From Squalus acanthias (lineage: Eukaryota), in contig CM059427.1 in assembly GCA_030390025.1 (NCBI GenBank), forward strand, positions 57,660,001 through 57,724,000: DNA of 64,000 nucleotides, written 5' to 3'. Shown here piece by piece: positions 1 to 64,000 of this stretch. Position 1 is the first letter of the stretch; the number at the start of each line of letters is the position of its first letter. The notes beneath the pieces were generated by a model. That model searched no databases, had not been told where the DNA came from, and saw nothing but the letters and a program-made list of their open reading frames with translations. The position numbers were made by a program, and so were the translations under genes.

Positions 1-349
<349 letters not shown>

Positions 350-1002
350 CTAAAATGTTCTAATATGATTTAACAACCTTCTAATAATTTAGATACCTTT
401 GGTGCATCTCCAAGCACATGTCAAAGTGTCAGAAATCTTCAAGTGTTCAGAATTACTGTCAATCATAACTGTCAAAGGTACTACGGATCATTTCTCTGCC
501 CTGAAGCTAAACAATGTTTTGAGTACAGACTGTCTGTACTTTTGAAAAGATAATTTATGATTTAATAAAGTAAAATATTTAAATGTTTTCGCAAAAATCA
601 CTATGAAGATTCTCAAGTTACTAAAAGGGAGGATTCCTGTCAAAAGTGGAAAAGTAATGATTTTTTTTTCCAGATAGCAGCTGTAATGACAGAAAAGAAT
701 GAGATATATTTATAACAACATCAAGTTATGATACGCGCTTCATTTTTAACCTATGTAATTGAGAGTATCTACTTTGGCATTTCAGCCAACGTGTGACCAG
801 AGTTTGGAACTTGGAGCCTTGGCCAAGCAAACATCTGGCTAATTCCACACCACAAATAGCACTGGAATGCATTCAACACCTTCCATAGCTGCAATACTTG
901 AAGCATAATTCAAAAATAGACATGACAGCAAATCCCTGTCAGTCTAATACCACAGGACAAAATGGAGAACAGATTGGGAAGGGATTGATGAAACAGGATG
1001 AA

Positions 1003-1042
<40 letters not shown>
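1003..1042. repeat. (TG)n(TA)n compound microsatellite
   Basis: Read directly from the sequence. Confidence 0.95.
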
Positions 1043-1050
<8 letters not shown>

Positions 1051-1356
1051 AGAGAATAAAATGAGGGGGGGAAGGAAAATAAGTTTAAAATATATTAAAA
1101 TTGAAAACTGGATGAAGGATTTGGACAGGAAAGAAACAGTACAGTGATGGTGCCAATTACAGTGCAAGTGTTACATCGTAAAGTCCCCCACCCTTAAAGA
1201 TGTAATGTCATACTTCTCATCCCAACCCCATGAATAGATGATTCCACAGCTTATATCCTTAACACCGTATCATGTTAAATTGCCTTAATAAAAACTCTCT
1301 TTGTAAAATAAAAACATTGTTGAACCATCACAGGGAATAAAAAGTAATCACTTTTA

Positions 1357-1620
<264 letters not shown>

Positions 1621-3202
1621 CTAAGATAACATACATTTTTATTAGAAAACCCACTGACCTCCAACACAAATAAATACCTTTCGCTGTCTCTTGTGATTTC
1701 ACAATAGGCAAATGCAATACCATATATAAAACATTTAATTTACAAGGCTCAACTCTGAAAAGGCATTAAACCCGAGAGTCAAATGAAAGAGATTTATACA
1801 TGTATTAAATGCACAAGGTGAGTTGTGTGTATGTGTTTACTGGTTTTGTAAAATAAATTTATCTCAATGCCGAATTCTTTAACTGGAAACTGCAAAAAAA
1901 AACTATTAGTTACTGATAAGGTTTACTGTGTAAGTAGCCTTGTGAGTAACTGCCTTGTGACATTCTTTTAAATTATCAGTACTGATTACACACTTGCAGC
2001 AGCTATATTAAATATCTTTATCCTATATGGTTATGATTTATTCTTAATGCAAAGAGGCTGGTGAGAAAGGTCTGTAATTACTATGAAAATGACTCCTTGT
2101 ATGTGAAAACAGGATTTAGTTCAACAGTAACGTACATGAAGATGTGCATTACAGCATGACAACATTCATTTTGGCATGAGATGAAGGGAAGTGCTAAAAG
2201 TAATCCTAAAGTGTAAAAATGCACACACACCTTCCCACTTTATTAGTGCTATTACATTTTGCCAGGAGAGATATATTAATTAATACCTGAATAAGTTAAA
2301 ATTAACTGGCTGGTCTCAATACATTTGTTAAATAGGACAGCTGTACTGTCAAAATGGAAAGAAAAGGGGGTAAATATGAATTAGGTACTGTTACATTCCG
2401 TTTACATACACCTTTATACATATCACTGTAACTTTTATACAGTGTCATATATTACCTGGTTCTCACATTAAAAGCATTAAAACACTCATTAGCTTCAGTC
2501 AGCACCGATGTTGAAAGAAGAAAATATCAAATGTTCTCAGTTTTTGTATTTATTATTCAGTGCTGGGGGCTGGATGTGTTCAGATTAAATTAAACATTTT
2601 ATTTTTAGAATCATTCTTGTATTAGTACATAGACAATAAAGATAGGTTTATCAATATGTTTCACACAACCGTACCCTTTTCAAATTGCGTTTAATACCTA
2701 AAATATTAATTGGCCACATAACATAACCCACTGTTTTATACATAAATAACATATGTTCTGGCTAAATGTGAACAAAGTTCACTTGGTAATGCTAGCACCC
2801 ATTCCAGCACTAGACTTGTGGCTTTGGTTTCAATAAGGGTGAAATTAAAGGATATTGTGATTGGATTTTCTTTCAGAGTGTAGCAATTGTTTTTCAAAAA
2901 TGATCGTTTTTGATATTTTTTCAAATATTACTCTACCATATTGTGCTATAAATGAACATTATCAAGGTGAATATACACAATTATGCTCTTCTAAGTCATT
3001 CTTATGTTGATAAAATACTATCGATTAATTGATCTTACTCTCACCATGATTGAAGAAAATAGCAATATAACCATTATAAGTTTGTGGTCCTGCAATACGT
3101 TAGTACTGTATATCAATCCATCACAACATCTATTGCGCCCATTTGGATGCTCCTTTTTGCAAAAGTTTCAAAAATGTGACCGAATGAGTCAGCTGCTGTT
3201 AC

Positions 3203-5202
3203 CTGGAACGTCTGCTTCCGCTGGTACTTTCTCCTCTGTTGCAATTCTGCAAAAGTAGCTGCACCTGTTGCATATGTGTAGGCCATGTGCGGAAGGAAGC
3301 CCATTTGATCTAGCCCTGGGTACGGTCGCAGACCTGGAATACTAGACTGGGCCGAGGGCATGAAAGCGGCTGGGGGAAATGCGTTTTGTGGTGGAAGAGT
3401 TGAGTACAAAGGTTTGGCACTAAATGGATTTATACTGAATACTGGTTTAGTGCTTTTCTCTAGGGTGTTGTTCGTATTAGGCAATTCCTTCTTCAGGAAA
3501 GTCAAGTTCAAGGGCTCATCTGGGTTCTCTGATAGATAGGAAATACTGTTATGGTCAACAATAATACTATTGGTTTTATTTCTTATTTTTCCTGTGACAA
3601 CACTTTTATGTTCATTCTTTTGTTTTGGCAAAGACAAGTCCAGAGGCTCAGCCTGAGGCTCTTCTGAAGAGAAGCTGTTTGGAGTGTATGAGCTACTATG
3701 GGAGTTCTTAGAGGAAGTAGAGGAAAGATTCAAAGGGGAGGGAGTATTGCTCCTTGAGTGGTCCATCTTATCACCAATTGGTTTAATACTGATAAACTGA
3801 GAAGATTTACTAAGCCTGAGAGGTGCATCACAATTAGTAACACTGTTATGCAGTTCTGCTATTGATGGTGATGTTATGGAGTCCATCGGCTTTAATGCTG
3901 CTATTGGAAGCTTAGCTGACAGATAGTCTTTACTTATGAAAGTGTCGGCGGCAGCCAGTGCCAACTCTGCACTGGTCCGTTCCAGTGGCGGTGACCTGGA
4001 ATTGGAGAACTGGTAGACCTTCCTTTGCTCAAACCATTCTTTTACAAAATCCTGAGGGAGGCCAACAGCAATGGAAATTTTCAGTAGTTCTTCAGAATTT
4101 GGCTCCATATTCATGGCATAATAAGCTTTTAATACAGACATGTGGTCCTTATAAGCATTTATGGGGCTGGGGATACCTTTTTCCGAAAGAAGGGAGGACA
4201 ACATGTAAGCTTGCCTTTCGCCCAGCATTCCTTGTTTATTGGTAATTACAACTTCACTCGGTTGAAGCACAGCCTTGATTTCTTCATTCATCTTGCACAT
4301 GTAGCGTTCATGCTGATGTAAGGGAATGGGACCAGGGAAAGCCTCCCTACAAAACTGGCAGGAGTAAGGAGATGTGTTATTGTTGTCAAATGCCTTTTCC
4401 TCCATACCGAGATCTAATGCAGAACAGCCCATGTTACGTAACCTGTCCTTTTTCAAATTGCTCACTTGCCTTTGTGAGTCCGTGTTCAAACTCTGGAGAC
4501 AGGCTTTGGCTTCATTCACCTTCTCTAGTGTGTAGTCGATAATACTTTTAGTGGCACCGTTATGGCTGACAACTGGAAGACCAACAGATGGCATAACAGG
4601 GGAGGTAACTCCTTGTTCCTCAGCCAAGGAAGCTTGAGAGGCTGGCTCTTTCACATGATAACCTTTAAGTCTTGAAATCTCTTCAGATTTGCAGTCCATT
4701 TTTTGCCTACATACTGTATTGTCAACAATTTTGAGGACCTTTTGGACTTCACTTAAGTTACTGCTTGCTACATTTGCAAAGCTTAGTATTGGTGCTTCCA
4801 TCCCTACTCCTAAGTGCTGCATTGGACTTAGAACTGAAGTGTTGATTGACAGTGGGCTGCTAGCTCCTACTCCGCCATTTGGGAAAGTACCAAACCCATG
4901 GGAAGCCATCATGGCCTTGTAGTCATTGAAATCTAGTGGCTCTGTCTTGATTTTAAGCAGTCCTGGCTGCTCAGGAATACCAAGAGGCTTGCCATTCTCC
5001 AGTTTGTGCCTCAGTTGTGTAATTGCTGAATTGGTAGGAGAGGAAGAAGCTGAAGTAGGAGAAGAGCCCGGTTTTAGGCTGGTTCGCATCCTGCCATTGA
5101 CTGAAATCAGGCCAATGCACTTCTTGCTACTGATGTGAGAGCTGTAGGAACCGGAATGAGAAAAGCGCTTCTTGCAGTTTGGACACTCGTATGGCTTTTC
5201 AC
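3203..5202 (-). CDS. ZEB2: ZEB2 exon 8 equivalent (2000 bp): end of N-terminal ZnF cluster, Smad-binding domain, central ZnF, homeodomain-like region, CtBP motifs
   Basis: Acceptor tttttcag| at 5204-5203, donor |GTAAC at 3202. Begins (G)[28 protein letters not shown]. Contains [62 protein letters not shown] and PLRLS/PLNLS/PLDLS/PLNLT. Ends QRKQTFQ. Confidence 0.98.
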
Positions 5203-5413
5203 CTGAAAAAATGTTTCAAACAATTAAATTTAAACTTGTACAGTATTTGATAATCACATCAAAATTATGGATTTCAGAAAATGTAATGAGTTAAATATAC
5301 TTGACAATAAGCAAGAAATATACATTAACTGTATAAAAATAATGACATTTGATGGGTCATTATATTTTATATGTTTTAAAGTTGCTACTTCACACCGAAT
5401 GTCATAAAAATCA

Positions 5414-5640
5414 TAGGGGTAATTTAACAAATTTGTGCTCTTGCTGTGGAGCTCCGTTCACTTGGAGCACATATCAAGAATTCAGGAGAGGAGGTCGACT
5501 GTCCCCGAAGGACATTCTGGACAATAATTTTAATGGACAGATATCCTGCAGGGCCCACTGACCTCCACTCCTGAAGTTCCAATACACACTTCTGGCAGGT
5601 GAAACTCCACACCGAGAGCCTTTTTGTACAACTTACTCTC
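5414..5640. mobile_element. Possible decayed palindromic MITE in intron 7
   Basis: Starts ta|ggggtaattt. aattcaggagaggagg (~5477) is an imperfect inverted repeat of cctccactcctgaagtt (~5562). Confidence 0.3.
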
Positions 5641-5674
5641 ATCATTCAAAATATAACTATTATCTAGCAGACTA

Positions 5675-5947
<273 letters not shown>

Positions 5948-8681
5948 TCATATAATGGTTTTTGAAAGAACTGTTAAGCCCTTCAAGTCTCACATCGCAT
6001 ACAACAAAGAATTTTCCAAAAGAAAATCACTGCCACAACAGGTATAACCACCATAAACAACTCCTATTACTTGACATATTCAAGTCAAGTGTCATATGGA
6101 GAATGCAGAAGTCAGAAGTGGAAATGTATTTTTTTTTGTTCGGACCTTGTTGATTAAATGCAGATGAAAGTGTCTTAACTGTGGCAGCTTAATAGTTAAA
6201 ATTAATTAATATTCAATGCTTTGTTATGTTGTGTGAAAAAAAAGTTAAAATCTCAACAGATCTGACCTTTCTTAAACATCTGGCAGAAAGCACAATATGA
6301 ATATTAACTGGCAAGAAATTAAATCGATGGCAGCGGATACTCAAGGTAGGAGGTCAGCGTTCTAAAGTAGCAAAGATACAAAAGCTTTGCAAGGGAACAG
6401 TACTGAACAGTGTGACAACTGCTAGGGTGTGCTGACTCTTCCCACATTCCTGGTGAGACAGATGGTGTTGGACAGGACACAGGGAGGTTTGTTCAAACAG
6501 CAGCAACCTTCAAAGATCAAGCAAACCCTGGCCTGCAGAGCGCCAATGAGGGACTGGTGCTCATATGTTGCTGAGCTGCATAAACAAACAGCAACAGCTG
6601 CTTTGTCTCCCCTCAGTCCTTAGAGGACTGATGCAAACTTTAGTTGCGCCTCTGTTAATATGATACAATCATTTGTAATTACTAAGTGGGAGTGCCATGA
6701 TCAAATTATGGGCATTTTTTTTCAATGCTGAAGCTAAACACAAATAAATAAAATTTAAAAACAATGACAACAGAAAAAGAAACAACACAAGACACATACT
6801 GGGCAAAATAGTGTGACTCTGTGACAAGAAAACATAGGTAGTCACTTTTAAGAATGGGGATTTCTTTCAGCATTCTTATATCTTTAGATAAAATAATGAT
6901 GGGGCTTACGTTCCATTATACCGATGCAAAACAAAAAATAATTTTTATGAGGCCTTCACGGAATATTAAAGTGGCTTTACATTGATGGAGTGCTGTCAAC
7001 TACAGCTGCATTGTACTCCCAACATCAATGGCACTCTTTAATATAACTGATCCAACAACCTCCAGTGGCTTGACAGCATCGACAACTCACACGATGCTGA
7101 ATTCTGCGAGCTGCCATTGAGCCCCCAGTTAAACCAAAAAAGAAAATGCAGCTTCCCTCACTTTTGGCATTGGGAATCATGGGTCTCCACCGTAGGTTTA
7201 TTGCAGTGGTTGAAATAAAAGAAAATAAAGGAAAGTGGCCCATGGAGCTTGCGTGTGTCGGTTTGAGTGCTGCTTGCTGGATCCAATTTTATCATGTTAA
7301 AGTGCCATCAGTAAAATTGAGAACATCATTATTCTGTAGGCCCGGATTATTTTCCCGACAAAGGGCAACTGTAATATTTGAACCTTTAAAGGAGAGTAGG
7401 AGTCAGGTTCAAAATATTACAGTTATCCTTTCTAACAATGCTGAGATAAAAATGAACCTGGTGTTTTTAATAAGGCACATCCTGTAATTTCTGGAAACAT
7501 TTTTAAATCAATTTTTAATGGTACAGACCCTGCATCAAAAGGTGAAAGGGAAACGTTATTTAAAATAAATTTACACTGACAGAAAGTGCTTTATGTAAAA
7601 CGCAAATGAAATGTGCCTGTCATAAGAAAACAAAACAAACCACAATGTATTACTGCTTAAAGTTTCCAATGGAATTTTTTCTGCAATGCCATGGATAATT
7701 ATCTCATCTTCCAAAGTAACGAAGCTGTCATGTGCAAAGGTAAATATTTGAATGAAATCATTCTCTTAAAATGATAACAATGGAATAAGTACAGTTTTAC
7801 ACTACTATTTACGATATATGGTATTTCATATCTCCCAGGAGGAGGCAGAGGAAGTTACACTGCATAACACAAATGGTTTAGTAATGTTTAATCCAAGCAA
7901 GTGTTCCACAGAGAGGGTTTGCACGTATGTGCCAAAGAACGGGGGAAACAGTTTTGTGTAACTTACCTCTTTCCACCAGCTACGACGTACAACTGATTAT
8001 ACAGAATAAGTTAGCATTACAACAACAAATACATTGACAAGTCTCTTTCTGAAAGGATTTGGGGGGGGGGAGGCGGGATTTGGCGAGGAGAACAATTCAA
8101 TAAAAACAATAACCTTACACAATCAAAAAATAGTTTTAAATGGAAATATTCGGGTATTTGTTTAATGGAACTCAACCAAACCACGGTGGGAGGGAGTTGG
8201 ATGTAATTATTAAAACGAAAAAGAAGTATGGCAGGCAGAGAAAGCAAATGATCAGCAGAGGTGGCAGCATTATTACAAAAAAACTGTCACTTTGAACTAC
8301 TAATATTAGCTAGACCATAGGCCACACAGGCTTGAATCGTCTAATTTGATTAAAGGGTACGAGCACAACGGTATTGTCGAGATGACACACCATTTTAATG
8401 AGATTTTGAAAACGAAGGTAAAATCCCAAACTTAGCTAAACTTAAGCAGAGTTCAAGTGCTGATAATGTTTCTAAATTGGATATTAAAATGCTCATTCAA
8501 TCGTGAGTACATGATATTAAATCATCCTGGAAGAGACCATCAAAAAACCATTTAAACCTAAATTAGAGCTATTACCATTAAAGATTTGCATCTTCAAAAT
8601 GCCATAAAAAATTAATAGCCAATGGCAATTAAAATGATATTTATCCTCTAAGGGTTACCCATACCCATCCATGAGCCCCAC

Positions 8682-8896
8682 CTGATCTCTCCCTGGCTTG
8701 TGCGTGGCCATATGTCGTTCAAGCTGGGTGCGGTAGGCAAATGTGTAGTTGCACAGAGGGCAGGCAAAGTTGTCTTCGTTCTTTTCATGTCGATATTTAA
8801 TGTGCTCCTTCAGTGATGTCAAGCGCTTGTAGCCCCGGTCGCAGTATGGACAGGTCAGCAGCTGGGCAAAAGCATCTGGAGTTCCAGGTGGCAGGT
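8682..8896 (-). CDS. ZEB2: ZEB2 exon 6 equivalent (215 bp), two C2H2 fingers
   Basis: Acceptor ctgcag| at 8898-8897, donor |GTGGG at 8681. Encodes (D)[71 protein letters not shown]. Confidence 0.97.
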
Positions 8897-10589
8897 CTGC
8901 AGCCAGGGAGGGGAAAGGGAGAGCACAGGCCAAGAGGTCAGCAATCAATGGCAGTTAATGGGATGACTGCCCGGATGGTATGACAGGAATCGCTGCAATC
9001 TGCTGCTTCAAGTGCCATCATTACAGTGGCCTCTGCACACTTCGATTCCCCATACACACCCAGGCCAAGCTTATACATGTCATTTCATACCGTGTCTGGA
9101 ACTTCAGACAAGAATTTGATCTACTTTTCAAAAAAATACATTTTTTCTCAATAATTCCGCTTAAACTTCTAACACATTTACAAGAAAGCTCCACTACATC
9201 AGTTAATTTTCAAAATTTATATATGCAAAAGGACAATAATCTGTGAACAGTATAGCATTTTTAAATATCCACTTCACATACCATAATCAAAGAAACCAAA
9301 ATCCAAGCACTTTTTTAAAAAAAATTTGCTATGGAGGCATGACTATCTTTGAACAGTTTATTCACATCATATAAATGTACAGAGAATAATGGCATGTTGA
9401 GGTTTCCCTCCGAGAAATATTCAAGAGAAAGCCATTTTGCAATAAAATCAGTATTAAAAAAGAATCAGTCACCTCTTGCAGTCAACACTACAGGAATTTG
9501 CGAGGATTTTGATTGCACTGTACACTTTAGAGGGAGCATTTGGCTCTGACTGGGGTGACATGAAAATAATAAGAAAGTGTGTACAGCCGTGAATATTTTG
9601 TGTGAAGAAAAAAGTGGCAGCAGGCGGAAATCGAGTAAGAAGGAAACAGCATTAAAAGATAAAACTGGGATCCACTGAAACCCGGGAATAGTGTGACAAT
9701 GTGGAATCCATTGTGTGTGCGTGCATATATTGAAACAGCAATAGTAGCACAGAAGTAAAGAGAAATATGATTACTGTTTAAAAATGTGAGTAATACAGAG
9801 CCCATATAATAAATGGTAATGTTGGGCTATGTTAAAAAATGGGATATTGCGGCTTGGAAGGTTAGGCTGTTCAAGTTCTTTTTTAACTATCAGTTAATGG
9901 TCAGGCAAAGCAAATCTTAACACCTTTGTGTTTATTGCTCCCAAGTCTGAAGTATAGGTTTCATTTCTCTACAAGGGCCCCACTTAAAAAATGAAAGCCG
10001 GTGCCATGTTTAAAGCTTGGGGTATGTTTAAAGTAGGAGCATTTAAGATGTCAAACGACAAGCTAGGACCATGGCAAGAGGCAGGCAAACTGGTGACAGC
10101 CATGTTGTCTCACGAAAATCAATCATGCTTTTTTTTTCCCCATCTGCTGGTTGAAACTGGCCCATTTATACCTTGGGCCAATAATGCTTTTAAAATGTTC
10201 ACAGCTGCACTCTGGCTGCTACTCTGGGTATCAATGAGGTGTACTTTTATGGTGTTGTTCTAACCCAAACTGAATGTGATCTTCAGAGGGCAGGAATTAT
10301 AAAGCATGTTTTAGAGTTAGTCCCGCCCATTCAAATTTTTGATGCAGATATTCCTCTCACGATAGAGGGTATAAGATGTAATTTTTGTCAGGTAAAATGA
10401 TTTAACCACTACTGTTAAAAGTGGGTAGTTACCAACAAAAGGGAAGAATATGGGAAAAGCCAATCCTTCTTCTGATTTACCAATCTTGAAGGGCAAGCTG
10501 AGATAAAACCAATTACTTCATCATTGCCAAACCAGAATTAAAAAAAAAAATTAAGTGACCAGTTTCCCCAGCAAGACACCAGCCAATCA

Positions 10590-11815
10590 AACAATAATGA
10601 AAGCAACATGCAATGATATAGCCCCTTTAATGTAGAAAAGTGTCCCAAGCACCTTCACAGAAACATAAGGAAAAGAGTTGTCAAGCCATAAAGGGAGGCA
10701 TTAGGAGAGGTGACCAAAAACATGGTCAAAGAAGTAGGCTTCAAGGAGGATCTTATAGGAGGAGAGGGTGATGGACAGGTGGAGGCATTTAAGGATGGAA
10801 TTCCAGACAATAGAACCTAGGCATCTGAAGGCACAGCCACCAATAGTGGAGAAAGGGAAGGGGGCAATGCACAAGAAGCCAGAGTCAGAGGGGAGTATAA
10901 GGGGAGAGCGGGAGAGTTTACAGAAATAGGGAGGGATGAGATTATGGAGGGATTTAAAGACAGGATAAGTATTTTAAATTTGAGGCAATGGGGGACTGGG
11001 AACCAGGAGAGGGGTGATGGGCAAGTGGGGCTTGGGGCAGGCTAGAATATGATCAGCAACATTTTGGATGATCTGAAGTTTGTGGATGGTGGAGGATTGA
11101 AGGTCAAACATGATGTCACGGTTGCGAGGGAGGGGGATGGAATTGATTGCCAGGTACAGAGTTTGTATTGGGTACAAAGATGGTGGCTTTGGTCTTCCCA
11201 AAATTTAACTGCAGGGAGTTACAGTTCATCCAATGCTGGATGTCAAACAAGCAAGCTGACAACACAGAAACAGTGGAGGGGTCGAGAGAGCTGATGGGGG
11301 GAGATAAAGCTGGATATTATCGGAGTTCATAGGGAACCTGACCTTATGTCCATGGTTGATGTTGCCAAGGAGCAGCATGTAAATGAGGAAGAGGAGGAGA
11401 CCTACTGGATCCTTGCGAGACTCCAGAGGTAATGGTGCAGGAGTAGGATGATCAGCCATTACTAGAGATGTTCTGGCTACAATTGGATAGGTAAACCTGA
11501 AGCCAAGCATAGGCAGTTCCACAGAGCTGGACAATGGTGGAGAGGTATTGAAGGACGATTATATGAGATCAACTGAGTCAAAAGCTGCAGAAAGGTCAAA
11601 GAGGATGAGGAGGGATAGTGCACCAGGGTCACAGCCAGCAAGTTATTTGTGACTTTGGCTAGGGCCATTTTGCTGCTGTGCGAGGGGAGAAAACTTAATA
11701 GGAGGGATTCAAACAGAGTGCTGCGGGTAAGGCAGGCACAGATCTGGGATGTTTCCTTGGAGAGGAAAGGGAGGATGGAGATGGGAAGGGTGTTCTTCGG
11801 GGGACTGTGAGTGAG
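10590..11815 (-). mobile_element. L2-clade LINE 3' fragment, degenerate
   Basis: Minus-strand ORF pieces ALAKVTNNLL and KLQIIQNVADHILACPKPHLPITPLL resemble the L2 ORF2 RT and C-terminus. L2-type 3' tail near 10600 is shared with the copies at 21750 and 59490. Confidence 0.8.
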
Positions 11816-11819
11816 GGGA

Positions 11820-12134
11820 TCGGAAGGTAACTAGGGGACATAGTCTCAGGATAAGGAGTAGGCCATTTAAGACCGAGATGAGGAGGAATTTCTTCACTCA
11901 GAGGGTTGTGAATCTTTGGAATTCTCTGCCCCAGAGGGCTGTGAATGCTAAGTCTTTGAGTATATTCAAGGCTGAGATAGATAGATTTTTGGACTCTAGG
12001 GGAATCAAAGGATATGGAGATCGGGCGGGAAAGTGGAGTTGAGGTCGATGATCAGCCATGATCTTATTGAATGGCGGAGCAGGCGCGAGGGGCCGTATGG
12101 CCTACTCCTGCTCCTATTTCTTATGTTCTTATGT
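11820..12134 (+). mobile_element. CR1-clade LINE 3' end
   Basis: Encodes TRGHSLRIRSRPFKTEMRRNFFTQRVVNLWNSLP, the CR1 ORF2 C-terminus. Followed by a 3'UTR with the ggggccgtatggcct stem and a ttcttatg repeat tail. Confidence 0.92.
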
Positions 12135-13109
12135 AAGAAATTTGCGAACTGACCTCCATTTAGTTACTTGGTCACAGTTGCTTTCTGTCTGCAATGGGAA
12201 TGCTTTGATTCTAAACACCACAGGGCGGTAATTTGAATAGTCTAATCTGGCAGCTACCATGAGTGGTAGAAAACAGACCATGTGGGCTGTAAGCAGATTT
12301 ATCCCATTACTGACTGCTCAGATGGAAACCCAGGTCCTCATTATCTAAATGTATTGTCTGAGCTGGTGCAGCTTTTTAAAAGAAATAGATTTTCATTTTG
12401 ATTTCTTCAGCACAAATCCTTTTGCTAGCTCATCTGAAAAGTCAGAGAAGGTACTGACCCATCAGCAAATTTGACCATACAGCCAGCAGCAGCTTTAGCA
12501 GCAGTGTACCCTGAGACTTTTGGGGGGGAAATGAGCAACTTCAACAGCAGGCTTGTATTTCAGGCTTGGAATGTAACATAACACTAATGTATTTCTCCAG
12601 GACATTCTATAATCTTGTGATCATCATACTTACAACATTGCTGCTTGTTATGCTCAACCACTAGGGGTCAAGTCTTTTGCCTACCTGTTGCCAACTGAAT
12701 ATGTACGAGCATTAAAAAAAAAAGCTACTGTTTCACAACTTATCAAACCAGTTTCTTGTTGTTTCTAGAAATATTTATATATCTGTGTTTTGTACTACGA
12801 CCCCCGTGCATTTAAGAAAATATATTAAATATACGTTTTAACATGGTGGGAATAACTTTTGAGAAATGTTATCATCCTCATTAAACAACAACTGTTGCCA
12901 CTGGAGAACAGCAGAAATGACCAGCTAATAGAGGCAACGCTTCAATGTACCAGGGCAAATGGACATTTTAAGGGTAGCAATATTGTTCTTGCAATATGGC
13001 TTCTTTTGTTCACACTCACAATATACAGTGAGCCTAGAACAGCCCTGTATAACTGTATAATGAACGATTCAATTAAAAAGGAGCTGCAAAAATGCATCCC
13101 CACTCCCAT

Positions 13110-13827
13110 CCCGATAACTTTTTTCCAACATGCAACGCCCCCATTTTCAAGTGTGAATGGGGCAGTAGCAGGCCAAAATGGTGGTGCACTACTTAACACC
13201 CCGTTGCCGTCGACATCCGACCTGACGTGATTTTCGAGCAGGCCGAGAAACAGATGCGCATGCCGCCCCCCGCCCCCCCACCCCTCGCCCGCCCAAAATA
13301 GGTGGGTGCCTACTGAAATATGCCAAGAGGGCTTCTACACTGTCTGTAAGGCCCCGATTCAATTTTGGGTGTTCCACTGGCTGGAGCATGCACTCTGTGC
13401 GCTTCGTCCAGTGGATCTGAACGCCGAGTGGCCAAACCAGCGGGCCTTCAAGGGACTGTTGCAGGCCACTCTTAAAGCAGGGAACAAAACCACAGTGGCG
13501 TTGATTTTTTTGGGGTTGCCAAGAGGAGCATGAATGCTTCTCCTAGCCCCAGAAATATCTTCCCAATCGCTACCAGTCCCTCCGTGCCTTCCTTCCACCC
13601 ACCCAACCCCAGCATTGTGGCCAGGTTTCCGTTACTGCGCCCCCCACCCCATTCCCGATCGGTGAACTGTTTGTCAGTGCTCGTTGAGCACTGGTAACTA
13701 TCCAAAAGTATTGTAATGGGCCCAAGCATGAAAATGATTCAGGCCTCTCACTGGTGCCATCGGGTGGGCAGTGCAGTCACTTCACCCACCGCCCGCCCAA
13801 TGTGCACACCAAACGAAAATGAGCCCC
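13110..13827. mobile_element. GC-rich degenerate non-autonomous DNA-transposon-like element
   Basis: Abrupt GC/CpG-rich block ending gaaaatgagcccc, similar to the aaaatccagccc terminus at 55872. Left terminus not recognisable. Confidence 0.45.
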
Positions 13828-14461
13828 TACATGTCTACATTCTTTGTAGTGCAAAGGGATGCCTGTTATACTCAAAAATTGCTCTGAGATCAAAATTCTG
13901 GACCATTCCAAATAACACAGCTCTCCTCTTTAATATAAATCCATTTTCCTAAAAAGTATTCATTTCTACAAACAAAAGGACATATACTATAGCACCCAAA
14001 TATTTATTTATTTTAAATATGTTTTTTACATTCTAGCATTGGTACCGTGCATTCCAGTATTAGTACTGTTTAGTTCTTCCTAACTGCCATGTGATATTTT
14101 TGTTAATGAGATGAGTAGTCTAGATAATACATAAAATGGTTTTAAAGAAACCCATTCTGACAAACAATTATCTAACTCACATTTGCAAAGGTGAGAATGG
14201 GTGGAGGGACAATTAATCTACTGATTAAGTGGGCGCTGTGTGCATGAATTGCAAAGCTGTAAATGTCTGTGGAAGGAATTTGGCTCGCAAAGCAGCTATC
14301 CTGTCTAAATCTTAGTAAAATCAATAATAAAGTACTTTTTACCCTAGCTAAAAACAATAATAATCGTCTACCCTTTGAAAAAGATGCAAGAAGTGGCCTG
14401 CTTGACTTTGTATTTTTCCACTATTTTGTTTCTAATGTTCTCTACTTTACCCCTCATATTT

Positions 14462-14705
14462 GAAGGGTGGTGACTCATGCTGGGGTATAGTTCTTTCTTT
14501 TGTATTGGCATAAGTAGGCATTCTTCATATGTGCTTCTCAACAATAAGTGTCAGCATGCTAATCAACATGGGGTCATCATAACTGAGGCTGACCCTGAGG
14601 GTCCTTGCCCAATGTGCACACCTGCACTTTCAGGAGGGCTTTGTGTGTAGCAAGTAGTAGTGACCCCGGCCAATTTTCCTTCCCTTCTTTAAACCAGGGA
14701 CACTC
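14462..14705 (-). mobile_element. Old tRNA-derived SINE (unassigned family), body fragment
   Basis: Shares motifs (cattcttcatatgtg, aagtgtcagcatgcta, ggggtcatcataactgag, gtccttgcccaatgt) with the copy at 58120-58507. Confidence 0.6.
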
Positions 14706-14817
14706 AAAGAAAGACTTGGATTTATATAGCGCCTTTCACGACCACCGGACGTCCCAAAGTGCTTTGCAGCCAATGAAGTATTTTTTGAAGTGCAGTCACT
14801 GTTGTAATGTCGGAAAC
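14706..14817 (-). mobile_element. DeuSINE/L2-type 3' tail fragment (~110 bp)
   Basis: aaagaaagacttggatttatatagcgcctttcacgacc...gtcactgttgtaatgtcggaaac. Highly similar to 26992-27103 and 31499-31618. Possible TSD actca. Confidence 0.85.
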
Positions 14818-15002
14818 TCAGATCAGCACCAACACCCTGGCTGTCTCATTGTCGGCTTGAGTTTTCATGGCTCAGTGTCCCAACTGATGATGGGCTTCTT
14901 AGTCAGTCTTGCCTGTTTTGAACTAACTAAGCCCGGGGAGCCCCAGTTGAGTGTCCTTGCCCTAGCCAACTCATAAGATCAAACAAAGTCACAAGGTGTG
15001 AT

Positions 15003-15063
15003 GGTTGGTATTCTCGAAGGTTGAGATCAGCTCATTTGATCTCAACCTACCCGAATACCAACC
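15003..15063. repeat. 61-bp inverted repeat (11-bp + 12-bp perfect stems)
   Basis: ggttggtattc/gaataccaacc and aggttgagatca/tgatctcaacct around a 7-nt loop. Confidence 0.9.
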
Positions 15064-15424
15064 CTACCATCTTCTCATTACAGCCTCCAATTGTTTCCTC
15101 AATTAATTCAGTGTCCTGGCCTCCCTTCTCCTGCAGCTGTGCCCCATTCTCCAGTTAGCAAATGGTACAGGAACAGATACATCGGGGGCTAATACTTGCC
15201 TGTTGACAGTTACAAATTCCATCAGTTCCCTGCATGTAGCAACACATCCCAAAAAAAATCAATTGTTCTCACCTACCAGCAAACAATACATCCATATAAT
15301 ATGTGGACGTATAATATGTCCATTTTCCTATGTATTATGTGATGAATGTTGTATGCAGAAATCACTTCAAGGTCTGTTTTCATCGTTTTTTTAGCGTATA
15401 ACATGCACTCCACAAAAACACACT

Positions 15425-15705
15425 TAGGCTTCAGGGTGGGGGGACATCACTGACAAATCAGATCCTGTTCTTATGCAACATCCATCCACATCCCTGTATT
15501 TTCCAGTAGGGATCATTCGATAACAACCAGGAACGGGGACCCTGGCTGTTTTCCCCCTTCCTAGCCCTGGGGCAATGAGCCCAATTGTAGTGCCCTAAAT
15601 GCTGCCTCAGCTCAGATTGTCTAACTCAGCATGTATCAGGAACCAGATCTACAACCCTTCTTGCTCATTACTACCCTGGGTGGTGTATTTAGTCATTGAG
15701 AGCTG
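15425..15705 (-). mobile_element. Old tRNA-derived SINE, 5' two-thirds
   Basis: ccctggctgttttcccccttcctagccctggggcaatgagcccaattgtagtgccc...aactcagca matches other copies in the window. Confidence 0.7.
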
Positions 15706-16233
15706 TGAACGGGGCGGGGGAGGGGGGAGGGGGGGCTCATTTTTCAGTATAAAATGGCACTGGCTGTATGTGAAAAATTCTGAAACCCTCCAAGGGAATA
15801 AGTGTAAGTTATTTTTTTTATATAATAATCAAATGAACAGTTATACAGGATAACACCTTTAAAACAACTCCTTTAAATGGGTACATACTTAAGTGGAGTC
15901 AACTGTATTAAAGTAAACAGTAATAAAGTATTCCTATACCAGCTGCACTATGCGTGTGATCCAAACAGTGACAATTCACTGTTTAAACAAATGCTAAAGT
16001 AGCATTTGTAAAGTAAATGTGTGGCACAAAACATAACACTCTGAAAAATGGATTGCTTAAAATGGCATATCGGACAGCCTATGGCAAAGTATATGATGCT
16101 ATATCTGATACTTGGCCTCTAACAGCTGTTACAAACCTCCCTATAGTTTGAAGGTAAACACTGAGGCATGCAATGAATTTATGATGTGGCAGCTGAAAAT
16201 ATCAGTGTAATGGCTAATGTGGGAGAGGCTCAC

Positions 16234-16422
16234 CATTGTCCTCTTGCCCATTGGCCTCTGGTGTTCCATGCCGGGACAGTTCTTCAGGCGCTTCTGGATA
16301 GATGATGGCTGTGTCACTCCGCTGCAAGTATTCCGCAATGCTAACCGCATGGCTGTCTCCTTCTTCGAGCTTCCGTTTGGCAAAATACTCCTCAAGATCT
16401 GACGTGCAATCTACAGTCTTTC
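16234..16422 (-). CDS. ZEB2: ZEB2 exon 5 equivalent (189 bp)
   Basis: Acceptor ttttag| at 16424-16423, donor |GTGAG at 16233. Encodes (G)[62 protein letters not shown]. Confidence 0.96.
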
Positions 16423-17196
16423 CTAAAATAATATATTGAGAAAAAGAGGGAGGGAGAAGAATGTCAGTTACCCATAGTCCAATTTTCTCTACAAGCCAGA
16501 GTGACTTGGCATCTCTCGAGTCACAATGCACAGCTTTGAAGGACTGCAATTTTACTTGGAATTTTTGCTTCCCCATACTGTTTAGCTCTTGTGGGAACTC
16601 TAACTGTTAGGTGGAGATAGCTGAAATAATCACAAACAAAGCAAATAAAACCACAGCCTTCATTAGCCAGGAAATGACAGACCCTTATTGGTACATGCTG
16701 ATTACAAGCCTAAACTGCCTGACTTGCTGGCATGCCAAGTTTTACTTCTGTTTTCCTCAGCCTTGTTATCTTTCAGGGTTTTTCCTTGATTTTTTTTTTT
16801 GTTACAGACATTTCAAACTTACACTGGAAACCTAGGTGCTATTTAAAGAAAAAAACAACATTTACAACAAGAGACTTCAGTAACATTCTGACTACCTAGA
16901 GCCTTTATGCTCCCAGAAAGAGGGCTTTCCCTCCACTCCAGTAACTGCAATTATTTGGTGTCAAAGATAAAGTTAGGCAGTGTATTGACAAATTACTCTG
17001 GTTCCTTAACAGACTGTCTCATAGTGTGTTAGGACATGAAGCACAAGATTCCCTCATGGTGAATTCCTGATCTATCAAGGAGAAGTGCCAAGTTGAAACT
17101 ATGGTGCTTTCCCAGAGAGTTACCCCATGCTCTTCCTATACTTCTCTTAGTGACCAGCATTGGCAAATAGATTGCCTGCCACTCCTGTACATATTA

Positions 17197-17646
17197 GGGA
17201 GAAAAATTCCTGGCAGTGACCCTCAGGTAAGTTCTGTGGTTGGGGTGGGGGGTGGCGGGCGGCTGGTTTTAGAGCAGGCAACAGGGGTAGGGGGTCCGAT
17301 TGTGAGGACTGCTGTAGAGTCACTCTTGCTCCTCCTGGCTTCACAGAAAGGGTGTTTTTATTTGTAATTTACCTTCAGTTGGCAGCCACAGAGGCCACTG
17401 AAGAATCCTGAGTGCAGCAGGCCATCGGTAACACATTTTGTAGAGGGGTCCTTCAACAGGCGTTAGGCCACTAATTAACATATTCGAGCAGCCTTTTTTA
17501 GGCAGCATCAAAAATGGTCCGGATGAATTTAACAGAGGGCACAAAGCCTGCGCAGATTGGGCACAGTCATCCCACTGCTAGATTGGAATGCTTTGCGCCT
17601 GTTTTTCGCCTGAAAAATGGGTGCAACGCATACCAATTTCTACCCC
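17197..17646. mobile_element. Degenerate MITE-like TIR element
   Basis: Ends are tta|gggagaaaaatt and aatttctacccc|ata (imperfect TIRs). GC-rich interior. Confidence 0.5.
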
Positions 17647-19198
17647 ATAATCTAGGTTGACACTTCAGTGCAGCACTGAGAGACTGCTGCACTATTACCA
17701 CTTCTTTTCCAAGGCCATCATGGCCACTAAACATAAATACTGACAGTCCTTGAGTCATGACCTACCCAAGACCTAGGAGATAGAACACTTTTATTTGTTC
17801 CTACCCAAGTATACTTATCCATGGTGGAAAATGGAATGCCAGATCTAAATCTAATCACCCTTCCTTACACATTCGTACCAAAGGACTGCACACCCAAAGC
17901 TACCAGCAGGCTTAAAAGGATTGTTGAAATGGTGGCACTGTGCCCGATAAAGAATGGATGACTAGCCACAAATACACAGTCCTGCAGAGAATTATAAAAA
18001 TAAAACTGACAACCATTTGTCAGTCTAAGGGGATGAAGTCATAAAAGGGATATTTGTGAAATTCATTTCCTACATGAATTTTAAATAAGCATGGAACAAA
18101 AGGAACTGTCTCATATTTAACACATTTTTTTCCATATTTATAATTTTAGAACGATCATTAGAACTATGCAGTTTGTCCTGTTAAAGAACAACAGTCACGG
18201 AAATTCAAAAATACAAGTTTTTCTGTAGGCAACATGTTGCAACTGAACCTCCCTTGTTAGGTGGAGTGGCTGCCCGTTCTTTGAAGATATGAGGAAATGC
18301 AGAAACACACCTGCTAAATGGGGGTTGGGGGTGGAAAGAGACCTAAAATATGTATTTAAATCTATCTTTGGTTTTTGATGCACTTGCAGAATCAGAAACA
18401 GCTTAGCTGGTTGCTTCTGTTTATTTCAAAACCTGTGACCAGTTTTCACGAGATTAGCAAAATATGTCATAGTGCAACCAGCTACTGGTAAAGTTCCCAT
18501 CTGAAGTTAAATTTAGACCGAAACGTATGTCTCTGTGGTTCAGTGTTGCAACTTTGATTTGCATTCTGGAAAACACCTTGATGAACCGAAAAAAAAGTGT
18601 TCAACCTACTAACCGAGAGAAAGGAGCCCATCTGCAGCCACCTGCATAAAGACTGTAAGCTTTCAATAGTGCTGCGCTATGGCTTTGACGAAAGCTCTTT
18701 ATCAGGTGGGAAAAATTCTCGGAATGCCCGTGAACACATGGCTGCAGGAGTGAGGTCAGCCCCCACTTACAATCAGTTGTTGGATTCACCCGGGATAGCT
18801 TTGGACAGCTTGGATCAGAATTAAAGGGACCCAGCTCCTTAACTGTCCGCTGTTTAATTTACTGGTGTTTACTTAAAGAATAAGCCAATTTAGACTGCAG
18901 AGACTTTAGACACACAAACATTACTACATCTGTGGCTTTCAAGCCACACACAAGGAACTGAACCCACTTGCTCGGTTAGGGGTGGGGAGGGGAGGGAGAA
19001 AGCTGGTTGGAAAGCACAGGAAGACAGAAACTTTAGGCCATTGTGAATCCAATGGAAGTGAACCCACAGCTTCAATTGTCGCAGAGTTTCATCCAGCCAA
19101 GCTTAAAAAAAAAGTGAATTTTACTTCACGGTGGGGCTTTTATAATAAAACCTCATACTTGTGCAGAAGGCATGAGACACAGCTGACGTTGTACTCAC

Positions 19199-19270
19199 CT
19201 GTACTGTTACCTCTACTAGGCTGAAGTGTGGCTTCAGGCCCCATAGTGTCATACTCTTCCTTCATTTCTT
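19199..19270 (-). CDS. ZEB2: ZEB2 exon 4 equivalent (72 bp, symmetric phase 1-1)
   Basis: Acceptor ctacag| at 19272-19271, donor |GTGAGT at 19198. Encodes (E)EMKEEYDTMGPEATLQPSRGNST. Confidence 0.95.
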
Positions 19271-20916
19271 CTGTAGAGAAAAGGGACATGAGAAGAGACT
19301 GAGTATTTATGAGCTTTAATTGTGGTGTTGTAACCTGCACACTGCCAGGCACAGCAAACCCTGGTAAAGTGAGGTATTCTTTTAAAGTAAACACAGGAAA
19401 GATTGCTCTAAACTCTTGTCTACAACGTCTTTGTTCTGGCCTTTTCAATGAATCCAATCACCCCAGGCCAGACTAGTACTTATTTACCTTCAACATTACA
19501 GCTAGCAGTGAAAAACAGAGGTACTCACAGAAGAAACTGAGGATTGAAAAGTGCCAAGCATTAGAAGGTAAGAGAGAAATAAGCAAAAAAAAAAGACTGT
19601 CAGCTTCAGTAAACAATCAAACCCAGCAATGTTAAACTAATCTCACAAAGACACACTGAATTAAAGGTAATTCTGAGAAGAGACCATTAGAGATATAACT
19701 ATTGTGCTGTACTATTTCTCATCTCATGTGACTCATGTGAGTCATGAGCATCATAAGTTTTCCATCTGAGGGCACTTGAACCAGCTGAGGAAAAAAAAGA
19801 CACAGTATTTTTGCATAATACCGGTAATGCTCAAGATTTCTGCTTCACTTACTTCCTCAGTGTCATTTTTAGGTAAAGGGTGAGAGAAGTTGTAATGTCC
19901 TGCACTATCTGTTTGCTGCCCCAACATTCATAAATAGGAACAATGTTTACAGATCTCTTTCTTGAGCTCAGTTTTGTTGTTGCAATCGCATAGACTGTGT
20001 GGCACCTTTAGTTAAAACCGCTACAATCATGGCCTTGTAAACAAATCAGACTCAAAACAGAAAACTCAGTCTGTGTAAAAGAGGCAGTATCCCTTTGGTC
20101 GGTCCCCAGAGGGCAGATTTGAAAGAAAAACAGCACACAAACACACTCTTCTCTTTTGCATACCCCCATCATCAAGTTCAAAATAATCAATGTGCTGTAA
20201 TAAATAACATGACAGGCATAGATGGCAGCTATCAGAAAGCCTGATCGTTTAGCATTGCTTAGTAAATTTAAAAGTACTCTCACCACGCAGACTACTGCCG
20301 AGAGAGCAATGTTGTTTTATATATATATTTGTTTCAATGGCCATGCTTTGTTGCTGTGATTTTCAAACAGCATAGTCCTAAAAGGGATATTGTTCCTTTT
20401 TTTGAACAAATAGGAGAAAGCAATGAACCTAATGCACTTTAAAACAATCACAGTGTGTTATTGTCTATCACGCATGGAAGAAATTTCATAGAAGAAGTAC
20501 TTAGTTCTGGACAAGAAGGGTTGAACAAGCAAAAGGAGCAGACACGCAGGTGATTTATTTGAGTGTCTGTCAGTGATAATGATGTCATGTTTTCCAGCAC
20601 ACTGTGTCCACCCATTGTGGGATAAAAGAATGTCAAGGACAATTCAAAACACAAAACTTTTATTGTGCTGTAACCGGAAGGAACAGTAAGAACTCGAGCA
20701 GGTCAGCTATGCTCTTCAACTGAGAACCTATTTCCTGCTAACAAAGTATCGTAACACAGGAGAGAGAGAGAGAAAAGAGAGGCAGCGGATCTGAAAGAGA
20801 GTGCAACCTGAGCTAGTGCTAGGGCAAAACATCTTATTGAGTGGCGCAGGAATGAAAACGTCTTGAGATTCTGGCAGCAATTGGTCAAAGTTGAAGCAAG
20901 AGTTGGCTGGGTGGGT

Positions 20917-20938
20917 GGGTGTGTGTGTGTGTGTGTGT
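20917..20938. repeat. (GT)n microsatellite
   Basis: Read directly from the sequence. Confidence 0.9.
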
Positions 20939-21419
20939 GGGCGCGGTGGGGGGCAGTGGAGGGACAGGAAGAGTTGTAAATAGCTCAGGTAAAATTATTT
21001 AATCAAGGGCAGCATCTGTGTTGCGGGTAGAATTGTAAATAAGCCAGCATCTGTGTTGTCGGCATGTGGCACCCTACTGCCAGGGCCAGACGAGGGTCTG
21101 TTCTTGTGTATGGGAGGGAGTTAATGTTGAGCATTCACTGTATGGGGACCCCACACAGCCTTCAACCAGTCAGTCCCTATTTGTACCACTTCCCCCCCAC
21201 CCCCACACAGTTTGATATATTGAAAGGAACATTCTGGAATCAAGTGCAATAGTGATCTTATCTTCAGATATTTGGGGATAAAATGTTTCCAATGGCAAAA
21301 AAAATTCTTACAAATGGAGCGCGTGGCAGCTGCCTTCCAGCTTGTGGGTCACCAGTTTCTTGGTGCTATTGCAAGTAGGCGCAGAAACATGACATTTAGT
21401 AAGTTTGTCTCAATTCCTA

Positions 21420-21651
21420 TCGTGAATCTTTGGAATTCTCTACCCCAGAGAGCTGTGGAGGCTGGGTCATTGAATATATTTAAGGTGGAGATAGACAGAT
21501 TTTTGAACGATGGGGGAGTCAAGGATTATGGGGAGCGGGCTGGAAAGTGGAGTTGAGGCCAAGATCAGATCAGCCATGATCTTACTGAATGGCGGAGCAG
21601 GCTCAAGGGGCCGAATGGCCTTCTCCTGCTACTATTTCTTGTGTTCTTATG
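21420..21651 (+). mobile_element. CR1 LINE 3' end
   Basis: Encodes VNLWNSLPQRAVEAGSLNIFKVEIDRFL. Same 3'UTR as 11820-12134. Confidence 0.92.
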
Positions 21652-21747
21652 GAGCAGTATGGTTTTGAAAACTACATTTTAGCAATAAATGTTATTTTAA
21701 TAAACTAAATGGAGTGGGAATGTAAAGTTGCACATGAGAACTCAGAG

Positions 21748-22490
21748 ATAATAACAACAACAACTTGTATTTATATAGCAGCTTTACTGTAGGAAAACGT
21801 CCAAAGCGCTTCACAGGAGCATAATCAGACAAAAATTGACACTGAGCCAAAGAAGGAGACATTAGGACAATGTGACCAAATGCTTGATTAAATAGGTAAG
21901 TTTGAAGGAGGGTCTTAAGTGAGGAGAGAGAGCTGGAGAGGTTTATGGAGGGAATTCAGAGTTTAGGGTCTATACAGCTGAAGGCAAGACCGCTAATGGT
22001 GGGGGGAAGAGAGTGGGGGATGCACAAGAGGCCAGAATTGGAGGAACAGATTTGGGAGGCAATCAACACGTCCCAGGACTTTGGAGAGCAAAGGGAGTTT
22101 GGAGATGGAACAGTAGTTTGGAAGGACAGAGAGTGGGTTTTTGAGGAGGGGAGTGATGATGGCAGATTTGAAAGAGAGGGGGCAGTACCTAAGAAGAGGG
22201 AACCGTTTACAATATCAGCTAGCGTGGGGGCCAGGAAGCAAAGTTGGGTGGTCAGAAGTTTCGTAGGAATTGAGTTGAGAGAGTAGGAGGTCGGAGCTGA
22301 GCTCGGAGAGGGCATAAGGAGAGTTAGGAGAAGCTATAGAAAGATGTGAGTTCAGGTATAGGGCCAGGGGGAAGCTTGGCTTGGTGGGCAAGGGGAAGGG
22401 ACAGATGCGACAGAGACAGCTGAACGGATGGTCTCAATCTTAGTGACAAAGAAGTCTATGAGCTCCTCGCACAGGTTGTTGAAGGTGAAT
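21748..22490 (-). mobile_element. L2-clade LINE fragment, internally deleted
   Basis: (TTG)n-type tail. The minus-strand ORF joins pre-RT sequence (IPTKLLTTQLCFLAPTLADIVNGSL) almost directly to the C-terminal SSNSGLLCIP..TISGLAFS..PKL. Confidence 0.82.
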
Positions 22491-22890
22491 AACGCTGTTG
22501 AAAGTCCTTATTCTTAATCATTTAAATACGCTTTTCCTCAAGAAACAGTTGTGCTATTCTGTTTATACTGTTTGAAGTGTTTAAAGCTAAATGTTTGAAT
22601 ATTTCCAGAAGAGTGAATGGTTTAATGGGAATGAGACCTAAAGCTTCTTTTATATTGGGTTTAGCAGGGTAATAGAACCGTTGGCTGCTGGTGCACGAGC
22701 TGTTGGACGGCAAGAGGCAATCCCAAAATAAACGTACTAGCCATGCAAAGGCTGGCAGATGGGAAAACCTGATAAAAAATTAATTTTACTGACCACTAGC
22801 TATAATGAATCTGGCAAGTTTACTTTAAAGTTGATGTTGGCTGCACTGTCAGGAGCTGGCAACTCTAGCACCCCAATATAAAATTTGATA

Positions 22891-23012
22891 TGTGGATTAG
22901 GCGAGATGAAGTAAGGTGGGAGGAGACTTATGTGGAGCATAAACACCGGCATAGACTTGTTGGGCCGAATGGCCTGTTTCTGTGCTGTAAATTCTATGTA
23001 ATTCTATGTAAA
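22891..23012 (+). mobile_element. CR1-type 3'UTR/tail fragment
   Basis: gtggagcataaacaccggcatagacttgttgggccgaatggcctgtttctgtgctgtaaattctatgtaattctatgtaa. Confidence 0.85.
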
Positions 23013-24454
23013 AGCAATTTTATTGGATGGAGTCCCACTGAATCATATTTAAAGGTGCTTTCATATTCATGCTTCTGTAGCTCCGGTTGCTGGAGAGCAA
23101 TGCTCGTGCACCAGCTACCTGTGTATACATTACTGAAATTACCTCCCTTATCTACACAGAAAGATTGTTGCACAAAGCTGCTTGGAGATATGGGAGCTAG
23201 GCTTATTAATACTATGTAGTGCAGCTAATGGAGGCAGATTGGATCTCCTTCAATCGGCTGCACTCATACTGTAAAAGCACCATTAAACTTAAAGATCACA
23301 GAACTCGAGAACTGATCCCAGTCGTCATCAATCAGGAACATTAGTGATTCTAGAACGGATGGATCTGGATCTTAATCATTTTATCGACTGTGCATATTTT
23401 GGATGGGCAGGAAAGTGGACTAATACCCTGCATCTAGGCTGCAATACGGTCTGATACAACATTTGAGTTTTTAACTCTGTTTAGTCTAAGGTGAGCAGCT
23501 TAGCACTGATTTTCAGTTCATGGCTCTCCATTCATTGACTGTTACCCCCATGTCTCTACATTGCACCTCAAGGCTTGCTACTGCTGTCTCCCAGCTGTGC
23601 AGGTTTTATGCCAGTTATGGTTGGTTTGCGCATGGGTGACGAGCACCTGCATGCACCCATTTAAGATACATCCTTTATGCCCAAGGGCGGCTTTAACTTA
23701 TTCTTAGGCTGATTCAGAGTACAAAATTCTGTAAGTTTACACTGGCGATCAGTGGTTTGCTCCAATTGTTGGTGTAAACAAGCCATAAAGCTCAAAGATG
23801 CATGGAAACCAAATTCCATTCCAAGTTGTACTTTATTGAAAGGGTTCACAGCCACCCTGTACCATTACCTAGGATTCTCCATTGTTTCAGACATCATGAA
23901 AGGTCACCAGTCTGTTGCCTATTTGCATTTAAAGGATGCCTTTGACCCAGGGAAAGGGTTAACACACAACTAATGAAGTCAGCTACTGAATCTCTAATGC
24001 CTGACCGTTTCTTCAGAATGTAGCCTTGACAGCTTTGCAGTGGGCGTCATGCGTGTTCTCTTGGGTGACCTTTCACTTGCCCATTGTATTTATTAGCAAT
24101 CTGGATTACTGCCAGGCCTTAGTGAGGCTGGTATGACACTGCCAGGCCTTCACTTGTGTAGGCGCAGACTCTGCATGGATTGTCTACACATAGTGCTCTG
24201 TTCCACCAGAGCCTTTAGCATCAATCGTAACAGTGCCAAACAGTGGTGTATTGCTAAATTCTTACTGTTTTGCATCACAATTTAGATAAATAGGAAACCT
24301 TAATAATATAACCTCAACTGCACCAAGGCACTGAACTGGCATTCTGGAAGGTATCACTGGCAAAGAGTAGTCCGCACACTACACTGACAAGCTGTGGCCA
24401 CTTACCATCTCTCTATTCCATTATCCACAATATATTATACATATTTTTTTTTAC

Positions 24455-24700
24455 AATTGGCTAAAGTGCCCTGGGTTAGGGAAGGAAAAATCAGGTTGGC
24501 TCCCATTCTTGATGACTGTACCCTAGTCCCTACTGGTAGTGCCCAATAGGCAACAGACTAGTGACCTTTCATTACAGCAGATGAACGTAAGAATGGGTTT
24601 GGCTGTAACATCTACCACAGTCAGTCAGCCTGTTGATGCACATGTGAACAATGGCATGAGATATCAGAGGGCAACAGCCACTCGTGGAACCCTACACTAG
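24455..24700 (+). mobile_element. Old tRNA-derived SINE body fragment
   Basis: aattggctaaagtgccctgggttagggaaggaaaaatcag...ggctgtaacatc...cagcctgttgatgc...gtgaacaatggc. Confidence 0.6.
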
Positions 24701-25156
24701 TAAGGAGAGGAGAGGAGAGAAAAATGAAAGAAAGAATCTTCCTGTTATGGAGGAGCAGGAGAAAATAATGAATGCATTTGTAGGACTCTTGTATCTTCCT
24801 CCCTCCCCTGGATAGAAGTTCTTCTGTAAAAATGTTTTGACAATATAAGTATCTGGTGCCATTCCTTGCAGCAGCTTCATGTGACTGAAATTATTAGAAA
24901 ATTTATCACAAAACACTCTGGCAATTAAAAATGTATTAAACTAGTCTTCATCTCACCTCAACCATCTACAATCTACTATCCACAGTACAATAAGTTTTAG
25001 TTAGGATTTTTTTTTATTTGCCAGTGGCAGGTGGAAAGTGTGTATTTATGGAGGCAGTGAGCACCATAGAGGCATCATTGGGCCTACAGAGTCTGAGTGT
25101 CAACTGGCAATCGTATCTGCTATGGCTAATGTATTTTTGAGGTATGATTATCTAAT

Positions 25157-25253
25157 ACTTGCATTTATATAGTGCTTTATCATCTTGAAACATGTCAAAG
25201 CACTTCACACAATGAATTACTTTTGAGAGGCAGTGACTGTTGTTATGTCGGCA
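25157..25253 (-). mobile_element. Older DeuSINE/L2-type tail fragment
   Basis: acttgcatttatatagtgcttt...caaagcacttcac...aatgaattacttttga...gtgactgttgttatgt. Confidence 0.7.
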
Positions 25254-26991
25254 ATCATAGGTTAACTCTTAAGAAGCTTCTTTACCCTTCTACCCACCCC
25301 ATGCAGCCAATGCTCTCATGCACCAGGAAGAAGCTGATTTTGAGCAAAAGCCTGGCAAATGATTTTCTAATTGGACACTGGTGAGTATGTATGGAGAAGA
25401 GGAGAGCTCAGAGATGGGGAGAAATTCAGCACTGTTTGATAGCAGAGCTGGCATATTCATTAATATCGTCCTCCCTTTCCTGGTCGCCCCCTCACAATGG
25501 CCCTCCCTTTCCCGGTTGCGCCCCTTCTGAACACATCCCCTTCCCCTTTAACAACCTACCCGAGGGCTGCTGCTGGCGACGCAACAGCCTGACATTCAAA
25601 GCCTCTAGCCAGCGAGCTGACTGGGGACGCACAGCAGGTGTCTGCAGCTCACCAGTCTTATTTAAATATGGTCCAACACCCAATATCGGGTGCACTTCGG
25701 GCCTACCTGTTCAGGCCCAGGGATCGCATTTCTAGGCCTATGTGCCTCTCAATTTTGACTGCTGTGATGTGATGGGTGTAATAATCTTGATTTACCTAAA
25801 TTTTTAAACCCCTTCCTGATAATTTGAATTAACGCATACTATTATCGCATGGGACCACACTAAGTGTAATTGATTGCAAACATAAGAGAGCCAGCAAGTG
25901 TTATACATTTTAATACCACTGTGTCAAAAATGTAGTATTTTTGTTTGTTTAGGCTTGGCTTGGTGATTGTCCCTTTAATTCCCGTCACAATATATATGCA
26001 GTTGAAAGCCAGCTGCAGTGAGAAATAGCAAATACACGTTACAACCGAATTCAATACGCATGTTACGAGAGCAGATCAAACTCGTTTTTGAACCGTAGGC
26101 TCGAGGGGAGGAACCAAGCTACTTTTGAACAAACACAGACATTTGTTCAGTTAAATGTACAACAGCAAATTAATTTTGAATCTGAGTGTCAGTTCTGAAA
26201 ATCCAAACAAGCTATGGCAACTAGTGAAAGGGTATATGAGTGGCTGAACCTGTGCATTAAGTTGAGTTAGTGGAAGAAAGTCAAACTGATGAGAATCTTC
26301 ACAGGAAAAGGTAAAATAGATTAGCCAGAGAAGACTACAGGAAAGAAAATGTCTACGTGTACAAAGGTTACCTATGAAGAAATAACTTTGCATTAGATTG
26401 CAACTCTTTTATTCTTTTTTCCACTTAAGGAGTTAGATAATACTTCTGGCTGTAAATACATAATTGTATTATATCAGTTAGATTATTTGCTTGTTCACTT
26501 GATACTTTAAACTTAAAATGAAGTCTGATGTGATGCTCTACTGTTTTTAAAGAGTAGAGAGAGATCCTGTGGAGTTCATGTAAATTCAAATAGCCTAAAA
26601 ATAATGAGCAGACAGGGTTTTCTGCTTGTTACCCCACGTTTGTTGCTGAAAGCCTACCTTGCTCGCAAGGCCTAGATAGACACACTCAAAAGCATGGGGA
26701 GTTGGGGCTCACTCAGGAGAGTGATCCAAGATATGACAACTGAAGTCATCTCGAGTAAGAAGGGTAGAAAGGACCCCAAAATTTAACAGCTACCTTGGAT
26801 AGATAAAAATAATCAAACTGCCCCCAGCTTTAGGTTAGTGAAATGTAGCAGGGAGTTTTTCATGAGGCATTAACACACCAAGGGGTTAAAGACGTGGTCA
26901 TAAACTGAGAGTTTTATCAACATCATCTGAACACTTCTCAAAGTGCTACTGCCTGAAAACACTTTCACAAAGTTGATATGCTACTCTATAT

Positions 26992-27103
26992 AAAAGAAAG
27001 ACTTGCATTTATATAGCACCTTTCACGACCTCTGGATGTCCCAAAGCGCTTTACAGCTAATGAAGTACTTTTGAAGTATAGTCATTGTTATAATGTAGAA
27101 AAC
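26992..27103 (-). mobile_element. DeuSINE/L2-type 3' tail fragment (~110 bp)
   Basis: Highly similar to 14706-14817. Confidence 0.85.
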
Positions 27104-27789
27104 ATACTATGTATATATAGTATGTATGGAGCTTCTAATTACTTCACAATGGTCAGTAGCAAAGCTAATTATACGTTGTGTACAGGAGACACCCAAGCTT
27201 ACACCATATGACTCAAAGTGTCACACATGATTCATACTGCAACAAAAGGGACAGGGAGCACACCATATTCCCATCCTAAGGTTAACAACACCAGGAATCA
27301 TTATTCTCATTAGACGTGTGAAAGGGATTCAATATAAAAGATTAATTTTAAAATGTTAGTGCCTTCCGTAAGAGTTGCATTTCCTTTAGCAATCATCTTC
27401 TACCCTAATTAAACATATTTATCTTTCCACTACACTCAGTTATTTCTTTATTACATTTTAACTTTACTGTTAACAGTTAAAAATCTTTCATGCAATAATA
27501 AATGTAATTGTGAATTGTCTTTACTGAAGCAGTGAAAGTTAAAAAAAATGTTGACATATTTTTGAACGTAAAAATTAAACCTGTGTGTGATTGTGAATTA
27601 TTAAATTCGCAACACCTAGCACATGATCCACAGCTTTAAATTTACAACATGAAATATTGTGATAGATTTTGTGTTGACGTGTTACCCTCCTACCAGCGCC
27701 AACTCTATATAACGACCCTCTACAGCACACTCTTAAATATAAAGCTGATTTTCCATGATTTCTAATAGAGTTATAAAGGTAATACAACT

Positions 27790-28029
27790 ATAGTGCAGTG
27801 CCCCAGGCTAGGAAGAGGAAACATCAGCCAAGGTTCTCGCTCCTGATCGCTACTCCGTGACTCCTGCTAGCAATTTTCACAGGTATGGATGTTTGTTAGG
27901 CAAGGGTATTAAGGTTTATGGAACCAAGGCGGGTAGATGGAGTTAAGATACAGATCAGCCATGATCTAACTGAATGGCGGAACAGGTTCGAGGGGCTGAA
28001 TGGCCTACTGCTGTTGTTACGCTCCTATG
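27790..28029 (+). mobile_element. Old SINE fragment (27790-27890) followed by a CR1 3' end (27885-28029)
   Basis: cagtgccccaggctaggaagaggaaacatcagccaaggttctcgctcctgatcgct, then gatcagccatgatctaactgaatggcggaacaggttcgaggggctgaatggcctactg. Confidence 0.75.
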
Positions 28030-29280
28030 GAACTGCATGCCGGACTTTCCAGGTTAAATTTTAGACTGATCTTATCCTAACTACATTAACAGTTGGGAAG
28101 TTGTCTGGCTTTGCTCTCTGAGCAGAGAGCCTTGTCTGCTGAGAATGCGTATCGGGAATTCCGTGCACATTGCGCACCATTTTCCGCCCATCCACCAGAA
28201 GCATAAAGTGGTAGAATGTCCCCTTTAGAGTTAACATTTCCTAGATGCTAATATAGCTGCTAATATGTCGTACACCCAAACACTATTGTCCTGGCCAGTG
28301 ATGCACATGAAGAAAGGCATGCAACCTGGATGGACTGAAGCCTGTTGGTAAATGATATCGGTTATTTCAAAAATAGACAAGATATCTCACTGTGCTCAGA
28401 TAAGACTTGGGTGAAGGCAGATGTAATCTGCCCATATTTCTGCTCACAGCCACTTGAGGAGGAGGAGGACAATATGGTGGGCTGCCTTAATCGCAGGTCC
28501 ATCCAGTCTGAGCTGCATCCCCCATCCCTCCCTCATGACTACTGCATGTGCTATCAGTCTTGCCATTCACCGGTTTTTAAAGAGGTTTTGACATATCCCA
28601 CAGGACACCTACTTCCTTTTTTCAGGTGGTCAGAGATGCAACTGACGTTTGACAGTTTGTTTAAACGAAAGGACTTGCTGCTTCAAGTGAATACATTCAT
28701 ATTCTGCTGGAGATCTCATGCATATGGTGCAATTACATACGCAATCCCATGAACATTCTTGAAATAGTGACGCAGAGTCAAAAGTAGCACAGTTTGTAAC
28801 CCCAATTTAGAATTTAAAAAAGTTTTGTAATCCTCATTTGCCTGCTGTGGTGACAGAGCTAAGTTACCCCAAATCAGCAATGCCTCTCGGCATGAGTTGA
28901 AAGTTTGGTTTACCCCTGCTCTCCTGAAAGTGGTGATTCTTGCTGAGGTACCAGTCTTCATGCATGAGCCTTAGCTGTTTGACCATGGGGGATATCACTT
29001 GACGGCCACGAGCATGCAGAGATAGATTTTGATCTTTAGGCGGCTGACTGACGGAGCAGCGGAGAAGGCTCAGGCCTCGTTAACATTGCCTCAGGGAGCT
29101 GCGGACCTCGACCGGGCACCTGCTGCAGCTCGCCGGTTGGCCAGTCGAAGCCTGGCTCTAACGCTGAGCCGGGCTACAGGCAGGTAAGTCTGGGGAGGGG
29201 AGGGGGGTGGGGGACAAGCCCAGGTTGGCAGTGGCCCACAGTATTCTTGATCTCATAAAAATTAAATCAAAAAAGATGTA

Positions 29281-29978
29281 GGGCCATATTTTGAAATCGC
29301 CACTGGGACAACTGGGCAGACTGTGGGCGGCACATTTGCTGTCCATTTGTATCTCAAAATTGCAATTGGGAACCTATGTACATCTAAAGGGCTTACCACT
29401 ACAAACAGGCAGGTGCTCTGGCCACCCATCGGAAGGCCCCTTCCAATAGGGTGGCGGTCAGCGTGCCAACGTAAACAGGCTGGTAAGTGATCTGATGCTA
29501 TTTTCACACCATCCCATCTTATTTTTTATTTGTTTATGGGATGTGGGTGTCGCTGGCATGGCCAGCATTTATTGCCCATCCCTAATTGCGCTTGAGAAGG
29601 TGGTGGTGAGCCGCCTTCTTGAACCGCTGCAGTCCATGTGGTGAAGGTACTCCCACAGTGCGGTTAGGGAGTTCCAGGATTTTGACCCAGCGACGATGAA
29701 GGATCGGCGATATACTTCTAAGTCAGGATGGTGTGTGACTTGGAGGGGAACCTGTGGAGGTGGTGGTGTTCCCATGCGTCTGCTGCCCTTGTCCTTGTAG
29801 GTGGAAGAGGTCGAGGGTTTGGGAGGTGCTGCCGAAGAAGCCTTGGCGAGTTGCTGCAGTGCATCTTGTAGATGGTACACACTGCAGCCACGGTGCGCCG
29901 GTGGTGGAGGGAGTGAATGTTTAAGGTGGTGGATGGGGTGCCAATCAAGCCTAGTGGGCCAACATTAAAATCAGGCCC
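29281..29978. mobile_element. MITE-like TIR element interrupted by a LINE fragment
   Basis: Termini gggccatatttt and aaaatcaggccc form a 10/12 inverted match. No clean TSD. Confidence 0.55.
29519..29950 (-). mobile_element. 5'-truncated non-LTR retrotransposon 3' end (CR1/L2 group)
   Basis: Minus-strand frame LIGTPSTTLNIHSLHHRRTVAAVCTIYKMHCSNSPRLLRQHLP and FIVAGSKSWNSL are typical ORF2 C-terminal motifs. A-rich tail at ~29520. Confidence 0.88.
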
Positions 29979-30363
29979 ACATTTTCCAAAAGGAGTAGTG
30001 ATCAGAAGCTGGAACCTGCGCTGACCTTTCACCTCCTTAGCCAGGGGTATTGTGGCCAATTGAAATGCCCCAGCTGATTGAATCTTGGTCAATTAGATTT
30101 TTTTTTCAAATGTTATTACTGTGAATATTTTTGTATTGACTTTGATAGGCCATTCCTTATAAAAAAGGGTCAGAATGATCTAAAGCCTCACAGCAGCAAA
30201 TGGTGTATTTATATATATAAAACACTAAATGGTGACAGTTCAACAATTGCCTCAAGCCTAGGGGGTTCAGGTAGGACAAAATCACAGCGATAGCACACTC
30301 AGTGGCATCTCGTACTCACCCTGGCTAGGTCCCCATGTGCTGCGTCAGAAACAGCAAACCAGC

Positions 30364-30583
30364 CAATCACCAGGATTTATCTACAGTATATATTAAAAGT
30401 TTTGAGTCTTCTTGTTTGCGCCACACTTATTTGTCAGCTCCTACAAATTAATATAAAGCATAAAGGACCTCCAGGCAAGTAATCCTATCATGGTGATTGA
30501 TGCCACTTAGCTGTTACAATCACCACGATTTATCTACAGTATATTAAAAGTTTAGAGTCTTCTTGTTTGCGCCACACTTATTT
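30364..30583 (+). repeat. Direct repeat of ~68 bp (30364-30432 and 30517-30583) with an 84-bp spacer
   Basis: caatcacca(g/c)gatttatctacagtata(ta)ttaaaagttt(t/a)gagtcttcttgtttgcgccacacttattt occurs twice. Confidence 0.95.
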
Positions 30584-30944
30584 CTGGTGTCAGGATTTTG
30601 AATGTCACGTCACTTGATATGCCTGGGTGTCACAGTTTAAGCTGCAAGGTTTGTACGCCTGCCATTATACTTACCTTTCAGTCCTCCCAAACGTATGCTC
30701 CACAGGGCCGTTTGTTTTATGTTCCCTCCCCAAGCCCAGCCTGAAGCCCTGGCCAGTTTCCCCTGTCCACATACAACTTGCCCACCCAGCAGTCCAAAGC
30801 CGACCTGCGGCCCTAGCCAAATGTTTGTCCCAATCTGGGGTCCCTCCCACCCAGGACCCACTGGCCTAAGGCTCTGGCCGGATCCCTCCCCCAAATGGCG
30901 ACCCTCCACCTCCCATCAGCCTGTAGCCCTGAAGCGGAAGAAGT

Positions 30945-31110
30945 GAAAAAAGAGAGAGAACTAGAAGAGCAGAGAGAGAGAGAGAGAAAGTGAGGAGAAA
31001 TGGAGAGGGAGCGAGAGAAGTAGAACTTGAGGCAGAAACAAGAGATAAAAAGAAAGCAAGAGAAGCAGAAGTAGAGAGAAAGAGAGTGAGAGAAGCAGCA
31101 ACAGAAGATG
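30945..31110. repeat. GA-rich low-complexity tract
   Basis: Almost exclusively A/G on the plus strand. Confidence 0.85.
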
Positions 31111-31177
31111 ACAGACAGTGGTGAGAATGTGGTACTTGCTGGCAGATGGACTGGTTGAATCAGAGAGCATTGACACA

Positions 31178-31349
31178 TTTATGGGGAGGTTTGAGGCATA
31201 CATGAGATTTATGGAAATCGAGGGATATGTGGGCAGGGCGGGATGAGGTCATTAGAGTGGGAGGAGGCTCATTTGGTGTTTACACACCAGCATAGACCAG
31301 TAGGGTCGAATGGCCTGTTTCTGTGCTGTAGATTCAATGTAATTCTAAG
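31178..31349 (+). mobile_element. CR1-type 3' end
   Basis: Same tail family as 22891-23012 (catagaccagtagggtcgaatggcctgtttctgtgctgtagattc). Confidence 0.8.
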
Positions 31350-31498
31350 TGAGAAAAAGTCTCTTCTGACTCATCATGAATAGTACCGCAGGAGATCTAT
31401 TCGTTTTAACACTAAAAAAGGTAGCTCCTTTAACAGTAAGTGTTTTTTTTTAATTTCCTGTGGTTAAATTATATTTATCAACAAAAAGTAGGACTATA

Positions 31499-31618
31499 GT
31501 TTCCTACATTACAACAGTGACTGCACTTCAAAAGTACTTCATTGGTTGTAAAGCGCTTTGTGACATCCAGTGGTCGTGAAAGGCGCTATATAAATGCAAG
31601 TCTTTCTTTTTTCTTTTT
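31499..31618 (+). mobile_element. DeuSINE/L2-type 3' tail fragment (~110 bp)
   Basis: gtttcctacattacaacagtgactgcacttcaaaagtacttcattggttgtaaagcgctttg...gaaaggcgctatataaatgcaagtctttc. Confidence 0.88.
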
Positions 31619-33113
31619 ATAACCTGGTCGATGAGGTACTTGCCCTACTGATATTTCATTCTCCCCCCACCCAACACATTATACCCAATTATACTTTAGA
31701 CCAATGACTCCCCAACAAAGTTTGAAAACATGCTAAGCAACTTTGTATCCACATGCACCCTTTTGGGAAGTGTCTTCCCAAGCAAGTCCTTGAATAGTCC
31801 TGAAAGATGTATTATCTCTGATTGTATCCCTTAAAAAAATCCCAAAGTTGTTTCATTTTTTTAAAATTATTTTACCACTGAATGCTGATGATACCAGTCT
31901 GGAGGAGTTGCGGAATCAGAGTGTGTAAGGAAACACAATTAATAGATACAGTTGTTAACACAGGGTGCTTCAATGTCCGTGTTAGTCGTGTCAATTCTTG
32001 CTGATTCAGCTCCTGCACTCGGGCCCAGCAATTCCTCCAGGCTAACCCCCCTGGTGGCGTCATCTGTACTCTCCATTCCAACCAAAAAAAAACAGAAATA
32101 AGGGGGAAAAAATCATGAAACTTAATGATAATTCTTTGCAACTGTTTGATTTGTAAAAGGGTAAGGATTGTAAGGCAGCTTCCTGACTCTTAAGAGCCTG
32201 GTTTTGTTTTCCTGTACTCTTATGCTCTTTTACTATACTGTATATGGCAAAACTCACTAAAGACTGTCGTAAAAATACTTTGATGAGGCACTGCAGCCTT
32301 GAATGCTGCATTCAGCAAACAAATAGACCAACAAGTGGCGTGGATTTGAGGTAAATGCTTGGAGAATGGCATTATCCTATATTTTAGTTTGGACTGCTCT
32401 TTGACTTGAAGTGCGATCATTAGTATGACGCTTAGTGAATGCAGAAAGCAGGTATACATCAACAATGTCTTGAACAATAAAATTGTAGCCATTTAATAAA
32501 TGAAAATAAATGTGCTTTTAACGTTTGATATTAAAGTATGCTGATCCCCAAATCACGGCTGGAATTGCAATCTGAGACTTTTTTTTAAACAATGTCATAA
32601 TGGAGATGGCACTGACCTCCACTCTGCAACCCTAGTTTGTAGATCTTCGATTGACAGATATTAGTAGTGAAGAGTTTTTAACGTCACCTCACAGAAACCA
32701 GAACTCAGTGTCAAACTAGAGCCTTTAAACGAGATGGTAAAGTAATGTTGTTTTGCTTTTATTAAACAACAATAACTGTATCTGCACTATTCCCCAATGT
32801 TATTCTTTAATTACAAATCAGGTAGGTACAAGATTCATAAAACTGACAGCAGAGCTCTTTTACGAGTTTGACCTCTGGTTTATAGAGCGACACTGGCTTT
32901 TGAAGGGTGCCACCAAATTACGTGTTTAACAATGGCTGAATCATCACTTAATATGTAACATTTAGAACATAAAACATCTGTAGCACATTCCTCTGACTAA
33001 CCAGCATGTTGAGTCAAATAAATTAGAATGAAGAATTTTGTGTACGGACAACATCACCTATTTTAATATTTCTTGAGCGATGATCCTATAAGCAGTCCAG
33101 AAGCCAGACTTAC

Positions 33114-33371
33114 CAGTACCATCTATTGAGACTGGTAGTGTCTCCCTGCTGTGCCAGGTGTGTTCTGTGCCGCAGTCCCTCTTCTCACTTTCCTCGTCCT
33201 CTCTTGGCAACAGTACTTGGTTCCCATGTGGGGAAGAATCGTGGTTGGGCATAGTCACTGGACTGGAATCTCGGTCCAGGGCGTTTATAATACTGTCATC
33301 TTCCGCAATGTGAAGCTTGTCTTCGTCATCTGTTTCTGAACCCGTATCCACTACATTATCATAGTTCAAAA
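33114..33371 (-). CDS. ZEB2: ZEB2 exon 3 equivalent (258 bp), acidic N-terminal region
   Basis: Acceptor ttttacag| at 33373-33372, donor |GTAAGT at 33113. Encodes [48 protein letters not shown]...SIDGT. Confidence 0.96.
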
Positions 33372-36300
33372 CTGTAAAAGAGAAAAGAAAACAGAGGATT
33401 ATAGAGTTACAAAAATGTACGTAAATCCGTTGCTTTTATGAAGCAAGGGGCTGCAGGCCAAGTGACCAAAAAGCTCGACTGCTCCTGTGCTTTCCCGAAC
33501 CTGGTCAAATCTTATTTTTCAAATGAATTCCTCTACCCCGGACACAGCACCTGGCCGTTCACTTTCCAAATTCTTGAGAGCATCAAGAAAACATGCAGAA
33601 TATGCTTCAAAACATGCTTCAAATGTCAGAACAACTCAAGAACCAAAATAAACCAGTTTATTTTGCCACACAGACCTGATGCACTCGCAGTAGCATTCCT
33701 TAAAATAGACAGTTTATAAATAAGGTCTTTGAACTGAATTGAAGGTGGCTGCTTCTGCATTAGCCTGCCTTCCCAGTCATTCAGTGTGCATGGTAGTACA
33801 TAAATTGTCCACTTTACCACTAGACAAGAAAGATTAGAGTAATAAACACAGGGACATTAGTTTAGCTAGAGAAACATACCATCAGTTACACACATACAGA
33901 CACAACACTGCCAAAAACTGTTTAACCCAGCTCACAAGAAACGCAAACAGACACACTCGCACACACACTCACACCCCAGCAGCTCAGTAATATGACATCA
34001 TGGGAAGAAGAAGGAAGAAAAACATCTCCGGATAAACCTCAAGCAGTTTCCAGGTTCATTTTGATTTCTATGCTCTTAATAAAGAAATCCTTTGGTTTCA
34101 TCAACTGAACCATCTCAAGTGGCTCTTGCCAGCTATCAGATTATACAGGAGTGGCAGGAACAGAATTGTGCTTGTATCAGGTTTAGAATCCTCCTCTCGT
34201 GAATTTGTGAAACATTGAAATCATTTCTATTTACAACTCTTGCTGTCCAGGCCTTCATATCTGCTTCTTTTCCTGCTTCTGGAAGGTTTGCTGTTTATTT
34301 GTTTTTTAAATACAGAGTAACAAAAAAAGTTTTATAAAAAATATATATACGTTAGCCAGTGCAGAAAGATTACACTGCGCATATCTACTCATAATATGAT
34401 CTTTGTATAATCCGCGGGCCTGCACTTGCCTTCCCAACAACTGCACAACAGGTGCAAATTAAAATGAAAACGGCAGCGAAGTTGGGCAAACAGAAATGCT
34501 GACCTGGTTTGAATACCAATTGACGGGCGAAACAAAACCTTTTCAAAGAGGTGTGACCACAAGGGTTTAGGCAAGTTCAGGCTGGGTAATGCCCTTTGAA
34601 AATAAATGATTTTTTTTTTAAAAAGGGAATATTCGTCTTCACTCTAGCTGTGTGGTCCAGATATACCTTGGCACAATTGACTGTGCCCTTCCTTTGCAAC
34701 GGCAGTTTAACCATTTCTTAGCAACGTGCCGAAGATTCTTTATTGCACAAGGGTTCAAGGCTTCACTGGATATATTTGTCTCGTTCTACAACAAAAGGCC
34801 CGAGCCCTGGGAAGCTATCAACCCACCCCCTAAAAACTGGTCTCTGGGTGCAAGAGAAATAAAGAGAGGTCTTGAAGGAGTGAATAAAATTATCTAAGGC
34901 TGGACAAGCATTAAAAGGCTTTCTATTCCATAAAAAACATGCCTTTTAAGGTCTTTTGCTTGTCCACAGCATTCTCTCTGAATATCACGTGAACGTTCCC
35001 GGTGCAGTGTGATTCAAATATTTTAGAGAAAAGGAAGATAAATGATTAATCACTAGCCAACGCACTCACAAATATCAGCACAAGCTAAACAAGCAATGAA
35101 GTCATGTCTCAGTATAGGGGCAGCAGCAGAACATATATCACCCTCAAAGGGCAACAATACTTTCCCAACCTGCAAGACCTGGATGACAGTAAATATTGTT
35201 CTCTTCATAAATACCAATTTCAGTCCTGACAAGAATCTCTCCTCTGAGCAATAAGCACAAACCGCAACACCAGCTACTGGCGCAGAGACCTCACTAAGAC
35301 TGTGGGAAAGATGTAACAATAGTGCTTAGTTGAACATTACCATTTTATTGCACTGATAAGCTCAGCACCCCTACCCAGGCAAGTACAAATGATACTGAAA
35401 TTATCCTCTTTTTTGTAACAAAGCAGAAAGCAGATTGGCAGTGAAAGCACTCCTGGTGTAACCTGAAGGCTATTTATTCAATAACTTATGCAAACCTCCA
35501 GAAATTTAATTAATGCAGTTTACAGAAATGGGAAGTGGTCTAATCCGCCTAGAAACCTTGAAAAACAAAACCGTTTTCCCATAATTGACAGGAATATGTG
35601 CATTTGAGCCAAAATAACTAAAAATAAGTATTGGACATTTTTTTTTCATTTCAAAATGAACTGAGGTTTTAATCCTCCTTTTAATCTCACTCTGATAAAA
35701 ACAAAACCAAGCTAGCCTTCCTCAATAGCTATTGTGACTTTGTTAAAGTTCTGTCTGCTTCGGGTCCAAAAAGGGCCATTTCTTACATGTGGCTCCTCTA
35801 GATTTACCCAAGGGCCACCACGGAGGCTTTAGTCATCAAGCTGCAAGTTGGCACCAGCACAGGGTATTACTTCAACCTACAAAGAAGTGGGTGCCTGAAG
35901 AATTCTTCAGAGTTATTTTGTAAACACTCAGAGAGAGAGAGATGTCCAGTCGCTGGTTCGGAATAAACAATGGTCCCGTATTAGTCTCTGGACAATGTGA
36001 AATGCCTGCCAAGTGAATAGCTGTGATGGATGGCAAACTGAAAATGCAGAAATCTCAGAGAGATCCATGGAGGGATTTCTGTAGTGGCCACCTCCCCTTC
36101 TGATTGTTCTAGTCAAGCCCAACAGGACCTGGACTTGCAGTAATCTAACTGGCTTTCCTCTATACTCAAAGAAAATACTTTGTAAATTTTTTTTAAAACT
36201 AACTTGATGCCATTTCTGCAGGTGTAAAAGTGCTTCAATGCATTTACTGATGTGCAGACATTGTTTTAACACTAATGCCCCCACAAAAACAGATTTTTGA

Positions 36301-37530
36301 ACGGAACGTTTGACTGAAGGGAAGGGAGGTGAGTCTGACTATTCAGACGTATTTATATTTTTATTTTTAAGTTTGTTTTATGGTGACAAATATTAATGCT
36401 GCTATTCTGATGGTGCAAGTCATAGCGTTAAAAGAGGACATTTCAGGAATTTTTAAAAAAATACACTGACAGGACTGCAGGCTCCAATGGGACAAGGTTC
36501 CAAACAACCATTTCAACTTTTGCTTTAAAAAATAAAGAAATAAAATATGACGGTTAAAAAAAAAAATGCCACGCAGAAAGGATTGTAGGCCCTGGTTAAC
36601 CACTCTTCTCTGGTAAAAGAAACAAAAAATAGAATTTGAGATTACATCGTGCTACAAGCCATGCTGAAATATAAATAAATAATGCCTTAGTATGAGTTTG
36701 GTCCAGCTTGCACCAATACACAAGCAAAACTATATTAACTCAGGCCTATCATTTTATTTACTCATTTTAAAACATGATACAGATGCTCTCATAAGTGCAA
36801 GAAAATGTTTGCCTAAACTGCTCCTTCCGGCCCTTCTCGCTGACATATGATGTATATGAAATAGAACAAAGTAAATATATTTTTGAAGGCTGTGTGTGCT
36901 TTTGTCCTGTATTTGTTTTTCTCTTTCTAAACCGTACACTATGATAAGATAAAAATGTTTCAACGGGAACAGACATACTGTACACTTTAAGGCTGCAGTG
37001 TTCCTGCAACATTTTTCTCAACTATAGAAATTCAAGCTCAGCCAGCCAGACACCTACACGAACGAAATGGCTTTAGTGAGTTTGTCGGAACAACAATTAT
37101 CTGGCTGCTTTTGCGGAAGGCTGGCTTGAAAAAAAGAAGCCAGTGTCATCTCGAAATGGCTTTATTCCATGCAGATAAAAGAGTTTTGTAGCCATATCTT
37201 TAAAGATGACATTTTTGGGGCAAGGTGATGAGAATAAAGGGATATAAGGGCATTTTTGCCTTCACAACACTGTGTTGGGCAAACCATTTTTCATTTGTTT
37301 GCAAAGGTGCAAATCACGTTCAACGTGCCATTGCATCACTAGCAATTGATATCATCGTTATTGCGGAAATGAAACACAACTCTTCTCCCTTTGCAAACAA
37401 AACGAGATTTGCCAAACAGTTTTTCTCTTTAATAAATTCATACAGCACTCACAGAGCCCCGTATGGACATAATACACCCACTTGCTGCTTTGGTGAAAAT
37501 GTGCAGAATGTCAGGTCTGAAGCCCTCCGT

Positions 37531-37645
37531 ATTACATAGAATTACATAGAATTTACAGCACGGAAACAAGCCATTCGGCCCAACTGGTTTATGCTCCACA
37601 CGAGCCTCCTCCCACCCTACAGCATCTAAACTTATCTGCACATCT
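37531..37645 (-). mobile_element. CR1-type 3'UTR/tail fragment
   Basis: Reverse complement of the tail at 22891-23012 (ttacatagaattacatagaatttacagcacggaaacaagccattcggccc). Confidence 0.85.
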
Positions 37646-40534
37646 TTCTATTCCTTTTTTCCAAATTTCGGCCAAATTGTGACAAAGCATGGCGAACTCA
37701 AAAGGGCAGCCTTAAAAACGTGTTTAATTTGTTCTACTTCTCTGCCAAATTGTAGGAAAAAACAAGGTGAATGGATATTCAGATTTGCACCCCACTCCCC
37801 CCTCACTTCCCCATCGCTTCCTACATAAACAGGTTCTGCAGTAGGCGCTAGCCACAATCAGCATTATTATCTGCTTCTGTATTGTATCCTCTAACTTGTT
37901 TGATCAGGTACATGTCTGTAGGGTTGAGGGGGCAAGGTATTCTAGCGATGACTCTGAAGTATCCTTAGGCTTTGAGCCTGGGAAACAAAAAAGAAGGAAC
38001 TTTAGAAACAGCTGTTAGAATGTACATGTATGACAAATGAAATTTCTGGGGTTTAGGTCAGCAAATTGTGTTTGGACCTTTCAGAGGATATGGTCAAGCT
38101 CGTAGGCAGAACATACACTGAAGCTTGCATTCCTTTGTGCTAATTATTCATCAAGGAGGGTTAAAATTCAGCTTACATTACATTGATTAGGTTTCTCCGC
38201 TCACCCGCCCCCCACCTCACCATTTTCTCAATGAGTGTTGTTTGTCACTATATCTTTGGCCTGGAAATTGGGCTGTTGATTTCCACCTGATTGGTACAAA
38301 TGTAGTCCATCATCAGCTAACAGAAGAAGTAATCGAGTGAGGTAAGTCGCTCCTTCATTGTCTCCCATTCCCCAAGATGAAATGCTTCAATACGATCTGT
38401 TGCTCCATCTAAGGGCGCAGCTTAGAGCTTCCGAAACTCACCAATGGAGCTAAGAGAGTGTGAATGGCAGTCTGCGCTGGGCAGGTCCAGTTGATGCCAT
38501 TCCGTCTGCGAGGTCAGGTGCTCGTGCATTTCTGCTATTATGCTGCCACAGTAGCTATATAATAATGACGGCCCCTTACCAAAATATTTTGCACAGCTTA
38601 ATAATCCTGCGCGACCCAGACAACCATTTTGGTAAGCTGCACAACCACCAGAATGGCCCAGGCTTTCCAATAATGGCGGTGTCCAAATGACATCGCTGCT
38701 GTGCCACAAGTCGACTGCGCTCAGCAGCCAATGCAATGACGTTGACACTCAGCAAAGACGTCATCGCGCCAAACTGTTTCCTGACTTGCGATCAAGCAAA
38801 TTAGATGGCATGGGGGCATCAAGTGTGAAGATAACACATTAATTGCAGGCTTGTAAATAGAGCTGGCAGCTGATTCAATTGTCTTCAACTGAATGGAGTT
38901 TAAATAAATTTAACAGGGGTCAAATGCTGGGGAAAAAAAAAGTAAAAACAGAACGTTGTAAAGGTCTGATCTTCTTCAAAGTGTTAAACCTCCTGCCTTT
39001 ACAGATCATCATCTTTATGTGTCAGCCTGTGCAGCAATTCTTCTACCAGAAAACGCAGAAACTTTAAATTATGATAAAAGCATTTCCTAAATATATTCTT
39101 TCTCTACTAAATACTGAAAGAACAGATTGAAGTTTTTACATCAAAGGCTATCCTACTTTTTCTTTCTAAGTATTCCTATTCTCCAGTGGAGCTCTCAGTT
39201 GCTTTCTCTTGCACTCAGCACCATGCTTTATGCTCCCAAAGGGAACAGTACCTGAACTATTGGATCATCTACATTTCAAGACCTCGAGTCAATCCTGGGC
39301 TTAACGTTGATTAATGTGCATGCAAATGGCACCAGGCGGCACTGGAACGAAAGATCATTTTTTTTAGTGTATCAGTAGTAAAATCGCTTAAAGCTGACCA
39401 ACAAAACTCCCCGAAAAGCCCTTTCAATAAATTATCAATCAAACCCAGAATACTAATAATGATTTATAGTCCAGCCAGCTCTTCAGAGCTCTTTTGTTTC
39501 CACTAAGGCATAAAACATTACATCCAAGAGCAACAGTAATGAAAGTCACTCAGCCAGATTCGCCTTCAGCCTTTTCCTCAGTGAATCTCAACTTTCACTA
39601 GAACTTCCTTTACAAAATAGCTTATACAGGGGTGACTAAAATCAAACTGTACCTTTAACTGAAGAAATGACAGCCGAGTCCATAAGGAAATGCCTTACTG
39701 CAAATAAGCCCTCATGGTCCCATGCAGTTAGAGACCTGAAACGAACACCTTCCATCAGCAGCAAAACATTTTTTTTTTTTAAATCCGAAGTTCACTTCTG
39801 GTTGGGGCAACCTATACTCAAATGCCTTGTAATCCTCTCAGCTAAGAATCATATTTAGTTCTGGTGCTGGGAATTAACAAGAGCCTTCTCTGTCTGGCAC
39901 GGCTAACAGGCAATGTGTTGCTTTCTAACCCATCAGTTGCATGGGATGTAAATGGACATTCACCTGATTGGATGGAGGCAATTTGTCGTGCTTAAAAAAA
40001 AAGAGATTTGGAAGTATGTTAATCACCTGAATGGCTCAAAGGGGAGGTGTGCGCATTTGCAAATTGGAAATGAGGTCATTGTCTGCTAGGTTTCCAGGGG
40101 GTGTTGGGTGTTGTTAAACCGACAAAGATGCAGCTGACTGTATCGGGCTCACCTCACGACCCACCAGACTGGGCAAGAAGTGACAGAAGTGAAAGGCACA
40201 GAAGCAGACGCTCGATACATTACGGGGCCCGCTTTGTGGCAGGGAAAACAAGCACAAAAGCAGGAAATTCAGCGATGTGTAAATGGAACAATGAGAAGGG
40301 AGAAATTCAATAATTTCTGTCAGGAGGCAGTGACTGAAGCTGGACTTTAATTGAATTAAAGTCCCATTATTTGTTCAATCCCGAGCAACAGGCTAGCAAA
40401 GCAAGGTTTGCTCAACTGTTCTGAGGTACCACCTTTCCTCACCCCGTAATACTCAGCCATCTGTGCACACATCCACACATGTTCTATCTCACGACAAATG
40501 CACTGGGCCCCTATCAAGCAAGGACGCCAAAAAA

Positions 40535-40560
40535 ACACACACACACATACACACACACAC
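40535..40560. repeat. (CA)n microsatellite
   Basis: Read directly from the sequence. Confidence 0.9.
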
Positions 40561-40657
40561 AAAAGCTCTGCAGGCCTCCCTCAGGTCCAAAGAGCAGGGG
40601 AAAAAAAACTCTTTGCTTGTCACACAGGTGAGCCAGCAACCACATCCTATCAGCCTT

Positions 40658-40797
40658 NNNNNNNNNNNNNNNNNNNNNNNNNNNNNNNNNNNNNNNNNNN
40701 NNNNNNNNNNNNNNNNNNNNNNNNNNNNNNNNNNNNNNNNNNNNNNNNNNNNNNNNNNNNNNNNNNNNNNNNNNNNNNNNNNNNNNNNNNNNNNNNN
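40658..40797. other. Assembly gap (140 N)
   Basis: Run of N. Confidence 1.
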
Positions 40798-41950
40798 GCA
40801 GTCTGCCTTCCCCTACGTGATTTCGGCTGTCAGTTATTGGGCATAATTACTGTAACTAACCAAATACACACAAAACGTTGAGAATATAAAATTGTTACAG
40901 TTTCGCCTGTGTGCAAGCTGGTACTTTGCTGTCACAAAGGGGCCAATTTCTTTTTAGAAAATAAAGGTCTCTTTTTAGCTTCCTAGGGCTTTTAAAAAGG
41001 CAGCGACTAAATTAAGTATCTTATCTGCTCCCATGCATAATTTAATCAGTATTTTTGTTGCACTCCTCCCCTCGATACACTGGTGCAAACAGTGAGAAAG
41101 CTGGCAGATTTTGAACAGGTATGAAAAAAAAAGAATTTAAAAGAGGTAAGCACGTGGGCAGGGCATATACACAGCTCAAACTCGACATTTGCCATTAGCA
41201 AATTAGTTCGTAGTTTTTTCAAATTTGCTGCTGAAGATTCTCTCCACGGATGTATTTGCGAAGCAGCTGAAATCACTCATAAGCATTTACTAGGCCACAA
41301 AAATGTCTTTATTCATTAAATACCTACTGCACCATACCGATCCACTAGTTATAATTAACTAGGGCAACATCACCGCTGTTGCAAAAAAAAGAGCCCAGAA
41401 GAGTCAAATGTGACATTAGTTGCAACATCGTGATTGACTGGATGGTGTATTTCCATGTCTCATGTCAATGCAATTTAAATTACGGACTCATAACATGCAT
41501 TTACAAAGCAGCAGGAGAAAGTTTTCCATATAACTTTTTGGTGCTGACAGTGATCCTTTAATGTATTCAATTAGTTAAAACTTTTAAGTTCAAACATGTC
41601 TATCCAATCTTGAAATGCTCCCATTGCTTAACAAGTGCACATTTTAATAAAGATCATTTTTAGCATCATTTATACATTTATTAATTTTATCAGTTTAAAA
41701 TGTATTTTACTTCCCTCCCACCTCCCCTGCCTTTCTTGATCTCCTCAGGTTCAAACACGTGCACACCCGCACACACACAAACCCTGCAGGCCTCCCTGCC
41801 ATTACTGCAGCCTGCAAGGGCAGTCTTTAACCCTGTAACATAGCACATGGAGCACTGTGATATAATGTCACTAGGGGTTTTCAAGGCAGCATAGTGGAGG
41901 TTCCAGTTCCATGACTTTGAAAATGGTTCTTGGTGTGAACTTTTCCTCTT

Positions 41951-43055
41951 GGACTCCTCCACTGGCTCAGTGGGTGAAAGTACCATTTGGTATGCTACTG
42001 AATCACACAGACAAGGAGGGTAACAGCTTCCATCCCTGTTTTGTGCTGAGTTAGCTGATTCAGTCGGGGTGGACATAGGGGGCCACAATTGCTTTCAGTG
42101 CTCCTAGGCATAGGAGATACTGAGAAATGTAGACCTTGGAATGCATGTCCACAGATCCCTGAAGGTAGCATGACAGGTAGATAAGGTGGTTAAGAAGGCA
42201 TACGGGATACTTTCCTTTATTAGCTGAGGCACAGAATACAAGAGCAGAGAGGTTATGCTAGAACTGTATAAAACACTAGTTAAGCCACAGCTAGAGTACT
42301 GCATTCAATTCTGGTCACCACATTGCAGGCAAGATGTGATTGCACTAGAGGGGGTACAGAGGAGATGTACGAGGATGTTGCCAGGACTGGAGATTTTTAG
42401 CTGTGAGGAAAGATTGGATAGGCTGGGATTGTTTTCTTTGGAACAGAGGAGGCTGAAGGGAGACTTAATTGAGGTGTATAAAATTATGAGGGGCCTAGAT
42501 TGATGTGGATAGGAAGGACCTATTTCCCTTAGCAAAGAGGTCAATAACCAGGGGGTATAGATTTAAAATAATTGGTAGAAGGATTAGAGGGGAGTTGAGG
42601 AGAAATATTTTTACCCAGAGGCGGGTGGGGGCCTGGAACGCACTGCCTGAAAGGGTGGTAGAGGCAGAAACCCTCATCACATTTAAAAGTACTTGGATAT
42701 GCACTTGAAGTGTCGTAACCTGCAAGGCTATAGACCAAGAGCTGGAAAGTCAGTTTAGGCTGGACAGCTCTTTTTCGACCGGCGCAGACATGATGGGCCA
42801 AATAACCGCCTTCGGTGCTGTAAATTTTTATGATTCTTCTATGATTCTAAGAGAATTCAGCCGAGTTTCTATTCCCAATTGCTGCCCAATAGCCCCTACT
42901 GGAAAGTGTGAATGTTGGGTGACAACAGCATCTGGCTTCGTCGCGATATTTCATACAATTGTTTAGCTTGCTGACATTTTCTATCTAAGTCCAAACATTT
43001 AGAATGACCACTTGGGCAAGGCATCAGAGGGTGGTTGGTCTTTGTGGAACTTCAG
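41951..43055 (+). mobile_element. Old tRNA-derived SINE split by a CR1 insertion (halves ~41951-42117 and ~42850-43055)
   Basis: Head with A-box-like tggctcagtggg. Body breaks after cagtgctcctagg and resumes at aattcagccgagttt...cccctactggaaagtgtg...agaatgaccacttgggcaagg. Confidence 0.72.
42118..42849 (+). mobile_element. CR1 LINE 3' fragment (~730 bp)
   Basis: Encodes LYKTLVKPQLEYCIQFWSPH..LEGVQRR.TRMLPGL..EERLDRLGLFSLEQRRLKGDLIEVYKIMRG..RNIFTQR.VGAWNALP. tatgattc tail. Confidence 0.95.
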
Positions 43056-43103
43056 GCCGAAAAGCGTAAAAAAGGTGGCAGATGAGAGAATAGAAGACTC
43101 AAT

Positions 43104-43271
43104 GGGATAGATTTGTAACGTGCCTCCTGAGCGTAACACTGGCATACCGGATAGGCCGCCCATTATAGAAACCATTATTGAAAGCAATGGGAATGGAAAT
43201 CGGCCGGTTTCTATAACAGGCGATCAACAACACCAGTTTTACGGCCAGGCGGCAAGTTGAAAATCTACACC
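43104..43271. mobile_element. ~168-bp fold-back (whole-element palindromic) MITE
   Basis: gggatagatttgtaacgtgcctcctgagcgtaacactgg...ttatagaaacc pairs imperfectly with ggtttctataa...ccagtttacggccaggcggcaagttgaaaatctacacc. Centre is ccattattgaaagcaatgg. Confidence 0.75.
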
Positions 43272-43541
43272 TTAATGTTTTCAGATTTGATGTTATGAAA
43301 GATTTCCTGTTGGGGTCCATTCTTACTATAGGTTGAACATGGAAGTGTTGCCACTTGCACCGCTGTGGATCCACAACACCTTTTTGTACACCTGGAATCT
43401 TTACCCATGGATGTGTGGCTTTGCAAGAGTAATATATTGGGGAAACGTGTCTACTGTGGAGAAGATGATCTCACATGACACTCTCATAAGCTCCACAACA
43501 AATAAGAAAAATTTGACAAAAGTGTTTGAATGTGTGCTGAT

Positions 43542-43907
43542 CTGGTAATGTGGGCTACTCTCTGCTAATGTGGGCCACTCTCTCTACTGATGTGGGGCTT
43601 CTCTCTGAAGAAGTGCAACCACGCTCTCTGCTAATGTAGGGTTTTCCTCCAGTAATATGGGGCAGCGCTCTCTGCTGGTGTGGGGGCCACTCTCTATGCT
43701 AATGTGGGGCTGCTCTCTTCTAATGTGAGGCCGCTCTCCGCTAATGTTGGGCAGCACTCTATGCTAACATGGAGCTTTCTGCTGTTGACAGGGACCACTC
43801 TCTCTGCTAACTTGGGGCTGCTCTTGCTTGTTAATATGGGACCATGCTCCTTGGGAATGTGCGCCATGCTCTCTGCTAACTTGGGGCTGCTCTCTCTGCT
43901 AACATGG
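43542..43907. repeat. Degenerate minisatellite, ~21-23-bp unit (ctgctaatgtggggccrctctct)
   Basis: Roughly 16-17 imperfect tandem units are visible. Confidence 0.88.
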
Positions 43908-46577
43908 AATTAATTTTTGATGGCTGTTCTCAATTTACATCTCTTCCAAGTCCACCATCAAAAAAGACCCATCAGATGTGCTCGATGGGAGATGATGAAA
44001 CATATAGGGTAAGGTTTTAGTCCCAGACTCTCTTGCAAATGTCACTGTCCCTTTAAAGAGGCACCAGCCTTTCTGTTGAGTATTCTGCCAGTTTACAAAA
44101 ATGAAATAAGTATATAAGAAAGCATGGGCCAAAAATATACCATTTGGACCATCGAACCTCCTCCTGTAAATTCACAGATCCCAGGCTGAAAGAGAGCATG
44201 GGCCGAGAAATTGGCACTGTATGTTGTATCCCGATTTCCAACCCGCACTCTCGTCAAGCACAGCTCTCTGATGAGGAGCATGGGATCAGTGAACTTACCC
44301 TATGCAATCTATCTTATTACAGACACTTTGCCACCTATTTAATCTCCTGAGGTAAAGTTCTGTATGAATACTCCTCAATGTCTAAAGGTAATCAAGTGAA
44401 ACTCCATAATATTTGTCGAAGTAAGGCAAAATGGCATCCACCTTAATGTCTAAAAATACAGAGTCAGTAATGTGCGATTTCTGGGATCCGTTAATCTGCT
44501 CAACTTCCAACCAAATCCAACATTAAAGATCTTAAAATCCATTATCTGCTGTGAGAATTGTTACAGTACCTCCTTCTGATCCTTGATTTTATTTCCATTT
44601 CATTTCACTAACCTATGTGCTGCCTAAAAAACAAGCTCAGCACACGTCCGGTTAGTTGGTTAAGTTTAATTCAAGCAAAGTATCTAATATCAATGAGTAG
44701 ATTCACTGGAATGAGACCTTGTGCTGTTTAGGGAGAAGGCACTGCAGTGTTGGATTTTTATGTTGTTGTACTGTTCTCTGCTTATTTTTTGTTTAAGATA
44801 AAAATATATTTTTCCCCACTAGCACATCTGGGTAATACTCAGGGAAAGCTTATTTTCAAGTCTGCTTCTGAGTTAATAGCTTTCACCTAACTTTCATCTG
44901 CCCTTTCACACCTGCTGTATCGTTTCTCTCAACTGGTCACAATGAACGTTTTTTCTAGCTATCCCAAATGGTTCCACACCATCCCGCAACACTTGCCTAA
45001 AACACTGGCATGAGCATTCGCTCGCAGCGCCTTGTGCAGACATTTTTAGAAATCTGGTTGTTATGGATATAACTGTTCAAAAGTTGAAACACTTATCTGT
45101 GGTCTTTCTCTGAAGCCTGGCCTCTTACGCCACTCGGATTCAGATCCCTTTCCTCTTAGTTTCAGCTGTTCTGGGAGGCCTGTATGGCCCGATGCCACCA
45201 GCAGCCTGCTGAACCCTATCTCTCAGGTACTGGAATCTGCTGACGCAGACAGTAAACTGGCGCTCATCAGCTAAACACAGGGTGTGGCAAAAGTCAGGCA
45301 GTTAGTCACACTGTACTGCTATCAGCTTCCTTTCTCTTGTAGGGGAGGCTTGACTTTTTTCACGTGTGCAAAGCAGTCAATACTATTACTAGGAGTCCCC
45401 TCCCCCCCTACATCTTCTAAGATATGAACATTTGGCAGATCACTAATGCTTCCAACTTACTGTCCCATTTTGGTATCAGTGAATAAATAAGTGTAAAAAA
45501 TATCGAGAACCATATATTGATGTATTCAGAGTGTATTTTTTATGTATATATATATATATTCACAAGTTTAAACAAGGTCTAACTTTCAAATGGGTGATTG
45601 GACTATCAAATAGTGATAAAGATTGAGGAAAAGAAGTCTAGCTTATTCTTGAAACAGCCTTCTTACAACAGTACACTGGTGAGAGGGAGAGAGAGAGAAA
45701 AAAGAGCCAAGAAGTGTGCTTAATATAGCAAGTAACTTGCTTGTGACAAGGCAGTAAAAATTCCATTAGAATAGCATGAACAGACCCTTTTCGCTTGGTA
45801 TCCCATATACTGAGCACAGCAAAAATAATAAGATAACTTACATTTTTCAATTATTCATTTATAGCACCCCATAAATGCACTACTCTGCATAACTTTAACC
45901 TCATGCTTCAAATTCAATCCACTTGCTAAATATATATTTAGTAAAGACTAATTTATATGCTAACACATCAAGCATATGTTGAACACTGTTTCAACACAAC
46001 ACAGTTCCACACAGCTTGAGTTATAAGTAAAGAATGTTTCAAAGAGTAATTTAATAGCAGTTGCTTCCTTTTACCATACAAACTAAACGAGAACTGGAGG
46101 ACTGGAAGTTTTGCTTTTGCCAGTCTTTAGTTTGCTAAAAAATCTGTAACACAATACCTAATTAAAATTGTGAACGCTCCCAGCATTTTGTTCCCACAGA
46201 TTCCATTTACCTTCCTGGAAATGTCAGAATATCAGCGACACAGAGCTGGAAAACAATCTGAATTATTCAAGGTTGTTTTGCATTCCTTTTGGGAACTATT
46301 TAATGAAGCTTCTTGATTTGACCGTAGTGTGTTAATGTATCCACGTTACAAAAGGCAATGGCTACCGCAGCGTTAACATTGTCCAAAATTTGCTTTGAAC
46401 TGCCACGTAACACACAACTGGAGATAATCACTTCCTTTGGAAGTCCGGACAAGGTCAATCTAGATTTCAAATTGCTACTTCCCAATTTGTTGGCAATCAG
46501 CGAGGCAGGTAGAACGGTCTGTATCATGACAATATCTCCATGACAGTGCTCTTACATGATCAGTTGGATTGCTGCGT

Positions 46578-46775
46578 GATATAAATGTGAGAAGTCGCAC
46601 AACACCAGGTTATAGTCCAACAGCTTTATTTGAAATCACAAGCTTTCGGAGCGCTGCTCCTTCGTCAGGTGATTTCAAATAAAGCTGTTGGACTATAACC
46701 TGGTGTTGTGCGACTTCTCACTTTTGTCCACCCCAGTCCAACACCGGCATCTCCGCATCATGGATATAAATGTGA
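46578..46775. mobile_element. Penelope-like element remnant (inverted + direct pseudo-LTR end, tail) with 13-bp TSD
   Basis: TSD gatataaatgtga at 46578-46590 and 46763-46775. Perfect 53-bp inverted arms at 46587-46639 and 46669-46721. Hammerhead core followed by AATAAA, as is typical of PLE termini. Tail at 46722-46762. Confidence 0.88.
46637..46671 (-). ncRNA. Minimal type I hammerhead ribozyme motif (PLE-associated)
   Basis: Minus strand reads CAC-CUGACGA-A-GGAGC-AGC-GCUCC-GAAA-GC-UU-GUG: intact catalytic boxes, 5-bp helix II, palindromic minimal helix III. Predicted cleavage between 46640 and 46639. Confidence 0.8.
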
Positions 46776-49180
46776 TGAGCCAAAACCGTTTTTTTTTTAA
46801 GTTATCATAAAGTGCCAACATTTATGGAAACAGTCATTTTATTGCTCCCCTCCCCTGCCAAGAGTTGGCACACTCACCCACTTGAGGGCCTGCCTTTGTC
46901 TGCTTTGCTCCCGAATCAGATACCTTCCAGGGACCTGGCCCAGCAATCTCTGGGTCAACCTTTAACCAGTTTGTGGTACTGAGCCAGGGGAGTGATGTCT
47001 CCAAATTAAACTGACATATGTGTCCAAAAAGAACAGAGTCTTCCAGTCACAAAGTCCTCTATTTCAGGTAGGGGCCACAGGTTTGCCTGGCTGTGAATAC
47101 GACTCAATATGTGTCTTCATCTAATTAAAGGGACTACCCTTAAACTTTGCTAAAATAGTATTTTTGCTGTTGTGACTCACACAATTTCTATGGAGCATTA
47201 CATTCCAGGACTGCTTTGGGGACTTGGCCATTATTTTCAAGACTTAAACATTTGTACAAATGACGCACTGGGGAGATGGTTTCCAGGTGATATACACTTA
47301 CCAGATTAAAAGAAAACGGAAGCTGGGTCAGAGCTTGCAACCCAATACTTTTAAAAGTAAACTTTCATTTGTTTGCCTTTTGGAGTGGGAGGGGAAAACG
47401 ACAAAAAAAATTCACTTATATATATTTGCAAAAAATAAAAACTATGAATTAAAATCTTTGAAAATATACATCCTAATGCAATGAATCTCGAGTTACTATT
47501 TCATCACAAAGAACAAAGTTACCCCCATATATATATACATATATATAGATAGATAGATAGCACCAAATTCCTCCTTTTGAACGACTGTGTTTATGTGGCC
47601 ACAATTGATAAGGTGCTGCACTACTTGTATCACAAAACAATCAAAATCAGGTCTTTGGAAACATTCCAAAACAAATTGTTCCAGAACAGCCTTTTTGTTC
47701 CCTTTCCTGGAAATATTCCTGATCGAGTTTAAAGACAATAGGAAAATCAGTGTGAAGACACATTCTGAACAGCATCTGTGCTTTGAGCTGTGCCGTAAGC
47801 TGCCATAAGAGGATTGTAAGGAGGTCAAGGGGACCTGCTCTCTCAGGGGCTGAAAGATCAGAGAAAATGCTGTCCAGGTGAGGCCCAGGCCCCTGTTCAG
47901 GCTCATCTGAGTTTTTATTCAAATGGAAATGAGAGTGTAAAACACATCTGTTCCCCTCCTGTGCCAGAACCCTTGTCACCTGAATAGCATCCCCACCAGG
48001 TATCAACGAGATGCAGGAAATGGCTTTCCTTTTCATCCCACCTCTCCGCAATGAGTAAATGAGTGCCCGACAAGAAGGCCCAGCTTCCCCATGTCTCTTC
48101 AATCTACTACTTTTTGATCAGGAGCACGAAAGACTGAATATGTGTGAATGCTTAGGTACCTGGGGTATGGAAAGTGGTAATTAGCCCAGCAGGATAATTG
48201 ATGTGTAGATTACGCAGAGAACAAATGCTTTGACTTGTTTGTTCTTCTTAACACTCCGAAACAGATTCTTTTTTTTTATTAATGAACACTTACCTACCTG
48301 GTTAAACTGATGAGAAACCATGCTGTACATTAAATGGAAGGCTGCTCATCACTCTGCTCTGCTGTGCTGCCCTGGTGTGTTCTTTTTCTCTTCTATAACT
48401 GAATGCATATTACCTTCCAATGCACACCGCCCCCCCACCCCCCACCCCCCACCTTCTCCCCATAAGTCTCAACCAACTGAATTAAAAGTTTGACGACCAC
48501 AATGTTGCAGGTTTCAAAACTGGGAGGATTCCCTTTTTATCTCATTATGTGTCTCCACTGGCAGGTTCTTGTGCTCTTCGTCATTCAATCTTAGCCTTAT
48601 TTTCAATCATCGCTGTGTATTTGGGAAATTATAAAATGTGACCCACACGTGCTGCTTTGAAACTTTACTTTTCACAAGGTACTCCAGCCGAGGAGGGGGT
48701 TGGGAGAAATCTAACTCCTCGAGTGATCCCCACGGAGCTTCCAATCTGCTCTTAAGCCAAGGAAATGGGAAGCAGCGAGGATGCAAAGTGTTAACGCAGT
48801 ACGCAACTTATTTCAGAAAAGACTCAAAAGCCAAGTACCTTATTGCATTCCCATCCCCACCTCAAGAAAAATAATTAAACCGTTGTTGCAAAAGAGATCA
48901 AAAAAAATACCATCAAAACAAACCCAATAAAAAGCAATGCCACGTTTATTAATCCTTTGCCCTCACTTGGGACAAAACATTCCACTGAAATGAATGTTTT
49001 TGGGAGGGGGGAGGAGGTCAGAAACATCTCCAACAAGGCAGTTCTGTTTAGAAGCAGCAAGAAAATAAAGAAGACTCTGCCACTTTAAATGTGCTTTTTT
49101 TTAAAAAAAAGACTCCAGTTCAATATTGATTTGAATAGGTATTAGATCAAAACCGGTACAGATGGTTACCAGGAGCAGTT

Positions 49181-49366
49181 GAGCTTCTGATAAAGCAGTC
49201 TAAACAAAATCTCCTGTGCACACATGCACAAAAGGGCTGCTTCATTTTTAACTAACTTGTTATTGAACCTGTCTGAGGTGGTTCCAAGCAAGCTGGGTTA
49301 AATTCAATTGGATTCTTTTTGCACATGTGCACACAGGAGACTCAATTCAGATAAGCTTATCAGCTC
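49181..49366. repeat. Decayed ~186-bp palindrome
   Basis: Three nested inverted blocks around a ~10-nt loop at 49270-49279. Confidence 0.75.
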
Positions 49367-52300
49367 CCACGCCCTTGCATTTCTCACTAGAAATAATCTT
49401 TTTTTTTTAAAAGTAGCACTGTCGACATAAACAATGCATGTTAACATTCCAACCCAAACTTTATTGATGCAAGGGGTTGAATTTCTGATGCTTCCTAAAG
49501 CTTGAGGTCTGCTGGAAGTGGAACCGTTGCCACTGTGAACACAAGGGCTAGGCTGGTGTTAAACTTGAGCTGAACAGGAACTCCTCCTGAATCTGTTTTC
49601 TCTGTTAAGGGTCTCTCAGGCAAAATTACTTTCAAAGAGTAAAAAAATAATAACTGAGAGTACTGTTTCAGAGTAATTTTTGCACAGAACATATAAAAAC
49701 ACTGGTATTTGAAGAACTTTCGATGGCTTTACTCCTATTGCTGCACAGGGTTTTGGTAACGTTTGGAAACAAGGATAAATTAATATTACGTTTTGGTCTG
49801 GGTGACCAAAAGAGAAAATGTATTTTTGGCTGTTTTGTTTTAGTACCAATTACATGACTGACTCCATCAAAAAATACAATGAAAAGCATTACAACCAAAA
49901 ATATGATTTTCAAAATAATTGGATGAATACCAATATAATAGAACCTCACTCACGAGGACCAATGCTCGATTACAACAGTCATCCAGAGTGCCGTAAAGCC
50001 CCGCACTCTGGCAAGAGTTTTAAAAGTGCCAAGTTGGAACTCAAAACAAACTTCTGAGCAAAATGCCTATTTAGTTCGGTACAGGTCTTCAGGTACACAC
50101 TGAACACTGATGAGTTCAGCTGTTCGTTCATGGTGCTCTAACAAGCATCAATTGCAAAACATTTAATGGATGATATTAGGATAGAGGCACACTTCTAATG
50201 GAAGGTGGCACTGAAGGGGTCAACCACAGCATGTTCGCAGATTAATATAACAGGAACTTAGTGAGATGAATTCTAGCATAAAAGATCAAACCTCTAATAA
50301 CTGGAGCGCGCTCAGAACGCACTGGATGTACCACAACAGTATGCACCATTACATAAACACAGCTAACAGAAGTTTCAATCTTCCCCTATAGGTAATGCAA
50401 GGGTTAATTCTTTCTCTGATTAGCATTGTTTTGATAGCCTAAAGCAAGTCAAATATTTGGATAGAACTGATTATGACTCCAGAATATTTCAGATTTTCCC
50501 AACATGTCATTATTGCAAGATTAAATACCACATTTTATATTCCTCCCCCCCCCTTAAGAAAAAGACAGCATTTTATTAGTGTGGCTGAATATGTCTGGCA
50601 CTAGGTACATCGGCAGCAAGACATTATTCACCTACTCATCACATAAGAAGCAAGCAAACAATTGCTGAAGCTAATTTCTTAATTAGCTGTGCTCTGGCAG
50701 TAATGATTGCAGATTGTGTCAACTAAAATCTGTTTGGATTCTGTAAATTGGAGTCCGACAAGCATCCCGTTCCGCCTAAAACCTGATAACTCTCACCCCC
50801 CTGTCTTTTGTTTTTCCTTCCAGCCTTCTTCCTGTCGCCATCTCAGTATTTAATCTGACACCGTCAGGCAGCTAGAATGTTTTATTCTTCCTCTCCCCCT
50901 CAAAGAGGAAAAAAAAAGGAAAAGCGAAACATTTACGTGGGTACAGGAGAGCTGGCTGCTTCTTTCAAACACAGGAAACCAAGAAAAACCTAGTGGCGAC
51001 TTACAAACAAGAAGAGCTCTTTCTCAACAGCTTATCAAGACTGTGTTTTAAATGCATGAACATATTGCTCTTAAAGTTCAGTACAGTTGCTCTACCAATA
51101 CTGGCATCCATTCAGCAGTCAATCTCCCATCAGAAACCACAGCCCCTAACCCTAACAGAGATAAAGGTTATTTGCCTCACCTATCCGTGAAACCAGATGG
51201 CATTCAATTTTTTTCCCCACAAAGTATCTTTTCCACTTTATTCAATTACTCTGATTACTTTGACATTTGGAACAAAACTGGAAGAAAATATTTTTTTTCC
51301 AAAAAAGTGGTGTGATACATGTTGAATTTTAGCACTTTTATATAAAAAGAACAATCCAGCGTGTGTAGGCAATGGACGGGTTGCCTGTCTTGGTGTCTCC
51401 ATAATCCTTTTATCCAAACAAATATGCTGCTTTTATAACCTGCCCGTGATCATAAAATAAAAGCTAACATCACACAGTGAAAGTAACAGGAAAGAAGCCA
51501 ATTATGTTCTTCATCTATCGAGGAAACAGGGATCCGAGCAAGATGTGTTGACGCTCTTTGGAGTGTCTCAAAATTTGAAATACAAATCAATGAAAAAAAT
51601 AAAAGCTTCAAAGAAAACAAATGCCACATTGAAAGTGAATGTTGAGATTTCAGTAGCACACATCAAAAGCACCTACATTTACAGTTAAAAGGAAAATAGA
51701 GTCAAATGTGGATACGTAGATTTGTTACTGGCTTCCAGTTTCAGAATTTGCAGACTGGTTTCAAACACAAGAGCCTGGAGACTGCAATATCTTGTCAGAT
51801 GCTATCCCACTCCCACTCCCCTCCCCTCCCTTTTACCACCCACCTACCCACAGAAGGGATTAATGTCCAGACCAAAGCCTAGTCCCTTGAAAATAAAACA
51901 CACACCTTCAGCAAAATAAAAGAGTTGAGGTAAAACCTGTGTCCAATTAGCAGAAAGGGGAATCTATTTCAGAAAGAGAAGATTTTTTTTTGTCCTCATG
52001 TGACCAGCAAGCTGTTTTCATTTCCTGTCAGAAACCCTCGGACACTAAGAAGTTACCTGACTCAGCTTCTTGTAGGAATCAAATTCAGTTGGAGATAACA
52101 GCTAATCATTTGTCACCGTGAAGCAATTCCCTGAAATCTGAGGGAAAACCCACAGCTGCAATCTGCAGTCCTGTCAGATCAGAAGAAATTACATTCTGTG
52201 GTGACTAACCTCTGCTCTCCGAGCACTAACAACAGCAGTTGACTCTATCAAAACAGAATATTATGAACCTGTAGCACTTTGAACCACAGTGAGGCAGCTC

Positions 52301-54809
52301 ATTCCAATAACCACCCCCCCCCCCACCCCGCCACCCCAACCAAAGGCCACATACTGTTGCCTAGCCTCGGCCTCAATTTTCGCCACCAAGTGCAGTTTGT
52401 TGCATTTTGTATCTACATAACTATGTGCACATAATTTACATACTAACTGAAAAGCATTTGTCAGCTGAAGTCATGCATTTGCCATCTAGAACATTTAGTG
52501 TGAAAAGAGGAGGTAGCACTCTTAGTTGAGAACAGTTCTGTTTTATACATGCAACAGTGAATCTGGGAATACAGCCATATCACATTTTCCATACTTAATT
52601 TCTTTATTCTCGGCCTCGAAGACAGCGTGATTCTGTTTGCAGCATCGGCTGGGAAAGTACAATATTGCTAGTGTTTGAAACTGGGTTAGCAAGTGAATTT
52701 TGTTGTGTCAGTAATTCATTAAGTCAGTGTCATCTACTACACTAGTAATCACATGTCAGTAATATGATATTTAACCTAATACTGTAAGAAGGGACTTGTT
52801 TGTCATGTCACTACTATTATAACATGTTTAAAACAAGGTCCAGGATGGAGTAATTAGCTTTATATGGAACCTTATCTAATACAGTATATGCCTGCAGCTT
52901 CTTCAGTTCCTTAGCATAAGTACAGCACACTTCTAACGCGCATATTTCGGGTGGGGAGGAGATGGATGCTGCTACTTATAGCTAACAGGACATAAATTTA
53001 TGTCACAGGATACTACAGGATGATAAGGCACACTTTTCCCCCTCCTCCATTGCCTGGCCTGCTTTGCTTTTGTGCTTTTTCATATACGCCTTAATGTCAG
53101 TATAATTTTTTGACTTGTGGAGAAACAAATACATATCAAAGGCAGAATGACATGAAAGAGAAGAGATCGGGGCACTATTTCCAATCCTTTGCATTCACAT
53201 GGCTCAACACATTGGCAAAACTCAAATAAATGTGGTAATCAACTATTCACCTTAATAGAAGTTGCGCTATTTTAAATGATGTTCAAGTTCTTCCCTCCCC
53301 CCCCCGCCAAAACCTTTTTTTAATGACATATCCCAAATATTTTCTGCCACAGAATATAAGAAAACATGTTTTCAGAAATAAAAGCCAAGTTCCTCCAAAA
53401 CACAATTTACTGCTCCTCTTATCTTTCTGTTATTTGGGGGAACCCACACACTAATCCCTCGAATCATTTATCATACTTTTCTTTTACCTGATCCAGGCTT
53501 ACTCCCAGACTCTACAAACACACAGAGCATTTTTCAAGAGCAGAAGAAAATTGCCCACTCTTCTGAAATTTAAGCAGCCAATGCAGGAAAGATTCCCCAG
53601 GAGTAGTCAGATTTTCTCAGGTTTAACTAAATAATTTATGCATACTTTCAGTTTGGCATGATGAAGCAATTTTAGCCTTTACAAACCACAACTCCTCAAG
53701 AGGCAGAAAAGAGTCTTGTTCCTGCTCAGTTAAATAATTTAAGCAGCAAAGGTGGAAGAGCTCTGTACATTTTTCCCCCTTTTTTGGCCAACCAGGAGAG
53801 AACATATAGGTGCCAACAAAAGCTGAACTAGAGCATAAATCTACTCCCCCTTGAAAAATCTTTGTCACTTGGAAGCACACAGGATTTGAAGAATGGGTAA
53901 AAACGGCACATTGAGTCAACGCCCCTCCTGGCCCTACGTCATGTTTCTGTACTTGCCAAAGGGAGAATTTGCTTTCCCTCTTGCAGATTCACGATGACAT
54001 GTTTGTAAAAGAGCGTGGGACTGAGGCAGAAGCCCCTTCAGTCAACAAGCAGGGCATCTTACAGCTTGAACATTTACAGTGATTGCTCTCACGAGCCTCA
54101 GGCCAGATAAAAATTAGAAAAAACGTTATTTATTGTCAGAGGACTGTAAAACAAAATGCAGGCCAGAAGGAAAGAAGAAGAAAAAAACAAATAACCTACC
54201 ACCAAAAATACTTTCACATATTGTAACTGTACAAATTGAAGCAGTTAGACATGCCAATCAAATGGGTTCTCTCCAAGTATTACAGAACTTCTAAATGATT
54301 TACACCCACATGTTGTTCTCACTCCTGAGACAATCGTAAAGTGATATACCAAAGTTCAGGTGGAACTGGACTGTTCAGTCCGGCTCTAGTTGATTGGGTC
54401 AAGAAGCACCCCAAAGCTTAAAGCCGCTCTGTTCATGTTTCTTGTAAAATGGCAAATTTTCCCTGTTCCTTGAGAAATCTGAACCCAAGCTTGGAGCTGA
54501 GCCCAGCTTTCACTTGCACTATTGATGTTGACACAGCAACTTCAGAGCTTCATGTCTGGTTTCAAGTTCATTTGGGTGGAGTCTGTTCAAATTAAACTGA
54601 AGCAAACTGGATATTTGAACCATTGCTAGCTGGTCCTAGTCTAGTTTAAAGTAGAGGCGTGATGTGACTCTGGTACATCTCACCCTGGACATGGCTCTGG
54701 GATGTCTTGGCAATAGGTACTGGTGCAGACATCAGAGCTCAGAATCTGGCCACAATGAAAACCAAGACAATCAATCAAAAGTGCTGTGACATCACATCAC
54801 TATCATGAT

Positions 54810-55383
54810 CATAGAATAATAGAAACTTACAGCACAGAAGGAGGCCATTCAGCCCACCATGCCTGTGTTGGCTCTTTGAAAGAGCAGTCGTGCTTAGTCC
54901 CACATCCCCGCTTTTTGTCCATAACCCTGAAAGTTCCTCATCCTCAAGTGCCTGTCCAACTCCCTTTTAAAATTATTGATGGAATCAGCTTCCACCACCT
55001 TTTCAGATCGAGCGTTCCAGATCCTGACAACTCTCCGAGTGAAAAAAATTCTCCTCATCTCCCCTCTAGATCTTTTGCCAATTATTTCAAATCTATAGGG
55101 CTGGATTTTGTCTTGGGGTCGGGTTGGGGTCGTGTAATCCGCATTTCGTGTTCCCCGCCCGACTCCAGATTAATGTGGATGCCTGATGCAATTTTCACTT
55201 AATTGGGCAATTGAGTTGGAGCATGTGGAAACCCATGAACTAATTAGTGTTTTCGGTCTGAAAGTCGCCTCTGATGACGTCATCATTGCTGACTGCCTAG
55301 TCCTAGTCTCAGAGACTGTTGGGGTGAGAGAGGACCTGCCTGGCTTTTGATGTGAGTGGCCCTGGATGCAAAAAGGGGGTGTG

Positions 55384-55421
<38 letters not shown>

Positions 55422-56165
55422 ATTTTTCCCAAGCAAGTCCTCCCAGGCAGTCTCTGAAGACATTCAATGCAGCAGCATCAGAGGCGACGTTCAGACCTAA
55501 TACTACTACTACTACCTTCATCACATCTCCGTTGTAATAGTGCACCTGCAGCCGATAGTCAGCTATCCACTTGTGCTCCCGCCAGGTTTCACTGGAATGT
55601 TTCACACCAGGCGTGCTTCACGTCAGAAGAGGGTTAAACTAGCTACAGCGTTTCAAAATGGCATTACAGAGCCAATTTAGAGCTTGTTAAGGGCTTTAAT
55701 GGCCTCTCCCGCCTCTTGAAGGCGGGACGGAGTCGGGAACCCCGTGACTGATTATGTCAAAATTGCGTGGAGGCGGGATGGAGTCGGGATGGGGTCGGAA
55801 ACCCCGACCCCGCAAATTTAACCCCCCACACGCCTCCAAACCCAACTCCATGGGTCATTGAAAATCCAGCCCATAACCTGTGGTTATTGACCCACTCGGC
55901 AGAGGGAATAGTTTTTCTCTATCTACTCTATTAAAACCTCTCATCATCTTGAAAACCTCTATTAGGTCACCTCTTAACCTTCTCTATTCCAAGGAGAACA
56001 GTCCTAATGTTTCTAACTTCTCCTCATAACTGAAGTCCCTCATCCCTGGTAACATCCTGGTAAACCTCCTTTGTACTCTTTCTAAGGACTTTACATCTTT
56101 CCTGAAGTGTGGTGCTCAGAATTGTCCACAATACTCCAGCTGAGGCCTAACCAGTGATTTATAAA
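54810..56165 (-). mobile_element. CR1 LINE 3' fragment split by a TIR element (54810-55097 and 55873-56165)
   Basis: Collinear with the reverse complement of the CR1 at 42118-42849 once 55098-55872 is removed. Tail catagaataatagaa. Confidence 0.9.
55098..55872. mobile_element. 775-bp non-autonomous DNA transposon, PIF/Harbinger-like
   Basis: Perfect 12-bp TIRs GGGCTGGATTTT/AAAATCCAGCCC. 3-bp TSD ATA at 55095-55097 and 55873-55875. Subterminal ggagtcggg/ggggtcgg repeats and internal (GA)n. Confidence 0.9.
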
Positions 56166-56679
56166 TTTCTATGATGCCTGCTTTTATTTAGAGATCAGAA
56201 AGGCAGCTTAATGGTGAATTCCGAGGCTAGCCCACAGCCACATTTAGACTGTGTTGATGCAATGTGACATCAATAAATCTGCTTTTATATTGGGTTAAGT
56301 GCTATGCTAGAACCCCAAAATAAACTTGGTGGATGTGTAAAGGCTGGTGGCTGGGAAGAGCTGTTTTTTTTACCAGATCTTTCCTATGGTTGGCCTTAGC
56401 AAATCCAGCAAGATTACTTTGGGGTCACCACTGCTTGCAAAAGACCAGCAGGAGCTGGTGGCATTGGCATGGGATTCACACAAAGCATAAACAGAGGGCT
56501 GGGGATTTTATATGCTGCATTCACCTCAGATCAAACCATACTGTGTTAAACGGGATAACAGTGTCAATCCACTGTCAGTGATAAGATCATTATGCGCTCT
56601 TTTGTAACCAAACCTATTTTTCTTCAGTATTGCTCCTCCGGTGGCATATTACACCACTACATCATTCAGTCTCCAGATA

Positions 56680-56870
56680 TCTCAGTTGGTAAATGAACAA
56701 CTTACCAGTATTTGCTAAGTTAACTACTATCAGCTGACACAATAGTAGAAGTGCTGCAATTGGCCTCTGCATTTGTTTTCTAAAAAGAGACAAAATTAGT
56801 TACGGCTCCTGCTCCTGATTGCTATCCAGTGACTTCTGCTTGTAAGTGCATAAGTGTGAATGTCAAGTGA
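56680..56870 (+). mobile_element. Old tRNA-derived SINE fragment
   Basis: ctcagttggtaaatg...caattggcctctg...ctcctgctcctgattgctatccagtgacttctgct. Confidence 0.6.
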
Positions 56871-57167
56871 GACAAACTTTTCTGTGATGCTCCCACATTT
56901 GAATAGCCACCGACTCTGATTGAGCCACATGACAACTGTAGACCTGTTCAAAGTTTGCCCTGTATTGACCCTGCTCATAAAAAATTCCAGGAATGACTGT
57001 ACTACTGTCTTTATGTATTGTCACTACAACAGGTAGTTGAGAGAAAAAAGTACAATATGACAAGGAAAGGAATTGGACCTAATTTTATCTCAAATTTCCA
57101 TTGTAAATTCAAACCTATAACGAGATCAAGGTGGTAAGGGGTTTGTAAGTTCGCTTAAAAGATTACT

Positions 57168-57352
57168 TCTGTGTAGTTCCCCAGATGGGTAAATGCACTG
57201 CATGGTGCCGTATTGAACTATACACACCGTGAAAGCCCCAGCTTTGATCCCTGGTCTGTACTGAGTTATGTGGGTTCAGTCTGGGTGGCAAGTGAGGGTG
57301 TAAAACTGGCCTCAGCTAAGAGAGGTGAAAACAATTAGTCAGAGTTCTGTTA
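57168..57352 (+). mobile_element. Old tRNA-derived SINE head
   Basis: Degenerate A box (tagttccccagatgggtaaa) and B box (gctttgatccc), then tggtctgtactgagtta...aactggcctcagc. Confidence 0.65.
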
Positions 57353-58119
57353 CTCAATAAAATAGTGTGCACGAAAATGAACCACTCATCAAAAAGAGAT
57401 GGTAAACAGAACAATCTTTCTCGCTGGCCCCATGTTTAGGTAATGTGATGCACAAACCACGAGAAGTGAGCAGCAGAAGACAGACATGCTTAAACAGCAA
57501 AGTAATAAAAATCAATAACCTGGAATATCCCCCCTCCTCATCTGTGATAACAGCGCTGGTATTAAGTTTTTACATGTAGCAACAGTGCATATCAGTTTCC
57601 ACTGCCCTTCCTACGCCAGCTATTATAGGGCCTATAACCACCTGGGGGACTGCACTGGCAGCAAGGCTCATCCCACAGAGTTGACCAGATGCCAGCTTCA
57701 TTGCATCAGCGTCAATTTGTTTCGACCCAAAACTGGACAAGGCCAAGGCACACAGCTCACCCCCACCCACTCTCCTTTGCAAAGACTTACAAAACACACT
57801 GCATTGTTTCAACAAAAAAGCGAGAGGGTAGGTAGGCAATTTTTATACTTTCTTTTGTACTGTTGTAATTATGGTTGCAGAATATTTAACCCTTGAGCTC
57901 CCACGTATAATTGAGCATTCCATTTCCAAAAGGCGAAATATTTAGCATTGTTGCACGTCGTACTGCTACACATTCTTTGGATTGGAATGACAGCCTCAGT
58001 TTAAACTAAAAAGAAAACTGGTTATAGCCTGTTGTAGAAATAAATGGTAAGTCCAGTGCTGCCTGTCTGAATTCTTATAATATCTTTGCTTTTCAAAACA
58101 TTTTCTCATAGATTTTGTT

Positions 58120-58507
58120 TCCTCCCCCTCCTCTCTGGAAGATGTTCGCTCCTTGCTGGAATGTGGTTCCTAGTACCTTGTCCAAATGACCATTGTTCCT
58201 GTGTGAGCCTTGATGGCGAGCATCAGCGGGCTATGCGGGGGGGCACCACAGTCGAGCCTGATCCTGTCCTCACTGTGTCGCCATACATAGGCACTTCCAA
58301 CAGGGAGTCCTTGATTATGATCAAGTGTGGGAACTGTGGTTAATTTCCCCTCCCTATCCCAGGGGCACTGAGGCCCATTGGAGGGCTCCTACTACTGCCC
58401 TGGCTAAGATTAGCTAACTGCACACACTGTGGATGAAAGCTAGGACCCTCCTGGTTTGTATGGTACAGCTACTCGCTGCCTAAACCTGCTGAGCTATCAG
58501 GGGAGTC
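58120..58507 (-). mobile_element. Near full-length old tRNA-derived SINE (~390 bp)
   Basis: Minus strand: tagctcagcagg (A box), gctttcatcc (B box-like), body ggcctcagtgcccctgggatagggaggg...gtgaggacaggatcaggctcgactgtggtgcccc...aggctcacacaggaacaatggtcatttggacaaggtact. Confidence 0.78.
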
Positions 58508-59489
58508 ATAATGCCTTTCCTTATGTTACTGTTATTTAAAGGCTACTTTCATTTCATTTCAGCAATAAACATGCTAAAAGTCTACATTACTGCACTGAGA
58601 TGGCTGCTCAATTTAACTGGATGTGACAAATGGACCTGAAATTCTTCTTTGTTGTTGTATGGAATTTGTGTTAACAAGGGGAGAGATGGATTTTCTTTCT
58701 CCTTGCTCCTAGTGATTGAACCAAGCGCTCTCAGATTGGACTTTGGTTAGTCCTTCTTTATACCGTAGAACTGCTTCTATTTGAAGTGATTCTACAGTGT
58801 CCTCGGGCTCCTGATACTCTGGAATCAACTCCATTTACATTGTGGGGCAGAGTTCAGAGTACCGCCGGCAATGAGAAGCAAAAACCTGCACTTGTGCAAG
58901 ACTGTGGGTGTCCACCATGCCAGCATCCCACAGAACTTCCCCAGGATGATAAACTAGTTGTCTTTAGGTGTTATGAAGGCAACAGGTAGTTACGAAAAAA
59001 CTTGAGAAGAATTGAACCTAGTCTTATATGAAATGTGCAATATGTATTTTATATGACTGTGCTGACGCAGAGTGATCTTGGCCTTGTGCATAATAGAGCA
59101 TGCAATGACAATACAGTATGGATAAACAATCTTATTTACTCATAGAGCAAGGAGAACCCAGTTGCCCTCATGCAGATCCAGAAGAACACTACACACCAGA
59201 CTATCAACTCTCAACAATACACTTGAACCAGTCCTGAGCACAGATACGAACTCAGGAGAATTAGAGGAATCAATGTGAGGCACTAAGCACTGGTGATGAA
59301 TGGGGCAGCAGTAATGGCAGATGATGAGACGTAAACTGATCTTGAGTGAAGATCTGGCATGCTGAGTGCCCTTGCTCAGTTGCATAGGGTTAAGAGCTTA
59401 GTGGGCTTGCTTTAAAACTAAGGCTGGTATAGCACCAAAAACCATACCATTGCCCTACGTATCTCAGAAAGCAATGAGCCAACGGGATT

Positions 59490-59742
59490 CAACAACAACA
59501 ACAACAAGTTGTATTTATATAGCTCCTTTAATGTCGTAAAACATCCCAAGGTGCTTTCCAGAAGCGTTATCAAACAAAATTTGACACCGAGCCACATAAG
59601 GGAGATATTAGGGCAGATGGGTAGGTTTTAAGGCGCGTCTTAAAGGAGGAAAGAGAGGTAGAGAGGTGGAAAGGTTTAGGAGGGAATTCCAGAGCTTAGG
59701 GCCTTGGCAGCTGAAGGCACGGCCACCAATGGTGAAGCGATC
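59490..59742 (-). mobile_element. L2-clade LINE 3' end
   Basis: (TTG)n tail. Same sequence family as 21748-22010 (agggaattccagagcttagggccttggcagctgaaggcacggccaccaatggtg). Confidence 0.85.
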
Positions 59743-62700
59743 AGGTAAAAGATACCCTTGGCATTAATGCAGGTACATTAGAGTTGGACACAGATACAGA
59801 TAGCAGGTCTATCGTAATTCCTAAAAATAGCCTCTTGGCAGCGCAGCCAATCACCTGTGCAAGTCCTTTAATTAGGAGAGCACACAGCAGCGGGTCATGT
59901 GCACAACAAGCAAGACATCCATAGAGCATAACAGACAAGTGCAACCACAAGACACATGAAGCAGATGCCTTGCCATCCCTTCACAATTTAATAAAATTCA
60001 TTCACTTTCACTCTGTCTTGCAGTCTGTCATTCTTTTATCGTACAGAACAGAAGGCATCAGTTGTTTAAAAGCAAACAGAACAGAAGCACTTCTCTGCTA
60101 AAAAATGAAAATATCAGTTCACTGATTGTAATATGTCCAGTGGAAAGTAATAGTATTTGCTGTACAGTTGAAAGGCAACAGCTCAGACTGCCTGGTGATA
60201 AAAGCAATACCTCACACTCCAAAGTGTCAAATATCAACATTTTCTGGGAGGCCATAACCCCCAGATAATAAATCTTGTATCGTCAGCACTCACATCCCCA
60301 TTCAAAAATGTCTAAATTCACTTGTGCTGTTGTGGTTGCTTTTAAAGAAAATGAGAATGGTTATGAAGTTGTTAGCTGCCTTAATAAAAATGTATTGTTG
60401 TTATTATTTTTCTTTTGTTTCTCTCCTCTTCCCCCAGAATGTGTACTGTGCCCCATTTTGGCCATAAGGTCCTAGGCCTCAGCCTCAGCCCCAGCCCATG
60501 GTGATACTTCAAAATCGTCCTGTTTCTTAAACTGAGTAATGGCAGTTGGGAAAAGGAGAAGAATATTTATTTTTGAGTTGACTGTGTAGCTGCAGAATGG
60601 GGTACAAATTCACCATTAATGACCTTAACAAGGCCTCAACAAGGAAAAAACTTTTTAAGTTAACCCTTTTGGAAAGATGAGAGTGGTCAGGGCTGCACTA
60701 AACATGCAGGAATAGTCCATTACTTCTTTTCTCCTCCATTCCACCACTTTTTAGTCACTTCTGCTCTTTTGCTTCAAATGGCGGAGGCAGGCACTTCGAT
60801 CCAGAAGTTATTTTCTCTCAGAAGTGTTTTTGGTTGGTAAAGGACTAGGCATGACTTTCATTTCCACTGCTTTGTGAAGCACATAAGGAGAAGGACTTAG
60901 ATCTTGAAATAAATATGACCTCTGAGCATTTCAGAAAGCCAAAGGAATTGCATTTGCTACAGTTATAATGGGCTAGAGTGAGAGGAAAGGCCCTCCACCA
61001 TGATACCTAGTAACAAAAGGTCAAGGAGCTTGACCTGCCTGTATCTGACTCTTACAGGGGTCGGTGGGTGGGTTCATGGTACAGAAGCAGCACTCTCTGC
61101 CACTTGAGTAAGTGAGATATGCATAAGCACAAAGTCCAGGCTTAGCTGTGCACCACTGGTAGTCGTAATGAGGAAAAACACTGACACCAGATTCCAGAGA
61201 TACAACAGTGTCCTGGACCTCACAATAACCCACATTAGTACAAGCCACAAGCAGGAGTCACTTCTGTTTGGAAATCCTGAGCACATGCCATCCTAAAGCT
61301 ACATAGCACTTCTCATTTACAGGAATGTACTGATAACTGGTTAACATTACTGGTGTGTATCTATTAACCTAAGGAACTTGTGGTTGGCACTCGTGGTGCT
61401 AGTGCTAAATTGCGGGGTTGGGGAAGGCTGGGGGGGGCATTGGGGAGGGGACAAGCCATTTGCAAGCCAAATATTTCTGTGGCACTGACACCTGGTTGAC
61501 AATGATTCCGATCATCTAATGCCAAGAAAATTGGTTCTATATTATATAGTAGTGAAGAGTTGATGTGACTGCCTGCAGTTGAAGGTGGGGCTCCAACAAA
61601 CCTTTCGATGAGGGAATAAATATGCAAGAGCTAAAATGGTTCAAGTGATCTGCTTTGTGAAAAGATGCTGCTCAATAGTGCGTAATAGTCCTGAACTTCA
61701 ACAGAGATAAGCAGGAAGTTAATTCTCAAGCTTCAAAGAAGGTAGACAAATAGCAATACAGTAGCCTCTCACTGTAAGACTGTCTGATACATGACAACTT
61801 CTGCTATAACACACATTACTCATGCCTTCTCCAGTGATAGAGAACCTATATAAAACACCATCTGTATAATACAGCCCAGCTGTAGTGTGCTTTTATATGG
61901 CTCCCAAAGACAGCCTTATGAGGAGGGCCTCATACACTTGTATTTATATAATCTATAAAAATTTTAAAGGAATACTGCTGTCTGGTTGGAGAGTTTTTTT
62001 TATAAAAAAGAGAAGAGCAGGTTCCACTCCTGGAGTTTGCTGGGAAAAGCTTGCACTGAGCACATCCATAAGGTTGTTATTTTTGTTGATTTATTTTGGA
62101 AGGAAAGGGGGCAACAGTGTATAAGAAGCACGTAAAATTGGTCTTCCTGATATGCATGGCTCAGGACCACACAAGTTAGTACATTTGGGCTATCTGGGAG
62201 ACCAAGCAGGCTTATTCTTATTAATAGTCATCGAATGACTAAAGTTCGGGTATAGTATTGAAATATTTATGGCTTCAAAGGTACACTAACTTAGATCATA
62301 CCTAGGTCTATCAATCAAATTTTACCTCTGTGCTTGTTGAATAATAAAACCAATAAAAGAAACAGAAAATACATTAAACTGAGTGAATACGCAGTCAAGC
62401 ATACAGCAGGCAGATTGTTATGTGTTCTTTTTTGGAGTGTTTAATGTTGCATATATTGTATTAAAATTACATTAATGGTTATGTTAGAAATCCCAGGGGA
62501 ACCAACAATTCCATTACAGTGTTTTTGTACTAGGGTTTGGAAAATCCTTGCCACCGTTGCATTATCTTTGTGGGATCAAGGGAAGGGGAGTTTACCTATG
62601 TTCTTACTGGATACCACCTGTATCTCACCAACCTTCCCCATCTCTCTCGCTCCCCACCCACCCTGTCATGCACAAATAAATTAACCCTGTTGGTGCAATC

Positions 62701-63197
62701 AAGGAATATGTCGACGATTTTGGTTTTGTATTTTGATCACCGAGGCCATGCTAAAATGTACGGATAGCCTCCAGGCAGGAGTGGAGGCAAGACTCTAGGC
62801 CTGAACCTCATTGTATCAGTAACACACAAACGATCAATGTAAATTATTGATGGCAGCATTAGAATACTATTGTGCAGTGTATTGCGGACTTGAAGATGAC
62901 GGCTCTTGTATTGAGTTGTATGCTCAAAGAGCAGTACTCCAGAGCTAGGTACTGCCATGATCATAATTCATGAGTTATAAGAAAAGAAATTATTTAGAAA
63001 CAAGCTGGAAGGTCATACTTGTAAAAGGGCATATAAAGCAAAATGTACTTAGGAAGCTCAGACTGTAGTGAGTTAGTTATATCAGATTTGGGTCTACGGT
63101 TTTTGATTTGTTCAGGACATGTCTCTTTACTAAAAGGAAAAGGTACTTACAGTAAATTCAATCTGAAAAGCATGATGCAGCACCATGTTACAGTTAC

Positions 63198-63985
63198 TAC
63201 ACCGGCTCAGTTTGGTATATGCACTGCCCATTGTGGACCAGAGCAATACAGACCAGGAAGATCCAAGCGCCACCACTGAGCTATCTCAGAAGGTGGCAGT
63301 CAGGTCATTACAATTAGCCTCAGCACTCCTAAGCTAGAGAGGGGCAAATCATCCAGGGCTCTCGTTTCTGATTGTCATNNNNNNNNNNNNNNNNNNNNNN
63401 NNNNNNNNNNNNNNNNNNNNNNNNNNNNNNNNNNNNNNNNNNNNNNNNNNNNNNNNNNNNNNNNNNNNNNNNNNNNNNNNNNNNNNNNNNNNNNNNNNNN
63501 NNNNNNNNNNNNNNNNNNNNNNNNNNNNNNNNNNNNNNNNNNNNNNNNNNNNNNNNNNNNNNNNNNNNNNNNNNNNNNNNNNNNNNNNNNNNNNNNNNNN
63601 NNNNNNNNNNNNNNNNNNNNNNNNNNNNNNNNNNNNNNNNNNNNNNNNNNNNNNNNNNNNNNNNNNNNNNNNNNNNNNNNNNNNNNNNNNNNNNNNNNNN
63701 NNNNNNNNNNNNNNNNNNNNNNNNNNNNNNNNNNNNNNNNNNNNNNNNNNNNNNNNNNNNNNNNNNNNNNNNNNNNNNNNNNNNNNNNNNNNNNNNNNNN
63801 NNNNNNNNNNNNNNNNNNNNNNNNNNNNNNNNNNNNNNNNNNNNNNNNNCAACTGTGATGCCCCATGGTAAAATAGTCTATTGTGCTCGCTGCTTAGGCT
63901 CATACATTAAGGTTGGCTACTTAGACAGGATATCATAGAACAGCTAGTAACCATGGACCCATATCTTAGCATGAGTCAGTACTTA
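63198..63985 (+). mobile_element. Old tRNA-derived SINE spanning an assembly gap
   Basis: Head cggctcagtttggta. Body caattagcctcagcactcctaagctagagagggg before the gap, and ctgtgatgccccatggtaaatag...aggctcataca after it. Confidence 0.68.
63379..63849. other. Assembly gap (471 N)
   Basis: Run of N. Confidence 1.
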
Positions 63986-64000
63986 GCATGAGATAAAGAG

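What the first reader, a model, noticed from the sequence alone, without database searches (positions are those of the whole stretch)
46587..46721. Hammerhead ribozyme clamped by a perfect 53-bp helix I on the ZEB2 pre-mRNA strand
Seen: the minus (ZEB2 sense) strand reads ...UUUGAAAUCAC-CUGACGA-A-GGAGC-AGC-GCUCC-GAAA-GC-UU-GUGAUUUCAAA.... The flanks (46587-46639 and 46669-46721) are a mismatch-free 53-bp inverted repeat, and the 29-nt loop between them is exactly the catalytic core. Known: Penelope-like elements carry minimal type I hammerheads with a palindromic, nearly absent helix III that cleave mainly as dimers; an extra A between A9 and G10.1 is tolerated; and intronic hammerheads exist in amniote genes. 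Inference: the inversion turned a short helix I into a very stable one, so every ZEB2 intron 2 transcript would carry a pre-folded hammerhead core. It might cut the intron at CUU (46640/46639), possibly only on dimerisation through AAGCUU.
Basis: partly seen in the sequence, partly recalled or inferred. Interest (0 to 1): 0.85.

Follow-up and report, generated by a model that had tools for sequence, protein, structure and literature searches.

The report
Palindromic Penelope stump with hammerhead core
This hairpin in a ZEB2 intron is a recent 176-base mirror-image stump of a Penelope-like jumping gene, one of about 15,000 exact copies of the same ribozyme core in this genome, and it is likely an inert by-product of insertion rather than a switch that cuts ZEB2 RNA.

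Summary
Observation confirmed: a perfect 53-bp inverted repeat encloses a 29-nt minimal type I hammerhead core on the ZEB2-sense strand of the long intron after the start-codon exon. It is part of a 176-bp insert (46587-46762) with a 13-bp target-site duplication and a 41-bp tail. A related organism has the empty site. The core occurs 14,765 times exactly, the same clamped junction 38 times. The source is a Penelope-like element with an intact 891-aa RT-endonuclease ORF (Neptune-type linker). Its insertions are head-to-head: 46 of 49 short pairs end one arm at each of two fixed sites. Most arms start just upstream of the core; about 1% start at the cut site. The clamp is the junction formed where the native 4-bp helix I gives microhomology, and it arose repeatedly. 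Helix III cannot close in a monomer, and the active dimer needs helix I to pair between molecules, so the clamp should hinder cleavage. No cleavage was tested. The scan found the same kind of stump before on other genomes. New member of a known kind; interest low.

The parts
46578..46590 (+). Left copy of the 13-bp target-site duplication; its last 4 bases also match the start of the short arm (microhomology)
   Evidence: a single copy remains at the empty site in organism C (record 25 joins 46577 to 46763)
46587..46639 (-). Short arm: element sense on the minus strand, from the predicted cut site to the first fixed 3' end (site A, +53); 3' strand of the clamped helix I
46640..46668 (-). Minimal type I hammerhead core: C3-A9, bulged A, 5-bp helix II with 3-nt loop, G12-A14, A15.1-GC-U16.1, U17; predicted cut between 46640 and 46639
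   Evidence: numbering from general knowledge and PMC4209133
46669..46672 (+). 4-bp junction microhomology: the native helix I, readable as part of either arm
   Evidence: native context and in full-length copy L176; overlap counts
46669..46721 (+). Long arm, palindromic part: element sense on the plus strand, starting at the first base after the predicted cut site; its complement is the 5' strand of the clamp
46722..46762 (+). 41-bp tail between the two fixed 3' ends, ending on the ATG that opens the element's ORF (site B, about +93)
46763..46775 (+). Right copy of the 13-bp target-site duplication
33114..33371 (-). Next ZEB2 coding exon downstream (context: 13.2 kb from the insert)

Best explanation
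The feature is a young head-to-head insertion stump of a Penelope-like retroelement, and its hammerhead is likely inactive here. Shown: target-site duplication, tail, empty site in a relative, tens of thousands of related arms, and full-length source elements with the same core in their terminal repeat. Inferred mechanism: the element protein nicks both target strands about 13 bp apart. Each 3' end primes reverse transcription on element RNA, one at site A and one at site B 40 nt further on. The cDNAs run toward the RNA 5' end, which is likely a start site 7 nt before C3, and are joined head-to-head. Where the join uses the 4-bp self-complementarity of helix I, the core ends up as the loop of a perfect palindrome. 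In the ZEB2 pre-mRNA this would fold as a stable hairpin that cannot close helix III and resists the strand swap needed for a dimer, so it would be spliced out uncut. Its likeliest effect is that of any long intronic duplex.
For: Copy number: 14,765 exact 32-nt cores; 60,142 exact arms reaching the cut site; 38 exact clamped junctions. The 30 best copies show short direct repeats of 8-16 bp at their ends, and flanks differ except in two duplicated pairs. Source element: intact 891-aa ORF in L177, RVT_1 E 2.8e-9, GIY-YIG-like C-terminus. L176 shows inverted piece + repeat + ORF + repeat. Pairing: 46 of 49 short head-to-head pairs have one site-A and one site-B end; about half would be expected if ends were independent. 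Arm starts: 84 of 148 at -41..-27, 21 at -36, 3 at +1. Clamp by microhomology: 8 of 18 pairs from loci chosen for a +1 start overlap by 4-5 nt, against 6 of 49 unselected pairs. Independent origins: 26 clamped copies carry several haplotypes, both arm arrangements (23 and 3), and 4 have arms that differ at a subfamily site. Young and unconserved: empty site in organism C, flank 13 differences in 578 nt. Energetics: active dimer -208.7 against -211.2 for two monomers; the best dimer (-218.5) swaps helix II and is not the catalytic fold. Papers: a single minimal motif showed no self-cleavage (PMC4209133); two internal initiation sites bound the tail, both strands are cut and extended, and unprocessed RNA is the main template (PMC11167929); inverted truncated copy plus tail at one end is the standard layout (PMC8557442, PMC3846280).
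Against: No cleavage assay and no usable RNA data; inactivity is inferred. Arm starts at the cut site are 2-3 times the neighbours (385 against 127, 295 and 172 at -1, +2, +3), and about half of the examined +1 pairs lack a 4-nt overlap, so some cleaved templates are possible. The Anolis hammerhead does cleave when the element protein is present (PMC11167929). The start-site reading is inferred from a TATA-like and an initiator-like motif (consensus recalled) and from clustered ends. The extra G before -36 (16 of 21; 78 of the first 100, counted by eye) is weak support for a cap, since G also precedes 29 of 51 starts at other nearby positions. The arm sample was chosen for one exact core and comes from the first 20 Mb of one contig. 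PMC3846280 explains head-to-head junctions by self-priming on an antisense template instead.
Confidence: 0.86

Rival explanations
1. The clamped hammerhead does cut the ZEB2 intron in vivo, by pairing with a second family transcript or with help from the element's protein, and may affect splicing or termination.
For: The core is intact and helix II is pre-folded; it lies on the sense strand; thousands of potential partner copies exist; protein-assisted cleavage was shown for the Anolis element (PMC11167929); conserved intronic hammerheads exist in amniotes (PMC6155905, passages).
Against: Helix III would be one pair closed by a 2-nt loop. The dimer needs helix I between molecules, costing 9-17.5 kcal/mol to open 4-10 pairs. 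The sense-strand copy ends at +53 and lacks the tail and ORF start; in Anolis the first 172 nt of the ORF were needed for activity with the protein (PMC11167929). U17 sites are slow (recalled, not tested). The insert is absent from a close relative.
Confidence: 0.07
2. The long arm begins at the cut site because its template was a self-cleaved RNA, so this insert and a few hundred others are fossils of hammerhead cleavage in the germ line.
For: The long arm starts exactly at the first base after U17. Genome-wide, 385 arms start there against 127, 295 and 172 at flanking positions. Some +1 arms join directly to target DNA or with extra letters.
Against: Only 385 of 60,142 arms (0.6%; about 1.1% after the two-letter filter). 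Helix I microhomology gives the same junction without cleavage and accounts for 8 of 18 examined pairs. The controls are impure (subfamily variants, small deletions), and so is the +1 set (about 3 of 30 loci are not truncations). No RNA-seq ends were found at the cut site in Anolis (PMC11167929).
Confidence: 0.15
3. The 176-bp palindrome is itself a mobile unit (MITE- or retrozyme-like) copied from one master.
For: 40 of 40 scored matches are near-full-length copies at 94-100% identity.
Against: The query selects for that shape. Unselected copies have many different junctions. Clamped copies occur in both arm arrangements, on several haplotypes and with discordant arms. They are not tandem repeats as non-LTR retrozymes are (bioRxiv 10.64898/2026.07.22.740005, part 1).
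Confidence: 0.05

Closest known systems
Insertions of endonuclease-bearing Penelope-like elements: pseudo-LTR, adjacent inverted 5'-truncated copy, 30-40 bp tail at one end, target-site duplication (PMC8557442, PMC3846280)
   Same: Head-to-head layout, tail on one arm, 13-bp duplication, hammerhead in the repeat, TATA- and initiator-like motifs in the repeat of full copies.
   Different: Both arms are cut down to the last 50-95 bp, and the junction falls on helix I. I did not find that junction class described in searches.
Minimal type I hammerheads of metazoan Penelope-like elements (PMC4209133; Lunse et al., title only seen in a reference list)
   Same: Conserved core, unpaired base between 9 and 10.1, G10.1-C11.1, palindromic 15.2-16.2, native helix I of 4 bp.
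   Different: Helix I is extended to 53 bp by the inversion; helix II is 5 bp.
Poseidon of Anolis carolinensis (PMC11167929)
   Same: Two fixed 3' ends that bound the tail; intact hammerhead in most inserted arms, fitting an unprocessed template.
   Different: Here the ORF starts about 93 nt after the cut site rather than inside the ribozyme, and the protein has a CX4CXXC linker, which marks Neptune or Nematis rather than Poseidon (PMC8557442 passages).
Conserved intronic hammerheads of amniotes, such as RECK (PMC6155905, passages)
   Same: Type I hammerhead on the sense strand of an intron.
   Different: Those are conserved across classes; this one is a minimal core that is missing in a close relative.

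Membership tests
Penelope-like element (endonuclease-bearing) insertion | [quoted passage not shown] | tested here: met
   L177:2251-4926 is an 891-aa ORF; RVT_1 above cut-off. GIY-YIG: Pfam gave no hit; Atlas neighbours at 0.95-0.96 carry PF01541 on 18-31% of members; VYLIRC..C...WYIGET and DKG motifs are visible in the sequence.
Penelope-like element (endonuclease-bearing) insertion | Pseudo-LTRs bearing a hammerhead on both sides of the ORF | tested here: met
   L176 has the same core at about 1477 and 4584, either side of the ORF.
Penelope-like element (endonuclease-bearing) insertion | Inverted 5'-truncated copy and a 30-40 bp tail at one end | tested here: met
   Window 46587-46762; 46 of 49 short pairs have the tail on exactly one arm.
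Penelope-like element (endonuclease-bearing) insertion | Target-site duplication of variable length and an empty site | tested here: met
   13 bp here, 8-16 bp in 30 copies; empty site in organism C.
Neptune clade | CX2-5CXXC linker between RT and endonuclease | tested here: met
   CHGNLCKTC in L176 and L177; shared with Nematis according to PMC8557442.
Neptune clade | RT phylogeny with reference Neptune elements | not tested
   No reference set was fetched.
Minimal type I hammerhead | CUGANGA and GAAA boxes, bulge after A9, G10.1-C11.1, palindromic loop 3, UH site | tested here: met
   Sequence. Among 194 cores, recurrent non-CpG variants fall at N7, loop II, 10.3 (A to G opposite U) and H17; the sample is biased, about 100 arms were chosen for an exact core.
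Minimal type I hammerhead | Match to an Rfam hammerhead model | tested here: not met
   No hammerhead family at E<=1 in 40000-53000; likely because those models expect a helix III (inference).
Minimal type I hammerhead | Self-cleavage | not testable with these tools
   Needs a bench assay.
Domesticated intronic hammerhead | Conserved at the orthologous site | tested here: not met
   Absent in organism C, whose flanks are about 98% identical.
Non-LTR retrozyme | Head-to-tail tandem units each with a hammerhead | tested here: not met
   One core in the window, head-to-head arms.

The most novel reading that the evidence does not exclude
The long arm starts at the hammerhead cut site because a minority of templates are self-cleaved in the germ line. 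The few hundred arms that start there would be the first in vivo footprint of cleavage by a minimal Penelope hammerhead, and the thousands of stumps a readable record of a two-site, two-strand priming mechanism.
Probability: 0.15. Interest if true: 0.55.

Novelty: new member of a known kind. Interest (0 to 1): 0.2.

Why it matters
As a ZEB2 regulator it likely does not matter. The family is useful for an open question, how Penelope-like elements insert and what their hammerhead does. This genome holds over 60,000 near-identical arms. They show near-obligatory use of one initiation site per end (46 of 49) and mostly uncut templates, which matches in vitro work on the Anolis element and can be mapped genome-wide. 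If the small excess of starts at the cut site survives proper controls, it would be in vivo evidence of cleavage.

Tried and rejected
Rfam scan: no hammerhead hit, only generic hairpin hits below gathering score; a miRNA reading was rejected. Locus-specific inversion after insertion: rejected, since the same shape recurs with different flanks. Assembly artefact: rejected, though only contigs and no raw long reads were available. Expression or cleavage from RNA runs: run X6 is only guessed to be RNA, belongs to another organism, and its contig stops at 46576; no conclusion. Pfam found no GIY-YIG or HTH_animal hit on the source ORF. The start-codon exon was not in the window or the next 10 kb and was found further out. 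A cap-derived G at -36 was considered and left as weak. The -2 control for arm starts was not run. Lunse et al. (PMC5785218) is not held, so its dimer data are known to me only through a review passage. A search on cleavage-triplet rates gave only a listing. No supplements were read; those of PMC4209133 and PMC11167929 may show related motifs or junctions.

Full report
Observation. The arms 46587-46639 and 46669-46721 are a perfect 53-bp inverted repeat, and the 29-nt loop is a minimal type I hammerhead core on the minus strand. The region folds at -112.3 kcal/mol, z -17. The gene on the minus strand is ZEB2. Its start-codon exon lies near extended coordinate 116,050 and the next exon at 33371-33114, so the hairpin is on the sense strand of an intron of about 82.6 kb. 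Rfam has no hammerhead match here at E<=1.

The real unit. The insert runs from 46587 to 46762. It has a 41-bp tail beyond the right arm and a 13-bp target-site duplication at 46578-46590 and 46763-46775. Contigs from two samples of the same organism cross the left junction, and one of them also the right. A contig from a related organism C joins 46577 to 46763, which is the empty site with one copy of the duplication; its flank differs at 13 of 578 letters. The insert is therefore young and not conserved.

The family. A search of the 3.7-Gb own genome gave 573 candidates; all 40 that were scored are near-full-length copies of the palindrome at 94-100% identity. The 30 fetched show short direct repeats at their ends, and two pairs share flanks and are duplications. 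The exact 32-nt core occurs 14,765 times, the exact clamped junction 38 times, and an exact 32-nt arm starting at the cut site 60,142 times. The ATG at the end of the tail opens a long ORF. L177 holds an intact 891-aa ORF with RVT_1, a DKG motif, a CX4CXXC linker and a GIY-YIG-like end; Pfam did not score the endonuclease and the Atlas gave it as a lead. L176 shows the whole layout: inverted piece, repeat with hammerhead, ORF (with a stop), repeat with hammerhead. By the linker it is Neptune- or Nematis-type, not Poseidon (PMC8557442, passages); no tree was built.

How the clamp arises. In native context helix I is 4 bp, formed with probability 0.16-0.42. I mapped 148 arms in the loci around the first 100 exact cores of contig C1. 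Their 3' ends fall at two places, about +50 to +59 (site A) and +90 to +94 (site B) from the cut site. Of 49 short head-to-head pairs, 46 have one end of each kind and 3 have two A ends. Their 5' starts cluster before the core: 84 at -41 to -27 (21 at -36), 48 further upstream, 9 inside the core, 3 at +1 and 4 beyond. Position -36 has an initiator-like motif 30 nt after a TATA-like motif (consensus recalled; similar motifs are reported in rotifer elements, PMC3846280, passages, whereas the Drosophila promoter is TATA-less, PMC2377424, passages). Genome-wide, 1,019 arms start at -36 under a filter that drops part of that class. G precedes 78 of the first 100 (counted by eye) and 16 of 21 in the sample, but also 29 of 51 starts at other nearby positions, so a copied cap is only a weak inference. 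This picture matches the Anolis work, where both target strands are cut and extended, two internal initiation sites bound the tail, and unprocessed RNA is the main template (PMC11167929, parts 1-2 of 4). I infer priming from both nicks and head-to-head joining of the two cDNAs. Self-priming on an antisense template is the published alternative (PMC3846280). When the join uses the 4 bp of helix I, the core becomes the loop of a perfect palindrome. The 26 clamped copies examined (two pairs are duplicates) fall on several haplotypes, 23 have the core on the short arm and 3 on the tail arm, and 4 have arms that differ at a subfamily site. The clamp was made many times and is not copied from one master.

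Were templates cleaved? Arms with two non-native letters before the start number 385 at +1, 127 at -1, 295 at +2 and 172 at +3. That is 0.6% of 60,142, or about 1.1% after the filter. All four sets are impure: many +2 rows look like a subfamily variant, and about 3 of 30 fetched +1 loci are not truncations. Among 18 head-to-head pairs in the +1 loci, 8 overlap by 4-5 nt, against 6 of 49 unselected pairs. Microhomology explains much of the excess. The rest leaves a small share of cleaved templates open.

Would it cut ZEB2 RNA? The core is genuine: among 194 cores, recurrent non-CpG variants sit at N7, loop II, 10.3 (keeping a G-U pair) and H17 (biased sample). But helix III is one pair around a 2-nt loop, and a single minimal motif showed no self-cleavage in vitro, with low activity in dimers (PMC4209133, parts 1-2 of 4; review passage PMC6765202). 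In a type I dimer, helix I pairs between the two units (from the topology). For the clamped RNA that dimer scores -208.7 kcal/mol against -211.2 for two monomers, the best dimer (-218.5) swaps helix II instead, and opening 4, 6, 8 or 10 core-proximal pairs costs 9.0, 10.9, 15.6 or 17.5. The native form shows the same ordering of energies but has only 4 pairs to open. The clamp therefore likely traps the monomer. Against this, the Anolis ribozyme cleaves with its protein, so activity is not excluded. Conserved intronic hammerheads of amniotes (PMC6155905, passages) differ in being conserved.

Novelty. The layout is standard for these elements. Searches did not turn up the helix I junction class or a count of A/B end pairing, but the library lacks most subscription papers, and I read no supplements. 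The retrozyme preprint (part 1 of 5) concerns tandem units, which this is not. Two earlier scan notes describe the same kind of stump on other genomes; I looked them up after reaching this reading.

Verdict. Real hairpin, real ribozyme motif, ordinary origin. New member of a known kind, interest 0.2.

Noticed in passing
L149, L153, L156, L159 (G000 C1): After the element's ATG the ORF runs only about 70-80 nt and then joins repeat sequence again, giving short internally deleted units; candidates for non-autonomous, retrozyme-like derivatives.
   Followed up: no
L031-L060, L091-L145: 46 of 49 short head-to-head pairs have one site-A end and one site-B end, and several have arms with different hammerhead variants (such as L033, L053, L059), suggesting two templates in some insertions.
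   Followed up: partly
G000:C1:7561376 and 7562630 (L054, L055): Two insertions 1.2 kb apart with different target duplications share one junction type: one arm from -38, the other from +1, a clamp with a 5-nt bulge.
   Followed up: partly
L015/L016, L020/L021, L043/L044: Pairs of insertions with identical flanks, so copy counts include some segmental duplicates.
   Followed up: no
L191 (extended coordinates about 188,886 and 191,694): Two more family arms with the tail lie about 73-76 kb beyond the ZEB2 start-codon exon, on the plus strand.
   Followed up: no
window 43541-43916: Degenerate array of 20-23 nt repeats.
   Followed up: no
window 49187-49363: Imperfect inverted repeat, 47-nt arms, 70% complementary, 83 nt apart.
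   Followed up: no
window 21224-21556, 42228-42503, 54894-55169; flanks of L031, L052, L060: Frames that look like the 3' ends of LINE reverse transcriptases (resemblance recalled); several family insertions sit inside such fragments.
   Followed up: no

Follow-up and report, generated by a model that had tools for sequence, protein, structure and literature searches.

A hairpin insertion between identical target-site duplications

The window, a stretch of 64,000 nt from Squalus acanthias, carries a short stub of a Penelope-like element (PLE), described as a 185-base hairpin, between two copies of a target-site duplication (TSD). Element positions are numbered from the predicted hammerhead cut, position 0 being the first base 3′ of it (46669 in the direct arm) and negative positions lying upstream in the element. 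Comparisons with published work refer to passages of the papers cited. The features of the insertion are:

46578–46590, no strand: left TSD copy, 13 bp; the empty site of X6, X7 and X10 has this sequence once
46591–46672, minus strand: inverted tail-less arm, from element +48 (at most +52, counting the bases that overlap the TSD) to −33
46636–46672, minus strand: predicted minimal type I hammerhead motif, from sequence features and covariation
46669–46672, no strand: junction microhomology of 4 nt, common to both arms and equal to the two strands of helix I
46669–46721, plus strand: direct arm, element 0 to +52, its first base being the one just 3′ of the predicted cut
46722–46762, plus strand: one-sided tail, 41 bp, ending in the ATG that opens the PLE ORF of full units
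46763–46775, no strand: right TSD copy, 13 bp, identical to the left copy

The two TSD copies agree at 13 of 13 positions and enclose an insert of 172 nt. The inverted arms (46583–46639 and 46669–46725) are 57 nt each and 98% complementary, with a spacer of 29 nt; the outer 4–8 nt of the left arm fall within the left TSD, whose final 4 nt also match the element, likely as priming microhomology. These coordinates bear out the order of TSD, inverted copy, direct copy, 41-bp tail and TSD that a sequence-only reading of the window had proposed, and 46669 is indeed the base following the predicted scissile bond, where that reading had placed the start of the direct copy. It had also described a 3-nt GTG microhomology at the junction; the microhomology stands, but its length is 4 nt, because native copies have TCAC before the hammerhead core. 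The true break of the direct arm could therefore lie anywhere from 0 to +4.

Contigs of three other, related organisms (X6, X7 and X10) join 46577 directly to 46763 and retain one TSD copy, the empty site that the same reading had suggested looking for, and its proposal of a recent insertion is thereby upheld. In a second sample of the same organism (X5), the contig reaches 16 nt beyond the left TSD into the insert and is too short for a bridge.

A predicted minimal hammerhead in the inverted arm

On the minus strand (46672–46636), helix I pairs 46672–46669 with 46639–46636 and is followed by the core CUGACGA (46668–46662), an unpaired A (46661), a 5-bp stem II (46660–46656 with 46652–46648) and GAAA (46647–46644); after the GAAA come a palindromic GC, a CUU triplet and GUGA, and the predicted cut falls between 46640 and 46639. 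An Rfam scan of the whole window at the gathering threshold returned no match, and the motif was assigned from the minimal-hammerhead features described in PMC4209133 together with covariation across subfamilies. It combines a CUGANGA/GAAA/NUH core with helix I, stem II, an unpaired base after A9 and palindromic helix III positions. Across 17 variants picked to span subfamilies, pairing is kept in 98% of 153 cells, and changes on both sides occur in helix I in 6 of 17 rows and in stem II in 2 of 17, although the variants are related and these events are not independent. One subfamily carries U4 to C in the hammerhead core (L040, L049, L101, L111, L122 and L123) and offers a natural control for a cleavage spike.

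The evident parent is an abundant Penelope-like element

The autonomous RT plus GIY-YIG partner sought in the sequence-only reading turned up as a PLE with the same terminus, and the stub's evident parent is a 3.1-kb tandem RT plus GIY-YIG Penelope-like element. At L212, two hammerhead-plus-tail repeats are spaced 3,136 bp from each other. They flank an 877-codon frame, the first ATG of which forms the end of the tail and which shifts near its own end. This frame matches RVT_1 (E 2e-09, above the Pfam cut-off), and at L211 the C-terminal part matches GIY-YIG (E 0.00085, 20 bits, below the Pfam cut-off of 22.6). A CX4CxxC motif was read from the L212 translation in the linker that joins RT to EN. 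According to PMC8557442, a zinc-finger-like CX2-5CxxC linker at this place is a mark of Neptune, and Nematis has the same linker; the parent's linker thus appears Neptune-like, by a motif common to Neptune and Nematis. The family has the hallmarks of EN+ PLEs, namely a single ORF with RT followed by GIY-YIG (L212 and L211, the GIY-YIG match being weak), a tandem arrangement forming pLTRs (L212) and, at 60 of 88 loci, an inverted 5′-truncated copy plus a one-sided tail, which measures 41 bp here compared with 30–40 bp.

Exact matches to a 32-mer of the tail number 32,808 in the 3.7-Gb genome, and those to the motif spanning 0 to +26, which we count as arms, number 72,963. The window copy is an ordinary dead, protein-free stub of this very abundant PLE, and alone it proves nothing.

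Inverted arms with fixed outer ends and scattered inner junctions

Loci were collected with a tail-only pattern and hence regardless of their junctions; a junction-based query gave look-alikes only. The first 90 of the 100 tail-anchored loci listed, all within the first 8.4 Mb of contig C1, yielded 88 loci after removal of L055 and L106, which duplicate L047 and L105. For the direct arm, a start beyond about −530 means only "long", owing to the limit of the alignment window. An adjacent inverted arm was present at 60 of the 88 loci, and TSDs measured 12–13 bp in 46 of the 65 scored. The outer ends of the 60 inverted arms ranged from +32 to +66 (median +55), with 54 of them at +50 to +61, while the inner junctions scattered; microhomology of at least 4 nt was found at 9 of 60 junctions. 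Arm lengths within a pair were coupled (Spearman 0.39, n = 60), and paired arms were discordant at variant sites in 2 of 36 cases, compared with 27 expected under random pairing.

From the 12–13-bp TSDs, the fixed outer ends (the tail end and about +55), the variable inner ends and the derivation of both arms from one sequence variant, we infer two priming events, one per target end, on the same RNA or on sister RNAs. A single cDNA that folds back and primes on itself would dispense with the second priming event, and self-priming on an antisense template was proposed in PMC3846280. The shared variant bases are also what such fold-back would give, and 10 of 60 arm pairs end no more than 2 nt apart, some of them on palindromes. 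However, of the 60 pairs, 32 have a tail-less arm that extends beyond the tailed arm in the upstream direction and 18 have one that falls short of it, whereas fold-back of a single cDNA permits only one of these, and the start-site ends with an extra G described below fit a sense, capped template. In vitro extension of both target strands with element cDNA has, moreover, been reported for an Anolis PLE (PMC11167929). We give fold-back a very slim chance and retain two-end priming.

Several observations on these loci stand apart. Both arms end on the same palindrome (at −6, −22 or −67) at L056, L133, L097 and L040, and a class with a "palindrome at the inverted junction" was described in PMC3846280. 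In long pairs, the two arms often stop at points hundreds of bases upstream that differ by no more than about 20 nt (for example −331/−343 and −363/−380; L052, L122, L101, L128, L099 and L103), suggesting a shared template end or cDNAs in step. Nearly the same spot of other repeats was reused at 18 of the 88 loci, in six groups with shared flanks (L040/L048/L096/L101/L112, L033/L034/L046, L049/L059/L120/L123, L058/L143, L060/L115 and L108/L125); the flank of the first group resembles what we take to be CR1-type ORF2 sequence. Target preference is possible, and some of these loci may be duplicates of one event.

Arm ends pile up at a putative capped start

Most short arms end 30–45 nt upstream of the predicted cut, at a TATA/initiator site: 57 of 148 unselected arms end at −45 to −30, compared with 6 of 148 at −2 to +5. 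All 16 long copies have TATATA at −63 to −75, and about 30 nt downstream of it lies a TCACT or TTACT resembling an initiator. Counting a single variant, 1,233 arms genome-wide begin at the initiator A, and in 80 of the 100 matches listed (hand count) the base before this A is G, where the native base is C. Alternatively, the partner arm could supply the extra G as its final base, but the pattern also admitted partners ending in A or T, and these are nearly absent. An extra G opposite the cap occurs with other reverse transcriptases, and our literature search for a cap-derived extra G found no paper. The pile-up about 36 nt upstream of the cut is thus likely run-off at the capped start of uncut RNA, and the same arrangement of TATA and initiator is found in a rotifer pLTR (PMC3846280).

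Window-type junctions recur in both polarities

The window's exact junction is rare, with 109 exact matches compared with 32,808 tails, and 40 near-identical copies of the whole 172-nt layout exist, of which those sampled have their own flanks except in duplicated regions. Both counts suit a mobile non-autonomous mini-family, which the sequence-only reading had proposed. Such a hairpin would have arisen once and would spread as a unit with an inherited junction. Yet among 30 sampled matches of the junction motif, 23 were of a plain microhomology type, and in these the junction lay on the tailed arm in 11 and on the tail-less arm in 12, with 9 hammerhead loop variants, including those of other subfamilies, rather than the one structure expected from one master. 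The inner junctions of unselected copies are scattered, the stubs have no TATA box, and by eye no sampled copy showed a second layer of inversion. A spreading mini-element is therefore barely credible, and to judge from these variants window-type junctions are repeated independent events.

A modest spike of arm starts at the predicted cut

Arm starts were counted genome-wide with patterns that required the element sequence from position p through +26 and, directly before it, three non-consensus bases. At p = −4, −2, −1, 0, +2 and +4, the positions counted, there were 69, 127, 150, 255, 123 and 51 matches, respectively, which bears out the genome-wide peak at the cleavage site that the earlier reading had called for. 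Under a flat model, correction for the pass rate of each pattern and for chance extension gave rates of 160, 190, 203, 699, 256 and 144, the model assuming base frequencies of 30/30/20/20, whereas the junction-side bases are in fact A-rich. The corrected rate at 0 is 3.7 times the mean of −4, −2, +2 and +4 and 2.7 times that of the highest neighbour. Because the patterns for −4 and +4 forbid A beside the start and so undercount, the fair controls are −1, −2 and +2 (ratio 2.7–3.7). With +2 as background and 40% of the position-0 matches discarded, 153 were left compared with 93 expected. The pattern for p = 0 leaves out the window's own junction class (109 matches). Position-0 arms amount to about 1% of the 72,963 arms, roughly 3-fold over the neighbours after correction.

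An independent pattern (1,321 matches) was tallied by hand on 90 rows, these being 100 listed rows minus 7 indel variants and 3 tandem duplicates. It showed a broad hump, with 39 of 90 starts at −1 to +2 over 17 positions (−3, 7; −1, 10; 0, 11; +1, 7; +2, 11; +5, 8). The spike at 0 is modest.

A Tx1 element was considered as a source of the spike and rejected, as nothing but PLE sequence recurs in the upstream flanks of the 16 non-inverted position-0 loci.

Composition of the position-0 junctions

The first 70 of the 255 position-0 matches were resolved at locus level into 50 with an inverted partner, 9 simple truncations, 4 small insertions and 7 others. At the 50 inverted junctions, the overlap was 3–4 nt in 11 and at most 1 nt in 36, many of them with untemplated bases; the 9 simple truncations adjoin the TSD and have no partner arm to supply microhomology. 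Among the 100 matches listed, the base before position 0 was A in 84 and G in 16 (hand count, from a pattern that allowed only A or G), and 18 rows carried the second helix I variant (hand count). Partner arms ended at −1 to +5 in 19 of the 50 loci, compared with 6 of 148 unselected arms at −2 to +5 (Fisher p 1e-8); adding the excluded window junction class would lower the former to about a quarter, against 4% of unselected arms. Since the lengths of paired arms generally go together, two arms that both end at 0 are no specific sign of cleavage; co-ending partners show a shared template end, not its cause. Controls for partner arms at −4 (0 of 15 at −1 to +5) and −2 (0 of 14) were rejected, since their patterns exclude most such partners.

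Two smaller classes were seen. In L186, L224 and L243, all of them among the 7 other loci, position 0 is joined to sense-strand ORF sequence (about +193, +625 and +780), and two of the three also have an inverted arm ending at about 0 to +4; these joins look as expected from a template jump from the RNA end, or from circular RNA closed at the cut. In L185, L191, L230 and L241 (4 of 70), insertions of 1–4 nt lie exactly at the predicted cut in an otherwise intact hammerhead and could be cut-and-rejoin or template-switch scars.

Taken together, the features of the position-0 junctions fit an uncapped RNA 5′ end at the predicted scissile bond, and hammerhead cleavage is the probable cause of the spike. 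If all templates were instead uncut RNA, reverse transcriptase stalling at the folded hammerhead and joining through helix I microhomology would have to produce it. The window junction coincides exactly with that microhomology, as does the plain type that prevails among its sampled matches, and 9 of the 70 position-0 loci pair the same 4 nt with the initiator's TCAC; the Anolis PLE hammerhead was dispensable in vitro (PMC11167929), and cleavage by minimal hammerheads is weak (PMC4209133). If the enzyme stalled at the base of helix I, however, the peak would be at +4, where the rate was the lowest (51 matches, from a pattern that undercounts), and the junctions with an overlap of at most 1 nt and those without a partner arm are at odds with joining by microhomology. 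We consider an explanation without any cleavage unlikely, but by no means far-fetched.

Position 0 might also be a real RNA 5′ end made in another way, through a minor start of transcription, by a protein nuclease or by an exonuclease that halts at the structure, as the run-off features (blunt joins, untemplated bases and template jumps) reveal an end and not its cause. Against this, the extra G is absent before 0 (16 of 100, compared with 80 of 100 at the initiator, among the matches listed), which argues against a capped start, and in both helix I variants the end matches the predicted scissile bond to the exact base. The chance of such an origin seems slim, and self-cleavage by the hammerhead remains our preferred explanation of the spike.

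As to the proposal that the reverse-transcribed template was a ribozyme-cut RNA, it gains from the genome-wide peak at the predicted cut but finds no support as a general cause of inversions, given how few unselected arms end at −2 to +5 and how many at −45 to −30. The window copy itself is ambiguous, because its junction equals the 4-nt helix I microhomology and could form without cleavage; it needs none, because microhomologies of at least 4 nt are common at unselected junctions. Its derivation from cut RNA falls slightly short of an even chance.

Proposed two-end priming with run-off at capped or cut RNA ends

We propose, with a probability of about 65%, that these insertions arise by priming from both target ends and run-off at an RNA 5′ end that is usually capped and occasionally hammerhead-cut. 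Both ends of a staggered DNA cut would prime reverse transcription near the front of the element RNA, synthesis of each cDNA would continue to the RNA 5′ end and run off there, and the two short products would be joined head to head. As a rule, that 5′ end would be the capped start, which lies about 36 nt upstream of the cut and is marked by the TATA box at about −67, the initiator-like TCACT and the extra G before it. The minority end would likely be the uncapped end left by hammerhead self-cleavage, seen in about 1% of arms, of which roughly two thirds to three quarters would lie above background. In the window copy, one arm ends near the start site (−33) and the other at the cut (0), and the two may have been joined through the 4-nt helix I complementarity; alternatively, microhomology-guided trimming of uncut RNA would account for it. 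For the Anolis PLE, two internal RT start sites, double-strand cutting and a predicted dimer have been described, and no RNA-seq reads began or ended at its hammerhead cut (PMC11167929).

Whether PLE hammerheads cut in vivo, and for what purpose, is presented as an open question in PMC4209133 and PMC8557442, and PMC4209133 states that in vivo evidence of cleavage by the minimal PLE hammerheads was lacking. Our literature search, covering titles and the starts of abstracts, with few subscription journals, turned up no paper that places PLE junctions at the hammerhead cut; the genomic and RNA ends in Fig. S2 of PMC11167929, subscription papers and Repbase/Dfam entries could be relevant here. We lean towards reading PLE insertions as a fossil map of RNA 5′ ends, in which the main peak with its extra G would mark the cap site and the second, uncapped spike germline self-cleavage by the hammerhead. 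If this is true, it would amount to in vivo evidence of cutting by minimal PLE hammerheads and of the cut RNA still serving as template; cutting would take off no more than the cap and the first 36 nt, and would not free unit-length RNA. More than 70,000 near-identical arms let junction statistics replace RNA end mapping and name the bond to assay, and they suggest that cleavage is rare among integrated templates. The known layout of inverted arm plus tail is thereby tied to two fixed priming sites and to run-off at the RNA 5′ end. The insertion itself is of a known kind; the value lies in the family-wide spike, which makes the open question testable.

Comparison with known systems

In twin priming of L1, cDNA synthesis starts from both target ends, and microhomology joins the products into a 5′ inversion; the second priming site is wherever the target matches the RNA. 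In the present family, by contrast, the second site has a fixed place near +55, the two arms are copies of one stretch and most insertions carry an inversion.

The closest likeness is to insertions of EN+ PLEs (PMC8557442, Fig. 2; Pen2a of Adineta vaga, PMC3846280), which share the TSD, the inverted arm, the direct arm and a one-sided tail of 30–40 bp, as well as a pLTR with TATA, a TCACT initiator and a hammerhead, and a tail that runs into the ORF start. The TSDs differ, at 12–13 bp here compared with 8–10 bp, and whereas those papers describe the layout, the base-level distribution of inner junctions is not given in the passages compared.

The predicted hammerhead resembles the minimal type I hammerheads of metazoan PLEs (PMC4209133) in the unpaired base between 9 and 10.1, the G10.1–C11.1 pair, the palindromic 15.2–16.2, the 4-bp helix I and the many variants per genome; unlike them, the Squalus family may offer an indirect genomic trace of cleavage. 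Poseidon_Ac of Anolis carolinensis, studied in vitro, also has two internal RT start sites bounding the tail, which the two fixed outer ends here match, and both DNA strands are cut and extended, as we deduce here from genomic copies (PMC11167929). Its minimal hammerhead is protein-assisted and its ORF starts inside the hammerhead, whereas the ATG here lies about 91 nt downstream and the linker is Neptune-like. In that system, according to the same source, insertion did not require cleavage and no RNA ends appeared at the cut, while here genomic arm ends spike at it.

Short, protein-free, hammerhead-bearing and PLE-derived, the stubs recall non-LTR retrozymes (bioRxiv 10.64898/2026.07.22.740005; PMC7229834), which are arranged head to tail with one hammerhead per unit, whereas the present copy is a head-to-head stub with one hammerhead and no sign of spread as a unit. 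As with the HDV-like ribozyme of R2 (PMC3774820), the predicted cut position here appears to mark genomic 5′ junctions; R2 also forms variable junctions via microhomology when the cut lies at the element end. The ribozyme and the element class are different, however, and cleavage makes the normal template in R2, whereas here it would account for about 1% of arms.
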